A stretch of DNA of 64,000 nt from IMG/VR virus record IMGVR_UViG_3300045988_147927, positions 138,995-202,994 of that record. One strand, 5' to 3'. Positions 1-64,000 of this stretch are shown here, piece by piece. The position numbers and the translations under genes are program-made. The stretch's first letter is position 1. Each line of letters begins with the position of its first letter. Origin of the DNA: a virus. A model generated the notes under the pieces. It ran no database searches and had not been told where the DNA came from. It saw only the letters and a program-made list of their open reading frames with translations.

Positions 1-1
1 A

Positions 2-334
2 CAAGAGGATTTACCTAAAACTGTTTTAGTTGTTTCAGATATGCAATTTGATAGGGCTATGGGTAGGTATGGTGAGTCTTTATTTGATACTTTGTCAAGA
101 CAATATAAAGAAGAAGGGTATAGTTTACCTAGGTTAGTTTTTTGGAATGTCGGTTCATATGATAATACAATTCCTTTACAACAGAATGAGAAGGGGTTAG
201 TGTTGATGAGTGGTTTCTCTAAATCTAATTTAGATATGTTATTGAGTGATAACTTAGACCCTCTTAGTGTTTTAAAAGATGAGTTAGATAGAAAATACTC
301 ATTTATTGATAATATTATACCTAAAAGTGTGTAA
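2..334 (+). CDS. C-terminal part of a vWA-type (DUF2828-like) protein; 5' end outside window
   Basis: Frame open from nt 2 to TAA 332-334. VLVVSDMQFD and LVFWNVGS...GLVLMSGFSKSNLDMLL resemble the C-terminal half of DUF2828-type von Willebrand-A proteins seen in phages (recalled similarity, not searched). Confidence 0.45.
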   Translation, partial: QEDLPKTVLVVSDMQFDRAMGRYGESLFDTLSRQYKEEGYSLPRLVFWNVGSYDNTIPLQQNEKGLVLMSGFSKSNLDMLLSDNLDPLSVLKDELDRKYSFIDNIIPKSV

Positions 335-357
335 AACATAGATTGTTTGTATATAAT

Positions 358-389
358 AGAGTAGATATATGATATCTACTCTATTTTTG
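358..389 (+). terminator. Rho-independent terminator
   Basis: Perfect 11-bp stem agagtagatat / atatctactct with 3-nt loop, followed by ATTTTTGT. Confidence 0.8.
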
Positions 390-432
390 TGTTATAATAA
401 TTATAAGAGTGTTTTGGTCTTATAATTATTAT
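390..432 (+). promoter_or_regulatory. Extended -10 promoter (TGtTATAAT 390-398) overlapped by a 14-bp-arm inverted repeat (394-407 / 419-432)
   Basis: tgttataat directly after the terminator. Perfect inverted repeat ataataattataag...cttataattattat with 11-nt spacer, upstream of the sigma-like gene. Confidence 0.45.
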
Positions 433-449
433 AGTTTGGGGAATATTGA

Positions 450-1046
450 ATGGCTTTACAATTATATGAAGATGATTTAAATAATGAAGAGGTATTATCT
501 AAGAAATTAATAACTTTAGCAGAGATTGTTGTTAGAAAGCACTTTTATGCGAGTACAGCTGATAAGGATGATTTAGTTTCTATAGGTGTTCTAAAGGCTA
601 TTAGGATGATTCATTCTGATAATTTTAGAAGTGATAAAGGTAATTTGTGTACTTTTTTGTATACTGGTATGAGGAATGATATTCACAATTATTTATATCA
701 TAAAAATAAGTTTGATACTGTTGATATAGATAATACTTTTGATGATGGTGGAAAATTAGATTTTTATTTTGAAGATGAAGTAGCTAAGATAGATTACTCT
801 TTAGTTCATTTAATATGCATGAAGTTTTCTAAGCAGTTTGGTAATTTTATTGAAGATGAGGTTATTAAAAAACTAAAGTACTATGGATTTACTATTGATG
901 GTTATGTGGAAAAAGAGAAGGTTGACACATCTATTAGGGTAGACATTTCTTGTAGGGAAGATATTGTGCAACGTGCTTTAGGTCTGTTGTTTTGGGAATT
1001 GAAGCAACATGAGATGAGTGTAATGTTACAGAATGGTTTAGATTAG
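450..1046 (+). CDS. Sigma-70 region-2-like transcription factor (possible phage late sigma)
   Basis: DDLVSIGVLKAIRMIHSDNF...KGNLCTFLYTGMRNDIHNYLY matches the sigma region 2.1-2.4 pattern. About 200 aa, like phage gp55/gp28-type sigmas. No clear region 4. Confidence 0.45.
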   Translation: MALQLYEDDLNNEEVLSKKLITLAEIVVRKHFYASTADKDDLVSIGVLKAIRMIHSDNFRSDKGNLCTFLYTGMRNDIHNYLYHKNKFDTVDIDNTFDDGGKLDFYFEDEVAKIDYSLVHLICMKFSKQFGNFIEDEVIKKLKYYGFTIDGYVEKEKVDTSIRVDISCREDIVQRALGLLFWELKQHEMSVMLQNGLD

Positions 1047-1059
1047 GGGTTATATAGAT

Positions 1060-1506
1060 ATGAGTAGTTCTTTTGGTTCTCTTTCTACTATTACTATGAG
1101 TGATGACGAGAAGGATTTATTTGCTGAGTATTTACAGATTAGTATAGGGAATCCTGTATTAGAATTTGTTAGGTATTTACTTGGTGATGATTATTTAAAG
1201 TTTGTTGATATATGTAGTGGCACAAACTTTACAATACCTAGTAATAGGGCTTTAGAGAGGGATATTAATTATATTAAAATATTTTTGTATGTTAAAAAAT
1301 CAAATTTTACAAATGGTTCTATAGTTGATGCAGGTAGTGTGTATAAGAAAACAGAGTTAGCAATTAAAAGAATTGTGTTAAAGGTTTCTAAAGTACTTGG
1401 TATTGAAGATGAGTTAAGAGGTGTTGCTTTAGAGAATTATATAGAAAATATAAAATCTTGTGAAAATAAGAGTAGTGTTAAAGAGGGTTGTGTTGAGGAT
1501 AGTTAA
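1060..1506 (+). CDS. hypothetical protein
   Basis: 148-aa ORF. AGGGG RBS-like sequence upstream of the ATG. Stop overlaps the next start (TAATG). Confidence 0.6.
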   Translation: MSSSFGSLSTITMSDDEKDLFAEYLQISIGNPVLEFVRYLLGDDYLKFVDICSGTNFTIPSNRALERDINYIKIFLYVKKSNFTNGSIVDAGSVYKKTELAIKRIVLKVSKVLGIEDELRGVALENYIENIKSCENKSSVKEGCVEDS

Positions 1507-2201
1507 TGACATCTCCTATTGATAATGAAGATTTGATATCAATACTTTCAAAAGGTAGTGATACAAATGATGATACTAAGGAAAGTGATAACACTATAGA
1601 TGTAGAGTGTAGTGTTAATGATACAGAAGATGTTGAAGAAGAGAGTAGTGGGTTAGTTAGTAGTAAGAAGAAAAATGGAAGTTCTGTTCAGAGTTCTTTA
1701 TCAAATCTAGCAACTGCTATAGAGGTATTGAATAGAAAGAATGAGGATACGGAGAATACTTTTAAGGGTAGTGGTGATGTAGGTACTGATTTAAGTCGGT
1801 GGATTGATGGTAAAGATTTAACACCATCTGATGATTTAAATAGATATGTAAGTTCCTCAGATGTTAAATTCAAATATGGGTTATCACATAGTACCATGAA
1901 TAATTTTGATTTAATGACAAAATTAAAGAAGTTTTTAGATGGTGCTAATGAGATGTTATTTAATGAGGAGGCTGTACTAAATTTATCTCCTTATGAATTA
2001 GAGAATAGGGTGAGAACTGCATTTACGATGTATGCTGAGCTTGCTAAGATTAATCAAAGGACTGTTTTAGCTTTAGAGCAACAACGTAGAAGATATAATG
2101 ATGGTACGAGTGAGGTTGATAAGTTAGCATTACTATTATCATCAGTGCCTACAGAAAAACTCAAAGATATTTTGACAGCTGTTCAGAAAATGGAAGGTTG
2201 A
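1506..2201 (+). CDS. hypothetical protein (position compatible with a small terminase subunit)
   Basis: 231-aa ORF immediately upstream of the large terminase. Acidic N-terminal part and helical C-terminal part. Function assigned only by position. Confidence 0.4.
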   Translation: MTSPIDNEDLISILSKGSDTNDDTKESDNTIDVECSVNDTEDVEEESSGLVSSKKKNGSSVQSSLSNLATAIEVLNRKNEDTENTFKGSGDVGTDLSRWIDGKDLTPSDDLNRYVSSSDVKFKYGLSHSTMNNFDLMTKLKKFLDGANEMLFNEEAVLNLSPYELENRVRTAFTMYAELAKINQRTVLALEQQRRRYNDGTSEVDKLALLLSSVPTEKLKDILTAVQKMEG

Positions 2202-2204
2202 TAG

Positions 2205-3069
2205 ATGAATAGTAGGGTAGAGGATTTATTAGGTTCTTCTAGTTCTTATACTTCCATGACAGATAAAGAGAGAGAATACTTTATAGCACTTCTTAAAGAG
2301 GAGATGCACAAGAGGGAAGAGTCTGGTAAGTATGAGCAGATACGTGATATTGTAAGAATTGAAGAGTGGATTAATTCTGATTATTACATAGGGACAGACC
2401 AAAAAAGTATATACCCATACTGGAAAGATTTTATAGTAGACATATTCAGAGATACTAGAAAAGATAGTGAAAAGATTAATTCCGTCATATTAAGTGGTTC
2501 AATCGGCGTTGGTAAATCAACTGTTGCTGAGTTAATCATGATGCGTAAGATGTATGAGTTGTCTTGTTTTAAAAATATCAATGCTATGTTTAACTTAATG
2601 TCTAAAACTAATATAATGTTCCTGTATTTTTCAGTAAGTCAAAAACAAGCTGAGCGTACTGGGTTTGGTGAGTTTAGGTCTTTGGTTGACAGTTCTCCTT
2701 ATTTTAATGAGAACTTTTTACGTAATCAAAGATTGTCATCTTTATTAGTGTTTCCAGAGGGTATTAATTTTGCATATGGTTCTAGTGCTAGTGATAGTAT
2801 TGGTATGTCAGTTATATGTTCAATGCTCGATGAAGCAAACTTTTTGGGTGGTAATGGGCCTTCTAATGATAGTGAGAAAGCAACAGATTTATATGCTAAT
2901 ATAGTTAATAGGTCTAATTCTAGGTTTATTGTTGATGGTGGTGTCAATCATTCATTAAACATTTTAGTTTCATCAGCAACCTTTGAAAATTCTGCTACTG
3001 AGCGTCAAATTAGGTTATCTAGGAATGACCCACATACGATTGTTGCCGCACCAGCTCAATGGGAAAGAT
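2205..3069 (+). CDS. terL: Terminase large subunit, exon 1 (ATPase domain)
   Basis: Walker A GSIGVGKST and Walker B-like MLDEANF. The ORF ends ...AAPAQWER then TAG 3069-3071, which I read as intronic. Continuity with ...VKPNNF... at 5072. Junction 3069|5070 keeps frame (AGA T|AC GTC) but may be off by a few nt. Confidence 0.8.
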
Positions 3070-3560
3070 AGCAGTATGTAACTCTACATACTGTATAAAA
3101 ACCCCTATTTCATAAGTGATTATGAGATAGCTTGAATTTAAATACTAGGAAATCCTAAAGCTAGTTAAACTACAGCATAATTGGAAACAGTAAGTGCGAA
3201 TGTTGCGAAAGTAGAAAGAATTAACTAGATGGCATATGGTGAAATAAAAGCATGTCTTGTGATAAGATATGTCCTAAGTGCTGTAAATAATGGATGTTTA
3301 GTTACCAACTATTACATTTTGTGTAGTAGAGGTTCAACGACTAGGAGATTGAGTCTCCCTGATTAAATGTCAGATAACCTCTATAGGGTAGAGGGAAAGT
3401 AAAGCTACAAGCATTTATAATGACAAGACATTATAAAAATGGTAGAAGAAAAATATTCACATCTTTTTGTTAAGATGAACAAATAGTCTACGCTTATGTG
3501 AAAGCATAAGAGGTCTGCTAGTGATAGTAAGACTGCGTTAGAGGTTGCGTTCTAGCGTGA
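3070..3560 (+). ncRNA. Group I intron ribozyme core of the IStron
   Basis: P1-extension hairpin cagtatgta/tacatactg (3073-3096). ...aaatcctaaagct... (P4 region). ggttcaacgacta 3331-3343 (P7 5' strand). aaatagtc 3481-3488 (P7 3' strand), followed by hairpin cgcttatgtgaaagcataag. Near-identical blocks occur in capsid introns 1 and 2. Confidence 0.7.
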
Positions 3561-3600
3561 ATAAGATAAATATGTCTAAATTATAATATTACACGTAAAG

Positions 3601-3628
3601 TTGACACTCTTAATGTTTTCTATATAAT
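3601..3628 (+). promoter_or_regulatory. Consensus sigma-70 promoter for tnpB inside the IStron
   Basis: TTGACA (3601-3606), 16-nt spacer, TATAAT (3623-3628). GGAGG at 3645-3649. Confidence 0.7.
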
Positions 3629-3665
3629 TTAAGTTGTATAGAGAGGAGGTGTCAGCTTGGAATAA

Positions 3666-4883
3666 AAATTAAATAGTAACGATAACAAAATATATAGGTC
3701 AGTTAAGATTAGGTTATTACCAACAAAAGAGCAAGAGATTTTGTTTTGGAAGAGTGTAGGTGTTGCTAGATGGTCTTATAATTACTTTTTATCAGAGAGT
3801 TATAGGGTATATCAAGAATGGTTAGAAGATAAAAGTAAACCAAAGCATATATCTGAGATGGAGGTTAGAAAGTATATTAATAATCATCTTAAAAAGACTA
3901 CACATACATGGCTTAAAGAGGTTGGAAGTAATGTAATGAAACAGGGTGTCAAAGATGCCAACATAGCATTACAGAATTTCTTTAAATATAACAAAGGTTA
4001 TCCTAAGTTTAAATCTAAGAAAAGGTCTAAGCCTAGTTTCTATGTTAATTACGAAAGTTTAAAACGTACACCAAATGGATTTCGTGGTGAGAGAATTGGT
4101 TATGTTAAAACTAAGGAATCACTACCTATGATTGGTAAGAATCAAAAATACCGTAGACCTAGAATTAGTTTTGATGGTAGATTTTGGTACTTATCTGTTA
4201 GCTTTGAGGTTAAGAGGTTAGATGTTAAATTATCAGATACTAAGTTAGGTATAGACTTGGGCATTAAAGAGTTAGCTGTTGTTTCTAGTCAGAGTGGTAC
4301 TGATATTAAGAAGTATCATAATATAAATAAAACTTGTGAAGTAAAGAGATTAGAGAAAAAGCTAAAACGTGAGCAACGTAAGTTTTCACGTAAGATTCTT
4401 GTACATAAAGGTCTTTGTAATAATAAAACTAATCATAAAAAAGAACTAGAATTATGTAAAAACATTCAAAAACAAAAGAGTATAATTCAGAGATTATATA
4501 GACGATTGTTAAATATCAGGACTAATTATTTACATCAAACAACTACTGAGATAGTGAAAACCAAACCATCTCATATAGTTTTAGAAGATTTGAATGTTAG
4601 TGGAATGATGAAAAATCGTCATTTATCAAAGTCTATTATGTGTCAAAAATGGTATGAGTTTAGGAGACAGATAGAGTATAAAGCTGAATTATATGGTATT
4701 GAAGTTGTATTAGCAGATAGATTTTATCCTAGTTCTAAGACTTGTAGTTGTTGTGGTAATGTCAAGAGAGACTTAAAATTATCTGACAGAGTATATAGAT
4801 GTGATTGTTGTGGTAATGTTGTTGATAGAGATGTCAATGCATCAATCAATTTAGCTAATTATAATATAGAAAGTGTCAAATAA
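3666..4883 (+). CDS. tnpB: TnpB (RNA-guided RuvC nuclease, IS200/605 family); start codon unresolved
   Basis: RuvC-I GIDLGIKELAV, RuvC-II IVLEDLNVSGM, zinc finger CSCCGN...CDCCGN, RuvC-III DRDVNASINL. The N-terminal signature YRSVKIRLLPTKEQ lies upstream of the ORF-track start at 3741. The frame is open only from 3666, with no ATG/GTG/TTG in 3666-3740. TTG 3657 with a good RBS is followed by an in-frame TAA at 3663. Confidence 0.8.
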   Translation, partial: KLNSNDNKIYRSVKIRLLPTKEQEILFWKSVGVARWSYNYFLSESYRVYQEWLEDKSKPKHISEMEVRKYINNHLKKTTHTWLKEVGSNVMKQGVKDANIALQNFFKYNKGYPKFKSKKRSKPSFYVNYESLKRTPNGFRGERIGYVKTKESLPMIGKNQKYRRPRISFDGRFWYLSVSFEVKRLDVKLSDTKLGIDLGIKELAVVSSQSGTDIKKYHNINKTCEVKRLEKKLKREQRKFSRKILVHKGLCNNKTNHKKELELCKNIQKQKSIIQRLYRRLLNIRTNYLHQTTTEIVKTKPSHIVLEDLNVSGMMKNRHLSKSIMCQKWYEFRRQIEYKAELYGIEVVLADRFYPSSKTCSCCGNVKRDLKLSDRVYRCDCCGNVVDRDVNASINLANYNIESVK

Positions 4884-5069
4884 AAGATACTCTATATATG
4901 TACCTATCGTTACTAGGGAATTTAAGCCTTTGGGGTGTTATAACAAACAAGAGTAGTTGAAGTTATTTTAACAACGAAATTGAACGTAATGATTAAGGAA
5001 GATATATCGTGAGGTATATCAAAGTGTAAGTGTGTGATATTTATAATATGTACATATTTATCGTAACGG
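4800..5069 (+). ncRNA. Candidate TnpB omega (right-end) RNA scaffold overlapping the intron 3' end
   Basis: By analogy with IS200/605 TnpB systems, the guide RNA scaffold spans the 3' end of tnpB plus the right end. Local hairpins are present, e.g. gatatatc...gtatatc near 5003-5022. Boundaries were not determined. Confidence 0.35.
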
Positions 5070-6283
5070 ACGTCAAGCCAAACAATTTTAGTAAAAAGTT
5101 CTTCTATGTATTTAAAGGTTCTAATTACTTAGAGGCTAATATCGTTAATTCTACAGATGATGTAAATAACTTTAGGGTTTCTGAGGGATTAGGGAAGCAG
5201 AAGTATATTGATGGATTAGAAGATTATAAATCTATTAATAAGGCTATTGAAGAATTACCTCCACATATGCAGACTAAGTTTTTAAGAGTTCCTGTAGATT
5301 TGAGGGCTGGTTTTGAGACTAACTTATTGAGGTCTTTACAAGATATTGGTGGTGTATCTACAGGCTCACAAGGTAAGCTATTTAGTTCTCCTATGGTATT
5401 ACAAGATTGTGTTGATGAGAATAGGCATCACCCATTCGTTTCTAAAGAGATAATAATTTCTACTGGTGATGATATTCAAGTTAAGGATTATTTAAGAGAT
5501 GATTTTAGGTTAAAGTATCCTGAGAGACCTAGATATTTACATATTGACCAATCATTTAGGACAGATAGTACTGGTATATCTAGTGTGTATGTTGATGATA
5601 TTATAGAAGAAGATGGTGTTAAGAAGCCTGTTTTTGGTGTTGATTTTATGCTACGTATCAATCCACCTAAATCACCTAAGAAGATAGCTATATATAAGAT
5701 ACGTAATTTTGTCATTTATCTTGCTAATACAGTTGGTATGAGGATAGGTAAGTTGACATATGATATATTCAATTCTGAGGAATCAAGACAGATTCTTGAA
5801 GAGATGGGGTTTAATGTTGGTTATTTGTCAGTAGATAGAACTGATAGACCTTACCTTGATTTAGTAGAGATTATGTATGAGAAGAGGATTAAGTTATATG
5901 ACTATCCTATTTTGAGGTATGAGTTACTTAATCTTTTACATGATAGGGTTAAAAGGAAAGTAGACCACCCTAAAGTAGTTACAGATGCAGGGTTTGTTGA
6001 TTATGATGGTAAAGGTAATGATGGTGTTACAGGGACTAGGGTAGGTTCTAAGGATGTTGCCGATAGTTTATGTGGTGCTATTCAAAATGCTTTGCAGAGT
6101 ACTGTTTCTGATGCAGAGGGGAATAAGGGAACTTTTAATGATTTTCTTATTGCAAATCGTATAGGTTCTTATGTTGGTATAGATACACCTAATGATGTTT
6201 CTGTAGAAGAGTTAATTGATAGACAGATTGATGATATGATAGAAGATATTGAAGTATATGGTATCAATAATTTTAGATATTAA
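5070..6283 (+). CDS. terL: Terminase large subunit, exon 2 (nuclease domain)
   Basis: Continues ...QWE(R/Y)VKPNNFSKKFFYVFKGS. The first 14 codons of ORF 5030.. are read-through of element sequence. The gene is directly followed by the portal gene. Confidence 0.8.
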
Positions 6284-6297
6284 GAAGAGGTTATTAT

Positions 6298-8022
6298 ATG
6301 GCATGGTATGATTTATTTATTGGTAAGAGGGGGAATATTACCAATAATAGTAGTCAGAGTGATACAATAGAGGATTTAAATACAATAAAAGAGAATACAA
6401 CTGGTGATATCATACGAGAGGTTAAGATTGTTGAGGATGGTAGAGTAGGTTCTTTTTTTGATGGGAACATAGAATCAATACACTCAAAACAAAATATTAA
6501 TGAGGGTAAGGTAAATTTATCACCAAGTAATTTACAACAGTTGATAGGTAATGATGATACAAATGCTTTGGGGCAAGTTATCGATGGTATTCGTGGTGAT
6601 TATAGTTTAAGTGATATATTTTTAGAGAATGAAGAAATGTCTAAGGATTCTGTTATAGGTGCAGCTATGGAGATTCTAGCAGATGATTCTTGTACAGTTG
6701 ATGAAACAACTCATTTTGCTATTATGGTAGATTCTACTGATGAGGGGTTAAAGAAATTTATAGAAGATTTTTTGAGAAATAATATCAATATAGAAGATAG
6801 GCTTTGGTCTTGGGCGTATGAGATTGTTAAGCATGGTGATTTTAAACTTAGGAGAAGAGAGTATTATGCTGGTTCTGAAAAGAGTGGTATAAAGTCTGTT
6901 TATTATGAAGATGTAATAAATCCCTACCTTGTTTCTAGGATTGAGTATATGGGGAACGTATTAGGATATGAGGATGAGGATTATGCCTTTGAGAGTGGTT
7001 CATATCAAGATGCTGGTCAGTTTGGTACTGTTGGTAGTGGTATAAGTGGTAGTGCTAGGTTCGAGAAGAGTGATGAATTTGTTCATTTTATATCATCTAA
7101 ACTATCTAAGAGGGAAAAAATTAAGTTAAATGTTAAGAAGGCTGATAACACACGAGAAGAGGTTACTTGTTATCGTGTAGTAGGTACTTCTATAGTAGAC
7201 AGTGCTAGGACTATGTTTAGGATTAATGCTTTAATTGATAATATTCTTGTTTTATCACGTATTGCAAGGTCTACACAATTTAACCTTGTAAAGGTTGAGG
7301 TTGGTAATGCTGGTGCAGGACAAACACAACAAATGTTATCAGATGTTAGAAGGAGATTTCAAGCTAATACTAAGATGCAAAAAGGTGTAGGGTTTAGGTC
7401 TGACCCATCTCCAATTCCTATAAATAGTAATATTTATCTTCCTACAAGAGATGGTAAGGGTGATGTTACAGTAGAGAGTATTGGTGATGGTGTAGACGTG
7501 CAGTCTATTGTTGATGTTGATTACTTTACTGATAAACTTTTTGCTAGTTTAAAAGTTCCTAAACAGTATTTAGGTTTTGCAGAATCATTAGGTTCTATGG
7601 GTAATAATTCCCTTGTTAAACAGGATTTAAGGTATGCTCGTTCTGTTTCTAGGGTTCAACAAATCTTGATTAATGGTATTACAGATTTAGTTGAGAATTA
7701 CTTAAAATATAGGGGTAGAGGTTCTGATGTTGGTGCTTTTAGTATTAGGATGAGACCATTACCTACAAGTGAGACATCAACAAAAGTTGAAGAGTTTGTT
7801 TCAAATCTACAAATGATTGATTCAAGTAGTGCTTTTTTAGAATCTTATGCTGATTATATTGACAAGGCTAAGTGGTTGAAGTCGATGTTAAATCTTATAA
7901 ATGTAGACCCTAGTGATGTAGCTACAGATAAGTTTAAAGAGATAATCAAGTCTATTGAAGATGGTTCGTATAATGAAGAAGATTTTGCTAGTAGTGAGCC
8001 TGAAGATAGTGAAATGTATTAG
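6298..8022 (+). CDS. Portal protein (T4 gp20-like by size and position)
   Basis: 574-aa ORF immediately after terL with RBS GAAGAGG. Size and position are typical of portals, and the C-terminus is acidic. No motif-level proof. Confidence 0.65.
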   Translation: MAWYDLFIGKRGNITNNSSQSDTIEDLNTIKENTTGDIIREVKIVEDGRVGSFFDGNIESIHSKQNINEGKVNLSPSNLQQLIGNDDTNALGQVIDGIRGDYSLSDIFLENEEMSKDSVIGAAMEILADDSCTVDETTHFAIMVDSTDEGLKKFIEDFLRNNINIEDRLWSWAYEIVKHGDFKLRRREYYAGSEKSGIKSVYYEDVINPYLVSRIEYMGNVLGYEDEDYAFESGSYQDAGQFGTVGSGISGSARFEKSDEFVHFISSKLSKREKIKLNVKKADNTREEVTCYRVVGTSIVDSARTMFRINALIDNILVLSRIARSTQFNLVKVEVGNAGAGQTQQMLSDVRRRFQANTKMQKGVGFRSDPSPIPINSNIYLPTRDGKGDVTVESIGDGVDVQSIVDVDYFTDKLFASLKVPKQYLGFAESLGSMGNNSLVKQDLRYARSVSRVQQILINGITDLVENYLKYRGRGSDVGAFSIRMRPLPTSETSTKVEEFVSNLQMIDSSSAFLESYADYIDKAKWLKSMLNLINVDPSDVATDKFKEIIKSIEDGSYNEEDFASSEPEDSEMY

Positions 8023-8059
8023 TTGTTAATGTATGGACATTAATGTATAATATTAGTAT

Positions 8060-8305
8060 ATGATTTTTTACTTTATTAGATGGTGGTGCTACATTTTGGC
8101 TAGATATGTTCCTTGTAAGGATTGTTCTGATAGATACATTGGTTGTCATAGTAAATGTGATAAATATGCTTTATTTAAATTAAATGGTGAGGTACAAAAG
8201 ATTCGTAGGATTAATGAAATAGATGTAGATTCCTATTACATTAAGAAGAATTTAAAGTTACGAGATAAGTACAAAGGTGATTATTATGTCAGAGTTATTA
8301 AATAA
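8060..8305 (+). CDS. Small Cys-rich protein
   Basis: VPCKDCSDRYIGCHSKCDKY cysteine cluster. The true start may be TTG 8096. Confidence 0.5.
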   Translation: MIFYFIRWWCYILARYVPCKDCSDRYIGCHSKCDKYALFKLNGEVQKIRRINEIDVDSYYIKKNLKLRDKYKGDYYVRVIK

Positions 8306-8684
8306 TTCATTATTTGATAGGCTAGAGGAGGCTATATTAAATAATGATATAGAGTTGGTAAAAGAGATTGAAAGTCAGATTATTAGTGGTAAAGATTATT
8401 CTTTAGATAAAGATATGATTCTTTCTATTATTAAGAAGGAACCAGGTAGGGTTATTAAAAATATTATTAATTCTGATGACTTTGATGAGATATCTTCTAT
8501 GAAGGCTTGTAGCTCTCTTTTAACGCATAATATCATAGAGGCACAAATAACTGGTAGGTCTATTGAGGATTATCCTGTTAAGGAATTATATGTTATACTT
8601 GGTAAGTTTATTAATGATGGTTTAGATGAGGGTAAGAATGAGTTCAAAAAATTTGTTACTGAGAGATACAAAAAATTCATTTAG
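8286..8684 (+). CDS. hypothetical protein
   Basis: ORF 8277..8684. ATG 8286 is preceded by AAGGTGA. Confidence 0.6.
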   Translation: MSELLNNSLFDRLEEAILNNDIELVKEIESQIISGKDYSLDKDMILSIIKKEPGRVIKNIINSDDFDEISSMKACSSLLTHNIIEAQITGRSIEDYPVKELYVILGKFINDGLDEGKNEFKKFVTERYKKFI

Positions 8685-9474
8685 CCTTGACTTGGGAGAT
8701 GTTCTAGGTGAGCATCTCCCTTTTTCTTTTTTAATAGATACTGACAGAGATGCTAGATACTATGAAGATTTCATGACTAAATATCAAGCAATAGCTTTTG
8801 ATGGTAGATATGATAAGTATCTTAAAGAAGGGTACACATTACAAGAGATTAATGAGGCTACTAAGAAGGAGTTATTACAGGGTGCTGATAGTGCTAGAAA
8901 AAAGAGAGCGAAAAAGTTAATCACTAAATATGTAGGTGTTAATAATGATGGGTGTGTAGAGTTCTTAACGAATAGTCAATACACTCCGAATAAGAAATAT
9001 CAGCAACTTATAAAATTGAATGATGTTAAAGATATAGGTGCTTTAAAAGAGTTTAAAAAGAGTGATATAACTCGATTATTATTAAATGGGGATTTATCTG
9101 TATATTGTAGTTGTGAAGATTTTTTATATAAAGGCTATAAATATATGGCTTGGAATATGGGGTATGGTTTAGATAAGGAGAATAGATTCCCTAAAATCAA
9201 AAACCCTAGATTAGAGGGTACTATATGCAAGCATTTGATAGCTGTATTGACAGTTATTATGTTTAATAATGCTAAAATATCTTCTGATATATTCAAATCT
9301 AGAGTTGTTGGTAAGATGAGGACTAAGGGAAATACAAATCTAAGTAAGTTGAGGGAAAAGGAAGTAATTTCAAAGAGAAGTTATTGGAAAGGTTTGGGTA
9401 AAGGGATTGCTAAGTCTAGGAATAGTAGAGCAAGGTCTAAGATTAGGGCAAATAAGGTTAGTAGGCATAGGTAA
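8626..9474 (+). CDS. SWIM zinc-finger protein with basic C-terminal tail
   Basis: CxC...CxH pattern (VYCSCEDF...GTICKHLIAV). K/R-rich tail. Start uncertain (ATG 8626 or 8638); both overlap the upstream gene. Confidence 0.5.
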   Translation: MRVRMSSKNLLLRDTKNSFSLDLGDVLGEHLPFSFLIDTDRDARYYEDFMTKYQAIAFDGRYDKYLKEGYTLQEINEATKKELLQGADSARKKRAKKLITKYVGVNNDGCVEFLTNSQYTPNKKYQQLIKLNDVKDIGALKEFKKSDITRLLLNGDLSVYCSCEDFLYKGYKYMAWNMGYGLDKENRFPKIKNPRLEGTICKHLIAVLTVIMFNNAKISSDIFKSRVVGKMRTKGNTNLSKLREKEVISKRSYWKGLGKGIAKSRNSRARSKIRANKVSRHR

Positions 9475-9522
9475 TATATATAAATTTATATAAGTTTATT
9501 TTTTGTGTAAGGAGTATGAATT

Positions 9523-11076
9523 TTGTCTAGGTATTTATTAAAATTTAAATTAGACTCTCCATCTGTTAGAAGTATTTTTGGTGATAAACTTAGGGATATT
9601 TATCATTTACCGGATTTAAAAGATACTAATATTAAGAATAAAGAGGCTAAGAATATCTATACCAGTCTTTTTAGAAATTTAGAAATTAGTAAGGCTAATG
9701 ATAAGTCAGTTAGTAATACACAAGAATCTTTACCGTCAGGTTTTGCTGTTGTTGAAGGTGAAGAGATTATGTGTAGTTATGAAGATTCTGATGTACAGAC
9801 ATACAAGTTGTTTGGTATGGATGTTGGTGAGGATTTTTGTTCCTATGTAAAGTCATATAGTGGGAGTTTTCAAGTTTATAACTTATATAACCCTGATTGG
9901 ATTTTAAGTCTGAATATAAAGGTTAGAAGGAGTGATAATACTTTTATTAGTGATAATTTGGTTAGTGAGGTAGCTAATAGTGTTTTCGGTTCTTCTGCTG
10001 GGTATGATATTGCAAGGGCTGTAGCGACTGCTATGAAATGTGGTGGTCTTTATCAGATGCAAAAAGAAATTGATAGTAATGATAGTAGTAGAACAGTTCA
10101 GGAGATTCTAGGGAGTAGTATTTTTAGTGATATTGTTAGAGCCTATACAGAAGATAATTCATCTGAGGATAATAATACTGTTTTACCTGATAGTGTTGTA
10201 TACAATATCGTTAAAAGTAAGGATGAAGTTATTAGAGATGCCAAAGGTGATTTAGGTGGCAATGATGTTCCTCTAATTGTGTTAAAATACTTATTCACTT
10301 ATTGGGGGATTGTTGCTGATAACTATGCTAGAATCAAAGGTGCATTAGGTACTATTGATACATTGTCATATATCATGAGGCTACAGTTAGGGGATAAGAA
10401 ATTCTTTAAAGACTTTAGGGATTGCTATGAGATTTATGAGAATGATGAGTCTAGTCTTGATAATGAAGATTTCTCTAGTGCTAAGTTGTTAGATAAAGTT
10501 ACTTCTCCTGTATCTGTTTCTTTTGGTGGGATTAGTATTAATATTCCTTATTATGATTACCCTATAAATTGCCCTGCTTTTGAAGCTCTTAAAAATATTG
10601 ATATTACTTCTTCTTTTAGGGATGTTATGGAGTCAAATGTGGATATGTATGATACGTTTGACTTAGTTGATACTATTGATATGAGTGATGAAGAAGTACA
10701 GGCTATGGCTAATATAGATGCTTTAAGGTATATGGATAATGGTGAGTCTACTTTTAATATATCATCCTACGATATGTCTAATGAGGAAGAGAGGAGTTTA
10801 TTCTTTGAGTCTGCAATTAAGACATATGATAAGAAGTTAAAAGTATATAAACCTGAGAAAAATAATGCAGTAGTAAATTCATTATTTGATGTTATCGAGA
10901 GAGGAAGTCTTGAATCACTAAAACTAATGCCTGTGTCTGATACTGTTGATGGTAGTGATAATGTTGTTAATTTGACTGGTACAGAGTTGCAATTACAAGC
11001 TGATAAGAAAGTACTTAGGAGAGTATTGATGTTGGTAAGTAAGTTGAGTGCTAAATTATTAAAACAGTTCTTATAG
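9523..11076 (+). CDS. hypothetical protein
   Basis: 517-aa ORF. TTG start 8 nt after AAGGAG. Confidence 0.6.
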   Translation: MSRYLLKFKLDSPSVRSIFGDKLRDIYHLPDLKDTNIKNKEAKNIYTSLFRNLEISKANDKSVSNTQESLPSGFAVVEGEEIMCSYEDSDVQTYKLFGMDVGEDFCSYVKSYSGSFQVYNLYNPDWILSLNIKVRRSDNTFISDNLVSEVANSVFGSSAGYDIARAVATAMKCGGLYQMQKEIDSNDSSRTVQEILGSSIFSDIVRAYTEDNSSEDNNTVLPDSVVYNIVKSKDEVIRDAKGDLGGNDVPLIVLKYLFTYWGIVADNYARIKGALGTIDTLSYIMRLQLGDKKFFKDFRDCYEIYENDESSLDNEDFSSAKLLDKVTSPVSVSFGGISINIPYYDYPINCPAFEALKNIDITSSFRDVMESNVDMYDTFDLVDTIDMSDEEVQAMANIDALRYMDNGESTFNISSYDMSNEEERSLFFESAIKTYDKKLKVYKPEKNNAVVNSLFDVIERGSLESLKLMPVSDTVDGSDNVVNLTGTELQLQADKKVLRRVLMLVSKLSAKLLKQFL

Positions 11077-11091
11077 TGTCGAGAGATTCTA

Positions 11092-12390
11092 ATGGATATA
11101 ATTACTAAAGATAATAGATACTTTATTCAGATAGATGAGTTAGATGGGTTACATAAGAATTTAGGTTTGAGTAATTCATTTATAAGAAGTGTGCAGATAG
11201 CAAATAGGTCTGTCAAGATAAAGAATGGGTTAGATATTGATAAAAATTACCTAGTGATTGATAGAGTTACTGATAATGATGCGACATTTATTAATCTTTT
11301 TGGTATATGTGTTGATACAAAGACATTTAATATAGCTTTTGGTTTAAATGTTGAATCAGATGATTATATTTTAGTTGGAAATGTTGGCAAATTATTATGT
11401 AATGTGCTAGAGATTAAAAGGTTGCCTGATTGGTTTGATGTTAAGTATCTGCTAGGTTTACTTAAATATGATACAGTTAATACTATATACAATTTTGATA
11501 AGATATTAGTTGAGATGTATAAGTGTAATTTTAATTGTGATGTTGATACTAGCAATTCTATTGTATATGAGATTGTTAAGCAAAAAGAGTCAGAAAAAGA
11601 TACGTTTATTAATGACCCTTTAATTCATAAAGTTATGTATAGCAATACTTTGTACTTATATAAATTTATTAATAAGTGTTTAGTTATACATCAGACCTTT
11701 ACAAGACAGGCAATGTTTTTCTTTAACAATTTTATATTAGAGAGTTCATATGATGAGATGTACTCTAATTATCTTATGTTGTTTTCAAGTGGTGAATTTT
11801 CAATCAAGAATTTATATCAATATTCAGATAGTAATGTTGATATGCTGTATTTGTATTATTTGAGTAAAGGTATTCCTTGTGTATACTTAAATGCATTAAT
11901 GTCTTATGCTTTGTTTTTGAGGCAGAGAGTTATAATGTTTAAAAATTTAAAGAGGTCAAATGTATTGTCTAATATGGATAGTATTGTTAGATGTGCTTTG
12001 AAGATACAGTCTAGTTGTTATAGTAGTAATGATAAATCACAGATATTTGTATATAATTGTATTCAGTTGTTGAAATATAAAGATAAGTATGACATATTTG
12101 TTTTTGCCATAGATAGCAATAATACATATTTAGTTGAGTATATATTAAGTGGGTTAGGGATACTTGATATGCTTAGTGATAATAATATAAGTGTTGTTGA
12201 GTTTTGTAAGTATACATTAGATTACGATAAGAATGTGCAGTGTTTAGTTGATGGGATGTCTTTGTATAGAAAACCAATAATAGATGGACAGTCTAATTTT
12301 GTTCATGTTGGTGTGTCAAGGATATACAATGTGTGTAAGACATTTAATACGTTTAGTAAGTCATTATTGAATTTATTTAATAGAGATTGA
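11092..12390 (+). CDS. hypothetical protein
   Basis: 432-aa ORF, tightly spaced. N/Y/L/C-rich with no recognised motif. Confidence 0.6.
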   Translation: MDIITKDNRYFIQIDELDGLHKNLGLSNSFIRSVQIANRSVKIKNGLDIDKNYLVIDRVTDNDATFINLFGICVDTKTFNIAFGLNVESDDYILVGNVGKLLCNVLEIKRLPDWFDVKYLLGLLKYDTVNTIYNFDKILVEMYKCNFNCDVDTSNSIVYEIVKQKESEKDTFINDPLIHKVMYSNTLYLYKFINKCLVIHQTFTRQAMFFFNNFILESSYDEMYSNYLMLFSSGEFSIKNLYQYSDSNVDMLYLYYLSKGIPCVYLNALMSYALFLRQRVIMFKNLKRSNVLSNMDSIVRCALKIQSSCYSSNDKSQIFVYNCIQLLKYKDKYDIFVFAIDSNNTYLVEYILSGLGILDMLSDNNISVVEFCKYTLDYDKNVQCLVDGMSLYRKPIIDGQSNFVHVGVSRIYNVCKTFNTFSKSLLNLFNRD

Positions 12391-13004
12391 GGGGGTTGCA
12401 GTTGAGGGGTTACTTATTTTATAAGGATAAGACTTTGATAGAATTACGAAAGTTTCTAACAAGTGGTGATTCTATTTTTGGCAAGTTTAGACCACAGGCT
12501 ATGGATTTCATCAAGTATGCTAAGAATGAGTTAGATACTGAGCTTGATACAATGGCAAATAATGGTGGGTTTGAGTTGGATAGTATTGTACTTGAAAAAG
12601 TCTTTCCTACAAAATATAAATGGTTTGTTAGAGATGTCAAGTTAAAGGCTCTTAGGTCTTATTTAAAAGAAGTTGAGTCAAGGATACAAGAGTTTCAAGG
12701 TGGTAAAGAGGATAATTTAAGGTTATTGATAGGGGTACACTTTTTAAGGTTTGTTTTATTGACAAAATTAGTTACATTATATGTATCTACATATAGTGAG
12801 ATGAAAAGAGTGGGTTTGAATGTTGATAATCTAACAATAAGTGAGATTGGTATAGGTCAATCAATTTTAAAATACATTCTATCTTTTGAAGAGTTTGACA
12901 ATAAGACTATAGATGATTGGTTGAATTTGGTAGTAGATAGTAATTTGATGAAATATTATTTCTCTACAATGAAGAGAATAATGTCTATTTTAGATTTTAA
13001 GTAA
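12387..13004 (+). CDS. hypothetical protein
   Basis: 205-aa ORF. TTG start overlaps the upstream TGA. Confidence 0.55.
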   Translation: MRGLQLRGYLFYKDKTLIELRKFLTSGDSIFGKFRPQAMDFIKYAKNELDTELDTMANNGGFELDSIVLEKVFPTKYKWFVRDVKLKALRSYLKEVESRIQEFQGGKEDNLRLLIGVHFLRFVLLTKLVTLYVSTYSEMKRVGLNVDNLTISEIGIGQSILKYILSFEEFDNKTIDDWLNLVVDSNLMKYYFSTMKRIMSILDFK

Positions 13005-13018
13005 TATAGGGGATATAG

Positions 13019-16000
13019 ATGTATAGTATTAATAACTTTTTCCCTTTTATTGATAGGGCTGATTTTGTAAGGAATATTAGGGAAGTTCATAATATTTCTG
13101 AATTTTTTGGGTTTGAAGTTACAAAGACTGATTTTGATGTGGATACTAAGGGTGATAGTCATGTCTTAAAGGCATATAGGGTATTACCTAGTAACACACT
13201 ATTTTTAATGGAAGTTCCTAGTGTTGTAAAAGATGTATTTAATGGTATTTATGGGCAGGAAGTTACTGTAGATATTATTGAATTAGATTATCAAGGAATT
13301 TCTAATTTAATTAATTGTGAAGAAGTGAATGACAGTCTATGTGCTACTTTATATTGTAATGGTGGTTTTGATTCAGAGAATATTATTACAGATACTTTTA
13401 TAAATGCTTGCGGTAATGGTATCGAAGTTCCTTATGATGTAGCAAAAGATTTCCTTATTCTAGAAGATTCTGATAGAAAGTCTAGGGATGTAAATATAAA
13501 TGATTGGTTGTATGATAATGAGCATATTGATGAAAGTTATATTATGGAGTCAGCTGCTGATACATTACAACTGTTAAAAGATAGACGTAAGAATGGTAAA
13601 GATAACTATGCTGAGGAAGTTAAAGGTAAGGATGCAATTTACACTTGGTTAGATGCTTATTTCTCTTTACCTGAAGGTGAGGAAATTAAAAGTGGTGGTA
13701 GGGAAGTTGTTCCACTTTTAATAGGGCCAACCGCCGTTTTCAAATCTGCTACAATTAAAGAATTGTGTAAAAAGTATAATTACAGAATGGTTGACTTTAG
13801 GGTTGCATTTACTTCTAGGTTGGATTATAGTGGTCTATTTCAAATTGGTGAGGTAGAGGGTAAGAAGTATAGCTATGCTTGTCCTATGGAAGAATTGGTT
13901 GTATGTTCTGATGGTTTCCGTGAGTTTTGTAAGCAGTCTTATCAAAAATTAGAAGATATTTTACAAAAGGGGTATATTGAAAAAGATGTAGCCTCTGATG
14001 GTAATGTAGTTGAGAAAGAGCAACAAACCATATCAGATGAGCAGAGAGAGAAGATTGTAAAATTACAATTACAATATAAGGAGTACATGAAAACACCAGT
14101 ACTATTCTTTGATGAAATTACACGTTGCTCTAATAAAGGTGTTAATGGTATTCTTGTACAATTATTGAATCAAAAAAGATTAAATGATATGACATTTAAT
14201 GGGTGTAAATTTGTTGCCGCTACAAACTTAGATATTCAAAAGGGTTTAGAACGTGAAGAGTATAAGATGGAGTTAGAGACATTATATGATGTTAATACTG
14301 ACCTTGATGTTGCGTACTCCAATAGGTTCATTCCTTTGAAGGTATATCCTGAAGATGTTCAAGATAGATGGTTTGAGTGGGCAAAATCTTTAACATCTAA
14401 GAAAGGATTTACAGATACACCTAATATACACCCAGTAGTATTAGAGTTCTTAGAGAAGAATAGGGATTATGTATATAATGATAAACCTGTAATAGATGCT
14501 ATTGCTAATGGATTATCAGATAATGAACAAAGAACAGCAGTTTTCCCTAATTATCGTACATGGGATATGTTGTCTGAGTACTTGTATTCTATTGATGAGA
14601 GTGCTAGTATTGACAATGATGATAAAGATGGTGCAGAAGAGAAGTTATATAAGCGTAGATTAGTTGAGGGTTATATATCTAAGTGGTGTTGTGATAAGTT
14701 TTTACCTTTCTTAGAATCAAAAGGATATAAAGAATATGATTCTGTTAAAGAACCAGTAGAAGATACTGTAAGTGATTTTCTAGATACTGCTTTAGAGAAT
14801 AATTCTCCTGCCATGTTAATCGGGCCGTCATCATTAGGTAAGACCAGCAGGGTTAAAGCATATATGAAAAAAGTTAAGTTACGTACTGGTTTAGAGCCAG
14901 TTTTAATTAATGTAAACTTAGCTAGTAAAGATGCTGTTGACCTTATGGGTATGCCTGTTAAACAATCATTAACTGAATATGTTGGTGGTGGTATATTAAA
15001 GGGTTCAGGTTTAGAAGAGGTTTCTAAAGAATTACAGAATATTGTAAAAAGTGTTTCTAGTGATATCAAATATGGTATGACAGATTTATTGACTTTGAGG
15101 GCGCCAGACAAGACTGTTAAGGATAGGTTTATCACTGCACTTAAAGAGGGTAGAGAAGTTATTTTATTCTTTGATGAAGTTAATAGGGTTCAATCAAGTA
15201 CTGTCACTTCTGCCGTTTTTGAGGCTGTTTCAGATAGTAGGTTTGGTGGTGTAGATTTTTCTGAGTATAAAGACAGAGTAAAAATCATCGCAGCTTGTAA
15301 TATGGCTTGGGAAGGTATGGAAGAAGATGGTGGTGGTTATGGTGATACTGGTACACTAGACCCTGCATTTGCCGCTAGGTTCTCTATTTATTGGAAAAAA
15401 GAATATGATGAGCAGGATGTTAAGTCTTGGATTAGTTTTATGGAGTCTGAGAGAGAAGATGGTACTATTGATGGTACATTACTAGATTTCTTTAAAGATT
15501 TAGATACTAAACAGGCTTTAAAAATTATGGCTAGTGTAGAAAAACGTACATTAGAAGATGCACAACCTTCTACTCGTAATATGTTACAGCTGTCAAAAGA
15601 TATAAAATCTATGCGTGGTAGGAATACATCTAAAGGTTTTATGCCGAAGGCTTTCAATGGTAAAATATTGTTTACTGACGATGTTCAAGCACAATATGAA
15701 AACTTGGTATTTGATAGGCAGTCTAATTCATTAGAAGTTCAAGTTCAAAAAACTATTAAGTTTATAGATTCATTGTTGTATGGTAAAGACTTATGGGAGT
15801 CTTTATTAATAAATGATTCTGTAAAAGTAGGTGGTACTTCAATTTCTGCAAGTGATATTGTAGATAGTTTGGAGGCTTGTTCTTTAGATTTAAAACAGTA
15901 CAACTTAAAGGCTATGTCATCTGATGATAGAGATGAGTGTAGTAATACTCTTGATTTGGTTCAGGATTTAGCAGATTTTATTAGGAGTTTAGATATCAAG

Positions 16001-16534
16001 ACTTCTAATAAACGTGAAGATATTTTCAAAATGTATCTAGGTGAGAGTATTCTTGGTGAGTTTACAAAATACTTTAACAATACTTTTGGTACAGGATTAG
16101 ACGAAGATATTACTATAGAACAGTTAAAAGATGATACTTTGATTATTCCTTATATGAAGTTAGTACAAAGGAATTTCTCTAAGTTTAGTGGTAATACTGA
16201 AAAGATTGTTAATTACTGTTTAGGTTTGTGTAAAGACTTTATGGGTGTTCATGGGACATCATTACCTAATAAACATTATGCTATGTTTTTGAGTGGTATT
16301 AAGGATATATTACCTAATGCTGATAATATGGTTCTTTTCTTGCGATTGTCTGGTGAAGATATTGAAAAGATGTATGAAATGGCAGAGGCTGTGGGTGATG
16401 ATTGGATTATAGATATCACAAGTGATTATGGTACTCGTGTTACTAAAGAATATATTGATAATATTCGAAAACTAATTAGTGATAGCAAAAAAACAAAGAA
16501 AAGTATTAGTAAATCTAAGTTTACAGTTTTATAG
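13019..16534 (+). CDS. Tandem AAA+ ATPase (two MoxR/AAA_5-like modules)
   Basis: Module 1: Walker A LLIGPTAVFKSAT, Walker B VLFFDEITRC, then FVAATN. Module 2: Walker A MLIGPSSLGKTSR, Walker B ILFFDEVNRV, then KIIAACN. Both have the D..DL.G-type motif after Walker A (SRLDYSGL, KDAVDLMG). Confidence 0.75.
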   Translation: MYSINNFFPFIDRADFVRNIREVHNISEFFGFEVTKTDFDVDTKGDSHVLKAYRVLPSNTLFLMEVPSVVKDVFNGIYGQEVTVDIIELDYQGISNLINCEEVNDSLCATLYCNGGFDSENIITDTFINACGNGIEVPYDVAKDFLILEDSDRKSRDVNINDWLYDNEHIDESYIMESAADTLQLLKDRRKNGKDNYAEEVKGKDAIYTWLDAYFSLPEGEEIKSGGREVVPLLIGPTAVFKSATIKELCKKYNYRMVDFRVAFTSRLDYSGLFQIGEVEGKKYSYACPMEELVVCSDGFREFCKQSYQKLEDILQKGYIEKDVASDGNVVEKEQQTISDEQREKIVKLQLQYKEYMKTPVLFFDEITRCSNKGVNGILVQLLNQKRLNDMTFNGCKFVAATNLDIQKGLEREEYKMELETLYDVNTDLDVAYSNRFIPLKVYPEDVQDRWFEWAKSLTSKKGFTDTPNIHPVVLEFLEKNRDYVYNDKPVIDAIANGLSDNEQRTAVFPNYRTWDMLSEYLYSIDESASIDNDDKDGAEEKLYKRRLVEGYISKWCCDKFLPFLESKGYKEYDSVKEPVEDTVSDFLDTALENNSPAMLIGPSSLGKTSRVKAYMKKVKLRTGLEPVLINVNLASKDAVDLMGMPVKQSLTEYVGGGILKGSGLEEVSKELQNIVKSVSSDIKYGMTDLLTLRAPDKTVKDRFITALKEGREVILFFDEVNRVQSSTVTSAVFEAVSDSRFGGVDFSEYKDRVKIIAACNMAWEGMEEDGGGYGDTGTLDPAFAARFSIYWKKEYDEQDVKSWISFMESEREDGTIDGTLLDFFKDLDTKQALKIMASVEKRTLEDAQPSTRNMLQLSKDIKSMRGRNTSKGFMPKAFNGKILFTDDVQAQYENLVFDRQSNSLEVQVQKTIKFIDSLLYGKDLWESLLINDSVKVGGTSISASDIVDSLEACSLDLKQYNLKAMSSDDRDECSNTLDLVQDLADFIRSLDIKTSNKREDIFKMYLGESILGEFTKYFNNTFGTGLDEDITIEQLKDDTLIIPYMKLVQRNFSKFSGNTEKIVNYCLGLCKDFMGVHGTSLPNKHYAMFLSGIKDILPNADNMVLFLRLSGEDIEKMYEMAEAVGDDWIIDITSDYGTRVTKEYIDNIRKLISDSKKTKKSISKSKFTVL

Positions 16535-16625
16535 TTTAGTATTTTAAGTAGAGGTGGTAGTAGCAGATATGTAGTAGTATAAATGTTACTACTATCTCTA
16601 TTATTTTATGAGAGGTAAAATTCTT

Positions 16626-17015
16626 ATGTTGGATGTTTCTTATATTGATAATTTTGTAAGTAGATTACCTATAGATAGTATGGATTTTGGGGATAATGTT
16701 ATTTCTAATGGTGATATTGTTGAGTGTTATGCTCCAGAATACAGTTTTTCTATTATTAATAATGCTATAAGGAGTTATAACCCTTATAGTTCTAAGATTG
16801 TTGATAATGGCACTACATATGTTGAGGTTAAAGATACTATTTATGTTGATGGGTTAAAGACAGATGTAAGGTATCTATTTTTACAAGGTGACTTTGGTAA
16901 GGGTACTAGGGTTAAAATGATTACTGATAGTGTATATGCCTATGTTAATCACGAGGTTAAGCAATTTAGTGGGTTCAATACATATAGTGCTTATATTGAT
17001 AAATTCGTAGTGTAG
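16626..17015 (+). CDS. hypothetical protein
   Basis: ORF 16608..17015. ATG 16626 lies 10 nt after GAGAGG. Confidence 0.55.
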   Translation: MLDVSYIDNFVSRLPIDSMDFGDNVISNGDIVECYAPEYSFSIINNAIRSYNPYSSKIVDNGTTYVEVKDTIYVDGLKTDVRYLFLQGDFGKGTRVKMITDSVYAYVNHEVKQFSGFNTYSAYIDKFVV

Positions 17016-17025
17016 AGGTGACAAT

Positions 17026-18861
17026 ATGGGTTTATCAAATAAGATTAGAGATAGAAAGAAAAGAGTTATTAATTTTATTAATTCTTTGTCTGATAGGTAT
17101 GTAGAATCTTTGGGTGGATATACGCCTTCTATTAATGAGGGTAGCGATAATAAGATTGTCGATTTAGATGCTGTTCAGAGCATTATTGATGAAAATAGTT
17201 TTGAAAAGATAACTTTTGGTAAGGATATGGTGAATCCTTATGATAGTAAGGCAGAAGTTAGGATTTTCTTTATGACAAATAAGAATAAAACTATTGATGA
17301 TACGATGCCTAATACTTATAGGATAGCAATAGAAGAGGTACATGATAGGTATAGTGATGAGATAAGTTATGAGGTTAAATATGGTTTTATTGGAAGGACT
17401 AAAGTAACAGATTTTAATGAATCACCTTTAAAATATAATACAAAAGATGCAACAATGACTTTTGATATTTTGGCAAGTAAGTGTGATAGTGATGTTATAT
17501 ATGATTCCTTAGTAGGTGTTGTAAAAGAAAACTTGCATAATTTTGATATTATGGCATATAGTATGTTTACAAGTAATGACTTAAAACATCTGAGAAGTAG
17601 AGCAGTTTCTACTTTGGCTGTTGGTCTACATAAAAGGACAGGTAAATTCATTTATTATTTTAACCCTGATTTTATTTTGAGGGAGGCATTAGAGGAATAC
17701 TGTAATAATGGTGATATGTATAGGTCATTAAAGGATTGTTATGTTTATCTTTTAACTTTCTTTATTGCACATGAGATGGCACATCTAGTTACTAATAATA
17801 GTACACATAGTATTAAGAATAGCTTTGTTGATTTAGATGACACATATGCTAGTGGTGGTGTTGATAATGTTGTAATGGATGGGTTTATTAATGCTAAGTT
17901 AAAGATAGTGTTATCAAGATTGCCTAACATTTCAAATAAGGCTAAAGGTATTGGTGGTGTTTTTCCTAGTAATTGCATTACAGATATTATTCATTTGAGG
18001 GCACAGCATAATGTGGGGCTAAAAAGTTTTAAATCATTCGATGAGATGACAGAAGTTGTTATAGCATCTATAGATAATGTATCTAAATTGTTTGGTGAAG
18101 AGACAGAAGTAAAATTTTATAATGAGACTAGGAAAGATAGTATTAGTCCTTATGTTGGTGCTGATATATTTTGCAATATTTACATAAATGGTTCTTTTAA
18201 GAAGTTGAGGAGTAGTTCTCATATCTTTCAAAAAGTAATAAATGATATTATTAGGTCAATCACCGATGGGAAAATCTATTGGTCTAAAAATGGTGGTATT
18301 ACTGATGAAGAAAAAGTTTCTGATAAAGAGATTTTAAAAGATGGTACTTTAGTTAAGGTTAAAGGAACATCTGTTGTTGGTATTGTTAAATCTCATAGAG
18401 AGATACCTAAAGGAAAGTATATTGTACAAGAAGTGTATAGTGTAAATTACACTAAAATAGATAAAGTAGATGATACTGATTTGGGAGATGGTAAGATTCT
18501 ACATACACCAATATATGTTGATAGTGGTAATTTTTATGCTGAGTTAGATAGGAAATATATATTACCTATAGAATCTTCTTATGGTTCTTGGATAGAAGAT
18601 ACGAATAAGAGTGATAAAACAGAGTTATCTGAGGAAGATTTAGCTGATAATGATGGTAGTGGTATGGGTGAGATGGATGGTTCCAGTAGTGATAGTGGTT
18701 CTAGTGGAAATTCACCTAAATCAATTAGTGTTGGTGATATTGTGTGGGTTGCTAAGAAAAAAAGGTTCGGAATTGTAACATCTATTGTTAATGGTGTGTT
18801 CCATGTAGAGGATGTTAGGGAAGAGCCTTGTGTTGTTTTAGATGATTCTGATAATCATTAA
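17026..18861 (+). CDS. HExxH metallopeptidase-like protein (DUF2201_N-like) with C-terminal small beta-barrel repeats
   Basis: FFIAHEMAHLV zinc-binding motif in a helical context. Two SH3/KOW-like segments (GTLVKVKGTSVVGIVKS; GDIVWVAKKKRFGIVTS) separated by an acidic, G/S-rich linker. Confidence 0.5.
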   Translation: MGLSNKIRDRKKRVINFINSLSDRYVESLGGYTPSINEGSDNKIVDLDAVQSIIDENSFEKITFGKDMVNPYDSKAEVRIFFMTNKNKTIDDTMPNTYRIAIEEVHDRYSDEISYEVKYGFIGRTKVTDFNESPLKYNTKDATMTFDILASKCDSDVIYDSLVGVVKENLHNFDIMAYSMFTSNDLKHLRSRAVSTLAVGLHKRTGKFIYYFNPDFILREALEEYCNNGDMYRSLKDCYVYLLTFFIAHEMAHLVTNNSTHSIKNSFVDLDDTYASGGVDNVVMDGFINAKLKIVLSRLPNISNKAKGIGGVFPSNCITDIIHLRAQHNVGLKSFKSFDEMTEVVIASIDNVSKLFGEETEVKFYNETRKDSISPYVGADIFCNIYINGSFKKLRSSSHIFQKVINDIIRSITDGKIYWSKNGGITDEEKVSDKEILKDGTLVKVKGTSVVGIVKSHREIPKGKYIVQEVYSVNYTKIDKVDDTDLGDGKILHTPIYVDSGNFYAELDRKYILPIESSYGSWIEDTNKSDKTELSEEDLADNDGSGMGEMDGSSSDSGSSGNSPKSISVGDIVWVAKKKRFGIVTSIVNGVFHVEDVREEPCVVLDDSDNH

Positions 18862-18873
18862 GGTAGGTGTAAT

Positions 18874-20487
18874 ATGGCTAAAAAACAATTAAAAAAGAGA
18901 ATATTTGTACCTACAGGTAATGATTTAGGTAATTTTAATGTTTTTGATTTGCAGCCTGTAGAGTTGACATTTGTAGATTCAGATGAAGGAAATAAAGAGA
19001 GCAATTCTAAAGGTGCTGGTGGTGGTTCTTCTGTACCTGACCCTGTAGATAATAATCCGTTAAGTAAAAGTTCTAGTAAAGACTCTAGTGGTGATGGCTC
19101 AAAAGATAATAATCCATATAGTAATGGATATGATGAAGATAATAACGGTGATGAGTTTGATAAATCTGAGAGAGATTTAAACAATGATTTATATGGCGAT
19201 GATTTAGACAAGGATGAGGCTGAAAAATCTCAGCAAAATAATCAAGATGGTGATGGAGAGGGTTCATCTGGTGGTGAGAGTGGCTCTTCCAGTGCAGGTG
19301 GTATGGGTAGTAATGGTGAGAATGACTTCTCACCACCTAATTATGACAGTAGCATGGCAAATGGTGAGGGTGATGATTCATCAGAAAATAAGTCAGAGAT
19401 GGAAAGTGCCTTAGATAATGAGGAAGAGAATAAGTCAGATATATCAAAAGAGAGGTCTAATGAGGTAGATAATCAAAACTCTCAAAACTCTCAAAACTCT
19501 CAAAACTCTCAAAACTCTCAAAACTCTCAAAACTCACAGAATGGGGATAATTCTCAAAATGGAGATAACTCACAAAATGGTGAAAACTCTCAAAATGGAG
19601 ATAGCTCACAAAATGGTGATAGTTCTCAAAATAAGCTAACTGATAGTGATGAATTTCAGAAGGCACATGAGACTAAGAACAATGATTTTGATGATACTAA
19701 AGGTAAAGAGATTGCTGATAAGATGGTAAGAGATGCCGCTAAAAAAGTTCAAGAGGAATTAGATAAGGATGAGACATTAGCAAATACTAATAGTGATTCT
19801 TTAGATAATTATAAAGACTTCGGTGCTGGTGCTATGACTACTCTATTTAAGAGTACAGGTATGGTAGCTGATTGGAAAGTCAAATTAAATAAATTATTTA
19901 GGATGGCTTTAGGTCAGAGGGTGTTTATGAATCCTGATATGATTAATAAGCGTATTGAAGATGCACCTCCAGGGAGAGAAGATATTGAGTCAACAATGAT
20001 TAAAGTTGGTATATTACTAGACTGTTCATCATCTATGGGTGGTTCTGCTTTCAAAAAGGTTATCACGCAGATGGATGCTATGATACGTGCTGATAAGGGT
20101 ATGAAAAAAGTACAGTTTTATATTATGCCATTTTCAGAATGGTCTGTAGAAGAGAGCATTAAACTTATGAAGAGGTGTAAAGGTACACAATTAAAGCAGA
20201 CTTTATTGACTTTTGGGCCAAAAGGTTCTACTTATATAACAAATGCTGTTGAGGCATTGATGAGGAAGATTAAGAATCCTGATACTGTTATTGTTATGTC
20301 AGACTGTGAAATATGGGATGATGATGCTTTTGCTAGAAATTCATATTGTAAAAAGTTGGTTACTAAATTCAGAAAACGCTTAATATGGGTTATGCCTAGT
20401 AAGAGTGGCCTAGGTTATATGGCTAAATTCGATAAATTCGCTAAAAAAGAAGATAGGTATTTAGTCTTTAAAGGTGACGGGGATTAA
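18874..20487 (+). CDS. vWA (MIDAS) domain protein with long acidic/N-Q-S low-complexity N-terminal region
   Basis: DxSxS MIDAS motif in VGILLDCSSSMGG, with a downstream vWA-like beta-alpha pattern ending VIVMSDCEIWDD. The N-terminal 250 aa are D/E/S/G/N/Q-rich. Confidence 0.65.
   Translation: MAKKQLKKRIFVPTGNDLGNFNVFDLQPVELTFVDSDEGNKESNSKGAGGGSSVPDPVDNNPLSKSSSKDSSGDGSKDNNPYSNGYDEDNNGDEFDKSERDLNNDLYGDDLDKDEAEKSQQNNQDGDGEGSSGGESGSSSAGGMGSNGENDFSPPNYDSSMANGEGDDSSENKSEMESALDNEEENKSDISKERSNEVDNQNSQNSQNSQNSQNSQNSQNSQNGDNSQNGDNSQNGENSQNGDSSQNGDSSQNKLTDSDEFQKAHETKNNDFDDTKGKEIADKMVRDAAKKVQEELDKDETLANTNSDSLDNYKDFGAGAMTTLFKSTGMVADWKVKLNKLFRMALGQRVFMNPDMINKRIEDAPPGREDIESTMIKVGILLDCSSSMGGSAFKKVITQMDAMIRADKGMKKVQFYIMPFSEWSVEESIKLMKRCKGTQLKQTLLTFGPKGSTYITNAVEALMRKIKNPDTVIVMSDCEIWDDDAFARNSYCKKLVTKFRKRLIWVMPSKSGLGYMAKFDKFAKKEDRYLVFKGDGD
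19474..19632 (+). repeat. In-frame tandem repeats: 7 x 9 bp (caaaactct) then about 5 x 18 bp
   Basis: Read directly. 19474-19536 has seven 9-mers encoding (QNS)n. 19537-19626 has 18-bp units caaaatggNgaNaNctca encoding QNG(D/E)(N/S)S. Confidence 0.9.
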
Positions 20488-20736
20488 AAATCACATTACC
20501 TGTATGTGTTACTTATATATTAAATTGTACTAAGTGTGGTGTTAGTGTTGCACTTAGTACAAACATATTAATTTTAAATATTAATTTAATATATAGTTTT
20601 AGTAATAACTCATCAACAGTTTGTAATATTATTTATAATAATATAGATATTTGTTGTAGTTAATGTTTTATTATTAAAAAGCCAAAATATTGATTTTGAT
20701 TGAAAGAACATCTTCTTAAAAGTTTCTTAGTTATAA

Positions 20737-20765
20737 TTGATATTTATACACTTCTTTGGTATTAT
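20737..20765 (+). promoter_or_regulatory. Sigma-70-type promoter for the second tnpB
   Basis: TTGATA (20737-20742), 17-nt spacer, TATTAT (20760-20765). Followed by hairpin aatagata...tatctatt and RBS AGAGGTGA before TTG 20817. Confidence 0.5.
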
Positions 20766-20816
20766 AATAGATAATTAATGCTATCTATTAGTAGTATGGA
20801 AAAGAGGTGAGATATC

Positions 20817-21914
20817 TTGAATAAAAGTTTTAAAGTTAGGATTTATCCTACAAAAGAGCAATGTGTTCTTTTAGAAAAGACCTTTGGTGCAAACAGGTTT
20901 GTTTATAATTACTTTCTCAACTTAAAAAGTAAGTTGTATGAGTTTTATAAAATAAATCTTAGTTACAACAATTCTTCTAAAGTGCTAACAGAATTAAAGA
21001 AAACTAAAACTTGGCTTAAAGAGGTTGATAGTAAATCTTTAATTCAAACACTTAGGGATTTAGATAGAGCATATCAAAACTTTTTTAGTGGTAGAGGTAA
21101 ATACCCTAATTTTAAAAAGAAACAAGATAAAAACTCTTATCGTACTAATCAAAGCATTAAATTAGTCAATTCTTTTATTTCTATTCCAAAGGTAGGTCTA
21201 CTTAGATATAAAGATAAGTGTAAATTTGATGATAAACATATTCTTAAAATTTATAATGTAACAATATCTAAGACATCTAGTGGAAAATATTATGCTAGTA
21301 TATCAGCTGAGGTCTATATACCTAATTTTGAGAAAACCAATCAAAGTTGTGGTATAGACTTAGGTTTAAAAGATTTTGCAATTTTAGATACTGGTGAAAA
21401 GATAAAGAATCCTAGAATATTAAAGCATCTTGAAGTTAAGTATAGAAAATTAGCTAAAGCTGTTTCAAGAAAAGTTAAAGGTTCAGCTAATTATCAAAAA
21501 GCTAAGTTAAAGTTAGCAAGGTTTCATGAGAAAGTTACGAATATTCGTAAAGATTTTCTTCATAAATTATCTACTAACTTAGTAAAAACTTATGATATTA
21601 TTTGTGTTGAGACTCTTAAAGTTAAAAATATGATGAAAAATCATACATTAGCAAAATCATTTCAAGATGTAGCACATTCTGAGTTTATAAGACAGTTAGA
21701 ATATAAAGCTAAGTGGTATGGTAAAACTATCTCTAAAATAGATAGATTTTATCCATCAAGTCAGGTATGTTCTAATTGTGGATATAAAAACAAAGATGTT
21801 AAAAATCTTAGTATTCGTGAGTGGATTTGTCCAGAGTGTGGGGTTCATCATGATAGAGATATCAATGCATCAATTAATATTTTGAATGAGGGATTACGAC
21901 TTATAGAAGTGTAA
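20817..21914 (+). CDS. tnpB: TnpB (RNA-guided RuvC nuclease)
   Basis: N-terminal [11 protein letters not shown], Ruv[13 protein letters not shown], Ruv[14 protein letters not shown], zinc finger CSNCGY...CPECG, Ruv[17 protein letters not shown] start. Confidence 0.85.
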
Positions 21915-22035
21915 ATATATAATTATAACCGTGGGACACATGGGGATAGCCTATTGTCTGGTTGTAAGACTCTTTTAACATAGTATTAAAAGAGCGAACC
22001 GTTGGGTAGGAACTTCAATGACTTATAAGTCATGA
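21915..22035 (+). ncRNA. Candidate omega RNA scaffold / right end of the solo TnpB element
   Basis: Structured tail with ctcttttaa...ttaaaagag (9-bp stem) and palindrome gacttataagtc. It ends just before the protease gene. Confidence 0.4.
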
Positions 22036-22039
22036 GAGG

Positions 22040-23866
22040 ATGTCAGAGGGGATAGATATTTATATTATGGGTAATTTAGAGAAACAATACTTATCAGATA
22101 CGAGTGTTTTTGATAGGTCGCTGTATGAGAGTTATGAGCCTGATACAAAATTTGATGGTTCAAATAATGCAGTGTTGCGTATTATCCGAGGACCATTAGC
22201 AGAGTGGGATAAGTTAAATCGTAATGGTAGGTTATATTCTGAGAAGTTGTGGGATAGGGTGTTAGAAACACCGTATGTTAAAGAACAGCTCATGTATAAT
22301 ACACTTTTTGGTGAGGCTAATCACCCAGTAGATAGAATGGAAGTAGATTTTGAGAGGGTTTCTCATAGAATTGCTAAGATGTGGAAAGTGCCACAATCAA
22401 ATCAAATTTATGGTGAGATTCATATCTTGGATACTCCTTTTGGTCGGATTATCAATACATTGTATGAAGCTGGTGGTGTTATTGGATATTCATCAAGGGC
22501 TGGTGGTGCTTTACATCAACGTAAGGATTATATTGAAGTAGATGAAAATCAATATAATTTTGTTACATTTGATGCTGTTCCATTCCCGTCTGTACAATCT
22601 GCTAGACCTAGTGATTTTGTAACAGAGGGTGCTGAAATTCAAAAACACGCTTTAACAAAAGATGTTCATAATGCTCTTTTTAAGATTATTAAAGAGTGTG
22701 ATGAAAAAGACTTTAATAATATTAAGTCTTTTATAAATAGCATTGAGGGTTATGATTTAACACCTGAAAAGTTATTACTTGAAAGTGTTGAAAATATAAC
22801 TTTTAATAATGGTGATGAAGAAGTTATTGTCCGAGACACTATTGAGGACAATAAGGAAGAATCGCTTGTAGATACTTTACAAAGTACTTTACAGTCAGTT
22901 AAGGCTCAAAAACAATCTTTAGAGAAAGAGAATAGAGGTTTAAAAGATAGCTTAAATAATGCTTTAAATAAAATCTCAACTGTTCTACAGGATGCTAAAG
23001 ATAAAGAGGTTGCAACACAAGATGAGATTTCAAATCTAAAAGACACTATTGCAAGAAAAGAAGTTAAAATCAATGAGTTGCAAGAAGAGATTGATATGTT
23101 ACAAGATGAGCTTGATGGTTTACAAACTGTCGAGGAGGCTTGTAAGGCTTTGAAGTATCAAAACTCTACTTTACTTAAAGAGGGTGTAGAGGATAACAAT
23201 AGGGAATTAGAATCGAAGTTATCTGTTAAAGAGGAAGAAAACAAATCTTTGTTGAAAGATAATAAAAATCTTTCAAAAGAAAAAGAAGAGTTACATTCTG
23301 AATTAAAAGAGGCTTATGGTGAGATTGCTGATACTGTTAAAGATATTAATAGTAAGGATGCTATTATTAAGGCACAACAAGATACTATTAATTCTTTAAA
23401 GAGTGATGTTAAGTCTACACAAGAAGAATTAGATAAGGTAGATGAAGATTATCAAAGTGCTTTAGATAGACGTGATAATCAAATTGAGCAGTATGAGGAA
23501 AGAATTAAAGAGTTAGAAGATAAGATTAGGGAATTGAGTTCAGAGGTAGAAGATATCGATGAGTCATATTCAAAATCAAAATCATACACTAAATCTTTAA
23601 AAAATGACTTAATTTCAGTTATTGCTGGTAATTATGGTTTAACAAATGAAAGTGTTAAAGCTAAGTTACCTGTAGGGTTTGGTAAGTCAGAAATTTATAC
23701 TGTGTGTGAATCGATGAGTCGCAATAGTAGTAAAAATTTAATAAGCAATTCTATTGTAGATACTCAAATTGTTAATGAATCAACTAAAAACAGGGTTACT
23801 GATATTCATTCTAACAATAGGGGTAGTAGATTAAGTGAAATAATCTCTACAAATAGAAGAGGTTAG
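22040..23866 (+). CDS. Prohead protease (T4 gp21-like) fused to a coiled-coil scaffold-like C-terminal region
   Basis: LNRNGRLYSEKLWDRV...FGEANHP...GYSSRAGG parallels T4 gp21 VNRNKRLYPKRILEKAV...LGELNHP...GVSSRGLG (catalytic His and Ser). From about residue 270 to 520 the sequence is heptad-rich (LEKENRGLKDSLNNALNKI...). The start could be ATG 22067. Confidence 0.8.
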   Translation: MSEGIDIYIMGNLEKQYLSDTSVFDRSLYESYEPDTKFDGSNNAVLRIIRGPLAEWDKLNRNGRLYSEKLWDRVLETPYVKEQLMYNTLFGEANHPVDRMEVDFERVSHRIAKMWKVPQSNQIYGEIHILDTPFGRIINTLYEAGGVIGYSSRAGGALHQRKDYIEVDENQYNFVTFDAVPFPSVQSARPSDFVTEGAEIQKHALTKDVHNALFKIIKECDEKDFNNIKSFINSIEGYDLTPEKLLLESVENITFNNGDEEVIVRDTIEDNKEESLVDTLQSTLQSVKAQKQSLEKENRGLKDSLNNALNKISTVLQDAKDKEVATQDEISNLKDTIARKEVKINELQEEIDMLQDELDGLQTVEEACKALKYQNSTLLKEGVEDNNRELESKLSVKEEENKSLLKDNKNLSKEKEELHSELKEAYGEIADTVKDINSKDAIIKAQQDTINSLKSDVKSTQEELDKVDEDYQSALDRRDNQIEQYEERIKELEDKIRELSSEVEDIDESYSKSKSYTKSLKNDLISVIAGNYGLTNESVKAKLPVGFGKSEIYTVCESMSRNSSKNLISNSIVDTQIVNESTKNRVTDIHSNNRGSRLSEIISTNRRG

Positions 23867-23932
23867 AGTGATATATTAGTTTTTAGTTGATAGTCTATAT
23901 GTTAAATAAAAATTTTATGGGGAAAGTTATTA

Positions 23933-24730
23933 ATGAAAACTAATATTTACGAACAATATCGTCCATTATTGGAATCTTGGAAAGGTTATACTGATGTTGT
24001 AAAACAGCACGTAGATGGCTATTCTGATGTAGAAGCTACACAACTATCTATGTTGCTTGAAAATACTAAATCTGAATTGGAAATGACAAAAGGTCGCATG
24101 ATGAATGGTACAGCTATTCATGAAGGCACTGATATTTCTATGGTTAATACATTTACATCTAATGTATTTGATATTATCACAGCTGTCATGCCAAATTTGA
24201 TTGCGAATGATATCGTCAGTGTTCAACCTCTTGACCGTAGGAATGGACAAGTATTCTTCTTGAAATTCACTTATGGTAATAATAAAGGTGCTATTAAAGC
24301 TGGTACTGATATGATTTCTTCTCAACGTGGTTTCGTTGGTGGTGATTATAGTGGTGAACACGTAAGTGGTGAATCATTGACAATCACTTCTAATGCAGTA
24401 TCTCAAAAAGTATTGCATACTCCAATTAAACCTGGTACATTCCGTTTGACTTCACCTGATAAAATCGGCGATGAATTATTGGATGTTCCTAATGCAGATG
24501 GTATCACAGGTACTATTACAGATACTGCACCTACTGGTTTGGGTGCTGGTACTGTAAACTATGTTACTGGTGAAATTACATTGACTGGTGTAACAGTTGC
24601 ACATCTAGAAGCTGATTTTGACTATGACCAAAATAGTTTCGATGCTCCTGTAGACCAAGTTGATGTACGTGTGGTTTCTGAGCCTGTAGTTGCTCGTCCA
24701 CGTAAATTAAAATCCGTATATATGTTCGAT
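23933..24730 (+). CDS. Major capsid protein (T4 gp23-like), exon 1
   Basis: PNLIANDIVSVQPLDRRNGQVFFLKFTYG parallels T4 gp23 PNLIAFDICGVQPM.SPTGQVFALR.VYG. Exon end CGAU 24727-24730 pairs with intron GUCG 24765-24768 (U-G wobble at the splice site). Confidence 0.85.
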
Positions 24731-25927
24731 AAAACTTGTGCATAATAGTTTTCATTTATGCAATGTCGCCTTATCATAGAAATATGGTGAGTGATAACTC
24801 TACGAATTGCTGGAAGTTCCTAAAGTATAACACACTACAACGTAACTCGAAAGGGTAAGCGTGAAAGTTGCGAAAGCAGAAAAAAGTTGTTATAATACCC
24901 TATGATGAAATAAAAGGTATTTTAGTATTATACTAAAATATTTCTAAGGGGGATAATAAGAATGGATAATCAGCAGTCAGTGGTTACATATATTGAATGT
25001 CCTTATTGTGGTAAGAAATTAAAATTTTTAAATGCAACTCATCTTAAACGTCATGGCAAAACAGTTAGTGATGTTAAATCAGAGTTTCCAAATCAATCTT
25101 TAGCCTCTCAGTCTTATAGAGATAGGCAGAGAGAAGATACAAGAGATAGGTGGGAAGAGGAAGGTTATAGAGATAGAGTTTCTGCTACATTAAAAATTAC
25201 ACAAAATAGGGAAGATATAAAAGAGAAAATAGCTAATGGGAATAGAGTTAAATGGTCTAATGAAGATTATAAAAGGAGGGTATCTAAGAAGATAAGAGAT
25301 ACTCAAAATAGACCAGATAAGAAATTACATATGTCTAAGTTATCTTCAATGGCTTTAACAGATGGAACTATAGGTGATATATGGAAGCATGTTACTTATG
25401 GTGATAAAGTGTTGTGTTTGAGGAGTTCATTAGAGTTAAAGACTTTTAATTACTTAGTTGAATTAAATATTCCTTTTGAGTATGAAAGTATTAGATATGA
25501 GTATAAGATTGATGGTTTTAGTTTATTTCATGTAATTGATTTTTATTTATCTCAATATAATTTAATTATAGAGGTTAAACCTAAGTATAAATTTAAAGAA
25601 GGGTTTATTAAAAATCACAATGAAGAGTATCGAAAAATCATCGCAAAACGTGATGGTGGTATTGCTCTCGGGTATAACTATATTTTCATAACAGAGGATA
25701 ATTTAGACAGTAAAGACTCTTTTTATAAAGCTATTAGTAAGTATATGTAGTCAAAGATTCAACGACTAACCCAGACATGGGTGTAGGTTATTATGAAAGA
25801 TAGCCGAAGTGTAGAGTACCTAAGTTACAATAGGTAATATGGTAAAGATATAGTCTGTTCTCATGTGAAAGCATGAGTTTTGAATTGTTAAACTTTCATT
25901 AAATACAATTCAATTTGATACAATTAG
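24731..25927 (+). ncRNA. Group I intron 1 in the capsid gene (carries an endonuclease ORF)
   Basis: P1 hairpin tgcataa/ttatgca plus IGS gtcg. gaattgctgg...tcctaaag (P3/P4). attcaacgacta 25757-25768 and aagatatagtc 25845-25855 (P7 strands). Hairpin ctcatgtgaaagcatgag. Terminal G at 25927. Confidence 0.75.
24962..25750 (+). CDS. Intron-encoded homing endonuclease: MucR/Ros-like zinc finger + PD-(D/E)xK nuclease
   Basis: N-terminus CPYCGKKLKFLNATHLKRHGKTVSDV. C-terminus RSSLELKTFNYL...FEYE...IDFYLSQYNLIIEVKP (E...D...ExK). RBS AAGGGGG. Confidence 0.65.
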   Translation: MDNQQSVVTYIECPYCGKKLKFLNATHLKRHGKTVSDVKSEFPNQSLASQSYRDRQREDTRDRWEEEGYRDRVSATLKITQNREDIKEKIANGNRVKWSNEDYKRRVSKKIRDTQNRPDKKLHMSKLSSMALTDGTIGDIWKHVTYGDKVLCLRSSLELKTFNYLVELNIPFEYESIRYEYKIDGFSLFHVIDFYLSQYNLIIEVKPKYKFKEGFIKNHNEEYRKIIAKRDGGIALGYNYIFITEDNLDSKDSFYKAISKYM

Positions 25928-26035
25928 GTTGCATACGATTTAAAAATGTCATTCGGCTTAGATATGGATACAGTTATCCTAAAAGCTACGAGTGGTGAAA
26001 TTGGTTACGAAATTGACAATGAGATTAACGTAGAT
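25928..26035 (+). CDS. Major capsid protein, exon 2
   Basis: Translates VAYDLKMSFGLDMDTVILKATSGEIGYEIDNEINVD. Joined to exon 1 it gives KLKSVYMFDVAYDL..FGLDMD, with the same spacing as the gp23 motif KLKA.WS.ELAQDL.A.HGMDAE. Exon end AGAU pairs with intron GUCU 26073-26076. Confidence 0.75.
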
Positions 26036-27203
26036 AATGCTATTATGTTGTTAGTAGCTTAAATAATACATAGTCTCCGTACATAGTGATATGTGCGAAA
26101 AATAATCTATTTAATTGCTGGAAAGTCCTAAAGCTAACTAAACTACAACGTAATCATGAAATATGGGTAAGCGTGAGAGTTGCTAAAGCAGAAAAAATTA
26201 GTTAGATGACATAAGGTGAAATAAAAGCTATAATATGATATAATTATAGTCCTAAGTGTTGTAATAATGGATAATCAGCCGCTAAGTCCTTAATAGGGAA
26301 AAGTTCAACGACTATCCGAAAGCAACAAAAGTTGTGAGTAGATAATGAGAATTATCAAAAGGAGTACGGCTCTAGTGAGTGGGTGAGAATCCCTTAAATG
26401 GAAATGGTAGATGTGTACAAAGGATGGTTTAAAATTACATATAGAATGTCCTATATGTCATAAGAAGTATAAGATGATATCAAATAATCATCTTGTTAAA
26501 AAACATAATATTACATTAGAAGAGTTTAGAGATATCTATAAAGGTTATCCTACAGAGAGTGAGTATTTACAAAAGGTTAGAGTGGATGTTGGATTAGCAA
26601 TAGGCTCTAAAGAGAGTGTTAAGTCTTTTAGAAGTGCTAAAGCTAAGAGACAGCATGAGAGTGGAAATCTCAATCCGTCTAAAACACTTAATTATTTGTG
26701 GGAAAATAAAAAAAGATTGGATGCGTGAAAGACAGCATATAGGTAATAGTACTGAAGCTGAGTTTAAACGTAAATCAGAAGTTTCTAGACGTTTATGGTC
26801 TTGTCCTGAGTGGGTTAATTCTCGTAGGGATAGGAATGTGAGATGTGAATTAAATGGTTATGTTTTATATGTTAGAAGTTCTTATGAAAAGGTAGCTTGC
26901 CAGTTCTTAGATTCTTTGGGTGTTAAATTTGAGTATGAAACAAAAGTATTCAAATATTACTATGATGGAAGATTTAGAAATTATATTGTTGATTTATATC
27001 TTCCTTTACATGATGTTTATTTAGAGGTAAAACCTAAAGACCTAGAATCAGATGATAAAAATAAAGCTAAAATACAGTCTGTAATTGATAGTGGTAATAT
27101 AATTACTTATGTTGATGAGGATTGGATATGTTCTATAGATGATTTTAAACATCATTTGAGTAAGTACATAAAGATATAGTCTGCTCTATGGTGAAAGTCA
27201 TAG
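26036..27203 (+). ncRNA. Group I intron 2 in the capsid gene (carries a frameshifted endonuclease gene)
   Basis: IGS gtct in the same context as intron 1 (ata-GTCT-cc versus aat-GTCG-cc). aattgctggaaagtcctaaagct. gttcaacgactat. aaagatatagtc plus hairpin ctatggtgaaagtcatag. Terminal G at 27203. Confidence 0.75.
26411..27179 (+). pseudogene. Intron-encoded zinc-finger + PD-(D/E)xK endonuclease interrupted by a +1 frameshift at an A7 run (about 26706-26712)
   Basis: ORF 26411..26728 (CPICHKKYKMISNNHLVKKHNITLEEF) and ORF 26616..27179 (RSSYEKVACQFL...FEYE...VDLYLPLHDVYLEVKP) together match the architecture of the intron-1 enzyme. The frames switch at aataaaaaaag. Confidence 0.6.
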
Positions 27204-27602
27204 AAGGGTATAATGGAAACGATTATACTCGTAACAAAAGGTATGCAAGACCTTTTAAAAATTGCTGGTAGCCAATCTACTTGGAATAAACTTCCTGAGT
27301 ATAAAGGTCAAGACGTTAAAACACATGAAGCTACATTGTTTAATGCTATCAATGATGCGTCCAATACAATTCTTGGTAACACTAAACGCTATGAAGCTAC
27401 ATTTATTATCTGTGGTAAAAATGCCGCTACATACATTGAATCCTTGAACACAAATATCGGTCAAGTACGTGAAATCTTCAAACGTGTGTCTACAAATGGT
27501 ATCGTTGGTGGTCCACACTTGGTAGGTATCTTGGATGAAAAATATAAAGTATATAAAAATCCATACTACCCTGATAATGAAATCTTGGTAGGTGCTAAGG
27601 GT
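27204..27602 (+). CDS. Major capsid protein, exon 3
   Basis: KGIMETIILV...KVYKNPYYPDNEILVGAKG. Exon end AAGGGU 27597-27602 is complementary (with a U-G wobble) to intron GCCCUU 27637-27642. Confidence 0.75.
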
Positions 27603-27997
27603 GAACATATTAATGTTGCTTAATGATAAACATTTTGCCCTTGTAAAACCCTGTGAATTGCTGGGACGTGCTAAAGACTGTTATACCAAAGTGTAAAAAT
27701 TAACAGTATGAGTTGTGGGTTAGCACTCCACAACGATGAAATGTACAATCAGCAGCCTTATATATTTAAAGATAGAATATATGGGGTTCATCGACTATCG
27801 AAAACAGAGATGTAAAGTAAGACTGGTAACTCGGTCAAGGTTATTATAGGTTACATCTTTTAAGTGAGTAGAGTAGGAATTAAAGTTCCGAAGTGCAGGG
27901 AGTTATTACTGATAACCTAAAGGTAATAACTATGATATAGTCAGTGCTAACAAGAAATATGTTAGTTATTTAATTTAATAGTCAGTTAAAATGTTAG
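27603..27997 (+). ncRNA. Group I intron 3 in the capsid gene (ORF-less, about 395 nt)
   Basis: gaattgctggg...gctaaag. ggttcatcgactatcg and atgatatagtc (P7 strands). Terminal G at 27997. No ORF inside. Confidence 0.7.
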
Positions 27998-28183
27998 GAA
28001 ATGTTCATTGAAGCTGGCTATATTTATGCTCCATACTTGCCTTTATTCGCAAGTCAATTATTGGTTGATGCAGACTTCAAAGCACAACGTGGGTTCTGTA
28101 CACTATACGCCAAAAAAGCAGTAAATAAATATATGTATCATCGTTTGACTTTGGTAGATAACAAACAAGTAGCCGCTAACTAA
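27998..28183 (+). CDS. Major capsid protein, exon 4
   Basis: EMFIEAGYIYAPYLPLF... Joined to exon 3 it gives GAKGEMFIEAGYIYAPYLPL, with the same spacing as the gp23-type G.RGASEWDAGIFYAPYVPL. Confidence 0.75.
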   Translation, partial: EMFIEAGYIYAPYLPLFASQLLVDADFKAQRGFCTLYAKKAVNKYMYHRLTLVDNKQVAAN

Positions 28184-28261
28184 TTAAGGTTAAAATAGCT
28201 ACATAATATTCAGTAATATGTATTGAATATACTTTACAAAACTAAATAATATATCCAATTA

Positions 28262-28296
28262 ATAGAGATGAGTTTTATACTCATCTCTATTTTTAT
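28262..28296 (+). terminator. Rho-independent terminator after the capsid gene
   Basis: Stem atagagatgag / ctcatctctat followed by TTTTT. Confidence 0.8.
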
Positions 28297-28372
28297 TTGA
28301 ATATCTTTGTGTTTATGTTGTATAATTTAAATGTACATAGATGTAAGATATTGTAAAATAATGTAAGGTTAG

Positions 28373-29149
28373 TTGGAGGGTATATTGATAGTGAAAGATA
28401 TTTTAGCTAAAGATGGTATATTGTGTGGTATTCCTAGTGATAGGAGTTGTAATTTGATTGTATTGTTCTCTGGTGGATTTGATTCTACTGCATTATTACA
28501 TATGGCAGTTAATACTAAGAAGAAATATAATACTATAAAAACAGTATATGCTTTGTATGTTAAAAGTAATCTATTAGATGAAGGGAAAGTTAAGTTAGAG
28601 GAAAATCATGTAAAAAAGTTTATTTCTTATATTAATCAAGATGAGGAGATTGTAAAGTTAGTTACTTATGAGAGTTCATTTAGTGATTTAGAAGAGTATG
28701 CTTATAGTGAAAATTCATATGACTTAATATTTATTAATGCTATTAATTCAGTAGTACATATGATGGGTGGTGCTGATGTTAATATAGTATTGAATGGCTC
28801 ATTAGATGGAGATTCAAGGGTATATCATCTACCATATTATAAAAGTATGGTTGAAGGCTTCAATAAAGAGTATAGGGGTGTAGATGTGGTTATGATGTTC
28901 CCACTTATGCAGATTAATAAACCTAGAATTATAGATTATTTACTCAACAACAATTTATATCAGTATTGTACTTGTTGTGAGAGTCCTAATAGTGATGTCT
29001 TTTGTAATAGTTGTAAGGAGCATTTAAGGGCTTTATATGAATTATTACTTATCTATGATGTGTATGGTGATATTGAGCCTAAAGATGGAAATGAAGAGTT
29101 TGTTCGTGGTGAAATAAATAGGATACATGGGGTTGAGTCTGATGAGTGA
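28373..29149 (+). CDS. PP-loop ATPase, QueC-like
   Basis: LIVLFSGGFDSTALL (SGGxDS PP-loop). C-terminal Cys cluster CTCCES...FCNSCKEHLRA resembles the QueC zinc site. TTG start. Confidence 0.5.
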   Translation: MEGILIVKDILAKDGILCGIPSDRSCNLIVLFSGGFDSTALLHMAVNTKKKYNTIKTVYALYVKSNLLDEGKVKLEENHVKKFISYINQDEEIVKLVTYESSFSDLEEYAYSENSYDLIFINAINSVVHMMGGADVNIVLNGSLDGDSRVYHLPYYKSMVEGFNKEYRGVDVVMMFPLMQINKPRIIDYLLNNNLYQYCTCCESPNSDVFCNSCKEHLRALYELLLIYDVYGDIEPKDGNEEFVRGEINRIHGVESDE

Positions 29150-31091
29150 TACTAACGATAAAAGACACTTATGGGGTGGTAAGGGTAAAAGAACATATAA
29201 TAATGGTGTGATAGCTAAAAGATATTTTGAAGGTGAGCAACCTGAAGGATTTGTACTTGGAATGTTACCACGTACTGATGAGCAAAAGGCTAAAAGTAAT
29301 GCTAAGAGGGTTAAAACTACAATAGAGAAGTACGGTGTTTCTAATGTAGCACAGTCTAAAGATGTGTATGAAAAGATGTTAGAGACAAATCTTAAAAAGT
29401 ATGGTGTTGAGCATCCACAGACTCTTGAATCTCAAAAAGAAAAGGTAAAGAAAACAAATCTAGAGAGATATGGTACTACTAATGGTAAGGTGTTAAAACC
29501 AAAAGTAGATAAGCCTAAAAAAGAGAAAAAAGTAAAATTACCTAAAGTTAAAGATACTCGTAAAGGACATTACTATAATAATAGTATCATCACTAGAAAA
29601 ATTAAAGAGGGTGATGTTATACCTGATGGGTTTGTTAGAGGAATGTTATTAAGTGATGAACTTAAAAAGAATAGGTCAGCTAAGGCTAAAGAGACATTTC
29701 TCAAAAAATATGGTGTAGATAACCCTGCTAAGTCTAAAGAGGTACTAGTTAAGATACAGAAAACAAATTTAGATAGGTATGGTGTTGAATGTTCTGCACA
29801 ATCAGAAGTTGTTAAAGAAAAGATAAAAGCTACAAATCTTAAAAAATACGGTGTTGAGTATTCTTTTCAAGCAGAGGAAGTTAAGGATAAAATCAAAGCT
29901 ACAAGTCTAGAGAGGTATGGTGTAGAAAATCCATCTAAGTCAGAAGTTATTAAGAGTAAGATTGTTGAATCTAATCGTAAGAATTTAGGTGTAGATTATC
30001 CTATGCAGTCTAAGGATGTGATGGATAAGTCTAGGGCAACTTCTTTTGAAAAGTATGGAACTGAGTATCCTAATCAGTCAGAAATTGTTAAATCTAAGAT
30101 TGACGCTAGTACTTTAGAGCATTATGGTGTTAATCGTGCTTGTAAGTTAGATGAATTTAAGCAAAAAATCGTAGATACTAATAGAGAACGGTATGGTGTA
30201 GATTATACTTGTTTAATATATAGTGGTAAGTTAAAGGGTAATGACAGTAGTTACAACCGTTCTTTTGCTGAGTTATTAGATATTAATAACATTACATATG
30301 AGAGAGAGTTTTTATTACAAAAATATTCCTATGATTTTAAAGTAGGGAATACTTTGATTGAGATAGACCCCACTGCTACTCATAATACTTATTTCAGCCC
30401 TTATGGTGATAATAGAATTGATGTTAATTATCATAGAGATAAGACTAAGTTAGCTAAAGATAATGGATATAGTGTAATTCATATATTTGAATGGGATGAT
30501 ATTAATAAAGTTATGCAATTATTGAAAAATAGGGTTACTGTATATGCTAGAAAATGTGAAGTAAGGATGGTTAGTGATGTAGATACTGGTAATTACTTAG
30601 ATACATACCATTTACAGGGTACTTGTAGAGGACAGAAAATTAGATTAGGTCTATATTATGATAATCAATTAGTATCATTAATGACTTTTGGTAAATCACG
30701 TTTTAATAAAAATTGTGAATATGAATTATTGAGATATTGTGCTAGTTACAATGTAGTAGGTGGTGCTGAGAAGTTATTTAAGTACTTTGTAGATAATTAT
30801 AAACCTAGCAGCATTGTGTCATATTGTGATACATCAAAATTTAGTGGTAAGGTGTATGATACTTTGAGTTTTGAGTTTATTAAGACAAACAAACCTAGAA
30901 AGCATTGGTATAGTATGAAAGAGAAACGTCATATTACTGATGGATTATTATTAAGTCAGGGATATGATAGATTATTTAAAGAGAATCATGGTAAAGGCAC
31001 TTCTAATGAAGAGTTAATTCTTAGTAGAGGGTATTTACCTGTATATGATTGTGGTCAATCAACTTATATTTGGAGAAGTGATAATGTCTAG
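29142..31091 (+). CDS. Free-standing endonuclease-like protein: about 12 tandem 32-33-aa KYGV repeats + PD-(D/E)xK-like core + C-terminal domain
   Basis: Repeats of the type T.LKKYGVENPSQS.EVK.KIK. Core FAELLD...YEREF...YSYDFKVGNTLIEIDPTATHN. ATG 29142 overlaps the upstream stop (ATGAGTGA). Confidence 0.5.
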   Translation: MSDTNDKRHLWGGKGKRTYNNGVIAKRYFEGEQPEGFVLGMLPRTDEQKAKSNAKRVKTTIEKYGVSNVAQSKDVYEKMLETNLKKYGVEHPQTLESQKEKVKKTNLERYGTTNGKVLKPKVDKPKKEKKVKLPKVKDTRKGHYYNNSIITRKIKEGDVIPDGFVRGMLLSDELKKNRSAKAKETFLKKYGVDNPAKSKEVLVKIQKTNLDRYGVECSAQSEVVKEKIKATNLKKYGVEYSFQAEEVKDKIKATSLERYGVENPSKSEVIKSKIVESNRKNLGVDYPMQSKDVMDKSRATSFEKYGTEYPNQSEIVKSKIDASTLEHYGVNRACKLDEFKQKIVDTNRERYGVDYTCLIYSGKLKGNDSSYNRSFAELLDINNITYEREFLLQKYSYDFKVGNTLIEIDPTATHNTYFSPYGDNRIDVNYHRDKTKLAKDNGYSVIHIFEWDDINKVMQLLKNRVTVYARKCEVRMVSDVDTGNYLDTYHLQGTCRGQKIRLGLYYDNQLVSLMTFGKSRFNKNCEYELLRYCASYNVVGGAEKLFKYFVDNYKPSSIVSYCDTSKFSGKVYDTLSFEFIKTNKPRKHWYSMKEKRHITDGLLLSQGYDRLFKENHGKGTSNEELILSRGYLPVYDCGQSTYIWRSDNV

Positions 31092-32487
31092 TAGGGTTAA
31101 AAAGAAATATTATCATAATGGCATTGTTAATAAAATGTATGAGGAGGGTAAACAGCCAGATGGTTTTGTACTAGGAATGTTACCACGTACAAAAGAAAAA
31201 CAAGATGCTATTAATAAAAAGAGAGAAGAGACTACATTAAAGAAGTATGGTGTTTCTCATGTGTCGCATTTAAGTGATGTTAAGTCTAAAAAGAAAAAGT
31301 CTTTACTAGAGCATTATGGGGTAGATAATCCATCTAAGTCTAAGGAGATACAAAATAAGAAAAGAGATATCTTTATTAAGAAGTATGGTGTAGATAACCC
31401 TATGAAGTCTGAAGAGATTAAACAGAAGTTTAGGGATAACTATAACACTAAATATGGTGTAGATAATCCTTTTCAATTAGATGTTGTTAAAGATAAAATC
31501 AAAGATACTAGTAGGGAAAATTTAGGTGTAGATTATCCTACTCAATGTCAAGAGGTTAGAGATAAGGTTAGGAATACCTTTATGGAACGATATGGTGTAC
31601 CGTATACATTTATGTTGTCTAAAGAGTGGATAGAGGCTAATGATAGTAAACCTAACAGAGATTTTGCTGAGTTGTTAGATACTAACAATATTAAGTATGA
31701 ACGTGAGTTTAGGTGTGGTAAGTATTCATATGATTTTAAAATAGGGAATACACTTATAGAGATAAACCCTACAGCTACACACAATACTCATTTTAGTCCT
31801 TATGGTGATAATAGAATTGATTCAAATTATCACAGAGATAAATCTAAGTTAGCTAATGATAATGATTATAGTGTAATACATATATTTGACTGGGATGATA
31901 AGAATAAGATTATCAATCTTCTTAGAGATAGGGATATAGTATATGCTAGAAAATGTGATATAAGATTAGTTGATAGTGTAGAGTGTAATCAATATCTTAT
32001 GACATACCATTTACAGGGTAAGTGTAATAATCAAACAATTAGATTAGGGTTATATTATGATAATCAATTAGTATCATTAATGACTTTTGGTAAGCCTAGA
32101 TATAACAGTAGGTATGAGTATGAGTTGTTGAGATACTGTGCTAGTCATAATGTAATAGGTGGTGCTGAGAAGTTATTTAAGTATTTTATTAATACCTATA
32201 AACCTAGCAGCATTGTGTCATATTGTGATACATCAAAATTTAGTGGTAAAGCCTATGACACTTTGGGGTTTAATAGGGTTAATGATAATAAACCATCTTG
32301 CCATTGGTATAGTGTAGAAGAAGATAAACATATAACTGATAATTTGTTGCGTATGCAAGGGTATGATAGACTTTTCAAAGAAAATCATGGTAAAGGGACT
32401 TCTAATGAAGAATTAATTCTAGCTAGGGGATATTTACCAGTATATGATTGTGGACAGTCTACTTATGTTTATATTAATAAAAAATAA
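31084..32487 (+). CDS. Paralogue of the preceding endonuclease-like protein (fewer repeats)
   Basis: Same N-terminus (YHNGIVNKMYEEGKQPDGFVLGMLPRT), KYGV repeats, core YSYDFKIGNTLIEINPTATHN and a near-identical C-terminal domain. ATG 31084 follows GGAG. Confidence 0.5.
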   Translation: MSSRVKKKYYHNGIVNKMYEEGKQPDGFVLGMLPRTKEKQDAINKKREETTLKKYGVSHVSHLSDVKSKKKKSLLEHYGVDNPSKSKEIQNKKRDIFIKKYGVDNPMKSEEIKQKFRDNYNTKYGVDNPFQLDVVKDKIKDTSRENLGVDYPTQCQEVRDKVRNTFMERYGVPYTFMLSKEWIEANDSKPNRDFAELLDTNNIKYEREFRCGKYSYDFKIGNTLIEINPTATHNTHFSPYGDNRIDSNYHRDKSKLANDNDYSVIHIFDWDDKNKIINLLRDRDIVYARKCDIRLVDSVECNQYLMTYHLQGKCNNQTIRLGLYYDNQLVSLMTFGKPRYNSRYEYELLRYCASHNVIGGAEKLFKYFINTYKPSSIVSYCDTSKFSGKAYDTLGFNRVNDNKPSCHWYSVEEDKHITDNLLRMQGYDRLFKENHGKGTSNEELILARGYLPVYDCGQSTYVYINKK

Positions 32488-32665
32488 CAAATAAAATTAA
32501 TGTGTACTATATATAGGAGTGGATATATTAATTTTAGAATTTGTAAAATAGTTTGGATATATTGATTTAGTTTTGTTAGTCGATATATGTTACTGAGGAT
32601 GTATAGGATTCTATTGAAGTATTCTATATGTCCTTTATTTTACATTAGAGAAATAGGAGATATTG

Positions 32666-33205
32666 ATGGGTTTAGAGTTATATAATACAACTAAAAACAC
32701 AATTCGTATTCCTGAGTACAATTATAATGGCACATTGGTGTTTGCTCCTAATGAAGCAAAACCATTGGATAGTTTAGATAAGGTTGGTTTCTTCCGTCCT
32801 TATGCTAGGGCTGGTATTATTGTGAGGAATAGTGATGTTGACTTAGGTTTATCTCAACGTACTATTGATGACATTAAGCATGCTAAAGAGGAATTAAAAG
32901 GTCATGTTTCTAAAGTGGCTGATAGTGTTGTTGATAGTGTTAAGAATGTTTCAGATAAAACTAAAGATGCAGTTAAATCTGTAACTGATAATGCTGGTAA
33001 AATTGCTAGTGATGTTGTAGAAGATACAGTTAGTGATGTTACTGAAAAAGTAGAAAAAGTAAAAAAATTCACTGCTGATTTTCTTGATACTTTAACATTA
33101 AAAGAGTTGAAAGCTACTGCTAAAGAAGTAGGTGTAGATGCTGATAGTGTTAATAAAAAAGCAGACGTTAAGGAAATGATTTTATCTGCACAAAATAAAA
33201 AATAG
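32666..33205 (+). CDS. hypothetical protein with C-terminal helix-extended-helix (SAP/Rho-N-like) motif
   Basis: ATG after AGGAG. C-terminus LTLKELKATAKEVGVDADSVNKKADVKEMI. Confidence 0.55.
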   Translation: MGLELYNTTKNTIRIPEYNYNGTLVFAPNEAKPLDSLDKVGFFRPYARAGIIVRNSDVDLGLSQRTIDDIKHAKEELKGHVSKVADSVVDSVKNVSDKTKDAVKSVTDNAGKIASDVVEDTVSDVTEKVEKVKKFTADFLDTLTLKELKATAKEVGVDADSVNKKADVKEMILSAQNKK

Positions 33206-33226
33206 ATATATAGAGGGTGAGTAGTC

Positions 33227-34057
33227 ATGAGTAGAATAGACGATAATTTACTTGTAGATAGTAGTTCATTTAGTAATGACTACATGGAATCACTTTCTAA
33301 AGAACGCAGAGATATTATTGAGGATTGTATGGTGGCTTTAGGTTATCCTGTAATCACTCTATATATTACTCAGCGTCAAATTGACAGGTTAATAGATTTT
33401 GCAACTCGTAGGTGTGAGAGTAAGGTATCGTTACCATATTTAGCAACTTTTAGTGTCGGAAATGGTGTTGTTGATGTTAGTGGTTATGATATGTTAGCTG
33501 TTAGACAGATATATAATGGAGTTGGCAGTGGGGTATCTACAGAAAATGCTAATTTAGTGGCAAACCCAGATAGTCCTAATAGTGGTTGTAATATTTCAAT
33601 GAGTAATTGTGATATTTGTAATCAATTATGCCAGTATCGTGGTATGCAGTCTTTAGCTGGCTCATATGGTACAAAAGGGATATATGATTATGTAGCATAT
33701 GCTGGTGCTAAGTCAGAGTTAAATGTGCTAATGACTAATGATTGGTATTTAGACCCTACTGATAATAAGTTATATGTTGATGGTTTTAGTGGTGTTGTTA
33801 CAGTAGAGTATGTGAAATCTAATAATTCTTTTGAGGATATAGCTAAGGATAACTTTTGGAGGCAGTGGATTCGTGATTATACACTTGCTATGGTTAAAAT
33901 CACTGAGGGACGTATTCGTTCTAAGTATAAGATTAGTAGTGGTGTGTTTGAGATTGAGTCTGATGAGTTGATAAGTGAAGGTAACAATGATAAACAGGAA
34001 TTAGAGCAACGATTGGAAGATGGTGGCTTTGGTTATTGGAATATCATGAGAGGTTAG
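33227..34057 (+). CDS. hypothetical protein (structural-module position)
   Basis: 276-aa ORF. RBS AGAGGGTGA. Confidence 0.6.
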   Translation: MSRIDDNLLVDSSSFSNDYMESLSKERRDIIEDCMVALGYPVITLYITQRQIDRLIDFATRRCESKVSLPYLATFSVGNGVVDVSGYDMLAVRQIYNGVGSGVSTENANLVANPDSPNSGCNISMSNCDICNQLCQYRGMQSLAGSYGTKGIYDYVAYAGAKSELNVLMTNDWYLDPTDNKLYVDGFSGVVTVEYVKSNNSFEDIAKDNFWRQWIRDYTLAMVKITEGRIRSKYKISSGVFEIESDELISEGNNDKQELEQRLEDGGFGYWNIMRG

Positions 34058-34082
34058 TTATATTCTTAGGAAGGTAGTATTA

Positions 34083-34607
34083 ATGAAGTTTACAAATTGC
34101 CCTTTTGGTGATAATACTCCAACACTTATTGGTGGTGTAGGTGGAGGACAGCAAGTTAGGTGGTTGTACTCCGAGTTTGACCATTTTTTAAATGTGTGGG
34201 GTAAAAATAATGGTGTTAATGTTACTTTCAATCTAAGGTCTAAAGATGATATTGATGCTAAATTAGATATGCTACATCAATATGTTTTAAATGGTTCTTT
34301 GTCAAAAGAAGATTTGTGTGAGTTAGAGGAAAGGTTAAGGACATATAGTAACCTTTCAAGTGGTGGTAATGGTAGTCATACTCATTCTGCTATAGTTTCT
34401 GAGGCACATAAAAAGGGTGAGAAATATACAACTTATCAAGATGGTAAGTTGGTAGAGAAAGTTGGTAGGGGTAAGCGTAAGCATATTACTCAGGCTCAAC
34501 TTAAAGCCTTAGCTGAGGCTAGGAAAAAGGCTCATTCAGATGAGGCTCGTGCTAAAAGAAGAAAATCTATTCAAGCAAGGCGAGATGCCAAGATTTTAGA
34601 TATTTAA
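34083..34607 (+). CDS. hypothetical protein with basic C-terminus
   Basis: 174-aa ORF. RBS AGGAAGG. Confidence 0.6.
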   Translation: MKFTNCPFGDNTPTLIGGVGGGQQVRWLYSEFDHFLNVWGKNNGVNVTFNLRSKDDIDAKLDMLHQYVLNGSLSKEDLCELEERLRTYSNLSSGGNGSHTHSAIVSEAHKKGEKYTTYQDGKLVEKVGRGKRKHITQAQLKALAEARKKAHSDEARAKRRKSIQARRDAKILDI

Positions 34608-34667
34608 CATTATACATAAAATTAGTTATACAAAATAAATTTTTGATTTTAGGGGGATACCTTATAA

Positions 34668-35861
34668 ATGAGGCAAGTAAGAAAATTAAGCAATTTGATT
34701 GCTGATGAGTTGGAAATGCAGGGTATGAAGTCTGGTTCTGCTTTGTTTGAATCAACAGTTTCTAGCATTGTTAAAAGTGTTAATGAAGCATTGAAAGATG
34801 CTGACCGTAAAGATGCTGGTAATACTGATGTTTTTGAAGAAGTAGAAGAGGGTTCTTTCTACTTTGCTACTGACGATACAGTTCTAGGTGACTATGAGGT
34901 TAATCAAGATGAAATTGTAGAGTTGGTTACGAATGGTGAACCTTGCATTGTTAATATTTATGATGTTGATGGTGAGTTGCGTGAAGATGGTGTAGAAGTA
35001 CCTGCCGAGGCTTTTGTAGCATTTGTTGAAGATGCTGATGAAGTTGTGGTAGAGGATGCTGAAGAACTCTTTGATGAAGATGATGAAGAAATCGAAGAAG
35101 GTGCTAAAATCTCTTTCAAGGGTGGTAAAAAACGTAAAATCAACGCTAAAAAAGCAAAACTTCTTTTGAAATCTAAACAAAAAGGTGAGAAGTGGAAAGT
35201 TCAAGGCGATAAATTGGTTCGTAGGTCTGCCGCAGAAATCAAAGCATCTAAGAAAAATATTAAGAAAGCTAAAAAAGGTAAAGCTAAAGCTAAGAAAAAC
35301 CGCAAAAAAGCCATGAAGGCAAATGAATGTGTTGTTGTAGAGGGTTTTGATATTTCTGCAAATGGCACAATCTTCCATGTAGAAGATGGTGATATCTTAA
35401 CATATGAAGATGGTTTCTTGACTGTAACACGTGATGGTGTAGAAGTATTCTCTAATTTGACAGTTTCTGAATCTTTCATTTCTCGTTGCATTTCTGAGGG
35501 TGTTGTTGAAGATGATGACACTGAAGAATTGGATGAATCTAAAAAATCTAAATGTGTTAAAGAAGATTCTGAGGAAGAAGATTCTGAGGAAGAAGATTCT
35601 GAGGAAGATATTGATGAAGATGATGATTCCGATGAGGATGATGAAGAAGATTCCGATGAGGAAGAAGATTCTGATGAAGATGAAGTTTCTGAATCTATGT
35701 TGACTTGGAAAGTTGGTAAAGGTTATTGCTTAGTGTCAGAGGGTAGGGAATTACAAATGGGTAATCGTATCCGTGCTAGGGCAATGCTTTTAAATGAAGG
35801 TTTTGAAGTTAAATCTTCTGACTTAGATAAAGCAGCTAGTGGTAAAGTTGTAGTTCTTTAG
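34668..35861 (+). CDS. Highly charged protein (acidic blocks flanking a Lys-rich block)
   Basis: 397-aa ORF. RBS GGGGGA. KKAKKGKAKAKKNRKKAMK block and DSEEEDSEEEDSEED...DDEEDSDEEEDSDEDE block. Confidence 0.6.
   Translation: MRQVRKLSNLIADELEMQGMKSGSALFESTVSSIVKSVNEALKDADRKDAGNTDVFEEVEEGSFYFATDDTVLGDYEVNQDEIVELVTNGEPCIVNIYDVDGELREDGVEVPAEAFVAFVEDADEVVVEDAEELFDEDDEEIEEGAKISFKGGKKRKINAKKAKLLLKSKQKGEKWKVQGDKLVRRSAAEIKASKKNIKKAKKGKAKAKKNRKKAMKANECVVVEGFDISANGTIFHVEDGDILTYEDGFLTVTRDGVEVFSNLTVSESFISRCISEGVVEDDDTEELDESKKSKCVKEDSEEEDSEEEDSEEDIDEDDDSDEDDEEDSDEEEDSDEDEVSESMLTWKVGKGYCLVSEGRELQMGNRIRARAMLLNEGFEVKSSDLDKAASGKVVVL
35562..35606 (+). repeat. 3 x 15-bp in-frame tandem repeat (gaagattctgaggaa)
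   Basis: Read directly. Encodes (EDSEE)3. Confidence 0.9.
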
Positions 35862-35876
35862 TAGAGGTGTCTTAGA

Positions 35877-36686
35877 ATGGGTAAATTGTATTTGAGTGAT
35901 ACATTAAATCTCATTCTATCAGATGATTATAACGTAGAAGATAGTGATATTAAAAGGCTATCTTCTACTTTTTATAATTTAGGTATTTCTGATAATAATG
36001 AGTTATATGGGATTCTATTTATGATTTATTCCATAGCTAAATCTGATATTACATTACCTGTTTCGGTTGGTTTATTTAGAGATATATGGGATTCTAATGG
36101 TGGTGTCAGTTTAGATTTTGTGTCAACATTAGCTAATTTTGTCAAGGGTGGTTTTATTAAGTTAAGTAAACAAAAACTAGATGGTGGTCTTAGTGGTAAT
36201 ATCACAGGTGATGAGAGTCTAGAAAGTATTATTGTGTTTGTTAATGGTACTGATTTACTTAATAGTTGTGTTCAAGTTTTCAAGGATTTTATAAAATCTA
36301 AAGAAGTTTCAATACAAGAGGGTGTTGGTGTTAATGAAGTGCCGTCTTTTGTTAAAACTTATATTAAGAGATTATATGATGTTTTAGATGATTTGAGTGT
36401 TTATGTTGAGTTGGAATCTTTTTCTGATGAAGATTCAGTTAGAAGGGTTAATTTAAATATTAATAACACTTCTAAATATGACATTAGTGATAGTGCTATT
36501 GAAAAGTTAGCTAAGTCTTTTATTAAGAATGGTGAGAGACGTGTTGTTGATGTAGAGTGCTATAAGGATAGTAGTAGAACTTTGTTCTTAGGTATTGATT
36601 TTAGGAAAGATACAAAAGATTTTAATTTCTCATGTGCAGATATTTTTAATTTCATTGAGGATTTAGAAGTTAATCATGTGAGGTAA
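35877..36686 (+). CDS. hypothetical protein
   Basis: 269-aa ORF. RBS AGAGGTG. Confidence 0.6.
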   Translation: MGKLYLSDTLNLILSDDYNVEDSDIKRLSSTFYNLGISDNNELYGILFMIYSIAKSDITLPVSVGLFRDIWDSNGGVSLDFVSTLANFVKGGFIKLSKQKLDGGLSGNITGDESLESIIVFVNGTDLLNSCVQVFKDFIKSKEVSIQEGVGVNEVPSFVKTYIKRLYDVLDDLSVYVELESFSDEDSVRRVNLNINNTSKYDISDSAIEKLAKSFIKNGERRVVDVECYKDSSRTLFLGIDFRKDTKDFNFSCADIFNFIEDLEVNHVR

Positions 36687-36707
36687 TGTATAGAGTGGTG
36701 GGTGTAT

Positions 36708-37157
36708 ATGGAAATTATAAATCGTGGTGGAACTAATATATTAAAGGCTATACAACAAGGTGCTAAAGAAGTTAGTAAGAGAAATGGTATAGCTGATATG
36801 CATCTTGTTGATGATAGTACTGTTCAGTCTAAGGTTGAAGAGGCTTTTGGTTCTATACCCAATTCTAGTCATACATCTGGTGGACAGGAAGTTTTTACAA
36901 ACTATAATTCTGTTGCTAAGGTAAGTTCAAATATAGCTAAAAATGTATCTTTTGAGGATAAATTAGTCTTGAAGTTACAGAAATGTATAGAGACTCTTGC
37001 TGATACTGGTGAGTACTATAATGCTGTTGATGCCTTATTCACTTTATATACTATGGATTCTCTGACAGATGGTGTTGTTGATAGTATCACAAGAAGAGAT
37101 TTAAAAGAGATAAAGAGTATTGTATCTGAGTTTAAAGAGATGGTAGACTCTTTATAA
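36708..37157 (+). CDS. hypothetical protein
   Basis: ORF 36702..37157. ATG 36708 follows GGTGGGTG. Confidence 0.6.
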   Translation: MEIINRGGTNILKAIQQGAKEVSKRNGIADMHLVDDSTVQSKVEEAFGSIPNSSHTSGGQEVFTNYNSVAKVSSNIAKNVSFEDKLVLKLQKCIETLADTGEYYNAVDALFTLYTMDSLTDGVVDSITRRDLKEIKSIVSEFKEMVDSL

Positions 37158-37218
37158 GTTTTGATAGTATGGTATAATATATGTTATTATGTCATATTAT
37201 TTATAAAGAGGTTATATT

Positions 37219-38238
37219 ATGAATCATAGCACAAAAGAATGTTTGTATCATATTATTAATAGACAAGATGAGATACTAATAGTAGATGTGTCTAATTATC
37301 TATATAGATATGTTTGGGCATACAGAGATTTGAGTATTGATATTAATGGTAGTAATGTTCAAATAGGGCATATTTATGGGTTTCTTAGATTTGTTACTTC
37401 TTTGTATCGTACTTTCAATAACCCGTCTATTATATTAGCATTAGATGGGTGTGATTTAAGTCGAAGAGAGATAAATTCTAATTATAAATCTAATAGGGAA
37501 AAGTCAAGTGATGTTAAATCGTTGATAAAATCTACTACTGACGATATTTTATCAATGCTTAGATTATTGCCTAGTGTTTATAGTTGTTATGATAGTTCTT
37601 TTGAGGCAGATGATTGTATAGGTTCTATAGCTAATTCTGTATCGTCTTTGTGTTGTAAGAATAAAATTAATAAGAATGTATACATAATGTCTAATGATAA
37701 GGATATGTATCAGTTAGTTAGGGATAATGCATATGCTAAAGTTAATATTATTAGGAAATTAGTTAGTGGTAGATGTTGGAGAGATAAGTCTGAGATTGTT
37801 AATGAAGAAGTTGTGAGAGATACTTTTAATGGTGTATCTCCTACAGATTTAGTAAAGTTTCGTTCAATCGTAGGGGATAGCTCTGATAATCTTAAAGGAT
37901 ATTACAGGTTTTTAAAGAGTAAAGCTAGTGATATTGCTACTAATTTTGAGTATAGTTTACAGGATAATAGATTGGTTCAAAAAGATGGTTCGCTAGTTTG
38001 TAAAGATATACTTGAAAAGTATTTACCTATTATTAATAGCAATTTTCACATTTTTGAAAGCAATTACAAAATTATGAAAATCAAGGATTTTGATTATGAA
38101 ATATCACCTATTTCAAGTAATTGTTCATGTGAGGATATTAATAATAGTTTGTCTTTGATTAAATTATATCGTTTGAATGAATTTTTTAATTTTTGTAAAT
38201 TTATATCACCATATAGGGATATTATAGTTAATTCTTAG
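37219..38238 (+). CDS. 5'-3' exonuclease / flap endonuclease (PIN-like, Pol I N-terminal type)
   Basis: ILALDG...SNYKSNRE, FEADDCIGSIA, IMSNDKDMYQLV, VGDSSDNLKG. Confidence 0.9.
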   Translation: MNHSTKECLYHIINRQDEILIVDVSNYLYRYVWAYRDLSIDINGSNVQIGHIYGFLRFVTSLYRTFNNPSIILALDGCDLSRREINSNYKSNREKSSDVKSLIKSTTDDILSMLRLLPSVYSCYDSSFEADDCIGSIANSVSSLCCKNKINKNVYIMSNDKDMYQLVRDNAYAKVNIIRKLVSGRCWRDKSEIVNEEVVRDTFNGVSPTDLVKFRSIVGDSSDNLKGYYRFLKSKASDIATNFEYSLQDNRLVQKDGSLVCKDILEKYLPIINSNFHIFESNYKIMKIKDFDYEISPISSNCSCEDINNSLSLIKLYRLNEFFNFCKFISPYRDIIVNS

Positions 38239-38240
38239 TT

Positions 38241-38492
38241 ATGTATTATGTGTATATATTAGAATGTAATGATGGTACATTATATACAGGATATACAAGC
38301 AATGTTGAGAATAGAGTCAAACAGCATAACAAAGGTATAGGTGCTAAATATACTAGAGGGAGAGTTCCTTGTCGGTTAGTATATGTTGAAGAATTTCAAA
38401 CAAAGAGTGGTGCTATGAGCAGGGAATGGTACATAAAACATAAGATTAATAGAGATGGTAAGTTGAAGTTAATATATGATTATAATAATTAA
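38241..38492 (+). CDS. GIY-YIG domain protein (UPF0213/YhbQ-like, 83 aa)
   Basis: YYVYILECNDGTLYTGYTSNVENRVKQHN...AKYTRGR...MSREWYIK. Confidence 0.9.
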   Translation: MYYVYILECNDGTLYTGYTSNVENRVKQHNKGIGAKYTRGRVPCRLVYVEEFQTKSGAMSREWYIKHKINRDGKLKLIYDYNN

Positions 38493-38550
38493 ATTTTAGG
38501 TATTTATAATGTTTTCACTAAATTATTATAGTCATGGTTAGGTAGTGTGT

Positions 38551-38670
38551 ATGGAGAATTTGGTAGTTTTTTTAGCAAGTATCCCTTTTATTTTGGGGAT
38601 TTGTGTTGCTGTATTTGCGTATTGTATATTCTGTATGGTTAGTGCTTTATGGAAGCATTTTAAAAAATAG
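38551..38670 (+). CDS. Small membrane peptide (39 aa), not in the ORF track
   Basis: MENLVVFLASIPFILGICVAVFAYCIFCMVSALWKHFKK. Directly followed by a strong terminator. Confidence 0.4.
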   Translation: MENLVVFLASIPFILGICVAVFAYCIFCMVSALWKHFKK

Positions 38671-38678
38671 AGTTATAT

Positions 38679-38718
38679 TAAGAGTGTATAAATATTTTAT
38701 ATTTATACACTCTTTTTT
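38679..38718 (+). terminator. Rho-independent terminator
   Basis: Stem aagagtgtataaata / tatttatacactctt followed by a T run. Confidence 0.8.
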
Positions 38719-38791
38719 TATGTAAAAATTTAGGTAGATATGTTAAAATTTATTATGTGTAGGTATATGTTTAGATAGTGAGGAGATTGAT

Positions 38792-39100
38792 ATGTTAGAA
38801 TTATCAAATATCGTTTATGTTGCTCACCCTTATAGTGGTTTACAGAAAAATTATGATAAAGTGTCAGTTATTATGAGTACGTTATGTAATAAATTCCCTA
38901 ATATTACATTTATCTCACCTATTCATGCTTATGGGTTTATGTATGAGAGTGTAGATTATAATAAGGGAATAGAAATGTGTTTTAAGTTGTTGGAGTTATG
39001 TGATACTGTACTATTATGTGGTGAGTGGGTTGATTCAAAGGGGTGTTGTATGGAGAAACAGTATGCAGAGTTACATGGTAAGAAAGTAGAGGTTCTATAG
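38792..39100 (+). CDS. Nucleoside 2-deoxyribosyltransferase-like (DUF4406-like) protein
   Basis: IVYVAHPYSG...N...FISPIH...LELCDTVLLCGEW.DSKGCCMEKQYA fits the small NDT/DUF4406 pattern (recalled). Confidence 0.5.
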   Translation: MLELSNIVYVAHPYSGLQKNYDKVSVIMSTLCNKFPNITFISPIHAYGFMYESVDYNKGIEMCFKLLELCDTVLLCGEWVDSKGCCMEKQYAELHGKKVEVL

Positions 39101-39502
39101 ATGGGTATTTCTGATATTATAGAGAGTCTTGATAGTAAAGCAGATTTAGAGAGTAGGAATATTAGATTTGTTAAGAAAGGTCAGTATAAAGAAGTATCTG
39201 ATGGGTATCATACAATAGGTGATTTATACGAACATAGGACATATCTTTTTGCTATGATTTGTAAGCTGTATGTGCCTACAGTATATATGTGGAAAACTAA
39301 AAAACATGAAGATGGTACAATGTATGATGATATGTTTTTAGTTGGTATTGATTTACCTGAAGGTCAAATATCATATCATATCAATAATAGGTACTGGGAT
39401 TTATTTGATGGTGTTGAAGAAATACCTAATGCACCTGAGTTTGATGGTTATACATCTGATGATGTTATCAATCGTATAGGGAGGTATATTAAGGATGGCT
39501 AA
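39101..39502 (+). CDS. hypothetical protein
   Basis: 133-aa ORF abutting the upstream stop. The SDGYHTIGDLYEHR motif is common in phage proteins of unknown function. Confidence 0.6.
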   Translation: MGISDIIESLDSKADLESRNIRFVKKGQYKEVSDGYHTIGDLYEHRTYLFAMICKLYVPTVYMWKTKKHEDGTMYDDMFLVGIDLPEGQISYHINNRYWDLFDGVEEIPNAPEFDGYTSDDVINRIGRYIKDG

Positions 39503-40475
39503 ATTTGATGATATATTCAAATCTATGTGTGATGATATTTTGAGTAATGGTACTATTTCTGATGGTGAGGAAGTCAGACCTAAGTGGGAGGATGGGTCAG
39601 ATGCTCACACTATTAAGAAGTTCGCAGTTGTTAATAGATATGATGTTGGTAAGGAGTTTCCGATACCTACTCAAAGACCTATAGCTTATAAGTCATGTGT
39701 GGAAGAGATGTTGTGGATATGGCAAAAACATTCTAATAATGTGAAAGACTTAAACACTCGGATATGGGATAGCTGGGCAGATAGTGATGGTACTATAGGT
39801 ACTGCATATGGGTATCAGATAGGTAAGTTATCTACATATAGGATACATTCAGATGATATTGTGAGTGATATTAGTGATGTATTTGAGGATTTGTTTTATG
39901 ATAGGGAATATAATTGTTTTTATAATAATGGTGGAAGTCATTATATTTCTTATGAATGTATTGAAGATAATGTATATGATGTTAAGATGAATCAGATTGA
40001 TAAGGTGCTATTTGATTTAGTTCATACACCTTTCTCACGTAGGATTATTGCTCATATGTATAATTTTGATGAGTTGAGTACAATGAATTTATATCCTTGT
40101 GCTTATTCTTGTACATTTAATGTTACTTTAGATGATAAAGGTAATAAGGTGTTAAATCTTCTATTAAATCAGAGGAGTCAGGATATTCTAGCTGCTAATG
40201 CTTGGAATGTAGTACAGTATTCAGTATTATTACATATGGTGGCTCGTCATGTTAATATGAGGGTTGGTGAATTAGTTCATGTGATTGCTGATGCTCATAT
40301 TTATGACAGGCACATTCCTATTATAAAAGAGTTAATTAGTAGGGAGACATATAAGGCACCTGAGTTTATTCTTAACAAAGATAAGAATAACTTCTATGAT
40401 TTTACTGTTGATGATGTGTCATTTAAAGATTATAAACATGGTGAACAGATTAAAAATATACCTATTGCAGTTTAG
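39495..40475 (+). CDS. thyA: Thymidylate synthase (Bacillus ThyA-type) with an internal insertion
   Basis: EEMLWIWQ, DGTIGTAYGYQIGK, PFSRRI, LYPCAYSCTFNV (catalytic Cys), LNQRSQD...NAWNVVQYSVL, ADAHIYDRH, and C-terminus APEF...FYDFTVDD..FKDYKHG...IAV, closely parallel to B. subtilis ThyA as I recall it. Confidence 0.88.
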   Translation: MAKFDDIFKSMCDDILSNGTISDGEEVRPKWEDGSDAHTIKKFAVVNRYDVGKEFPIPTQRPIAYKSCVEEMLWIWQKHSNNVKDLNTRIWDSWADSDGTIGTAYGYQIGKLSTYRIHSDDIVSDISDVFEDLFYDREYNCFYNNGGSHYISYECIEDNVYDVKMNQIDKVLFDLVHTPFSRRIIAHMYNFDELSTMNLYPCAYSCTFNVTLDDKGNKVLNLLLNQRSQDILAANAWNVVQYSVLLHMVARHVNMRVGELVHVIADAHIYDRHIPIIKELISRETYKAPEFILNKDKNNFYDFTVDDVSFKDYKHGEQIKNIPIAV

Positions 40476-40500
40476 TTATTTTAGGAGAGGTTGTGTTAAA

Positions 40501-40620
40501 ATGAAAAAGGCATTACGTGTAATATTGTTATTGGTAGTACTTAATTCAAGTATTGCAAGATTGATTAATATATTCAAATGCTATATGAAGTGTTATAGAG
40601 AGGTTTGTTATGAAAGATAA
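40501..40620 (+). CDS. Small hydrophobic/Cys-rich peptide (39 aa)
   Basis: ATG follows AGGAGAGG. MKKALRVILLLVVLNSS... Confidence 0.4.
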   Translation: MKKALRVILLLVVLNSSIARLINIFKCYMKCYREVCYER

Positions 40621-40849
40621 AAAAGCTATTAAGAAGATTATGAATATTATAGAGAAAGTAGCAGTACATGATAATGATTGTGTATCATATTTTGATATGG
40701 ATGATTTTAAAGTACAGAAGAGAATGAAGAGGAAAGAGATTGTACAGACTATTGATAGTGTGATAGATGTTCTTAATGATGATACTGGTACATACACAAA
40801 AGAGGATGCACTAGATTTACTTGTTAAGATAAGAAATAATACACTATAA
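40610..40849 (+). CDS. hypothetical protein
   Basis: 79-aa ORF. Confidence 0.55.
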   Translation: MKDKKAIKKIMNIIEKVAVHDNDCVSYFDMDDFKVQKRMKRKEIVQTIDSVIDVLNDDTGTYTKEDALDLLVKIRNNTL

Positions 40850-41086
40850 TATAGTTATTATAAGGTAATAAATAGGTACACTATATTGTATGAATATATG
40901 AGAGTATGATTGTATCATATAGGATAGATATAGTGTATCTTCATAATCACATACTAATAATAATAAAGATATAACTAATATAATAATTACTATATAACAT
41001 ATTATTAATACACTAGATATTAATAAATAAATTTCTTCTAACGAAGAAAAGTATTTATTTACTATGTGGAGGTAGTATAAAGATAT

Positions 41087-41170
41087 TAGTAAAACTAATA
41101 TAGTAAAACTAATATAGTAAAACTAATATAGTAAAACTAATATAGTAAAATTAATATAGTAAAATTAATA
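41087..41170. repeat. Six tandem 14-bp repeats (4 x tagtaaaactaata, 2 x tagtaaaattaata)
   Basis: Read directly. Perfectly head-to-tail with no spacers. Confidence 0.95.
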
Positions 41171-41414
41171 TAAGTATAAAAAATAGGGTACAGGGATAAT
41201 ACTAACTGTATTTTATTAGAGAAAAGAAATAAACAAAAAGTGAGTATTCAAGAGAGATATAATAGAGGTTCTATATACTGTATTATACTAAAGAAGAGAT
41301 ATAGAGAGATACTATAAGTTCTATGTATTATAGTATTCATAAAAGGAAACATAGAAAGGATAAGAGAGAATTAATTTAGGTTCTATATACTAATTAAGTT
41401 CTAAAAGAAAAGAT

Positions 41415-41488
41415 ATAGGAAATATAAAAATAGGAATATAAAAATAGGAAATATAAAAATAGGAATATAAAATATAGGAAATATAAAA
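41415..41488. repeat. Alternating 15/14-bp tandem repeats ataggaaatataaaa / ataggaatataaaa (phased A-tracts)
   Basis: Read directly. About five units, immediately upstream of the gene at 41511. Confidence 0.9.
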
Positions 41489-41510
41489 AAGAAGATAGGG
41501 GATATAGGAT

Positions 41511-41792
41511 ATGAAGAAGATACCAATCACTGAGGATAAATTAGAGATATATAGGAAATTAGAGGAGAATGATTTGTATGATGGATTGAGAGTAGGGATG
41601 ATACGGAAATTGTTAGTAGGATTAGGGATTAGGGTGAGTGGTAGTACTGTAGCACATAGTGATGATTTACGAGTATTATTAAAGAATACAGTAAAGAGAG
41701 TGTTGTATCGAGAAGAGTTGTTGAAATTAGGGATAGATGGTCGAAGAGTCAATAAAGAGATTGATGAGAGGGTTCGTATGGACAAATCATAG
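41511..41792 (+). CDS. hypothetical protein
   Basis: 93-aa ORF, the first gene after the repeat region. Confidence 0.55.
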   Translation: MKKIPITEDKLEIYRKLEENDLYDGLRVGMIRKLLVGLGIRVSGSTVAHSDDLRVLLKNTVKRVLYREELLKLGIDGRRVNKEIDERVRMDKS

Positions 41793-41818
41793 ATATTCTA
41801 GGTTATATAAATTAACAA

Positions 41819-41850
41819 AACTTTACAATATCATAGAGATATAGTAAGAT
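41819..41850 (+). promoter_or_regulatory. Promoter of the AACTTTACA class
   Basis: aacTTTACA (TTTACA 41822-41827), 17-nt spacer, TAAGAT (41845-41850). Confidence 0.5.
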
Positions 41851-41892
41851 ATTGTATGAAAGAGATAGATATACTATAAAGGAGATATTTCT

Positions 41893-43002
41893 ATGAAAGA
41901 TATAATTATGATGTCAATTTATGGTAGACATAATAGATGTAATGTAAGTATGTATGATTCAAATACATATAAGGGATTGAAGAGTAGTGTTATAGAAGTA
42001 GATGCTAATTTGTATCGAGATTTGAGTGTAGAGTTTGGGTTGATACGAATGGCATTAGGGATGATACGTAGTGTAGAGACAGTTGCATTTAAGAATGTAG
42101 GAACGATGTTACAGTCTAAGAAGGTAACAGTCACTACTCATTATGAGGGATATTCTAGTGATATCACTATGTATATGTTGCAAGAGATATACTATGTTAA
42201 TCAGGTTCATTATGATGATTATGTATTAGGTGTAGAGGTGTCATTAGATAGGTATAATCAATTTAGGGTTGCTATGGATACATCATATACAGCTATGTTG
42301 GAGTATATGAGGCATATATTACAAAGTGTGTTAGAGACATTAATGCGTGAGTATTTACATTTAGGTATAGAGTATGGTGATATTCAAAGTCATGTGTATC
42401 AAGATGTGGTATCTGTGTTGAGGTTACAATGTAAAGTGATGACAGAGAGTGTACCCTATGCTATTTTGTATCAAAGTGGGTTTGATGTGAGTGATACTGA
42501 ACAGTCAATGTACTATGATGTAGATGGGATAGGTTCTATAGGTGTTACTATTGATGGGATACAATTTGTTACTAAGATACATGAGAGTTCCTATGATGAT
42601 ACGTTTGGTGATATTAAAGGTAGTGTAGCCACTACTATAAAGATGCAACTCTATCTAAAGATATTGTGTACTACTAAGAGTGTGTTAGAGACTATTTCAT
42701 CTTATATGGGTAGAGAAGGTCGATATGTGAGAGGTGTGTATGGTATATGGGGCATTCATGTAGGTACTAAGTTAAGTATATTGCATAAGCAGATATTAGA
42801 TAGTAATGATATGTTGGTGTTTTATAAAGATGGTGTACATCATAATTATTATGAAGTAGTAGATACCTATGGTATTGTACGTATACCTATAAAAGTATTT
42901 CAAAAGAGAGTGATGTTGAATACAGTGATACAATTACAATCTATAAAAGATACGGTATATGATTATGTAGATGGTATATTAGATACTTTATATAATTATT
43001 GA
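41893..43002 (+). CDS. hypothetical protein, paralogue family member 1
   Basis: RBS AAAGGAG. Shares the Y.GY...DYVL.V.V.L block and the C-terminal P(I).VF..RVMLN...D(T)..YNY with the next gene. Confidence 0.6.
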   Translation: MKDIIMMSIYGRHNRCNVSMYDSNTYKGLKSSVIEVDANLYRDLSVEFGLIRMALGMIRSVETVAFKNVGTMLQSKKVTVTTHYEGYSSDITMYMLQEIYYVNQVHYDDYVLGVEVSLDRYNQFRVAMDTSYTAMLEYMRHILQSVLETLMREYLHLGIEYGDIQSHVYQDVVSVLRLQCKVMTESVPYAILYQSGFDVSDTEQSMYYDVDGIGSIGVTIDGIQFVTKIHESSYDDTFGDIKGSVATTIKMQLYLKILCTTKSVLETISSYMGREGRYVRGVYGIWGIHVGTKLSILHKQILDSNDMLVFYKDGVHHNYYEVVDTYGIVRIPIKVFQKRVMLNTVIQLQSIKDTVYDYVDGILDTLYNY

Positions 43003-43052
43003 TGAGTGGTTAATAGGGTATATGGTTATATAGGTTAATAAGGTATAGGGGT

Positions 43053-44000
43053 ATGAAAGAAAAGGTTAGATTACAGGATGGTGGGTTATCCGTAGAGATA
43101 GAGTATGATTTTAGAATTGTTATTACTAGAAGTCAGTTTTCTGTAGTCAGTAGTAAGAGTAAAGCATCTAGGCAATTCTTAGAGAAGTCGATGGTAGGTT
43201 TTAATCTATGTCATTTGATGAGTGTAGGGCTTGATTTACATCGTGTAGATACGTTTAATGTATTTACAAATTCTGCACATAGGTATACACGAATACAGTA
43301 TAGTGGGTATGTAGTCCATTTATATCGGTGGTTAGATGGTGTATTTGGTGATTATGTTCTAACTGTGTTTGTTGAGTTACAGGATATATCATTACAAGAT
43401 GCTTATAAGAATTTCAATAAGGCCATGTCTATGCCAATATGTAATTATGAATATCAAAGAGATAGTATCATTATTAAATCACTTTATTTCACTGTTATTA
43501 AAGATGTGTATGAGTGGTTGTCTTATTTCTTATTAGGTATCTATCTAACTGCAAGTGATATTGTTAGGGTTGATGGTAGTAAGAGTTCCATGTATTCATT
43601 GTGTAAGGATGTGTTGGTGTATAAGGTATTGTTAAGGTGTTTAGAAGATACATCATATTGTGTTGATACTAATAAGTATGTGGTAGTGTCCATACGAGAT
43701 AGGGATGTGTTACCTAAAGATATTAGTAATATGGATATATTAAATGTATTAAGTATTATGGACTATTGTCAAAATGCTGTTAATAGTGTTGTTAATAGGG
43801 GTGTAGGTACTGTGGATTGTATGAGAACTGTTACGTTTCACACATTGTATAAGTCAAAGCCATATACAAGTTTTGATGTAGTAGAGTGTCCTATTACTGT
43901 ATTTACATATAGGGTTATGTTAAATAATTGTATGGATGTGAGTGATTTTTACAATAGGGTTCATCAGTATTGGTGTAGTTTAGATACATTTAATTATTGA
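43053..44000 (+). CDS. hypothetical protein, paralogue family member 2
   Basis: C-terminus CPITVFTYRVMLNNCMDVSDFYNRVHQYWCSLDTFNY, compared with IPIKVFQKRVMLNTV...DTLYNY in member 1. Confidence 0.6.
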   Translation: MKEKVRLQDGGLSVEIEYDFRIVITRSQFSVVSSKSKASRQFLEKSMVGFNLCHLMSVGLDLHRVDTFNVFTNSAHRYTRIQYSGYVVHLYRWLDGVFGDYVLTVFVELQDISLQDAYKNFNKAMSMPICNYEYQRDSIIIKSLYFTVIKDVYEWLSYFLLGIYLTASDIVRVDGSKSSMYSLCKDVLVYKVLLRCLEDTSYCVDTNKYVVVSIRDRDVLPKDISNMDILNVLSIMDYCQNAVNSVVNRGVGTVDCMRTVTFHTLYKSKPYTSFDVVECPITVFTYRVMLNNCMDVSDFYNRVHQYWCSLDTFNY

Positions 44001-44010
44001 GGTTGGTAGG

Positions 44011-44676
44011 ATGACTGAGTTTTACATAACAATCACTAAAGAGGAGAATAAGATAGTATTTTCTTTTAAGAAGGATTTTGTGTTTTTTCCATGTACAAGT
44101 GTTAGGTGGTTTGAAGTTGATTTGTCTGTGTATGTGGATATCTTATTTCAATATCGTGGTGATACTACATTTACTATTGAACGAAGTGGGTATACTTTTA
44201 TATTCGATATGCATGGTGGTGTTAGGCGAGATGATGGGTATATTAAGATTACAATAATGTCCTATATACCAGAGAATGATATTAGGTTGTATGATGCCTC
44301 ATATGGTGATATCAATCATTGTTGTAGAGTGATTAATGATACATTGTCTAGTGAGGATACTATTAATCATATGTTGAGTGTGGTTGTTGGACATGAGGTA
44401 TCGTTACAACATACTATTACACTGGGAGCATTATCACATATTACATTACATATATTTTGTGATGTAAGGTTATTGGAAGGGTATGCATATTTTATATGTC
44501 GAGAGAATGAAGAGTTTGATATAGTTACGATGGTTTCTACGTGTCATAGGTTACGTAGTAATAGTATTAAACAATTAAATGCATTACCTGGTATAGTTGG
44601 CAGAGACTATCAATATTTTCTCTTAATACTAAGTTTATGTGTGATATTGATGTTAGTGAGGTTGTGGATACAGTAG
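44011..44676 (+). CDS. hypothetical protein, probable shorter family member 3 with C-terminal TM helix
   Basis: ERSGYTFIFDMHGGVRRDDGYIKITIMSY resembles the Y.GY...DYVL block. The protein ends YQYFLLILSLCVILMLVRLWIQ. Confidence 0.55.
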   Translation: MTEFYITITKEENKIVFSFKKDFVFFPCTSVRWFEVDLSVYVDILFQYRGDTTFTIERSGYTFIFDMHGGVRRDDGYIKITIMSYIPENDIRLYDASYGDINHCCRVINDTLSSEDTINHMLSVVVGHEVSLQHTITLGALSHITLHIFCDVRLLEGYAYFICRENEEFDIVTMVSTCHRLRSNSIKQLNALPGIVGRDYQYFLLILSLCVILMLVRLWIQ

Positions 44677-44902
44677 GTGTTATGTTAAATAAGGGATATA
44701 CCATATCTACAGATAAGGTTGTACATAGTATGTATAGTGGTAAAGCATTTGTCTACTAATATTCATTTATTTACGTTATTTACGTTGTGTTGCGATTTTA
44801 TATGTTTAATGTATAAATTAATGTATAGTTATTAAAATTAGCACACAAGTTAATATAAGCGTTTTTATAAGGTATTTTTATAGTGTTGAGGTTTTGGTTT
44901 TT

Positions 44903-45403
44903 ATGGTTAATATGATTATGTGTTTAGATGTGTGTAATGGGTTAGGTAGGGATAATGATTTATTGTATCGATTACCTAGTGATATGAAAATGTTTAGACA
45001 AAGGACATTAGGTATGATTGTTATTATGGGACGAAAGACTTTTGAAAGTTTACCTAAGGTATTACCACATCGTGAGCATTGGGTGATTACTAATCAAGAG
45101 GGATATATTGTACCTGATGGTGTTAAGGTATTTCATTCAAAAGAAGAGGTATTACAGGAATTAGGGGATAGGAGAGCCTTTGTAATAGGTGGTAGTTCTA
45201 TTTATCATATGTTTTTAGACGTGTGTACTAATATCTATGTAACACGTGTCAATGATACTAAAAAGGCTGATACTGTGTTTGATTTTGATGAATCACAGTT
45301 TAGTCATAGTCAGATTGGTATGGGGTTAAAGGAGAAAGATGAGGTAAGTGGTAGATGGGTAAATTATACTTTTGATATGTATACAAGGAAAAAATTAAAA
45401 TAA
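44903..45403 (+). CDS. folA: Dihydrofolate reductase
   Basis: LLYRLPSDMKMFRQRTLG.IVIMGRKTFESLP..LPHREHWVIT...AFVIGGSSIY. Start uncertain (44894 TTG, or 44903/44912 ATG). Confidence 0.85.
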   Translation: MVNMIMCLDVCNGLGRDNDLLYRLPSDMKMFRQRTLGMIVIMGRKTFESLPKVLPHREHWVITNQEGYIVPDGVKVFHSKEEVLQELGDRRAFVIGGSSIYHMFLDVCTNIYVTRVNDTKKADTVFDFDESQFSHSQIGMGLKEKDEVSGRWVNYTFDMYTRKKLK

Positions 45404-45480
45404 TACTTTACAAAACATTACAACTTGTGGTATTGTGTAAGTAGAAAATATAGTGTTTATTTAAAAGGAGATTTTTCACT

Positions 45481-47310
45481 ATGAATAAGAAAACAATGTT
45501 AACAGCTTTAATTATTTCATCTATGGCAATGAGTGTAGGTGCTGTAGATAATGTTGCTGGTACAGGTAATGGTATCGCTTATGGTAGTGGTAGTCATGCA
45601 CCTAAAGTAGAAAATATTGCTATTGGTGGTAATGCATCTATCAGCTATTCCAATGGTAATAGTAATGCTACAGGTGATATTGTAGTTGGTAAAGATGCTA
45701 ATATCAATAACTATGCTAGTCAAGGTGGTAGTGTTGCTATTGGTAAAAATGCTAAAGTAGAGAATATGGCAGGTGGTCAGGAGGCAAGTTTTGCTTTTGG
45801 ACAAACTTCATATAGTGGTGGTATGTTTTCATCTTCACGTATTCCAGCAGACCCAACAAAGGTAGTAGGAAGTGTGGTTGTTGGTGATAATACGTTTGCT
45901 CGTACTGGTTCTACTATGGTTGGTTCACACAATTATAAAGGTGAGTTAGGTGATACTACAGTTGATACTGCCACTACTCGTAAAGATAATTTAGGTGTGT
46001 ATGCTACTACTATTGGTGCTAATAGTTTTAGTAATGGTGCTTTTATTACTAATACTGGTACATATAACATTGTGTCTAGTGATTATAAAGGTGGTCGCTC
46101 AGATGATATGTTTGGTATCTCTATTAAGAATATGGGCGCTACTGTAAATGGTTCATTCAATAGTATTGAGTCTAAGACTGCTGATGGGTATGGTGCAGGT
46201 ATTGCTAATACTGTAACAGGTGTTGCCAATCGTACTTTCAATACGAATGGTACTTTAGTGTATGGTGCAGGTAATGTGGTAACTAATTCGATTGGTTCAT
46301 TAAGTGGATTCCCTACAAGTGGTGGTAATTCTGCTAAGGATTTTTCTAATAGATTACGTGATGGTGTAAGGAGTTCTCATGGTGCTGGTGCTACTATGGT
46401 TTTTGGTGGTGGTAATGTCGCTGATTATACAAAACGTACCTCTATTATTGGTGTTAATAATGTAGTGGCTGGTGATAGTACACATAGTAGTGAAGATAAT
46501 TTTGTAGTTGGTTATCAAAATACAGGTGTTAGTTTGAATGGTACTACTGTTATTGGTTCTAATCGTTCTGTAGCTAATACCAATAATACTGTAATTATTG
46601 GTAATGTGGTAGATAGTACAGGTTCTATTACTGCAAGTAATGCTGTAGCTATTGGTACTGATACTAATGTTTTGTTTGATGGTGGTGTGGCTTTAGGTTC
46701 TAAATCATATTCTAATCGTAGTGCTAATGAAAATGGTGGGTATGATGTAGTTACTAAGATGTCATCTAGTGATACTTCTAGTGTATGGAAACCTACAGAT
46801 AGTGCTGTTTCAGTAGGTAATGGTGTTGAAGTAACTCGTAGAATTACTTCTGTTGCCGCTGGTTTAGAAGATACAGATGCTGTTAATGTGGCTCAATTAA
46901 AGCGTGTTGTTGATATTGTTGGTGATAATTCATTACAAGAATCAAAATCTTACACTGATAAAGAAGTAGGTAAAGTAGGGGCATCATCTAATGCATTGGC
47001 AGGGTTAAAATTCCTAGATTATAACCCTAATGATAAGTGGTCTTTTGCCACAAGTTTAGGTCATTATCAAGGTTCTAGTGCAGTAGCTTTGGGTGTTGCA
47101 TATCAACCTAATGCGAATGTCATGTTACATGGTGGTGTAGTGCTAGATGGAAAATCATCTTATAATATTGGTGCTAGTTTTAAAGTTGGTAATGGTGGCA
47201 ATAAGGTTGTAGATACAAATGCCTATGGTATGATTAAAAAACTACAGGAAGATAATGAACAGTTGCGAAAAGAATTAGAAGATATTAAGTTCATGTTAAA
47301 TAATAAGTAG
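45481..47310 (+). CDS. Trimeric autotransporter adhesin (YadA-like) with signal peptide, head repeats, neck/stalk, beta-barrel anchor and a short coiled-coil tail
   Basis: MNKKTMLTALIISSMAMSVGA signal peptide. Many G.NA.A.G-type head repeats. AVSVGNG...RRITSVAAGLEDTDAVNVAQLK neck motif. C-terminus ALAGLKFLDY...WSFATSLGHYQGSSAVALGVAYQPNANVMLHGGV...YNIGASFKVG anchor. About 40 extra residues follow (LQEDNEQLRKELEDIKFML). Confidence 0.85.
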   Translation: MNKKTMLTALIISSMAMSVGAVDNVAGTGNGIAYGSGSHAPKVENIAIGGNASISYSNGNSNATGDIVVGKDANINNYASQGGSVAIGKNAKVENMAGGQEASFAFGQTSYSGGMFSSSRIPADPTKVVGSVVVGDNTFARTGSTMVGSHNYKGELGDTTVDTATTRKDNLGVYATTIGANSFSNGAFITNTGTYNIVSSDYKGGRSDDMFGISIKNMGATVNGSFNSIESKTADGYGAGIANTVTGVANRTFNTNGTLVYGAGNVVTNSIGSLSGFPTSGGNSAKDFSNRLRDGVRSSHGAGATMVFGGGNVADYTKRTSIIGVNNVVAGDSTHSSEDNFVVGYQNTGVSLNGTTVIGSNRSVANTNNTVIIGNVVDSTGSITASNAVAIGTDTNVLFDGGVALGSKSYSNRSANENGGYDVVTKMSSSDTSSVWKPTDSAVSVGNGVEVTRRITSVAAGLEDTDAVNVAQLKRVVDIVGDNSLQESKSYTDKEVGKVGASSNALAGLKFLDYNPNDKWSFATSLGHYQGSSAVALGVAYQPNANVMLHGGVVLDGKSSYNIGASFKVGNGGNKVVDTNAYGMIKKLQEDNEQLRKELEDIKFMLNNK

Positions 47311-47320
47311 TTGATTTTTT

Positions 47321-47364
47321 ATATTGGTGAGGTATATACTTTTCGTATCTCACCAATATTTTTG
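47321..47364 (+). terminator. Rho-independent terminator after the adhesin gene
   Basis: atattggtgag...ctcaccaatat stem followed by TTTTT. Confidence 0.8.
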
Positions 47365-47382
47365 TATGAGGAGATTTTGATT

Positions 47383-47883
47383 ATGCATTATACAACTTTT
47401 GCTAGTACTTGTGATAATTTAGGTGTTGTTGCTCATATTACTGATTTTAACGATAAATCAGATGTTATCGAACAGATTAATCATTATAGATGGGATTCTC
47501 AAATTATTAAAGAGAGTGATGATGAGATTGTAGCACTCATATATTTAAGGGTTGGTATCGGTAAAAATTTTCAATCAATCTCTAAAAAACTTGGATGTAT
47601 GGTACAGGTTAATCCTTATAGTGTGGTGTATGGGTTAGGTGCAGTTACAACCTATAAGGATGGTAATATCATTAATTATTATGATGATGTTGATGAGAGA
47701 TATGAGTGGTGGCTCACATGGGGCGATAAGGATACACTTATGGGGTTTGGGTTTATTGACCTAGATGAGGGTGATAGTCCTTTTGCATTAATGGATAATG
47801 AGTTAATTGGTTATGAGTTTACAGATGAAGAAGTAGAGTTATTTACTGATAGACTTAATAGTGGATATAATTGTGGTTTTTGA
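47383..47883 (+). CDS. hypothetical protein
   Basis: ATG 47383 follows GAGGAG. The upstream part of ORF 47311.. covers the terminator and is unlikely to be coding. Confidence 0.6.
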   Translation: MHYTTFASTCDNLGVVAHITDFNDKSDVIEQINHYRWDSQIIKESDDEIVALIYLRVGIGKNFQSISKKLGCMVQVNPYSVVYGLGAVTTYKDGNIINYYDDVDERYEWWLTWGDKDTLMGFGFIDLDEGDSPFALMDNELIGYEFTDEEVELFTDRLNSGYNCGF

Positions 47884-47901
47884 GTTTGAGGTGTTATTAA
47901 A

Positions 47902-48159
47902 TTGAATATCAATGTTACAGTAAGCAAGTCTGTGTTTAAAGTAGGTGTAGTTTTAAAGTGTTTGTGGATGTGTATAAAAACTTTACCTAAAAGTGGATAC
48001 TATGGGTGGATGAAATGTATGTCAGAGTATTTGTGCTACAATGGTTTAATAGGTGGTAAAGATATGCTTTCTCTTATTGATGATTGTCATCAACATGGAA
48101 AATTAAATTACTATGAGTATAAAGATTTACGTAAGTTAGTTATTGAAAAATATTTATAG
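47902..48159 (+). CDS. hypothetical protein
   Basis: 85-aa ORF. TTG start after TGAGGTG. Confidence 0.5.
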   Translation: MNINVTVSKSVFKVGVVLKCLWMCIKTLPKSGYYGWMKCMSEYLCYNGLIGGKDMLSLIDDCHQHGKLNYYEYKDLRKLVIEKYL

Positions 48160-48168
48160 GTGTGAGAT

Positions 48169-49530
48169 ATGTATATAATCTGTAGATTTACTAATACTGA
48201 AGGAATAGAAAATTTTAATAAGGTTAATGCTGATAGAGGTATTTATATTCATTCAGATATGGTTGAATATAACCTAGATACTGGTGTTTATAGATGTAGT
48301 GGATTAAATGCCTATAATACTGTTGACACTTCGTCTGATGAAAGGTATGACTATTGGCTAGGTATGCCTAGATTTGTTAATAATAAAGTAAGATATGTTG
48401 CAACTATAAAATTTACAACAAAAAATTTAGGGATTGAAGAGCTTGAAAAGATATTTTCTCAGAAAATATCTCCAAAGACTAAGAGTCTTAAATATCCTAA
48501 ACAAGATGTTTTTGCAAACCGTTATTTGAGAGTTGTTGGTGGTGATAATCCGAGTTATCCAGTATACGTTGTTTCAAAAGGCAGATATGAAAAGACTTTA
48601 GCAAAGACTGTTAGAGTTTTGAATAGGATGAATGTTCCTCATTTTGTTGTTGTTGAACCTGATGAAGTTGGTTTGTATAGAGAGTCATTCAATGCTCTTG
48701 GGTATACTTATAGTACTATACTTGAGCTAGATATGTCTTATAAAGACAATTATGCTACTCTTGATGATAGAGGTAATACTATTGGTAAAGGTCCTGGTGG
48801 TGCTAGGAACTTTTGCTGGGATGATTCTATTAAGAGAGGGTTTTCTTATCACTGGGTTTTAGATGATAATATTGAGTGGTTTAGGTATTTTACAGATAAT
48901 TTTCAAAGAAAAACTCTTAGTGGTGTTTGTTTTAAAGCAGCTGAGGATTTTATCACTAGATTTAAGAATGTAGCAATGGGTTCTCTTAATTATAGTATGT
49001 TTTTAGATGCTAGAAATACTGCATATCCATATATAAAAAATACTAGAATGTATTCTATTATTTTCATTAGGAATGATATACCTTATAGGTGGAGAGGTAG
49101 GTATAATGAAGATACTATAATATCTTTGGATTGTTTGTCAGATGGTTGGTGTACTATTCAGATGTGTGCTTTTACTGCTGACAAGTTAGCTACACAACGT
49201 ATAGGTGGTGGCAACTCATATATGTTTTATTTCAAAGAAGGTACTGATAATAAATCTCAAATGTTAGTTGATGTTTATCCTCAATATGCTCAAAAGGTTT
49301 TTAAGTTTAACAGAATACATCATTATGTTGACTATAGTATCTTTAATGGTAGGCTTGAATATAAAGATGATTTTGATATATCTAAGTTATCTAAGGTTGA
49401 TAATTATGGTATGAAGATGGTAAAAATACCTAAAGAGTGGGATTACACTGAAAAAGATTCAAGGGAATACATAGAATCTCATATTGATGAGTGTGAAGTT
49501 GTTGATATGTTTGAAGGATTTAGTGTTTGA
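48169..49530 (+). CDS. Two-domain protein; C-terminal part glycosyltransferase-like (GT-A-type DDN motif)
   Basis: YPVYVVSKGRYEKTLAKTVRVLNRMNVPHFVVVEPDE...GPGGARNFCWDDS...YHWVLDDNI resembles GT-A / TET-JBP-associated glycosyltransferase layouts (recalled, weak). Confidence 0.35.
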   Translation: MYIICRFTNTEGIENFNKVNADRGIYIHSDMVEYNLDTGVYRCSGLNAYNTVDTSSDERYDYWLGMPRFVNNKVRYVATIKFTTKNLGIEELEKIFSQKISPKTKSLKYPKQDVFANRYLRVVGGDNPSYPVYVVSKGRYEKTLAKTVRVLNRMNVPHFVVVEPDEVGLYRESFNALGYTYSTILELDMSYKDNYATLDDRGNTIGKGPGGARNFCWDDSIKRGFSYHWVLDDNIEWFRYFTDNFQRKTLSGVCFKAAEDFITRFKNVAMGSLNYSMFLDARNTAYPYIKNTRMYSIIFIRNDIPYRWRGRYNEDTIISLDCLSDGWCTIQMCAFTADKLATQRIGGGNSYMFYFKEGTDNKSQMLVDVYPQYAQKVFKFNRIHHYVDYSIFNGRLEYKDDFDISKLSKVDNYGMKMVKIPKEWDYTEKDSREYIESHIDECEVVDMFEGFSV

Positions 49531-49573
49531 TTTGTTTACATAACTTTACAATTTGATATATAGTGTGTTATAA

Positions 49574-49606
49574 TAACCTTGTAAATATTACAAGGTTATT
49601 TTTTTT
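49574..49606 (+). terminator. Rho-independent terminator
   Basis: taaccttgta / tacaaggtta stem followed by T8. Confidence 0.85.
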
Positions 49607-49621
49607 ATGTGAGGTGCTATT

Positions 49622-50164
49622 ATGTCAGATTCTAGACTTGGTTTTTACAAAATACTTGGTAACATTGATGGTAATGATACAATACTTATGTCTTTAGCAA
49701 AAGTAAAATATACTAAAGATGAAAATACATATTTAATGTTAAAGAAGGATACTTTATATGAGGAGTTGTTGTTTGATTTATCAGACTCATATGATGTTTT
49801 AGAAATTTCAGAGATTGAGTATTATGGTGATTTAGATAAAGAATTTAAATTAGAAGTTTCTAATTATTTTGGTTCTGCATCATCAACATATATTTCTATT
49901 GGTAGTGTACATAGAAGGTTAATTGGCAAATCTTTCGATGTTACCTTTAATAGTGGGTATCACAGTATATACTTTGAATTTTTAGATTATAATAATGTTA
50001 AAATTCATTATCGTAAATTACATTTAGATGTTAATTATGGAGATACTGAGATAGGTTTGGATGATTTAGAAATTATTTTAAGAGCCATTAGGTTATTTAA
50101 CATGGGTATACGTAAAGAAGTTTCTAGTGATAGTATTAGAAGAGCTTTTCATAATGAGGGATAA
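49622..50164 (+). CDS. hypothetical protein
   Basis: 180-aa ORF. RBS GTGAGGTG. Confidence 0.6.
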   Translation: MSDSRLGFYKILGNIDGNDTILMSLAKVKYTKDENTYLMLKKDTLYEELLFDLSDSYDVLEISEIEYYGDLDKEFKLEVSNYFGSASSTYISIGSVHRRLIGKSFDVTFNSGYHSIYFEFLDYNNVKIHYRKLHLDVNYGDTEIGLDDLEIILRAIRLFNMGIRKEVSSDSIRRAFHNEG

Positions 50165-50165
50165 A

Positions 50166-51068
50166 ATGATTCATTATAGGAATGGTAATGCAGATATAAC
50201 ATTATATGATGATGGTACTAGGATTATTGAGACTGATGATAGTATTCTCAGATTAGATACGCCTCTTAACATTGATATAAGGGTATCTAAAAGATGTCCT
50301 TATGGATATAATGCTGACACAGGTGTTAGTGTTTGTAGTTTTTGTCATGAATCAGCTACTACAGATGGTGATGTGTGTGATTATGATAAATTGTTAGATG
50401 TTATCATGGCTGCTGATTTACCAAAAGGTACTGAGTTGGCAATAGGTGCAAATCAAATATCTGATGATTTTATAGAGTTTGTTAAGGATTTGTATAATCT
50501 AGGTTTTATAGTTAATGTAACTGTTAATGAGAGATATATTGCAGATGGTGGTGATAGGCATCTTAAAAAGGTTATGCAGTATATCAAGGGGTTAGGTATT
50601 AGTTTTCGTACATTAGATGGTAGTATGGGTTTACCTGAATGGATATCAGATTATAGTAATACTGTTGTTCATGTGATATGTGGTATTGATAGTCTTAGGG
50701 ATGTGTGTAAGTTGCATAAAAAATATCGTAAAGTACTTGTTCTAGGTGAGAAAGATTTTGGGTTTAATGCTAATAAAGTAGACCTAACTTCTAATTCTCA
50801 TATTGAATGGGATACACATATTATGAAATTGACTAAGTTGTTTGATATAGTTTCTTTTGATAATTTAGCTTTAGAGCAGTTACACATTAAAGATAAAATC
50901 TCTAAAGAGGAGTATCAGGCTTTTTATCAAGGTGAGCATTCAATGTATATTAATGCTGTTGATGAGTATTTTGCACCTAGTAGTAGAATAATGGATGTTA
51001 TTAAGAAGTTTGATGAGATTAGTTTACGTGAATATTTTAAAATGAAGGAGAACATGATATGCGATTAG
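50166..51068 (+). CDS. Cys-cluster protein, possible non-canonical radical-SAM / Fe-S TIM-barrel enzyme
   Basis: IDIRVSKRCPYGYNADTGVSVCSFCHESATTDG (C-x12-C-x2-C following a beta-strand, reminiscent of variant QueE-type clusters). Alternating beta/alpha pattern downstream. ATG 50166 follows TGAGGGA. Confidence 0.25.
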   Translation: MIHYRNGNADITLYDDGTRIIETDDSILRLDTPLNIDIRVSKRCPYGYNADTGVSVCSFCHESATTDGDVCDYDKLLDVIMAADLPKGTELAIGANQISDDFIEFVKDLYNLGFIVNVTVNERYIADGGDRHLKKVMQYIKGLGISFRTLDGSMGLPEWISDYSNTVVHVICGIDSLRDVCKLHKKYRKVLVLGEKDFGFNANKVDLTSNSHIEWDTHIMKLTKLFDIVSFDNLALEQLHIKDKISKEEYQAFYQGEHSMYINAVDEYFAPSSRIMDVIKKFDEISLREYFKMKENMICD

Positions 51069-51847
51069 TTAGAAATGGTGTATTTGAGACAAATAGTTCT
51101 TCTGCCCATTCTTTGGCTTATAAGAATACAGTCTTGCGTGATTATGATTATAAACCAAGCAAAGATTTGTGTTTATCTATTAAGGAATTGAGGCTAACAG
51201 AAAAACCAAAGGAATATGAAATGTATTCATATATGCCGTTATATTTTGATGAGTATGGATGGGGGTTCGATATATTGACTTCCCCAGCAGAAAAGTTAAG
51301 TTATTTAATGTCATCTGTTTATCCGTATAAAACTTGGGGAATTGTTAAAGAAGACCAATTTTTCAAGCAAGTGATTCAATGGTTAAGTGAATTGGATATT
51401 GTGGTAGAATTGCCAGAGGAATATGGTGAATCTTCTGAAGTTGATGCCTATGTTGACCATCAATCTTGGAATGTCGTTACAAAGGATATGTTTCAAACAA
51501 AAGAAGATTTGTTGACATATCTATTTAATAACGACATTGTAATCTATATTGAAAATGATAATTCTGATGTCATGCAAAACTGGGTTGATACACCAAAAGA
51601 AGAAATTGATTATCGTCAAGCAATGTATTGGTGTGTTTCACAAAGTAAATGTGTAAGACGAAAATCTTGGGATGATGGTGTGTATTTGATTTATGATGTT
51701 GTAGAGGATGATGAAAATCATTATAGATTGGATTATTTATTGGTAGACAACAAAATTAAAACCAATTATAAACCGACTGAAGATGATAAAAATGCAAATG
51801 ACTGGACAGTTGCTTTGGAGGTATCTAAATATGAAATTAATTCGTAA
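51059..51847 (+). CDS. Unknown putative metalloenzyme domain (FETNSSSAHS family) fused to a C-terminal DUF2829/Tad2-like domain
   Basis: N-terminal domain motifs NGVFETNSSSAHS, FDEYGWGFD, YVDHQS, DIVIYIENDN. C-terminal 75 aa, IDYRQAMYWCVSQSKCVRRKSWDDGVYLIY...NYKPTEDDKNANDWTVA, fit the DUF2829 pattern (..A...l..G..vrR..W......, W.P...D..A.DW.v). Confidence 0.5.
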   Translation: MRLVRNGVFETNSSSAHSLAYKNTVLRDYDYKPSKDLCLSIKELRLTEKPKEYEMYSYMPLYFDEYGWGFDILTSPAEKLSYLMSSVYPYKTWGIVKEDQFFKQVIQWLSELDIVVELPEEYGESSEVDAYVDHQSWNVVTKDMFQTKEDLLTYLFNNDIVIYIENDNSDVMQNWVDTPKEEIDYRQAMYWCVSQSKCVRRKSWDDGVYLIYDVVEDDENHYRLDYLLVDNKIKTNYKPTEDDKNANDWTVALEVSKYEINS

Positions 51848-52379
51848 TGGTGTGTTTGAAACAAATTCTAGTTCCGCACATTCTTTAGCTTATAAGAATG
51901 AAGATGTTTTACGAGGTGTTTATGAAAGTAATGGTGTTAAAGATTTTAAAGATGGTAGATATAGACTAACTGAAATACCTGAAAAGTATAAGAATTATGT
52001 ATTACACCCTAGATTTGATGAGTATGGGTGGGGATTTGACATATTAGAAACACCTGATGAAAAATTAAGTTATATCTTAACTAATGAGTATGAAGATGTA
52101 AAATCTTTACAGAAGGTATATAATGGTAAGTTTTTTGTAACTATTGTTAAGTGGTTGCAAGAGTTTGGTATAAATGTTAGCATTAAAAAATTACAATTAG
52201 ATGAGTGGGGATACGTTGATGGGTATATTGACCATGAGAGTAAATTTGTAATTCCAAAGGATATTTTTCATGATAAAGAGGATTTAATCACTTATCTGTT
52301 CAATGATGATATTGTTGTGTACATTGAGAATGATAATGAAGAGTGTATGCAGTGGCTAAAGAAGAGTAATAAAAAGTGA
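51831..52379 (+). CDS. Paralogue of the FETNSSSAHS-family domain (no Tad2-like extension)
   Basis: MKLIRNGVFETNSSSAHSLAYKN, FDEYGWGFD, YIDHES, DIVVYIENDN. ATG follows GGAGG and overlaps the upstream gene by 17 nt. Confidence 0.6.
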   Translation: MKLIRNGVFETNSSSAHSLAYKNEDVLRGVYESNGVKDFKDGRYRLTEIPEKYKNYVLHPRFDEYGWGFDILETPDEKLSYILTNEYEDVKSLQKVYNGKFFVTIVKWLQEFGINVSIKKLQLDEWGYVDGYIDHESKFVIPKDIFHDKEDLITYLFNDDIVVYIENDNEECMQWLKKSNKK

Positions 52380-52399
52380 TTAAATATGGAGGTTAAATT

Positions 52400-54664
52400 A
52401 TGAAAGCGTTAGTGTTACTTAGGGGTTGTCCAGGAAGTGGTAAATCGACTCTTGTTAATGATTTAGGTTTGGGACAGTATACATTGTGTCCAGATAAACT
52501 TAGATTGATGTATGGTTCTTCTGTAATGTTAGAAGATGGTACTTATGGTATTGACCAATCATGTAATAAGGAAGTGTTTGATACTTTTTATAAGATGTTG
52601 GAGTATCGTATGAGTAAAGGTGAGTTTACTGTTATAGATGCTACACACTGTTCCTCTGTAAAAACTGTAAAAAAACAAATTTCTGAATATAGAAAATTAG
52701 CTAAGAGATATAATTATAGAATTTATCAACATGATATGACTACAGATTTATTAAAGATATCTGAGCAGAATGAAATGCGTAATGGTACATATTCTTTTGT
52801 ACCACATTATATTGTTGATAAGATGTTACGTGTTATGGAAAGTATGGATACGTTACATCGAGAGATTAAAAAGATAGATTTAGAGGAATTTATCAATTCG
52901 TACAATACTGATACTATATGTAATGATACTCAATATGATAAAGTAAAAGTAATAGGTGATATACATTCTTGTAATAGTGTTCTTAAAGATGCTTTAGAAG
53001 ATTTTAACAATGATACATTATATGTGTTTGTTGGTGATTATTTCGATAGAGGTATTGAGCATTATGATACTCTAAAAACTATTCAAGAGCTGTCTGAGTA
53101 TAAGAATGTTGTATTATTAGAAGGTAATCATGAGTCGCATTGGATTCGATATGCACATGATGAAGTAGGAGAAGATTTAGGGTATAAGAGATTTGTCAAT
53201 ACAACATTAAAGGATTGGCTAACTCATTATGATAGTGAAAAGACATTAAAGAAAGAATTGCGTATATTATATCGAAAACTCAATTCAGTCTATTTTTTTA
53301 GCTGTGGTGATAGAAAGTATATGGTAACTCATGCAGGGTTGACTAATTTTATTGACAATGCCTTAACTGTATCATCTGAGCAGTGTATTAAAGGTGTTGG
53401 TGGGTATGATTTTGAGGTTTCACTAGAATATAAAAAGAATCATGATAATGATGGATATATTCAAGTTTTTGGACATAGAGGTGTAGTTTCTGCAAAAGAT
53501 TGTAGCTATTCCTTAGAGGGTAGAGTTGAGTTTGGTGGTTATTTAAGAGTTTTAGATGTCAATACTGAAGGTGCAGTTGTATTCAATTATGAAAATGTAG
53601 TGTATAACAAGAACTATATGGAAGATGAGTATAAATTCTTAAAAGAGGTTGGTAGAAGCTCTATTGAGACTGATTCATTGGAAGTTAATGTTATAGCTAA
53701 CTCTAAACTTGTTAGAGTTAAAGATTGTAAACCTGATATGATTAGTCTTAATTTCACAGAAAAGGCTTTTCATAAATGTTTGTGGGATGATGTTACTGTT
53801 AAAGCCAGAGGTTTATTTGTACATAATAAAACCGGAAAGGTAAAGGCTCGTTCTTATGATAAATTCTTCAATCTTGGGCAGATGATGGATAAGGATGAAG
53901 AATTAAATTCTTTTGAATACCCTATCAGAGTTTCAAAAAAAGAAAATGGTTTTCTAGGAATTGTTTCTTGGGATTTTGATAATGATTGCTTTATTATCGC
54001 TAGTAAAACATCTACTTCATCTGAACATGCTGGATATGTTAAAGAAAACTTTGAAATGGTTGATTATAATATTAGATATGCTTTACGAGATATTTTAATC
54101 AAGTACAAATGTTCCGCAGTTTTTGAAGTTATTCACCCTAAAGATGTGCATATTGTTGATTATAACAAAAAGCATAAAATGTTCTTATTAGATTTTGTAC
54201 CTAATAAGTTACATTTAGACAATGGAATTAATATTGATTATGAGTTTTCTGAAAAATGTAGAAAAGAGTTCAGTAAAATCTATGAAGAGAATCCTATGTA
54301 TGCTTTTGATGATGTGTTTAGTGTTGTTTGGTCTGCTACTATTAATGATAGGAAAATGCTAGATTCATATATTCAAAAAGCACATGATGCTGATTTTGAG
54401 GGGTATGTACTAACTGATGCTAGAGGATATATGACTAAGATAAAGTCAAATATGTACCTAGAGTGGAAATATTGTAGGACAATGTTGAGTCATTATATTA
54501 AGGGATGGGAAATTGATACCACTAAATTAAATGACTTTGAGAAGAGTTTCTATAATTTTCTACGCAGTCAGTTTATAGAGGATTTAACAGATAAAAACAT
54601 TATAGAAATTAGAGAAATGTACAATTCTTATATTAATAAATCAGTTGGTGATAGTAATGAATAA
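52400..54664 (+). CDS. Trifunctional RNA repair enzyme (Pnkp-like): 5'-kinase + metallophosphatase + RNA ligase-like nucleotidyltransferase
   Basis: Kinase: LLRGCPGSGKST and CPDKLR. Phosphatase: VIGDIHSC, FVGDYFDRG, LLEGNHE, VTHAG, FGHRG. Ligase: motif I SKKENGFLG, motif IV FEGYVLTD, motif V MTKIKS. Confidence 0.8.
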   Translation: MKALVLLRGCPGSGKSTLVNDLGLGQYTLCPDKLRLMYGSSVMLEDGTYGIDQSCNKEVFDTFYKMLEYRMSKGEFTVIDATHCSSVKTVKKQISEYRKLAKRYNYRIYQHDMTTDLLKISEQNEMRNGTYSFVPHYIVDKMLRVMESMDTLHREIKKIDLEEFINSYNTDTICNDTQYDKVKVIGDIHSCNSVLKDALEDFNNDTLYVFVGDYFDRGIEHYDTLKTIQELSEYKNVVLLEGNHESHWIRYAHDEVGEDLGYKRFVNTTLKDWLTHYDSEKTLKKELRILYRKLNSVYFFSCGDRKYMVTHAGLTNFIDNALTVSSEQCIKGVGGYDFEVSLEYKKNHDNDGYIQVFGHRGVVSAKDCSYSLEGRVEFGGYLRVLDVNTEGAVVFNYENVVYNKNYMEDEYKFLKEVGRSSIETDSLEVNVIANSKLVRVKDCKPDMISLNFTEKAFHKCLWDDVTVKARGLFVHNKTGKVKARSYDKFFNLGQMMDKDEELNSFEYPIRVSKKENGFLGIVSWDFDNDCFIIASKTSTSSEHAGYVKENFEMVDYNIRYALRDILIKYKCSAVFEVIHPKDVHIVDYNKKHKMFLLDFVPNKLHLDNGINIDYEFSEKCRKEFSKIYEENPMYAFDDVFSVVWSATINDRKMLDSYIQKAHDADFEGYVLTDARGYMTKIKSNMYLEWKYCRTMLSHYIKGWEIDTTKLNDFEKSFYNFLRSQFIEDLTDKNIIEIREMYNSYINKSVGDSNE

Positions 54665-55031
54665 GTATATGATTAATATGAGTGTGCCTTTGGATGAGAA
54701 TCATCAAAATGCAAATATTAAAGCTAATATCTTATCGGATAGTGAGATGAGAGAGATAGGGTTTACAGATTTTGCTAAAGATTCATGGTATTTTAATAGG
54801 AGAGTTGGTGGCAAGAATAGTTTTCTTAGTTTCAACATCACTATTTCTAAGCGTACTGGTAATATTCATATAGATGTTTTAGATGAGATGTTTCTACAAT
54901 CATATGATTTTCAGATGTATATTGGCAAAAATGAGATTGCTAATAAGGTATATGATGATGTTCAGTCTTATATGAAGTATTTTATGGATAAAGGTGTTAT
55001 TAGTGGGTATACTTTAGGTGATTATATTTAA
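54657..55031 (+). CDS. hypothetical protein
   Basis: ORF 54645..55031. ATG 54657 overlaps the upstream stop region. Confidence 0.55.
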   Translation: MNKYMINMSVPLDENHQNANIKANILSDSEMREIGFTDFAKDSWYFNRRVGGKNSFLSFNITISKRTGNIHIDVLDEMFLQSYDFQMYIGKNEIANKVYDDVQSYMKYFMDKGVISGYTLGDYI

Positions 55032-55043
55032 TGGAGTGTTCTT

Positions 55044-55475
55044 ATGTATAAAAATTTCTGTAAAATATATGACATATTGGAAGTATTATCTAGCTACTTA
55101 GATTATGCACATGATTGTATGAATGGGTTATTTAAGTTAGGTGATAATTCTATTAAGTATGATAAGTATACAGGTAAAACCACTATTGTTATTGAAGGTG
55201 AAACATACTTAATTACTGATACTTCATTATTACCATATGTAGTATATGATTACTATGTGGATAATTACGATAATATGTTTGATGATTCATTAGATTTTTA
55301 TCACACTTTCTTGTTTGTGTGTTGTATTTCATTTAAAGATATGGCTTCAAATCTTGATAGTATTGTTGGTTTTAGAAGTAATTTTGGTTATAAAACTGAT
55401 GAATCAGATATTAAATTTCTTAGAGAGTATTTTTTGCTTATTCATAGTAAATTGTGTGAGTTAGATAATTTATAG
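55044..55475 (+). CDS. hypothetical protein
   Basis: 143-aa ORF. RBS TGGAG. Confidence 0.6.
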   Translation: MYKNFCKIYDILEVLSSYLDYAHDCMNGLFKLGDNSIKYDKYTGKTTIVIEGETYLITDTSLLPYVVYDYYVDNYDNMFDDSLDFYHTFLFVCCISFKDMASNLDSIVGFRSNFGYKTDESDIKFLREYFLLIHSKLCELDNL

Positions 55476-55490
55476 GGTTTTTAGTGTTGT

Positions 55491-56021
55491 ATGGAAATAT
55501 ATTTTACAAGTGATTTACATTTAGGACATGAAAATATAATACGTTTTACTAATAGACCTTTTGGTAGTGTTGAAGAGATGAATGATAGAATTATACAAAA
55601 TTATAATTCTATCATTCATAAAAATGACTTGGTGTATATCTTAGGTGATTTAACGTATAAGATTAATGTTGAAGAGTCTAATAAATTAATATGGAAGTTA
55701 AAAGGTCTAAAGGTTCTAATTCGTGGCAATCATGACTTAAAGTATGATAGTAGTTTGTTTGAAGATATTCTTGATTATAAAGAGTTTAACTATAATAAAG
55801 TAAAGTATGTTCTTATGCATTATCCGTTAATGGAATGGAATGATAGTTATAAGAAAAAAAGTATCCATTTACATGGACATATTCATGCTGATAGTGAGTA
55901 TAATCATAAAAACTTAGAGAATGGTATTATGAGGTATGATGTAGGTGTAGATGCTAATAACTATTATCCTGTATCATTAGAGTATATTGAGAGTTATTTT
56001 AAGAATTTAATTCATAGATAG
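55491..56021 (+). CDS. Metallophosphoesterase (calcineurin-like)
   Basis: YFTSDLHLGHENI, YILGDL, IRGNHD, MHYP, HLHGHIH. Confidence 0.85.
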   Translation: MEIYFTSDLHLGHENIIRFTNRPFGSVEEMNDRIIQNYNSIIHKNDLVYILGDLTYKINVEESNKLIWKLKGLKVLIRGNHDLKYDSSLFEDILDYKEFNYNKVKYVLMHYPLMEWNDSYKKKSIHLHGHIHADSEYNHKNLENGIMRYDVGVDANNYYPVSLEYIESYFKNLIHR

Positions 56022-56038
56022 GTGGTGTCGTATTAGTA

Positions 56039-56464
56039 ATGAGTTTTGATGATATTAAATTTAATAGTGAATATTCACCAGATGACATACAAAAAATTAC
56101 TAAAGGTTTTGTAGATATGGTTAAGTATTTGAAACAGAATGAGAGTTACTTTAGTTCTGTTGTGAATGAGTGTGATAAGGCTTTAGGCGATTTATACCAT
56201 TATTGCGAGTTACACTATCCTACTGATAGAAGTGGTAAGACAAAGGTAGTACAGGGTATTAGAGATATATCCATCACAAGGAGAAAGGCTAAAGATATGT
56301 TAGAACTCACTGATTCTATCATTAAGTTAGATACTCCTATAATTAATGATGTGTATAAAATGTCAAATACTGTAACTAAGAGCTATATTAAGTTATTCTT
56401 AAAAGAAAGAGTATATGTTCCTCGTGTGCTAAATGAGTTATTTGAGGATGAGGCTGAGGAGTAG
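56039..56464 (+). CDS. hypothetical protein
   Basis: 141-aa ORF. Confidence 0.6.
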   Translation: MSFDDIKFNSEYSPDDIQKITKGFVDMVKYLKQNESYFSSVVNECDKALGDLYHYCELHYPTDRSGKTKVVQGIRDISITRRKAKDMLELTDSIIKLDTPIINDVYKMSNTVTKSYIKLFLKERVYVPRVLNELFEDEAEE

Positions 56465-56472
56465 TATGTGTA

Positions 56473-56652
56473 ATGGATAGTTCTAATTCTGATGAATTAA
56501 GACATAAGCTAGAAGAGTGTTTTAATAGATATAGCTTTGAGTATGTTTGGCTTTATATGAAAAATAAGGAAGATATCTGTAGTCTGTATCCTAAGTTAGT
56601 TAATGAGTTGTACGATATTATTAGTGAAGAGAAGAGTAAGATTGATGGGTAA
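56473..56652 (+). CDS. hypothetical protein (59 aa, below the ORF-track cutoff)
   Basis: MDSSNSDELRHKLEECFNRYSFEYVWLYMKNKEDICSLYPKLVNELYDIISEEKSKIDG. Starts 9 nt after the upstream stop. Confidence 0.45.
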   Translation: MDSSNSDELRHKLEECFNRYSFEYVWLYMKNKEDICSLYPKLVNELYDIISEEKSKIDG

Positions 56653-56849
56653 TTTTTAGGTGAGTTACTATTTACATATGTCGGAGTATGTGGTATATTG
56701 TATATGTAATTTGTGAGTTGTTATGTAATAATAAGCACTCTCACATATAAAGTTTTTATATTTTTCTCCCTTTGATAAATGAAATATAAAAAATAACATA
56801 ATTCTCACAAGTTACACTATGAATTTTTTTCATAGATTTCTCTCCTATA

Positions 56850-56877
56850 AAAGACCTACAATTTGTAGGTCTTTTTT
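56850..56877 (+). terminator. Rho-independent terminator
   Basis: aagacctaca / tgtaggtctt stem followed by TTTTT. Confidence 0.8.
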
Positions 56878-56899
56878 ATTATATTAATTGAGGTTGTAT

Positions 56900-58774
56900 A
56901 TGAGTGATTTTGTATTAGAAGATAGGTATAAATCATTTAATGGCATAACATTAGGTAAAGACCAAGTAGATTGTGTAGAGTTTATGCTATCTAGACAGGG
57001 GTGTATACTTGGAGCCCAGTGTGGTATTGGTAAAACATTAATTACATCTGTTGCTAATAAGGTTTTGCTTGATATGTATAATAACGTAGTTTCTATTATT
57101 GTCTGTCCTGTTAAGGCTTTAAAGGCTTTCAGAAGAGAGTTGTTTGATAAATTATTATTAAGTATTGATGTTGTTGGTATCATTTCTACTGAAAGTACAG
57201 AGTATAATTTAGATACTAATAGGATTATTGTGTGTACTGATACACAGTTGGATAAACTTGATAGGGTTACTGCTGAGTTAAAGTCAAGAAATGTACCTAT
57301 GATTCTTAATGTTGACGAGGCACATAAATTACAGGATAAGAAGAGTAAATATTATCAAGTTATGTCTAGTATTCGGTCAAGGTGTTCTGTTGTTTGGTTA
57401 ATGACAGCAACTCCTATACTCAACTCATTGGATTCCTTGTATAATATTGTTAATTTCTCCTCTCCTACATTTTTAGGTAAGAAGGTAGACTTTGATAATT
57501 ACTTTACTCTGTGGGAATTGAGAGACCAATATATTAAAAGAGGTGGCAAACCTCAAAAGATAAAAGTAAAAGAGGTTTATGGGTATAAGAATTTAGATAT
57601 TCTTAGAGATAAACTTAATGAGATAATGATTGTACGTGGTAAAGAGTATAATTTAAAATTTACTGCACTTCATTGTGATTTAAGTGATGATGATTATGAT
57701 ACGTATAAGAGGGTTTCAAGTGGTATATTGAATTTTAATGATGATGCTCGTAATTTTTCCCGTAGGATGCATGATTTACAAAGATTTGTTGATAGAGTCT
57801 ATAATGATGAGACTATGGAGGATTTGATTTCAAATTATTGTAAGTCAGAATATTCACCTAAAGAGGAGTTACTCTTAAAGTCTTTGGATGGTGCTTTTAG
57901 TAATGGGTATAGTGTGATTATTTATGCGGAATATAAAGAGACTATTGTTAGGTTAGAAGAAATATTAAAGAAAAATAAAAAAGACCTCAACTTAGGTAAA
58001 ATACATAAAGTTACAGGTGCTATTAATATTAAGGCACGTGAGGCTGTTGAGGAGAATATAGGTTCTAGGGATGTTGTGTTAATTACATCTGCTGGTACAG
58101 AGTCTGTAAATCTACAGAAATGTAATACAATTATTTTCTATGATATTTCTTTTTCAACTAAGAATATGATACAGGCAGTTGGTAGAGTGTGTAGAAGGGA
58201 TTCTAAGTTTGATATACAGTATGCTATATTACTTGTAACAAATCGTACTATAGATGAGTATAAATATCGCTTATTTAACAATAACCTTAATATGGTTAAG
58301 GGTGCTGTTGGTGCTGGTAAAGATATACCTCTATCTGAAGATATGTTATTAAGTGATGCAAAAGATTTACGCAAATTAAAAGATGAGTTACTGTGGGCAT
58401 ACAAGAATACTAAAAAGAGAGTAAGAAAATCTAAATCTTCTGATTATAAGGTTGTAGATAAACAGTTAATACCTGTTACATATGCAGAAGCATTAAATGA
58501 GATGTCAAGTTATAAGTTTTTAGTTGAGCCTAGTCATATGGATGGGTTCGATGATAATTCTTGTATAAAATTGTATTCCTACATTTCAGAAAATGAAATA
58601 CCTTTTGCTGTATTAAAAACTAAATATAATCAATACTTTAATACTGAAATGGGTAAAGCTATGTTACAAAGCATAAAAGATGGTGCTTTACATAAGGGTA
58701 GGTTACTGTTAGTTGCTAACCATATAGAATTAGCTAAGATGATTAAAAAAGAGGTATTAAAGTTGTGTAAGTGA
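56900..58774 (+). CDS. SNF2/DEAD-like superfamily 2 helicase
   Basis: GAQCGIGKTL (motif I), VDEAHKLQ (DEAH), LMTATPILNS (III), ITSAGTESVNLQ (V), QAVGRVCRRDS (VI). ATG 56900 follows TGAGG. Confidence 0.85.
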   Translation: MSDFVLEDRYKSFNGITLGKDQVDCVEFMLSRQGCILGAQCGIGKTLITSVANKVLLDMYNNVVSIIVCPVKALKAFRRELFDKLLLSIDVVGIISTESTEYNLDTNRIIVCTDTQLDKLDRVTAELKSRNVPMILNVDEAHKLQDKKSKYYQVMSSIRSRCSVVWLMTATPILNSLDSLYNIVNFSSPTFLGKKVDFDNYFTLWELRDQYIKRGGKPQKIKVKEVYGYKNLDILRDKLNEIMIVRGKEYNLKFTALHCDLSDDDYDTYKRVSSGILNFNDDARNFSRRMHDLQRFVDRVYNDETMEDLISNYCKSEYSPKEELLLKSLDGAFSNGYSVIIYAEYKETIVRLEEILKKNKKDLNLGKIHKVTGAINIKAREAVEENIGSRDVVLITSAGTESVNLQKCNTIIFYDISFSTKNMIQAVGRVCRRDSKFDIQYAILLVTNRTIDEYKYRLFNNNLNMVKGAVGAGKDIPLSEDMLLSDAKDLRKLKDELLWAYKNTKKRVRKSKSSDYKVVDKQLIPVTYAEALNEMSSYKFLVEPSHMDGFDDNSCIKLYSYISENEIPFAVLKTKYNQYFNTEMGKAMLQSIKDGALHKGRLLLVANHIELAKMIKKEVLKLCK

Positions 58775-58778
58775 ATAA

Positions 58779-58810
58779 ATGAGGTGTTAGTTTATCTATC
58801 ACCTCATTTT
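58779..58810 (+). terminator. Rho-independent terminator
   Basis: atgaggtg / cacctcat stem, 13-nt loop, TTTT. Confidence 0.7.
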
Positions 58811-58829
58811 CATTATATTTTAAAAATAT

Positions 58830-58861
58830 AACTTTACATAACATTACATATATGTTAGTAT
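58830..58861 (+). promoter_or_regulatory. Promoter of the AACTTTACA class
   Basis: aacTTTACA (58830-58838), 17-nt spacer, TAGTAT (58856-58861). Confidence 0.45.
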
Positions 58862-58889
58862 ATAGGTGTAAATAGAAAGGAAAGTAAGT

Positions 58890-59075
58890 ATGGATAATGA
58901 GTTTGTTTTAAAAGCATTGAGATGGTATTATCCATTATCTAAGTTTTTCATTTCAGAGAGTGGGGTGTTAATGGGGAAAGATTTTCTTTTCGATGGTATC
59001 TATAATGTATTTACAGTATCAGATACCATGAAAGAGGAAGCATTAGTTTATTATAAGGATTTTTTAAATGGTTGA
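58890..59075 (+). CDS. hypothetical protein
   Basis: 61-aa ORF. RBS AAGGAAAG. Confidence 0.5.
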   Translation: MDNEFVLKALRWYYPLSKFFISESGVLMGKDFLFDGIYNVFTVSDTMKEEALVYYKDFLNG

Positions 59076-59112
59076 TTATTTATTTAAAAGGTGAAATTAG
59101 AGGAGATTTATT

Positions 59113-59679
59113 ATGTGGGAAAAATTTAAACGTCTTGGTTACGGTGAAAATGGTGAAGTTAAGTCTTGGGTGTATTGTGTATTGACTTTGCTTTTTGTAA
59201 TGTGGTGTATTGGTGGTATATATCGTTTCATTGTTGGGACACCACCATCTGATAAGATTATGAATACTCAATACTCTGTTGTTTTAGGTGAAAATTTAAC
59301 TTTAAAGGATAGTCTATTATATGCTAGTTATGGCTTTACTCAAAATCCGACTGTTGCAAAAATGAAAGATTTTAAAAATATTGATATTGATTGGAAAAAA
59401 GTTGATAAAAAAGATGTTCCTGAGAGAGTTCTTAAACAATATGGTGATGTAGAAAAAGGTACTGACATTTATGAGGGTGATGTAGATGAATCCTTAGCTA
59501 AGGGTGTAGATTCCGTTAAACATTATGTATTTGTAACATTTACTGATGGTGAGGGTACTCATTTAGATAGTGCTTATACTTTTATTACCCTCAAGGATGG
59601 GAGTGAGAAAGTAAAGTCTTTAGAGGGTGCTGTTAATTTTACAACTGCATATTTAATTACTAGAGGTACTAAAAAATAA
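59113..59679 (+). CDS. Membrane-anchored protein (N-terminal TM helix)
   Basis: RBS GGAGGAG. WVYCVLTLLFVMWCIGGIYRFIV followed by a soluble domain. Confidence 0.6.
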   Translation: MWEKFKRLGYGENGEVKSWVYCVLTLLFVMWCIGGIYRFIVGTPPSDKIMNTQYSVVLGENLTLKDSLLYASYGFTQNPTVAKMKDFKNIDIDWKKVDKKDVPERVLKQYGDVEKGTDIYEGDVDESLAKGVDSVKHYVFVTFTDGEGTHLDSAYTFITLKDGSEKVKSLEGAVNFTTAYLITRGTKK

Positions 59680-60392
59680 TGGAGAAGTATATCAAAAAAC
59701 CTGTTGTAGTTGAGGCTTTTCAATATTTTTATAATAATGAGAAGTCTACAGAAGAGTTAAAAAATAATGTTGGTGTGGATAATTACTTTTTTGATTGTGA
59801 TGGGAAATTATTTTTAAGAACACTTGAAGGTGCTTTGAAGGTACGTGATGGTGATTATATTATCAAGGGTGTTAAGGGTGAGTTTTATTCTTGTAGAGAG
59901 GATATATTTAATCTAACTTATAATACTACAAAGATTGAGGCTGACACTCGGTATTGTGTTCATTTGTGTGAAAATTCTTTTTATTCCTTTGATACATTTA
60001 AAACTATTGAAGAGGCTAAGTCTTTTGGTAGAGATTTTTTCTCTAAAGTACCAGACCCTGATGAGTTAAGTGAGTGTAATTGTGTATTTAATGTAGATGA
60101 TTATGTTGATAGAGATTTAGAATATTTCTATGTTAGCAAGTGTAAACATTATATTCCTGATATATTTGTTGATGATTTTATTGAGACGTTACAAGAAATA
60201 ATCGATGAAGATTATACTGACTGTTGTTTAAAAGGTGAAGTTTTGAGTGTTAAAGATTTTAATGAGGCAAGAACTGTATTAGATTATGAGTTACGTAAAA
60301 TGGTTGCCGATTGGTTTGGTAGGTTTGTAAAAACTAATATTCCATATACAGTACATGGGGATGCTATTAAGGTTTCTAAAGTGAAAGATTAA
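59679..60392 (+). CDS. hypothetical protein
   Basis: 237-aa ORF. Start overlaps the upstream stop (TAATG). The N-terminal KKPVVVEAFQY...GDYIIKG.KGEFY motif is common in small phage beta-barrel domains. Confidence 0.6.
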   Translation: MEKYIKKPVVVEAFQYFYNNEKSTEELKNNVGVDNYFFDCDGKLFLRTLEGALKVRDGDYIIKGVKGEFYSCREDIFNLTYNTTKIEADTRYCVHLCENSFYSFDTFKTIEEAKSFGRDFFSKVPDPDELSECNCVFNVDDYVDRDLEYFYVSKCKHYIPDIFVDDFIETLQEIIDEDYTDCCLKGEVLSVKDFNEARTVLDYELRKMVADWFGRFVKTNIPYTVHGDAIKVSKVKD

Positions 60393-60405
60393 AGTGGTGA
60401 TAGAT

Positions 60406-60633
60406 ATGTTACAGTTAGAGTTCGATGCTATGGTAGAAGAGTGTAATTCTTTACAAGATAAAATTGATGTGTTGGCTAAGTTGTTAGATACTGATGAGGG
60501 TAAGACTCGAAAAGATTTTGAGTTGATGAGTTTACAGCTCACATATATGGTTGATTATCATAAAGTACTTGTAGAACGTATTAATATGTTTAAAATGATG
60601 GTGTGTTGGAATGAAACAGGGCTTAATTATTAA
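60406..60633 (+). CDS. hypothetical protein
   Basis: ORF 60394..60633. ATG 60406 follows GTGGTGA. Confidence 0.5.
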   Translation: MLQLEFDAMVEECNSLQDKIDVLAKLLDTDEGKTRKDFELMSLQLTYMVDYHKVLVERINMFKMMVCWNETGLNY

Positions 60634-60841
60634 GGTATTGTTGGTTTTTAATTTTATAGAGATACTCGTATTCTGTGGGTTATTTAATTTTCTAGATTCC
60701 ATAGAGTATATCTTTGGTATTATTAGAGGATATGGTTTTGTTGTACAGTATGCTTTGTATTTTGTAACATTTTGTATGATTTATTTACAAGGTGTGTTTT
60801 TGTATCGGTATATGAAATTACTAGAAGGTGATGGTAAATAG
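60611..60841 (+). CDS. Small multi-pass membrane protein (holin-like topology)
   Basis: 76 aa with 2-3 hydrophobic helices (LIIKVLLVFNFIEILVFCGLF; FVVQYALYFVTFCMIYLQGVFLY) and a charged C-terminus. Confidence 0.45.
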   Translation: MKQGLIIKVLLVFNFIEILVFCGLFNFLDSIEYIFGIIRGYGFVVQYALYFVTFCMIYLQGVFLYRYMKLLEGDGK

Positions 60842-61255
60842 ATGTTGAATACTAGAAATATCGTTGAGTATAAGAATCTAATTTCTTATGATACTATGAC
60901 TGGTTTGTTACGTTTTGACAGGGGAAAGCATTATTTTTCATTGAGTATTGTTAATCTTGTTTATATTTTTAATGGGTATTTGTATGTTAGTGTGAGGATT
61001 CCTAAAGGTGTGAGGGTATTTAAGTGTCGATTACCTAAAGATATATCCTATGAGGAGTTAATTATATTAGATGATGTGATATGTGATATCAATGATTATA
61101 TTAAAAATGATGATTCAAATGAGTATCGCATGAAATGTTGTGATATTTTTCAAGACTATAATCTTGGTGGTGAGAGATTTGATGCTGTAGATACTTTAAT
61201 GTTATTTGTATTAATAGCATTGGTGTTTTTATTGATTGGAATGGTAGTGTGGTGA
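60842..61255 (+). CDS. Tail-anchored membrane protein, family member A
   Basis: 137 aa. Extreme C-terminal TM helix LMLFVLIALVFLLIGMVVW. Confidence 0.6.
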   Translation: MLNTRNIVEYKNLISYDTMTGLLRFDRGKHYFSLSIVNLVYIFNGYLYVSVRIPKGVRVFKCRLPKDISYEELIILDDVICDINDYIKNDDSNEYRMKCCDIFQDYNLGGERFDAVDTLMLFVLIALVFLLIGMVVW

Positions 61256-61259
61256 TTGT

Positions 61260-61640
61260 ATGAATCGTGATTATTATATTGCAGGAGAGTATGCTGTCTT
61301 TGGGGGTATTCATGCATTTCCAGTCCAGTTAGTGCGAAGTATACACATAATCGGTGATATTATGCGTGTAGGGGTACAAAGAGGTTGTAATACTGAGATA
61401 GAATTACATGACTATTATATTGATGTTAGTAAAGAGACATTAATTAAGATTGGTGAATTTGTAGAGGCTATTAAAAAGGAGAAAGAGGGGTATAATGCTC
61501 ATATAGAATACAATAGTTCTAATGGTATGACATTATTCCCTAGAATCACACGATATGAGTTAGAGTTATGCTCCTTTTTGTTGATATTTGTCAATATTCT
61601 ATTGATAGCATTTTTATTCTATTTTATTTCAGTACATTGA
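61260..61640 (+). CDS. Tail-anchored membrane protein, family member B
   Basis: 126 aa. DYYIAGEYAVFGG...VRSIHIIGD N-terminal domain. C-terminal TM helix LCSFLLIFVNILLIAFLFYFISV. Confidence 0.6.
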   Translation: MNRDYYIAGEYAVFGGIHAFPVQLVRSIHIIGDIMRVGVQRGCNTEIELHDYYIDVSKETLIKIGEFVEAIKKEKEGYNAHIEYNSSNGMTLFPRITRYELELCSFLLIFVNILLIAFLFYFISVH

Positions 61641-61870
61641 TGGTGATATATATGGGTTTTAATGAATTAAAGAGTGAGTATTATATTCATAATGGGTATT
61701 TAATGATTGGTAACAATACTGTATATAAGGTTGATGATATACGTGAAATATATTTTAAAGGGAGTTTTTTATTTATTGTTTTTAAAAGTGGTTTTATTAG
61801 AGACTATTGGTTTAATACTGTAGACCCAGATACTATTGATTTCTTTCAAGAGTTAAATAGGGAGATATAG
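61640..61870 (+). CDS. Family member C soluble domain, ending at an in-frame TAG; the TM tail continues in frame to 61963
   Basis: EYYIHNGYLMIGNN...IREIYFKGS is paralogous to member B. After TAG 61868-61870 the same frame encodes SGRSKFSLDVVVFVVLVVITLGLALWWLTL, then a TGA that overlaps the next ATG. Confidence 0.5.
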   Translation: MVIYMGFNELKSEYYIHNGYLMIGNNTVYKVDDIREIYFKGSFLFIVFKSGFIRDYWFNTVDPDTIDFFQELNREI

Positions 61871-61959
61871 TCTGGTAGAAGTAAATTTAGCTTAGATGTT
61901 GTGGTGTTCGTTGTATTAGTTGTTATTACTTTAGGGTTAGCATTATGGTGGTTGACATT

Positions 61960-62370
61960 ATGAGATTTCAAGATAAAGCATTAGAGGTAGTGAGTGAGGT
62001 ATTGAAAGAGGATTGTAAGGTATCTGTAGAGGAGTATGATGTAGATACATTACGATTGGTGTGGTTTAGCAAAACTTTACAACACTGGAAGGCTTTGGTG
62101 TCTGCCACTAAGGCTGGGAGATATGTAGAAGTAACGTATAATGGAGATATTGATAGCTATTTTGTAGATGTGTATGTAAAAGTAATGAATATTGAATGTT
62201 ATGACAATGATTCTGAAATGCATGATACTCCTACATCTATGGCTGATACTCATGAGGTTCCAGTATATGTAGGTTCTCAGAAAGTAGATACAGTAGAAAT
62301 TGCTAAAGGGGTTAAAACTAAAGAGGTGGATGTGTCTTTGGTGACTGAACCTGTCAAATCTGTTAATTAA
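61960..62370 (+). CDS. hypothetical protein
   Basis: ORF 61945..62370. ATG 61960 forms an ATGA overlap with the stop of the upstream tail frame. Confidence 0.55.
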   Translation: MRFQDKALEVVSEVLKEDCKVSVEEYDVDTLRLVWFSKTLQHWKALVSATKAGRYVEVTYNGDIDSYFVDVYVKVMNIECYDNDSEMHDTPTSMADTHEVPVYVGSQKVDTVEIAKGVKTKEVDVSLVTEPVKSVN

Positions 62371-62383
62371 CAAAGAATTTCAA

Positions 62384-62415
62384 AACTTTACATAAGTTAA
62401 TTAATAATGTATAAT
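62384..62415 (+). promoter_or_regulatory. Promoter of the AACTTTACA class (best example)
   Basis: aacTTTACA (62384-62392), 17-nt spacer, TATAAT (62410-62415). Confidence 0.55.
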
Positions 62416-62843
62416 ATAGGTAAGATATAGTCATATATTAATATTGTATATGTCATATAGTTATACAATTTCATATGGGTAGATAGGATATGTATTAGAA
62501 TACAACACATTTATAGGTTAGCTAGATTATCGAAGTATCATGTATATGATATGGGTTCTTTTACAAATTTGTTTCTAATATAAGGTATACATCATATTCG
62601 CAATAGGGATACTATATTCTATCAATTCATAGTGATTTTGTGTAATGTTATGTAATGTAGTGTAATTTTATATATAGTATTGTATGGTTTTATAGTTTTA
62701 GTCATAGCTTAACAATTAAAACTATGTATACTGTGAGTTTATTATTTAGTAGTAGACTAACACTGATAGGATTCATCATAAGCAGTATATGACTATATCG
62801 AACATTATCTATATAGTTTAATAATAAAGAAGAGGTAACATAT

Positions 62844-63503
62844 ATGGATTTCTATGTTAATGAATTTATGGAAAACAATGGTATTATTATTGATAAGCCT
62901 TTTAAGGTAGAGAATGTAAATAGACCATTGGTAATTAATACTGATGGTACTATGTTATATCAAGATACTGAAGAGGTAGTACCTATTGGTATTGTATTTA
63001 GTATTTTAAGTGGTGCTTATAAGGTAGTAAAAGATACTACTGATGATAGGCTATATCGTAAGGGAGATAGTTATTACTATATTGGTAGTAGTGGTACTGT
63101 TTCTTATGTGTTGTGGAATAATGATGTAGTTGATTATTCTTTATTGTATATGGGAAATGTCTTTAAAACTCGTGAAGAGGCAGAAAGTCAAGTAGAGTCT
63201 ATGTTAAGTATGTTTGATAGTATTAATACAAAGACAGCTATTTTACCTAATTCTATGGGGACTGTAAAAGAAGATACTATTAAAGATACTATTAAAGATA
63301 GTAAAGATAATAAAGATAGTAAAGATAATAAAGATAGTAAACAATCAGCTACAATGTCTTTTGAGAAAGATAAAGGTGGCACATATAGTGGGTATGTGTC
63401 TTATATTAATAATAAAGGTAATGTAGTAACTAAAGAGTTAGATAGTTATAAAAGTCTATCTGATATTTTAAAGATGGCATTAAAGGATGTATATAGTGAA
63501 TAG
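62844..63503 (+). CDS. hypothetical protein with KDSKDN repeats
   Basis: 219-aa ORF. RBS AAGAAGAGG. Confidence 0.6.
   Translation: MDFYVNEFMENNGIIIDKPFKVENVNRPLVINTDGTMLYQDTEEVVPIGIVFSILSGAYKVVKDTTDDRLYRKGDSYYYIGSSGTVSYVLWNNDVVDYSLLYMGNVFKTREEAESQVESMLSMFDSINTKTAILPNSMGTVKEDTIKDTIKDSKDNKDSKDNKDSKQSATMSFEKDKGGTYSGYVSYINNKGNVVTKELDSYKSLSDILKMALKDVYSE
63297..63341 (+). repeat. 2.5 x 18-bp in-frame tandem repeat (gatagtaaagataataaa)
   Basis: Read directly. Encodes (DSKDNK)n. Confidence 0.9.
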
Positions 63504-63554
63504 GTAAATAAGTAAATAGGTAATATATTAGCATGAGGGTAGGGGGTGTTTTAT

Positions 63555-63887
63555 ATGTTAGATATGACGATTCAACAGTTAGTTAATGCTATGGATTATT
63601 ATTATAAAGATAATGTAGTGTGTGGTGTTAATCAAGAAGATACTGGTTCTAATCATATTATTCAAGTTGATTTCTCTATGGATAGTGTGAAATGTACTAT
63701 TACAGATGGGGTTATTTCTATGGATGCTACGTTGTATGTAGTGGATAGGAAATGTATGGTATATATTCGTGGTTATCATGATAATGATGATACCTCTAAA
63801 CTTGATGAAGTTATCAAATCTATTTGTGATAATGATGAAGTATTAAACCATGATAATAATGTAGAGGTACAGGTACAAATCATTTAA
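63555..63887 (+). CDS. hypothetical protein
   Basis: ORF 63546..63887. ATG 63555 follows GAGGGTAGGGGG. Confidence 0.55.
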   Translation: MLDMTIQQLVNAMDYYYKDNVVCGVNQEDTGSNHIIQVDFSMDSVKCTITDGVISMDATLYVVDRKCMVYIRGYHDNDDTSKLDEVIKSICDNDEVLNHDNNVEVQVQII

Positions 63888-63938
63888 CATATATGTAAAT
63901 GATGTAGTAGATATAATAAAATATAAGGTGTGTTTGTA

Positions 63939-64000
63939 ATGGCAGTAATTCGATTTAAGCTACGGAGTGGTGCAATAGAGAAGGAAATGCAGAAACAGAT
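63939..64000 (+). CDS. 5' end of a gene continuing beyond the window
   Basis: ATG 63939 follows AAGGTG. MAVIRFKLRSGAIEKEMQKQ... remains open to the window end. Confidence 0.4.
   Translation, partial: MAVIRFKLRSGAIEKEMQKQ

What the first reader, a model, noticed from the sequence alone, without database searches (positions are those of the whole stretch)
51059..52379. Tandem paralogues of an unknown putative metalloenzyme, one fused to a Tad2 (DUF2829)-like domain: candidate anti-signalling counter-defence module
Seen: two overlapping genes encode domains of about 180 aa with strictly conserved motifs: (R/K)NGVFETNSSSAHS at the extreme N-terminus, FDEYGWGFD, KLSY, Y(V/I)DH(Q/E)S and DIV(I/V)YIENDN. 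The conserved E/H/D/H residues suggest a metal site. Only the first copy continues into a domain of about 75 aa, IDYRQAMYWCVSQSKCVRRKSWDDGVYLIY...NYKPTEDDKNANDWTVAL. This matches the two signature ends of DUF2829.
Known: DUF2829 proteins include Tad2, a phage sponge that sequesters the gcADPR signal of Thoeris.
Inference: an uncharacterised enzyme fused to an immune-signal sponge, duplicated, and sitting directly upstream of an RNA-repair enzyme, points to a counter-defence module. One option is a hydrolase plus sponge acting on nucleotide second messengers. I am not aware of a described function for the FETNSSS.HS domain.
Basis: partly seen in the sequence, partly recalled or inferred. Interest (0 to 1): 0.7.

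Follow-up and report, generated by a model that had tools for sequence, protein, structure and literature searches.

The report
Radical-SAM enzyme with N-terminally tagged client proteins
The two duplicated phage genes are real and one does carry a Tad2-like signal-binding domain, but their defining feature is an invariant 20-residue N-terminal tag that always occurs beside an orphan radical SAM enzyme, in hundreds of phage lineages.

Summary
W1 (51059-51847, 262 aa) and W2 (51831-52379, 182 aa) are paralogues (53% identity, E 6e-54). W1 ends in a domain that passes Pfam's Tad2-like threshold and models as the Tad2 fold: the top 14 PDB matches are all Tad2 or AcrIIA7.

The gene just upstream (50166-51068) encodes a divergent radical SAM enzyme, R. 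R and the FETNSSS proteins (F) form a near-obligate module:
- R lies next to F in 73 of 83 viral loci and 62 of 79 genome loci.
- F lies next to R in 80 of 80 loci found by searching with R.
- Each locus has one R and 1-10 F copies.
- Natural F-R fusions exist.

The only universal feature of F is the N-terminal tag (R5, E10, N12, S13-S15 invariant; E at residue 10 or 11). The tag sits on at least three unrelated protein bodies. AlphaFold models it with low confidence in both W1 and W2. The body of W1 and W2 has no Pfam, PDB or Foldseek match.

Best reading (about 0.5): R binds, and probably modifies, the tag. The Tad2 fusion and the RNA-repair neighbour occur only in close relatives. An anti-signalling role is possible but untested.

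The parts
50166..51068 (+). R: orphan radical SAM enzyme. The ORF opens at GTG 50127, but the likely start is ATG 50166, giving 300 aa. The cluster motif here is C-x12-C-x2-C; it is the canonical C-x3-C-x2-C in most relatives. A GGGN motif is present. Its stop overlaps the W1 start.
   Evidence: phrog_16999 'Fe-S oxidoreductase', E 5e-22. Homologues are 300 aa. Three Cys are invariant. The family profile hits solved radical SAM enzymes at E 4e-5 to 1e-2. One member passes Pfam PF04055. NCBIfam hits are weak only, all far below cut-offs.
51059..51847 (+). W1: tagged class-A client protein fused to a Tad2-like domain (262 aa). An AAGGAG lies 8 nt upstream of the start.
51059..51118 (+). N-terminal tag of W1 (residues 1-20, MRLVRNGVFETNSSSAHSLA). 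The invariant core FETNSSS.H is at 51083-51109.
   Evidence: Invariant residues are R5, E10, N12, S13, S14, S15. pLDDT is below 50 for residues 1-13.
51608..51826 (+). Tad2-like (DUF2829) domain of W1, residues 184-256.
   Evidence: Pfam PF11195, E 5.5e-7, above cut-off. Predicted as one helix plus a five-stranded sheet. Foldseek's top 14 PDB matches are all Tad2 or AcrIIA7.
51831..52379 (+). W2: tagged class-A client protein with no extra domain (182 aa). The tag is at 51831-51890, with its core at 51855-51881. A GGAGG lies 9 nt upstream.
52400..54664 (+). Kinase-phosphoesterase-RNA ligase (Pnkp-like, 754 aa). It lies downstream in the same apparent transcription unit. It is context only and is not a conserved part of the module.
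   Evidence: Pfam AAA_33, Metallophos and RNA_lig_T4_1. phrog_8238, E 1e-161. Found near R/F in only 3 lineages.
49545..49600 (+). The best promoter-like site (11 of 12) overlaps a 13-bp hairpin followed by a T run. Together they separate the TAGT glycosyltransferase gene from the unit that holds R, W1 and W2. The next strong terminator-like hairpin is at 56849-56875.
   Evidence: These are consensus matches only; the promoter count does not exceed chance.

Best explanation
W1 and W2 are client proteins of the adjacent radical SAM enzyme R. The functional unit is one R plus one to ten proteins that share an invariant N-terminal tag, about M-K-x-I-R-x-G-V-F-E-T-N-S-S-S-x-H-S.

Shown:
- R and the tag co-occur in both directions.
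- The two are sometimes fused in one protein.
- The tag sits at a fixed distance from Met1 and is the only element common to several unrelated protein bodies.

Inferred:
- R docks the tag, perhaps using its own conserved N-terminal YKNGN...DGTKIR hairpin.
- R then performs radical chemistry on the tag, most plausibly by abstracting a hydrogen from one of the three invariant serines. By analogy with the anaerobic sulfatase-maturing enzyme, this would give an aldehyde or dehydro residue.
- In class-A bodies such as W1 and W2, the modified residue would work with the conserved GWG, D-H and N-D-N residues as the active or binding site of an effector.
- A softer version has the tag only recruit different client proteins to R as specificity subunits.
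- In W1's clade, one client gained a short, SPO1-type Tad2-like domain. This suggests that at least this client deals with a nucleotide-derived ligand.
For: Co-occurrence:
- R lies on the same strand within 6 kb of F in 73 of 83 viral loci.
- R lies within 8 kb of F in 62 of 79 genome loci.
- All 80 loci found by searching with R have at least one tagged gene.
- Copy number is one R to 1-10 F.
- Natural fusions exist: P0259, whose C-terminal half matches window R at E 1e-30, and L040.

The tag:
- R5, E10, N12 and S13-15 are invariant in 145 diverse members.
- The Glu is at residue 10 or 11 in 246 of 265 members.
- All six Ser codons are used at each Ser position.
- The tag sits on different bodies. 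Class A has DH and NDN (319 of 588). Short forms lack both. A Cys-rich class C matches the family HMM only over residues 1-31 to 1-37. At least 24 further body clusters were found.
- By a crude motif test, 40 R loci appear to have no class-A protein.
- Both AlphaFold models are confident overall (pLDDT 83 and 82), yet score the tag below 50 and model it as coil.
- Variable tag positions are more alike within a locus (44%) than between loci (30%), even when the bodies are under 35% identical.

R:
- R is a radical SAM enzyme of no named family.
- Inteins interrupt R at its GGGN motif in two lineages, which marks it as an active, conserved enzyme.
Against: - No direct evidence shows that R modifies or even binds the tag. 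No complex could be modelled.
- Low pLDDT at an N-terminus is common. An invariant stretch also carries no covariation signal.
- Class-A bodies keep their own near-invariant polar residues (D134, H135, N167, D168, N169, W67, Y81). The tag could therefore be a catalytic loop of an ordinary enzyme, and the short and Cys-rich forms could be degenerate partners.
- R has only three invariant Cys, so it lacks the SPASM or auxiliary clusters typical of protein and peptide maturases. No recognisable RiPP recognition element was seen.
- The within-locus tag similarity is confounded by shared ancestry, gene conversion and over-extended ORF starts.
- The chemistry proposed for the serines rests on analogy alone.
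Confidence: 0.5

Rival explanations
1. Pathway partners. F class A is a conventional small hydrolase or transferase. Its first strand and loop (FETNSSS.H), together with D-H and N-D-N, form a metal or phosphate-binding active site. R makes or consumes the same small-molecule, nucleotide or RNA substrate. The two are linked because they catalyse consecutive steps, for example in nucleotide or tRNA modification or repair, not because R acts on F.
For: - Class A keeps polar residues typical of catalytic sites, often at the extreme C-terminus (...IDNDNH).
- Many alpha/beta enzymes place a catalytic loop directly after an N-terminal strand.
- The module sits among nucleotide-metabolism and RNA-repair genes. 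In the window these are a thymidylate-synthase homologue, DHFR, Pnkp and a phosphoesterase. Elsewhere they include a phosphoesterase (9 lineages), Thg1-like, an RlaP-like nucleotidyltransferase, a kinase-HD protein, dUTPase and ThyX.
- Inteins in R are typical of nucleotide-metabolism enzymes.
Against: - The tag is kept intact on bodies that lack D-H, N-D-N and GWG, and these are the only tagged proteins in some R loci.
- One to ten paralogues per R is odd for a fixed pathway.
- Neither sequence nor fold links F to any hydrolase family.
- No neighbour other than R is conserved in more than 9 of about 51 lineages.
Confidence: 0.2
2. W1 and W2 are autonomous metallohydrolases that destroy nucleotide immune signals. 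W1 also sponges the signal through its Tad2-like domain. Together with the RNA-repair enzyme they form a counter-defence cassette, and R is incidental.
For: - The Tad2-like domain is real by sequence and by fold.
- Tad2 proteins sequester gcADPR, and some also bind cyclic dinucleotides.
- A domain fusion usually implies related function.
- Paralogue arrays and rapid body diversification suit an arms-race role.
Against: - The fusion is limited to one clade, whereas the family has at least 570 clusters at 50% identity.
- The Pnkp neighbour is present in only 3 lineages.
- R is universal, so it cannot be incidental.
- F resembles no known signal-degrading fold, and PADLOC has no match.
- The Asn of the W-N dyad needed for gcADPR binding is not conserved, and W73 is Tyr.
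- The domain is the short SPO1 type, which lacks the insertion that binds cyclic dinucleotides.
Confidence: 0.12
3. Targeting and processing signal. The tag is a capsid-targeting or export propeptide, cleaved after Glu10 (V-F-E|T) by a prohead-type protease, as in the T4 internal proteins. The diverse bodies would be ejected proteins.
For: - The tag is at the extreme N-terminus at a fixed distance from Met1.
- A hydrophobic-x-Glu site resembles T4-type prohead protease sites (my own knowledge, not tested).
- The cargo bodies are diverse and multi-copy.
Against: - This does not explain the obligate, reciprocal link with a radical SAM enzyme or the F-R fusions.
- The residues after the putative cleavage site (TNSSS.HS) are even more conserved than those before it.
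- The genes lie in the replication and nucleotide-metabolism block, not with the head genes.
Confidence: 0.05

Closest known systems
Anaerobic sulfatase-maturing enzyme (anSME) with its many sulfatase clients
   Same: One radical SAM enzyme serves many paralogous client proteins through a short invariant motif that contains serine. The modified residue then acts beside Asp, Asn and His residues of the client.
   Different: - anSME has a SPASM domain with two auxiliary clusters, whereas R has only three invariant Cys.
- The sulfatase motif is (C/S)-x-(P/A)-x-R and is internal, not an N-terminal ETNSSS.
- F bodies are not of the alkaline-phosphatase fold; there is no PDB or Foldseek match.
- No modification has been shown here.
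Glycyl-radical enzyme activases with their substrates (PflA-PflB, NrdG-NrdD)
   Same: A small radical SAM enzyme without auxiliary clusters acts on a short conserved peptide of an adjacent gene product. R gives weak NrdG2 and PFL-activase hits.
   Different: - The Gly in the tag is not invariant (92 of 145), so a glycyl radical is excluded.
- The motif is N-terminal, not C-terminal.
- The clients are small and heterogeneous.
Radical SAM RiPP maturases with tandem precursor genes (e.g. SuiB-SuiA, PqqE-PqqA)
   Same: There is one maturase and several tandem genes that share a conserved N-terminal recognition sequence with variable remainders. A source annotation of an R homologue cites SuiB, and the family profile hits SuiB, PqqE and SkfB.
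   Different: - The clients are folded proteins of 100-330 aa, not peptides.
- No SPASM domain or RiPP recognition element is seen.
- The conserved part is only about 20 residues and begins at Met1.
Tad2 (DUF2829) anti-Thoeris sponge; AcrIIA7/HgmTad2
   Same: W1 residues 184-256 pass the Pfam threshold and share the helix plus five-stranded sheet fold. The Trp of the W-N dyad and the final Asp of the S-x-T-D motif are kept.
   Different: - Here the domain is the C-terminal part of a 262-aa protein, not a stand-alone tetramer of about 90 aa.
- Identity to solved Tad2 proteins is 14-26%.
- The Asn after the Trp is variable in this clade, W73 is Tyr and T78 is Asp.
- It has no long insertion for cyclic dinucleotides.

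Membership tests
Tad2-like / DUF2829 (Pfam PF11195), for W1 residues 184-256 | Match to the family HMM above the curated gathering score | tested here: met
   E 5.5e-7, 30.5 bits against a cut-off of 25, covering profile positions 2-72 of 73. The only PDB hits of the clade profile A3 are two Tad2 proteins, though at E about 1.
Tad2-like / DUF2829 (Pfam PF11195), for W1 residues 184-256 | [quoted passage not shown] | tested here: met
   The AlphaFold model has helix 185-194 and strands 197-201, 208-216, 222-230, 233-236 and 249-256, with pLDDT 77-93. Foldseek's top 14 PDB matches are all Tad2 or AcrIIA7, probability 1.00, target TM 0.48-0.77.
Functional Tad2 sponge (gcADPR sequestration) | Ligand-contact residues W25/N26 and S76/T78/D79 (SPO1 numbering; W21/N22 and S90/T92/D93 in HgmTad2) | tested here: inconclusive
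   W, T (for S76) and D79 are kept. N26 aligns to a variable position in this clade (SW-x-DG). W73 is Tyr and T78 is Asp. The N-terminal mapping rests on the motif only, not on a printed alignment.
Functional Tad2 sponge (gcADPR sequestration) | Homotetramer with pockets at protomer interfaces; nanomolar binding of gcADPR | not testable with these tools
   Only monomer models were available. Here the domain is fused behind a body of about 180 aa.
Radical SAM superfamily (for R, 50166-51068) | Three-Cys cluster motif (C-x3-C-x2-C), a glycine-rich SAM motif, and a match to the superfamily profile | tested here: met
   C44, C57 and C60 are invariant. The motif is canonical C-x3-C-x2-C in most members and C-x12-C-x2-C in the window clade. 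A GGGN motif is present. The profile hits solved radical SAM enzymes at E 4e-5. L043's R scores 30.3 bits on PF04055 against a cut-off of 29.5. Precomputed PF04055 hits exist for many members.
SPASM/twitch radical SAM maturases (anSME, PqqE, SuiB, sactisynthases) | C-terminal Cys-rich domain that binds auxiliary Fe-S clusters | tested here: not met
   Only the three core Cys are conserved across 36 diverse R sequences. NCBIfam hits cover residues of about 35-170 only and score 12-36 bits against cut-offs of 131-650.
Glycyl-radical enzyme / activase pair | Invariant Gly in the substrate motif | tested here: not met
   Position 7 of the tag is Gly in 92 of 145 members; the rest include Asn 21, Ser 15 and a few others.
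Known phosphoesterase or nuclease families (metallophosphoesterase, 2H, HD, SGNH, HNH) for the F class-A body | Significant sequence-profile or fold match | tested here: not met
   - Pfam: no family for 145 members.
- NCBIfam: none.
- PDB by profile: best E 0.16.
- Foldseek PDB: best E 1.5, probability 0.03.
- BFVD: only a near-identical uncharacterised protein.
- PADLOC: none.

The most novel reading that the evidence does not exclude
Phages, from gut myoviruses to Lak megaphages, cyanophage Ma-LMM01 and viruses binned with archaeal and CPR genomes, carry a previously unrecognised protein-maturation system. An orphan radical SAM enzyme installs a new modification on an invariant N-terminal Ser-Ser-Ser tag. 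This arms a rapidly diversifying set of effector proteins. W1 would be such an effector coupled to an immune-signal-binding Tad2 domain, which would make the module a radical-SAM-dependent counter-defence arsenal.
Probability: 0.25. Interest if true: 0.92.

Novelty: categorically new. Interest (0 to 1): 0.78.

Why it matters
- If R acts on the tag, this would be a new radical-SAM-dependent protein modification, found almost only in viruses. It is present in at least 570 protein clusters at 50% identity, and in cultured phages (Ma-LMM01 gp128 and gp130) where it can be tested.
- It would give a handle on a large block of phage genes of unknown function. Any protein that starts with the tag could be read as a client of R.
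- The W1 fusion is, as far as I found, the first Tad2-like domain seen as part of a larger multi-domain protein. It links the module to nucleotide immune signalling in at least one clade.
- Even if the modification idea is wrong, the strict one-R-to-many-F architecture with a novel fold defines a new functional unit that ranks high for experiment.

Tried and rejected
Searches for the F body that found nothing:
1. Sequence and profile searches against Pfam, NCBIfam, PADLOC and PDB. PHROGs lists only unknown-function families.
2. Foldseek of two independent models against PDB and BFVD. The N-terminal body had no match.

Hypotheses about the tag or the F body that were rejected:
3. Glycyl-radical motif: the Gly is not invariant.
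4. 2H, SGNH, HNH, metallophosphoesterase or alkaline-phosphatase-like site: motif order or size did not fit and no fold hit supported any of them. This was reasoning.
5. Tat signal (RR-x-F): only R5 is invariant and no hydrophobic region follows.

Structure predictions that could not be run:
7. AlphaFold of the natural F-R fusion P0259 was meant to show whether the tag docks into R. It was abandoned because MAFFT misaligned the F-only rows into the R region. The last prediction job went to W1 instead.

Other dead ends:
8. No close phage relative in INPHARED at the DNA level.
9. Literature searches for the motif, for TAGT with radical SAM, and for phage-encoded radical SAM found no description of this module.
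10. No third conserved gene was found. Nothing beyond R recurs in more than 9 of about 51 lineages.
Full report
**1. Observation**

The window is AT-rich (about 30% G+C). Its G-over-C skew is strong (0.22-0.49 in 2-kb windows), and almost all long ORFs are on the + strand.

At the given coordinates there are two overlapping + strand genes.
- W1 is 51059-51847 (262 aa). An AAGGAG lies 8 nt upstream.
- W2 is listed from 51783, but the family-consistent start is the ATG at 51831 (182 aa). A GGAGG lies 9 nt upstream, and its closest homologues are 182 aa.
- The two share 53% identity over 177 residues, E 6e-54.
- Only W1 continues into a further domain. Residues 184-251 match Pfam PF11195 (Tad2-like) at E 5.5e-7, 30.5 bits against a cut-off of 25.

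**2. The Tad2-like domain**

An AlphaFold model of W1 has mean pLDDT 81.6. It gives residues 185-256 one helix followed by five strands, at pLDDT 77-93. This is the architecture described for SPO1 Tad2 (10.1101/2023.05.01.538930).

Foldseek against the PDB returns Tad2 or AcrIIA7 chains as the top 14 matches. All have probability 1.00 and target-normalised TM 0.48-0.77. The fold claim holds.

Function is less clear.
- The residues that contact gcADPR are W25/N26 and S76/T78/D79 in SPO1 Tad2, or W21/N22 and S90/T92/D93 in HgmTad2.
- This clade keeps the Trp and the final Asp.
- The position after the Trp is variable. W73 is Tyr and T78 is Asp.
- The domain is the short type. It lacks the 35-41-residue insertion that binds cyclic dinucleotides in HgmTad2.
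- It is fused behind about 180 residues, whereas known Tad2 proteins are free-standing tetramers.

**3. The N-terminal part is not a known domain**

- Pfam, NCBIfam and PADLOC give nothing, and PHROGs gives only an unknown-function family.
- Scanning 145 diverse members against Pfam finds no shared family.
- A family profile finds nothing in the PDB; the best E is 0.16.
- Two AlphaFold models (pLDDT 83.2 and 81.6) have no Foldseek match in the PDB. In BFVD the only match is a near-identical uncharacterised protein.
- The family is large. An exhaustive HMMER scan finds 570 clusters at 50% identity with E of 1e-3 or better. Most are stand-alone proteins of 140-215 aa.

**4. The decisive context: a radical SAM partner**

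The gene immediately upstream (likely start 50166, stop 51068, overlapping the W1 start) is annotated in PHROGs as an 'Fe-S oxidoreductase'.

One distant homologue of W2, P0259 (500 aa), is a fusion. Its C-terminal half matches this upstream protein at E 1e-30 and carries C-x3-C-x2-C.

An alignment of 36 diverse relatives shows exactly three invariant Cys and a GGGN motif.
- Its profile hits solved radical SAM enzymes (GDGT-MAS, SuiB, QueE, PqqE, SkfB, viperin, MoaA), but only over the cluster-binding half.
- One member passes Pfam PF04055.
- NCBIfam gives dozens of weak radical SAM hits, all far below their cut-offs.

R is therefore a genuine radical SAM enzyme of no named family, with no SPASM or auxiliary-cluster domain.

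**5. Strength of the association**

| Search seed | Collection | Result |
|---|---|---|
| FETNSSS family (F) | viral contigs | R on the same strand within 6 kb in 73 of 83 loci |
| FETNSSS family (F) | bacterial and archaeal genome contigs | R nearby in 62 of 79 loci; many of the rest are short contigs |
| R | viral contigs | at least one tagged gene within 8 kb in 80 of 80 loci |

- Copy number is one R to 1-10 F. Two or three tandem F genes is the commonest state.
- A second F-R fusion exists, in L040.
- In two lineages R carries an intein inserted exactly before GGGN.
- Cultured phages with the pair include Microcystis phage Ma-LMM01 (gp128 is R, gp130 is F). R also has homologues in the Lak megaphages.
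- By contrast, the TAGT glycosyltransferase, the Pnkp-like enzyme and the Tad2 fusion accompany the module only in the window's close relatives.
- The window itself has two F genes and one R.

**6. What is actually conserved in F**

- In 145 diverse members, R5, E10, N12, S13, S14 and S15 are invariant. F9, T11 and H17 are above 90%.
- The Glu sits at residue 10 or 11 from Met1 in 246 of 265 proteins.
- All six Ser codons are used at each Ser position.
- Class-A members such as W1 and W2 also keep G66-W67, Y81, D134-H135 and N167-D168-N169.
- Other tagged proteins next to R do not keep these.
  - Short forms of 108-145 aa keep only the tag and a terminal FGxYGY.
  - A Cys-rich class matches the family HMM only over residues 1-31 to 1-37.
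  - At least 24 further body clusters show no BLAST similarity to the main one.
- By a crude motif test, 40 R loci have no class-A protein at all.
- Both AlphaFold models treat the tag as low-confidence coil (residues 1-11 and 1-13 below pLDDT 50), while the rest is confident.
- The variable tag positions are more similar within a locus (44%) than between loci (30%), even for proteins with unrelated bodies. This result is confounded by shared ancestry.

**7. Interpretation**

The only element shared by everything that travels with R is the N-terminal tag. The simplest reading is that R recognises the tag.

I commit to a maturase-client model at confidence about 0.5. R docks the tag and probably modifies it. 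One of the three serines is the most plausible target, by analogy with anaerobic sulfatase maturation. The body then acts as an effector.
- Shown: co-occurrence, fusion, tag invariance and position, and body heterogeneity.
- Inferred: binding, modification, the chemistry, and the effector function.
- A softer variant has the tag recruit clients to R as specificity subunits.

Rivals:
- F class A and R are consecutive enzymes of a nucleotide or RNA pathway, with the tag as a catalytic loop (0.2).
This is compatible with the maturase model as a downstream function for W1, but is not supported for the family as a whole.
- A capsid-targeting or cleavage signal (0.05).

**8. Context of the module in the window**

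A strong hairpin followed by a T run at 49572-49600 overlaps the best promoter-like site. The next strong hairpin is at 56849-56875. Together they bracket a tightly packed unit. In gene order it holds an unknown 180-aa gene, R, W1, W2, the Pnkp-like gene, two unknown genes, a phosphoesterase and another unknown gene. These are consensus matches only.

Across lineages the neighbourhood is generally nucleotide metabolism and RNA repair, but nothing apart from R is conserved.

**9. Comparison with known systems and novelty**

The architecture works like a radical SAM maturase with its clients (anSME with sulfatases, glycyl-radical activases, RiPP maturases). It fails the defining tests for each.
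- It has no SPASM or auxiliary Cys.
- It has no invariant Gly.
- The clients are folded proteins.

The class-A body has no fold match. I found no description of the motif or the module in the searchable literature.

I therefore rate the R-plus-tag module as categorically new. The caveat is that its function is inferred. The Tad2-like domain on its own is a new fusion variant of a known family.

Noticed in passing
window 39495-40475, 44894-45403, 48169-49530: The window encodes a thymidylate-synthase homologue (phrog_160, E 1.5e-69), DHFR (PF00186, E 7e-41) and a TET-associated glycosyltransferase (PF20691, E 4e-34). Together they suggest hydroxymethyl-pyrimidine synthesis followed by glycosylation of the phage DNA. 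No TET/JBP gene was looked for.
   Followed up: partly
window 1-64000: Strand asymmetry is very strong. GC skew is +0.22 to +0.49 in every 2-kb window, G+C is about 30%, and nearly all ORFs of 100 aa or more are on the + strand.
   Followed up: no
window 52400-54664: A 754-aa protein combines three domains: a P-loop kinase, a calcineurin-like phosphoesterase and a T4-type RNA ligase (phrog_8238, E 1e-161). This resembles a single-chain RNA end-healing and sealing enzyme of the bacterial Pnkp type.
   Followed up: partly
window 45481-47310: A 609-aa phage protein carries YadA-like stalk and membrane-anchor domains (PF05662, PF03895). This is unusual in a phage and may hint at a Gram-negative host.
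   Followed up: no
L082:8611-10710 and L116:3629-5704: The radical SAM partner is interrupted by an intein (LAGLIDADG plus HINT). In two separate lineages the insertion is at the same site, directly before the GGGN motif. In L053 and L112 an HNH/AP2-like homing-endonuclease ORF lies just upstream of R.
   Followed up: partly
L210:7010-7996: A single 328-aa ORF holds two complete copies of the tag plus body (KKLIRKSVFETNSSSAHSL appears twice). The second tag is therefore internal, unless the second copy has an unrecognised start codon.
   Followed up: no
L200:7103-7990, L223:7062-7964, L226:7050-7964, L221:4639-5511: A class-A subfamily has GGNDN in place of IDNDN and a conserved C-terminal extension of about 130 aa (PDPTFYHVPE...YKYEL...). 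This extension has no Pfam match in the two related members tested (P0203, P0214).
   Followed up: partly
L150:79-1023, L160:5963-6904, L158:7995-8600, L154:423-1043, L130:7995-8624, L121:7995-8540: A Cys-rich tagged class has a conserved C-x(11-12)-C-x-C block near its C-terminus, which may be a metal site. In these loci it lies directly upstream of R and is the only tagged protein.
   Followed up: partly
window 55491-56021 and nine other lineages (e.g. L119:1402-1983, L070:7862-8461): A calcineurin-like phosphoesterase of about 180-190 aa is the most frequent neighbour of the module after R. It appears in 9 of about 51 R lineages. Thg1-like, RlaP-like nucleotidyltransferase, kinase-HD, NADAR and cysteine desulfurase genes each recur in 4-5 lineages.
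   Followed up: partly
L083 (Microcystis phage Ma-LMM01) 4058-6891: In Ma-LMM01 the tagged protein gp130 and R (gp128) are separated by gp129, which has a phage ProQ C-terminal-like domain (PF24203, E 7e-15). Upstream is gp131, annotated as 'histidyl tRNA synthetase', which has no Pfam hit.
   Followed up: partly
P0398 (362 aa): One R homologue carries a C-terminal Lar-type restriction-alleviation zinc-ribbon domain (PF14354; TIGR03655, E 4e-7).
   Followed up: no
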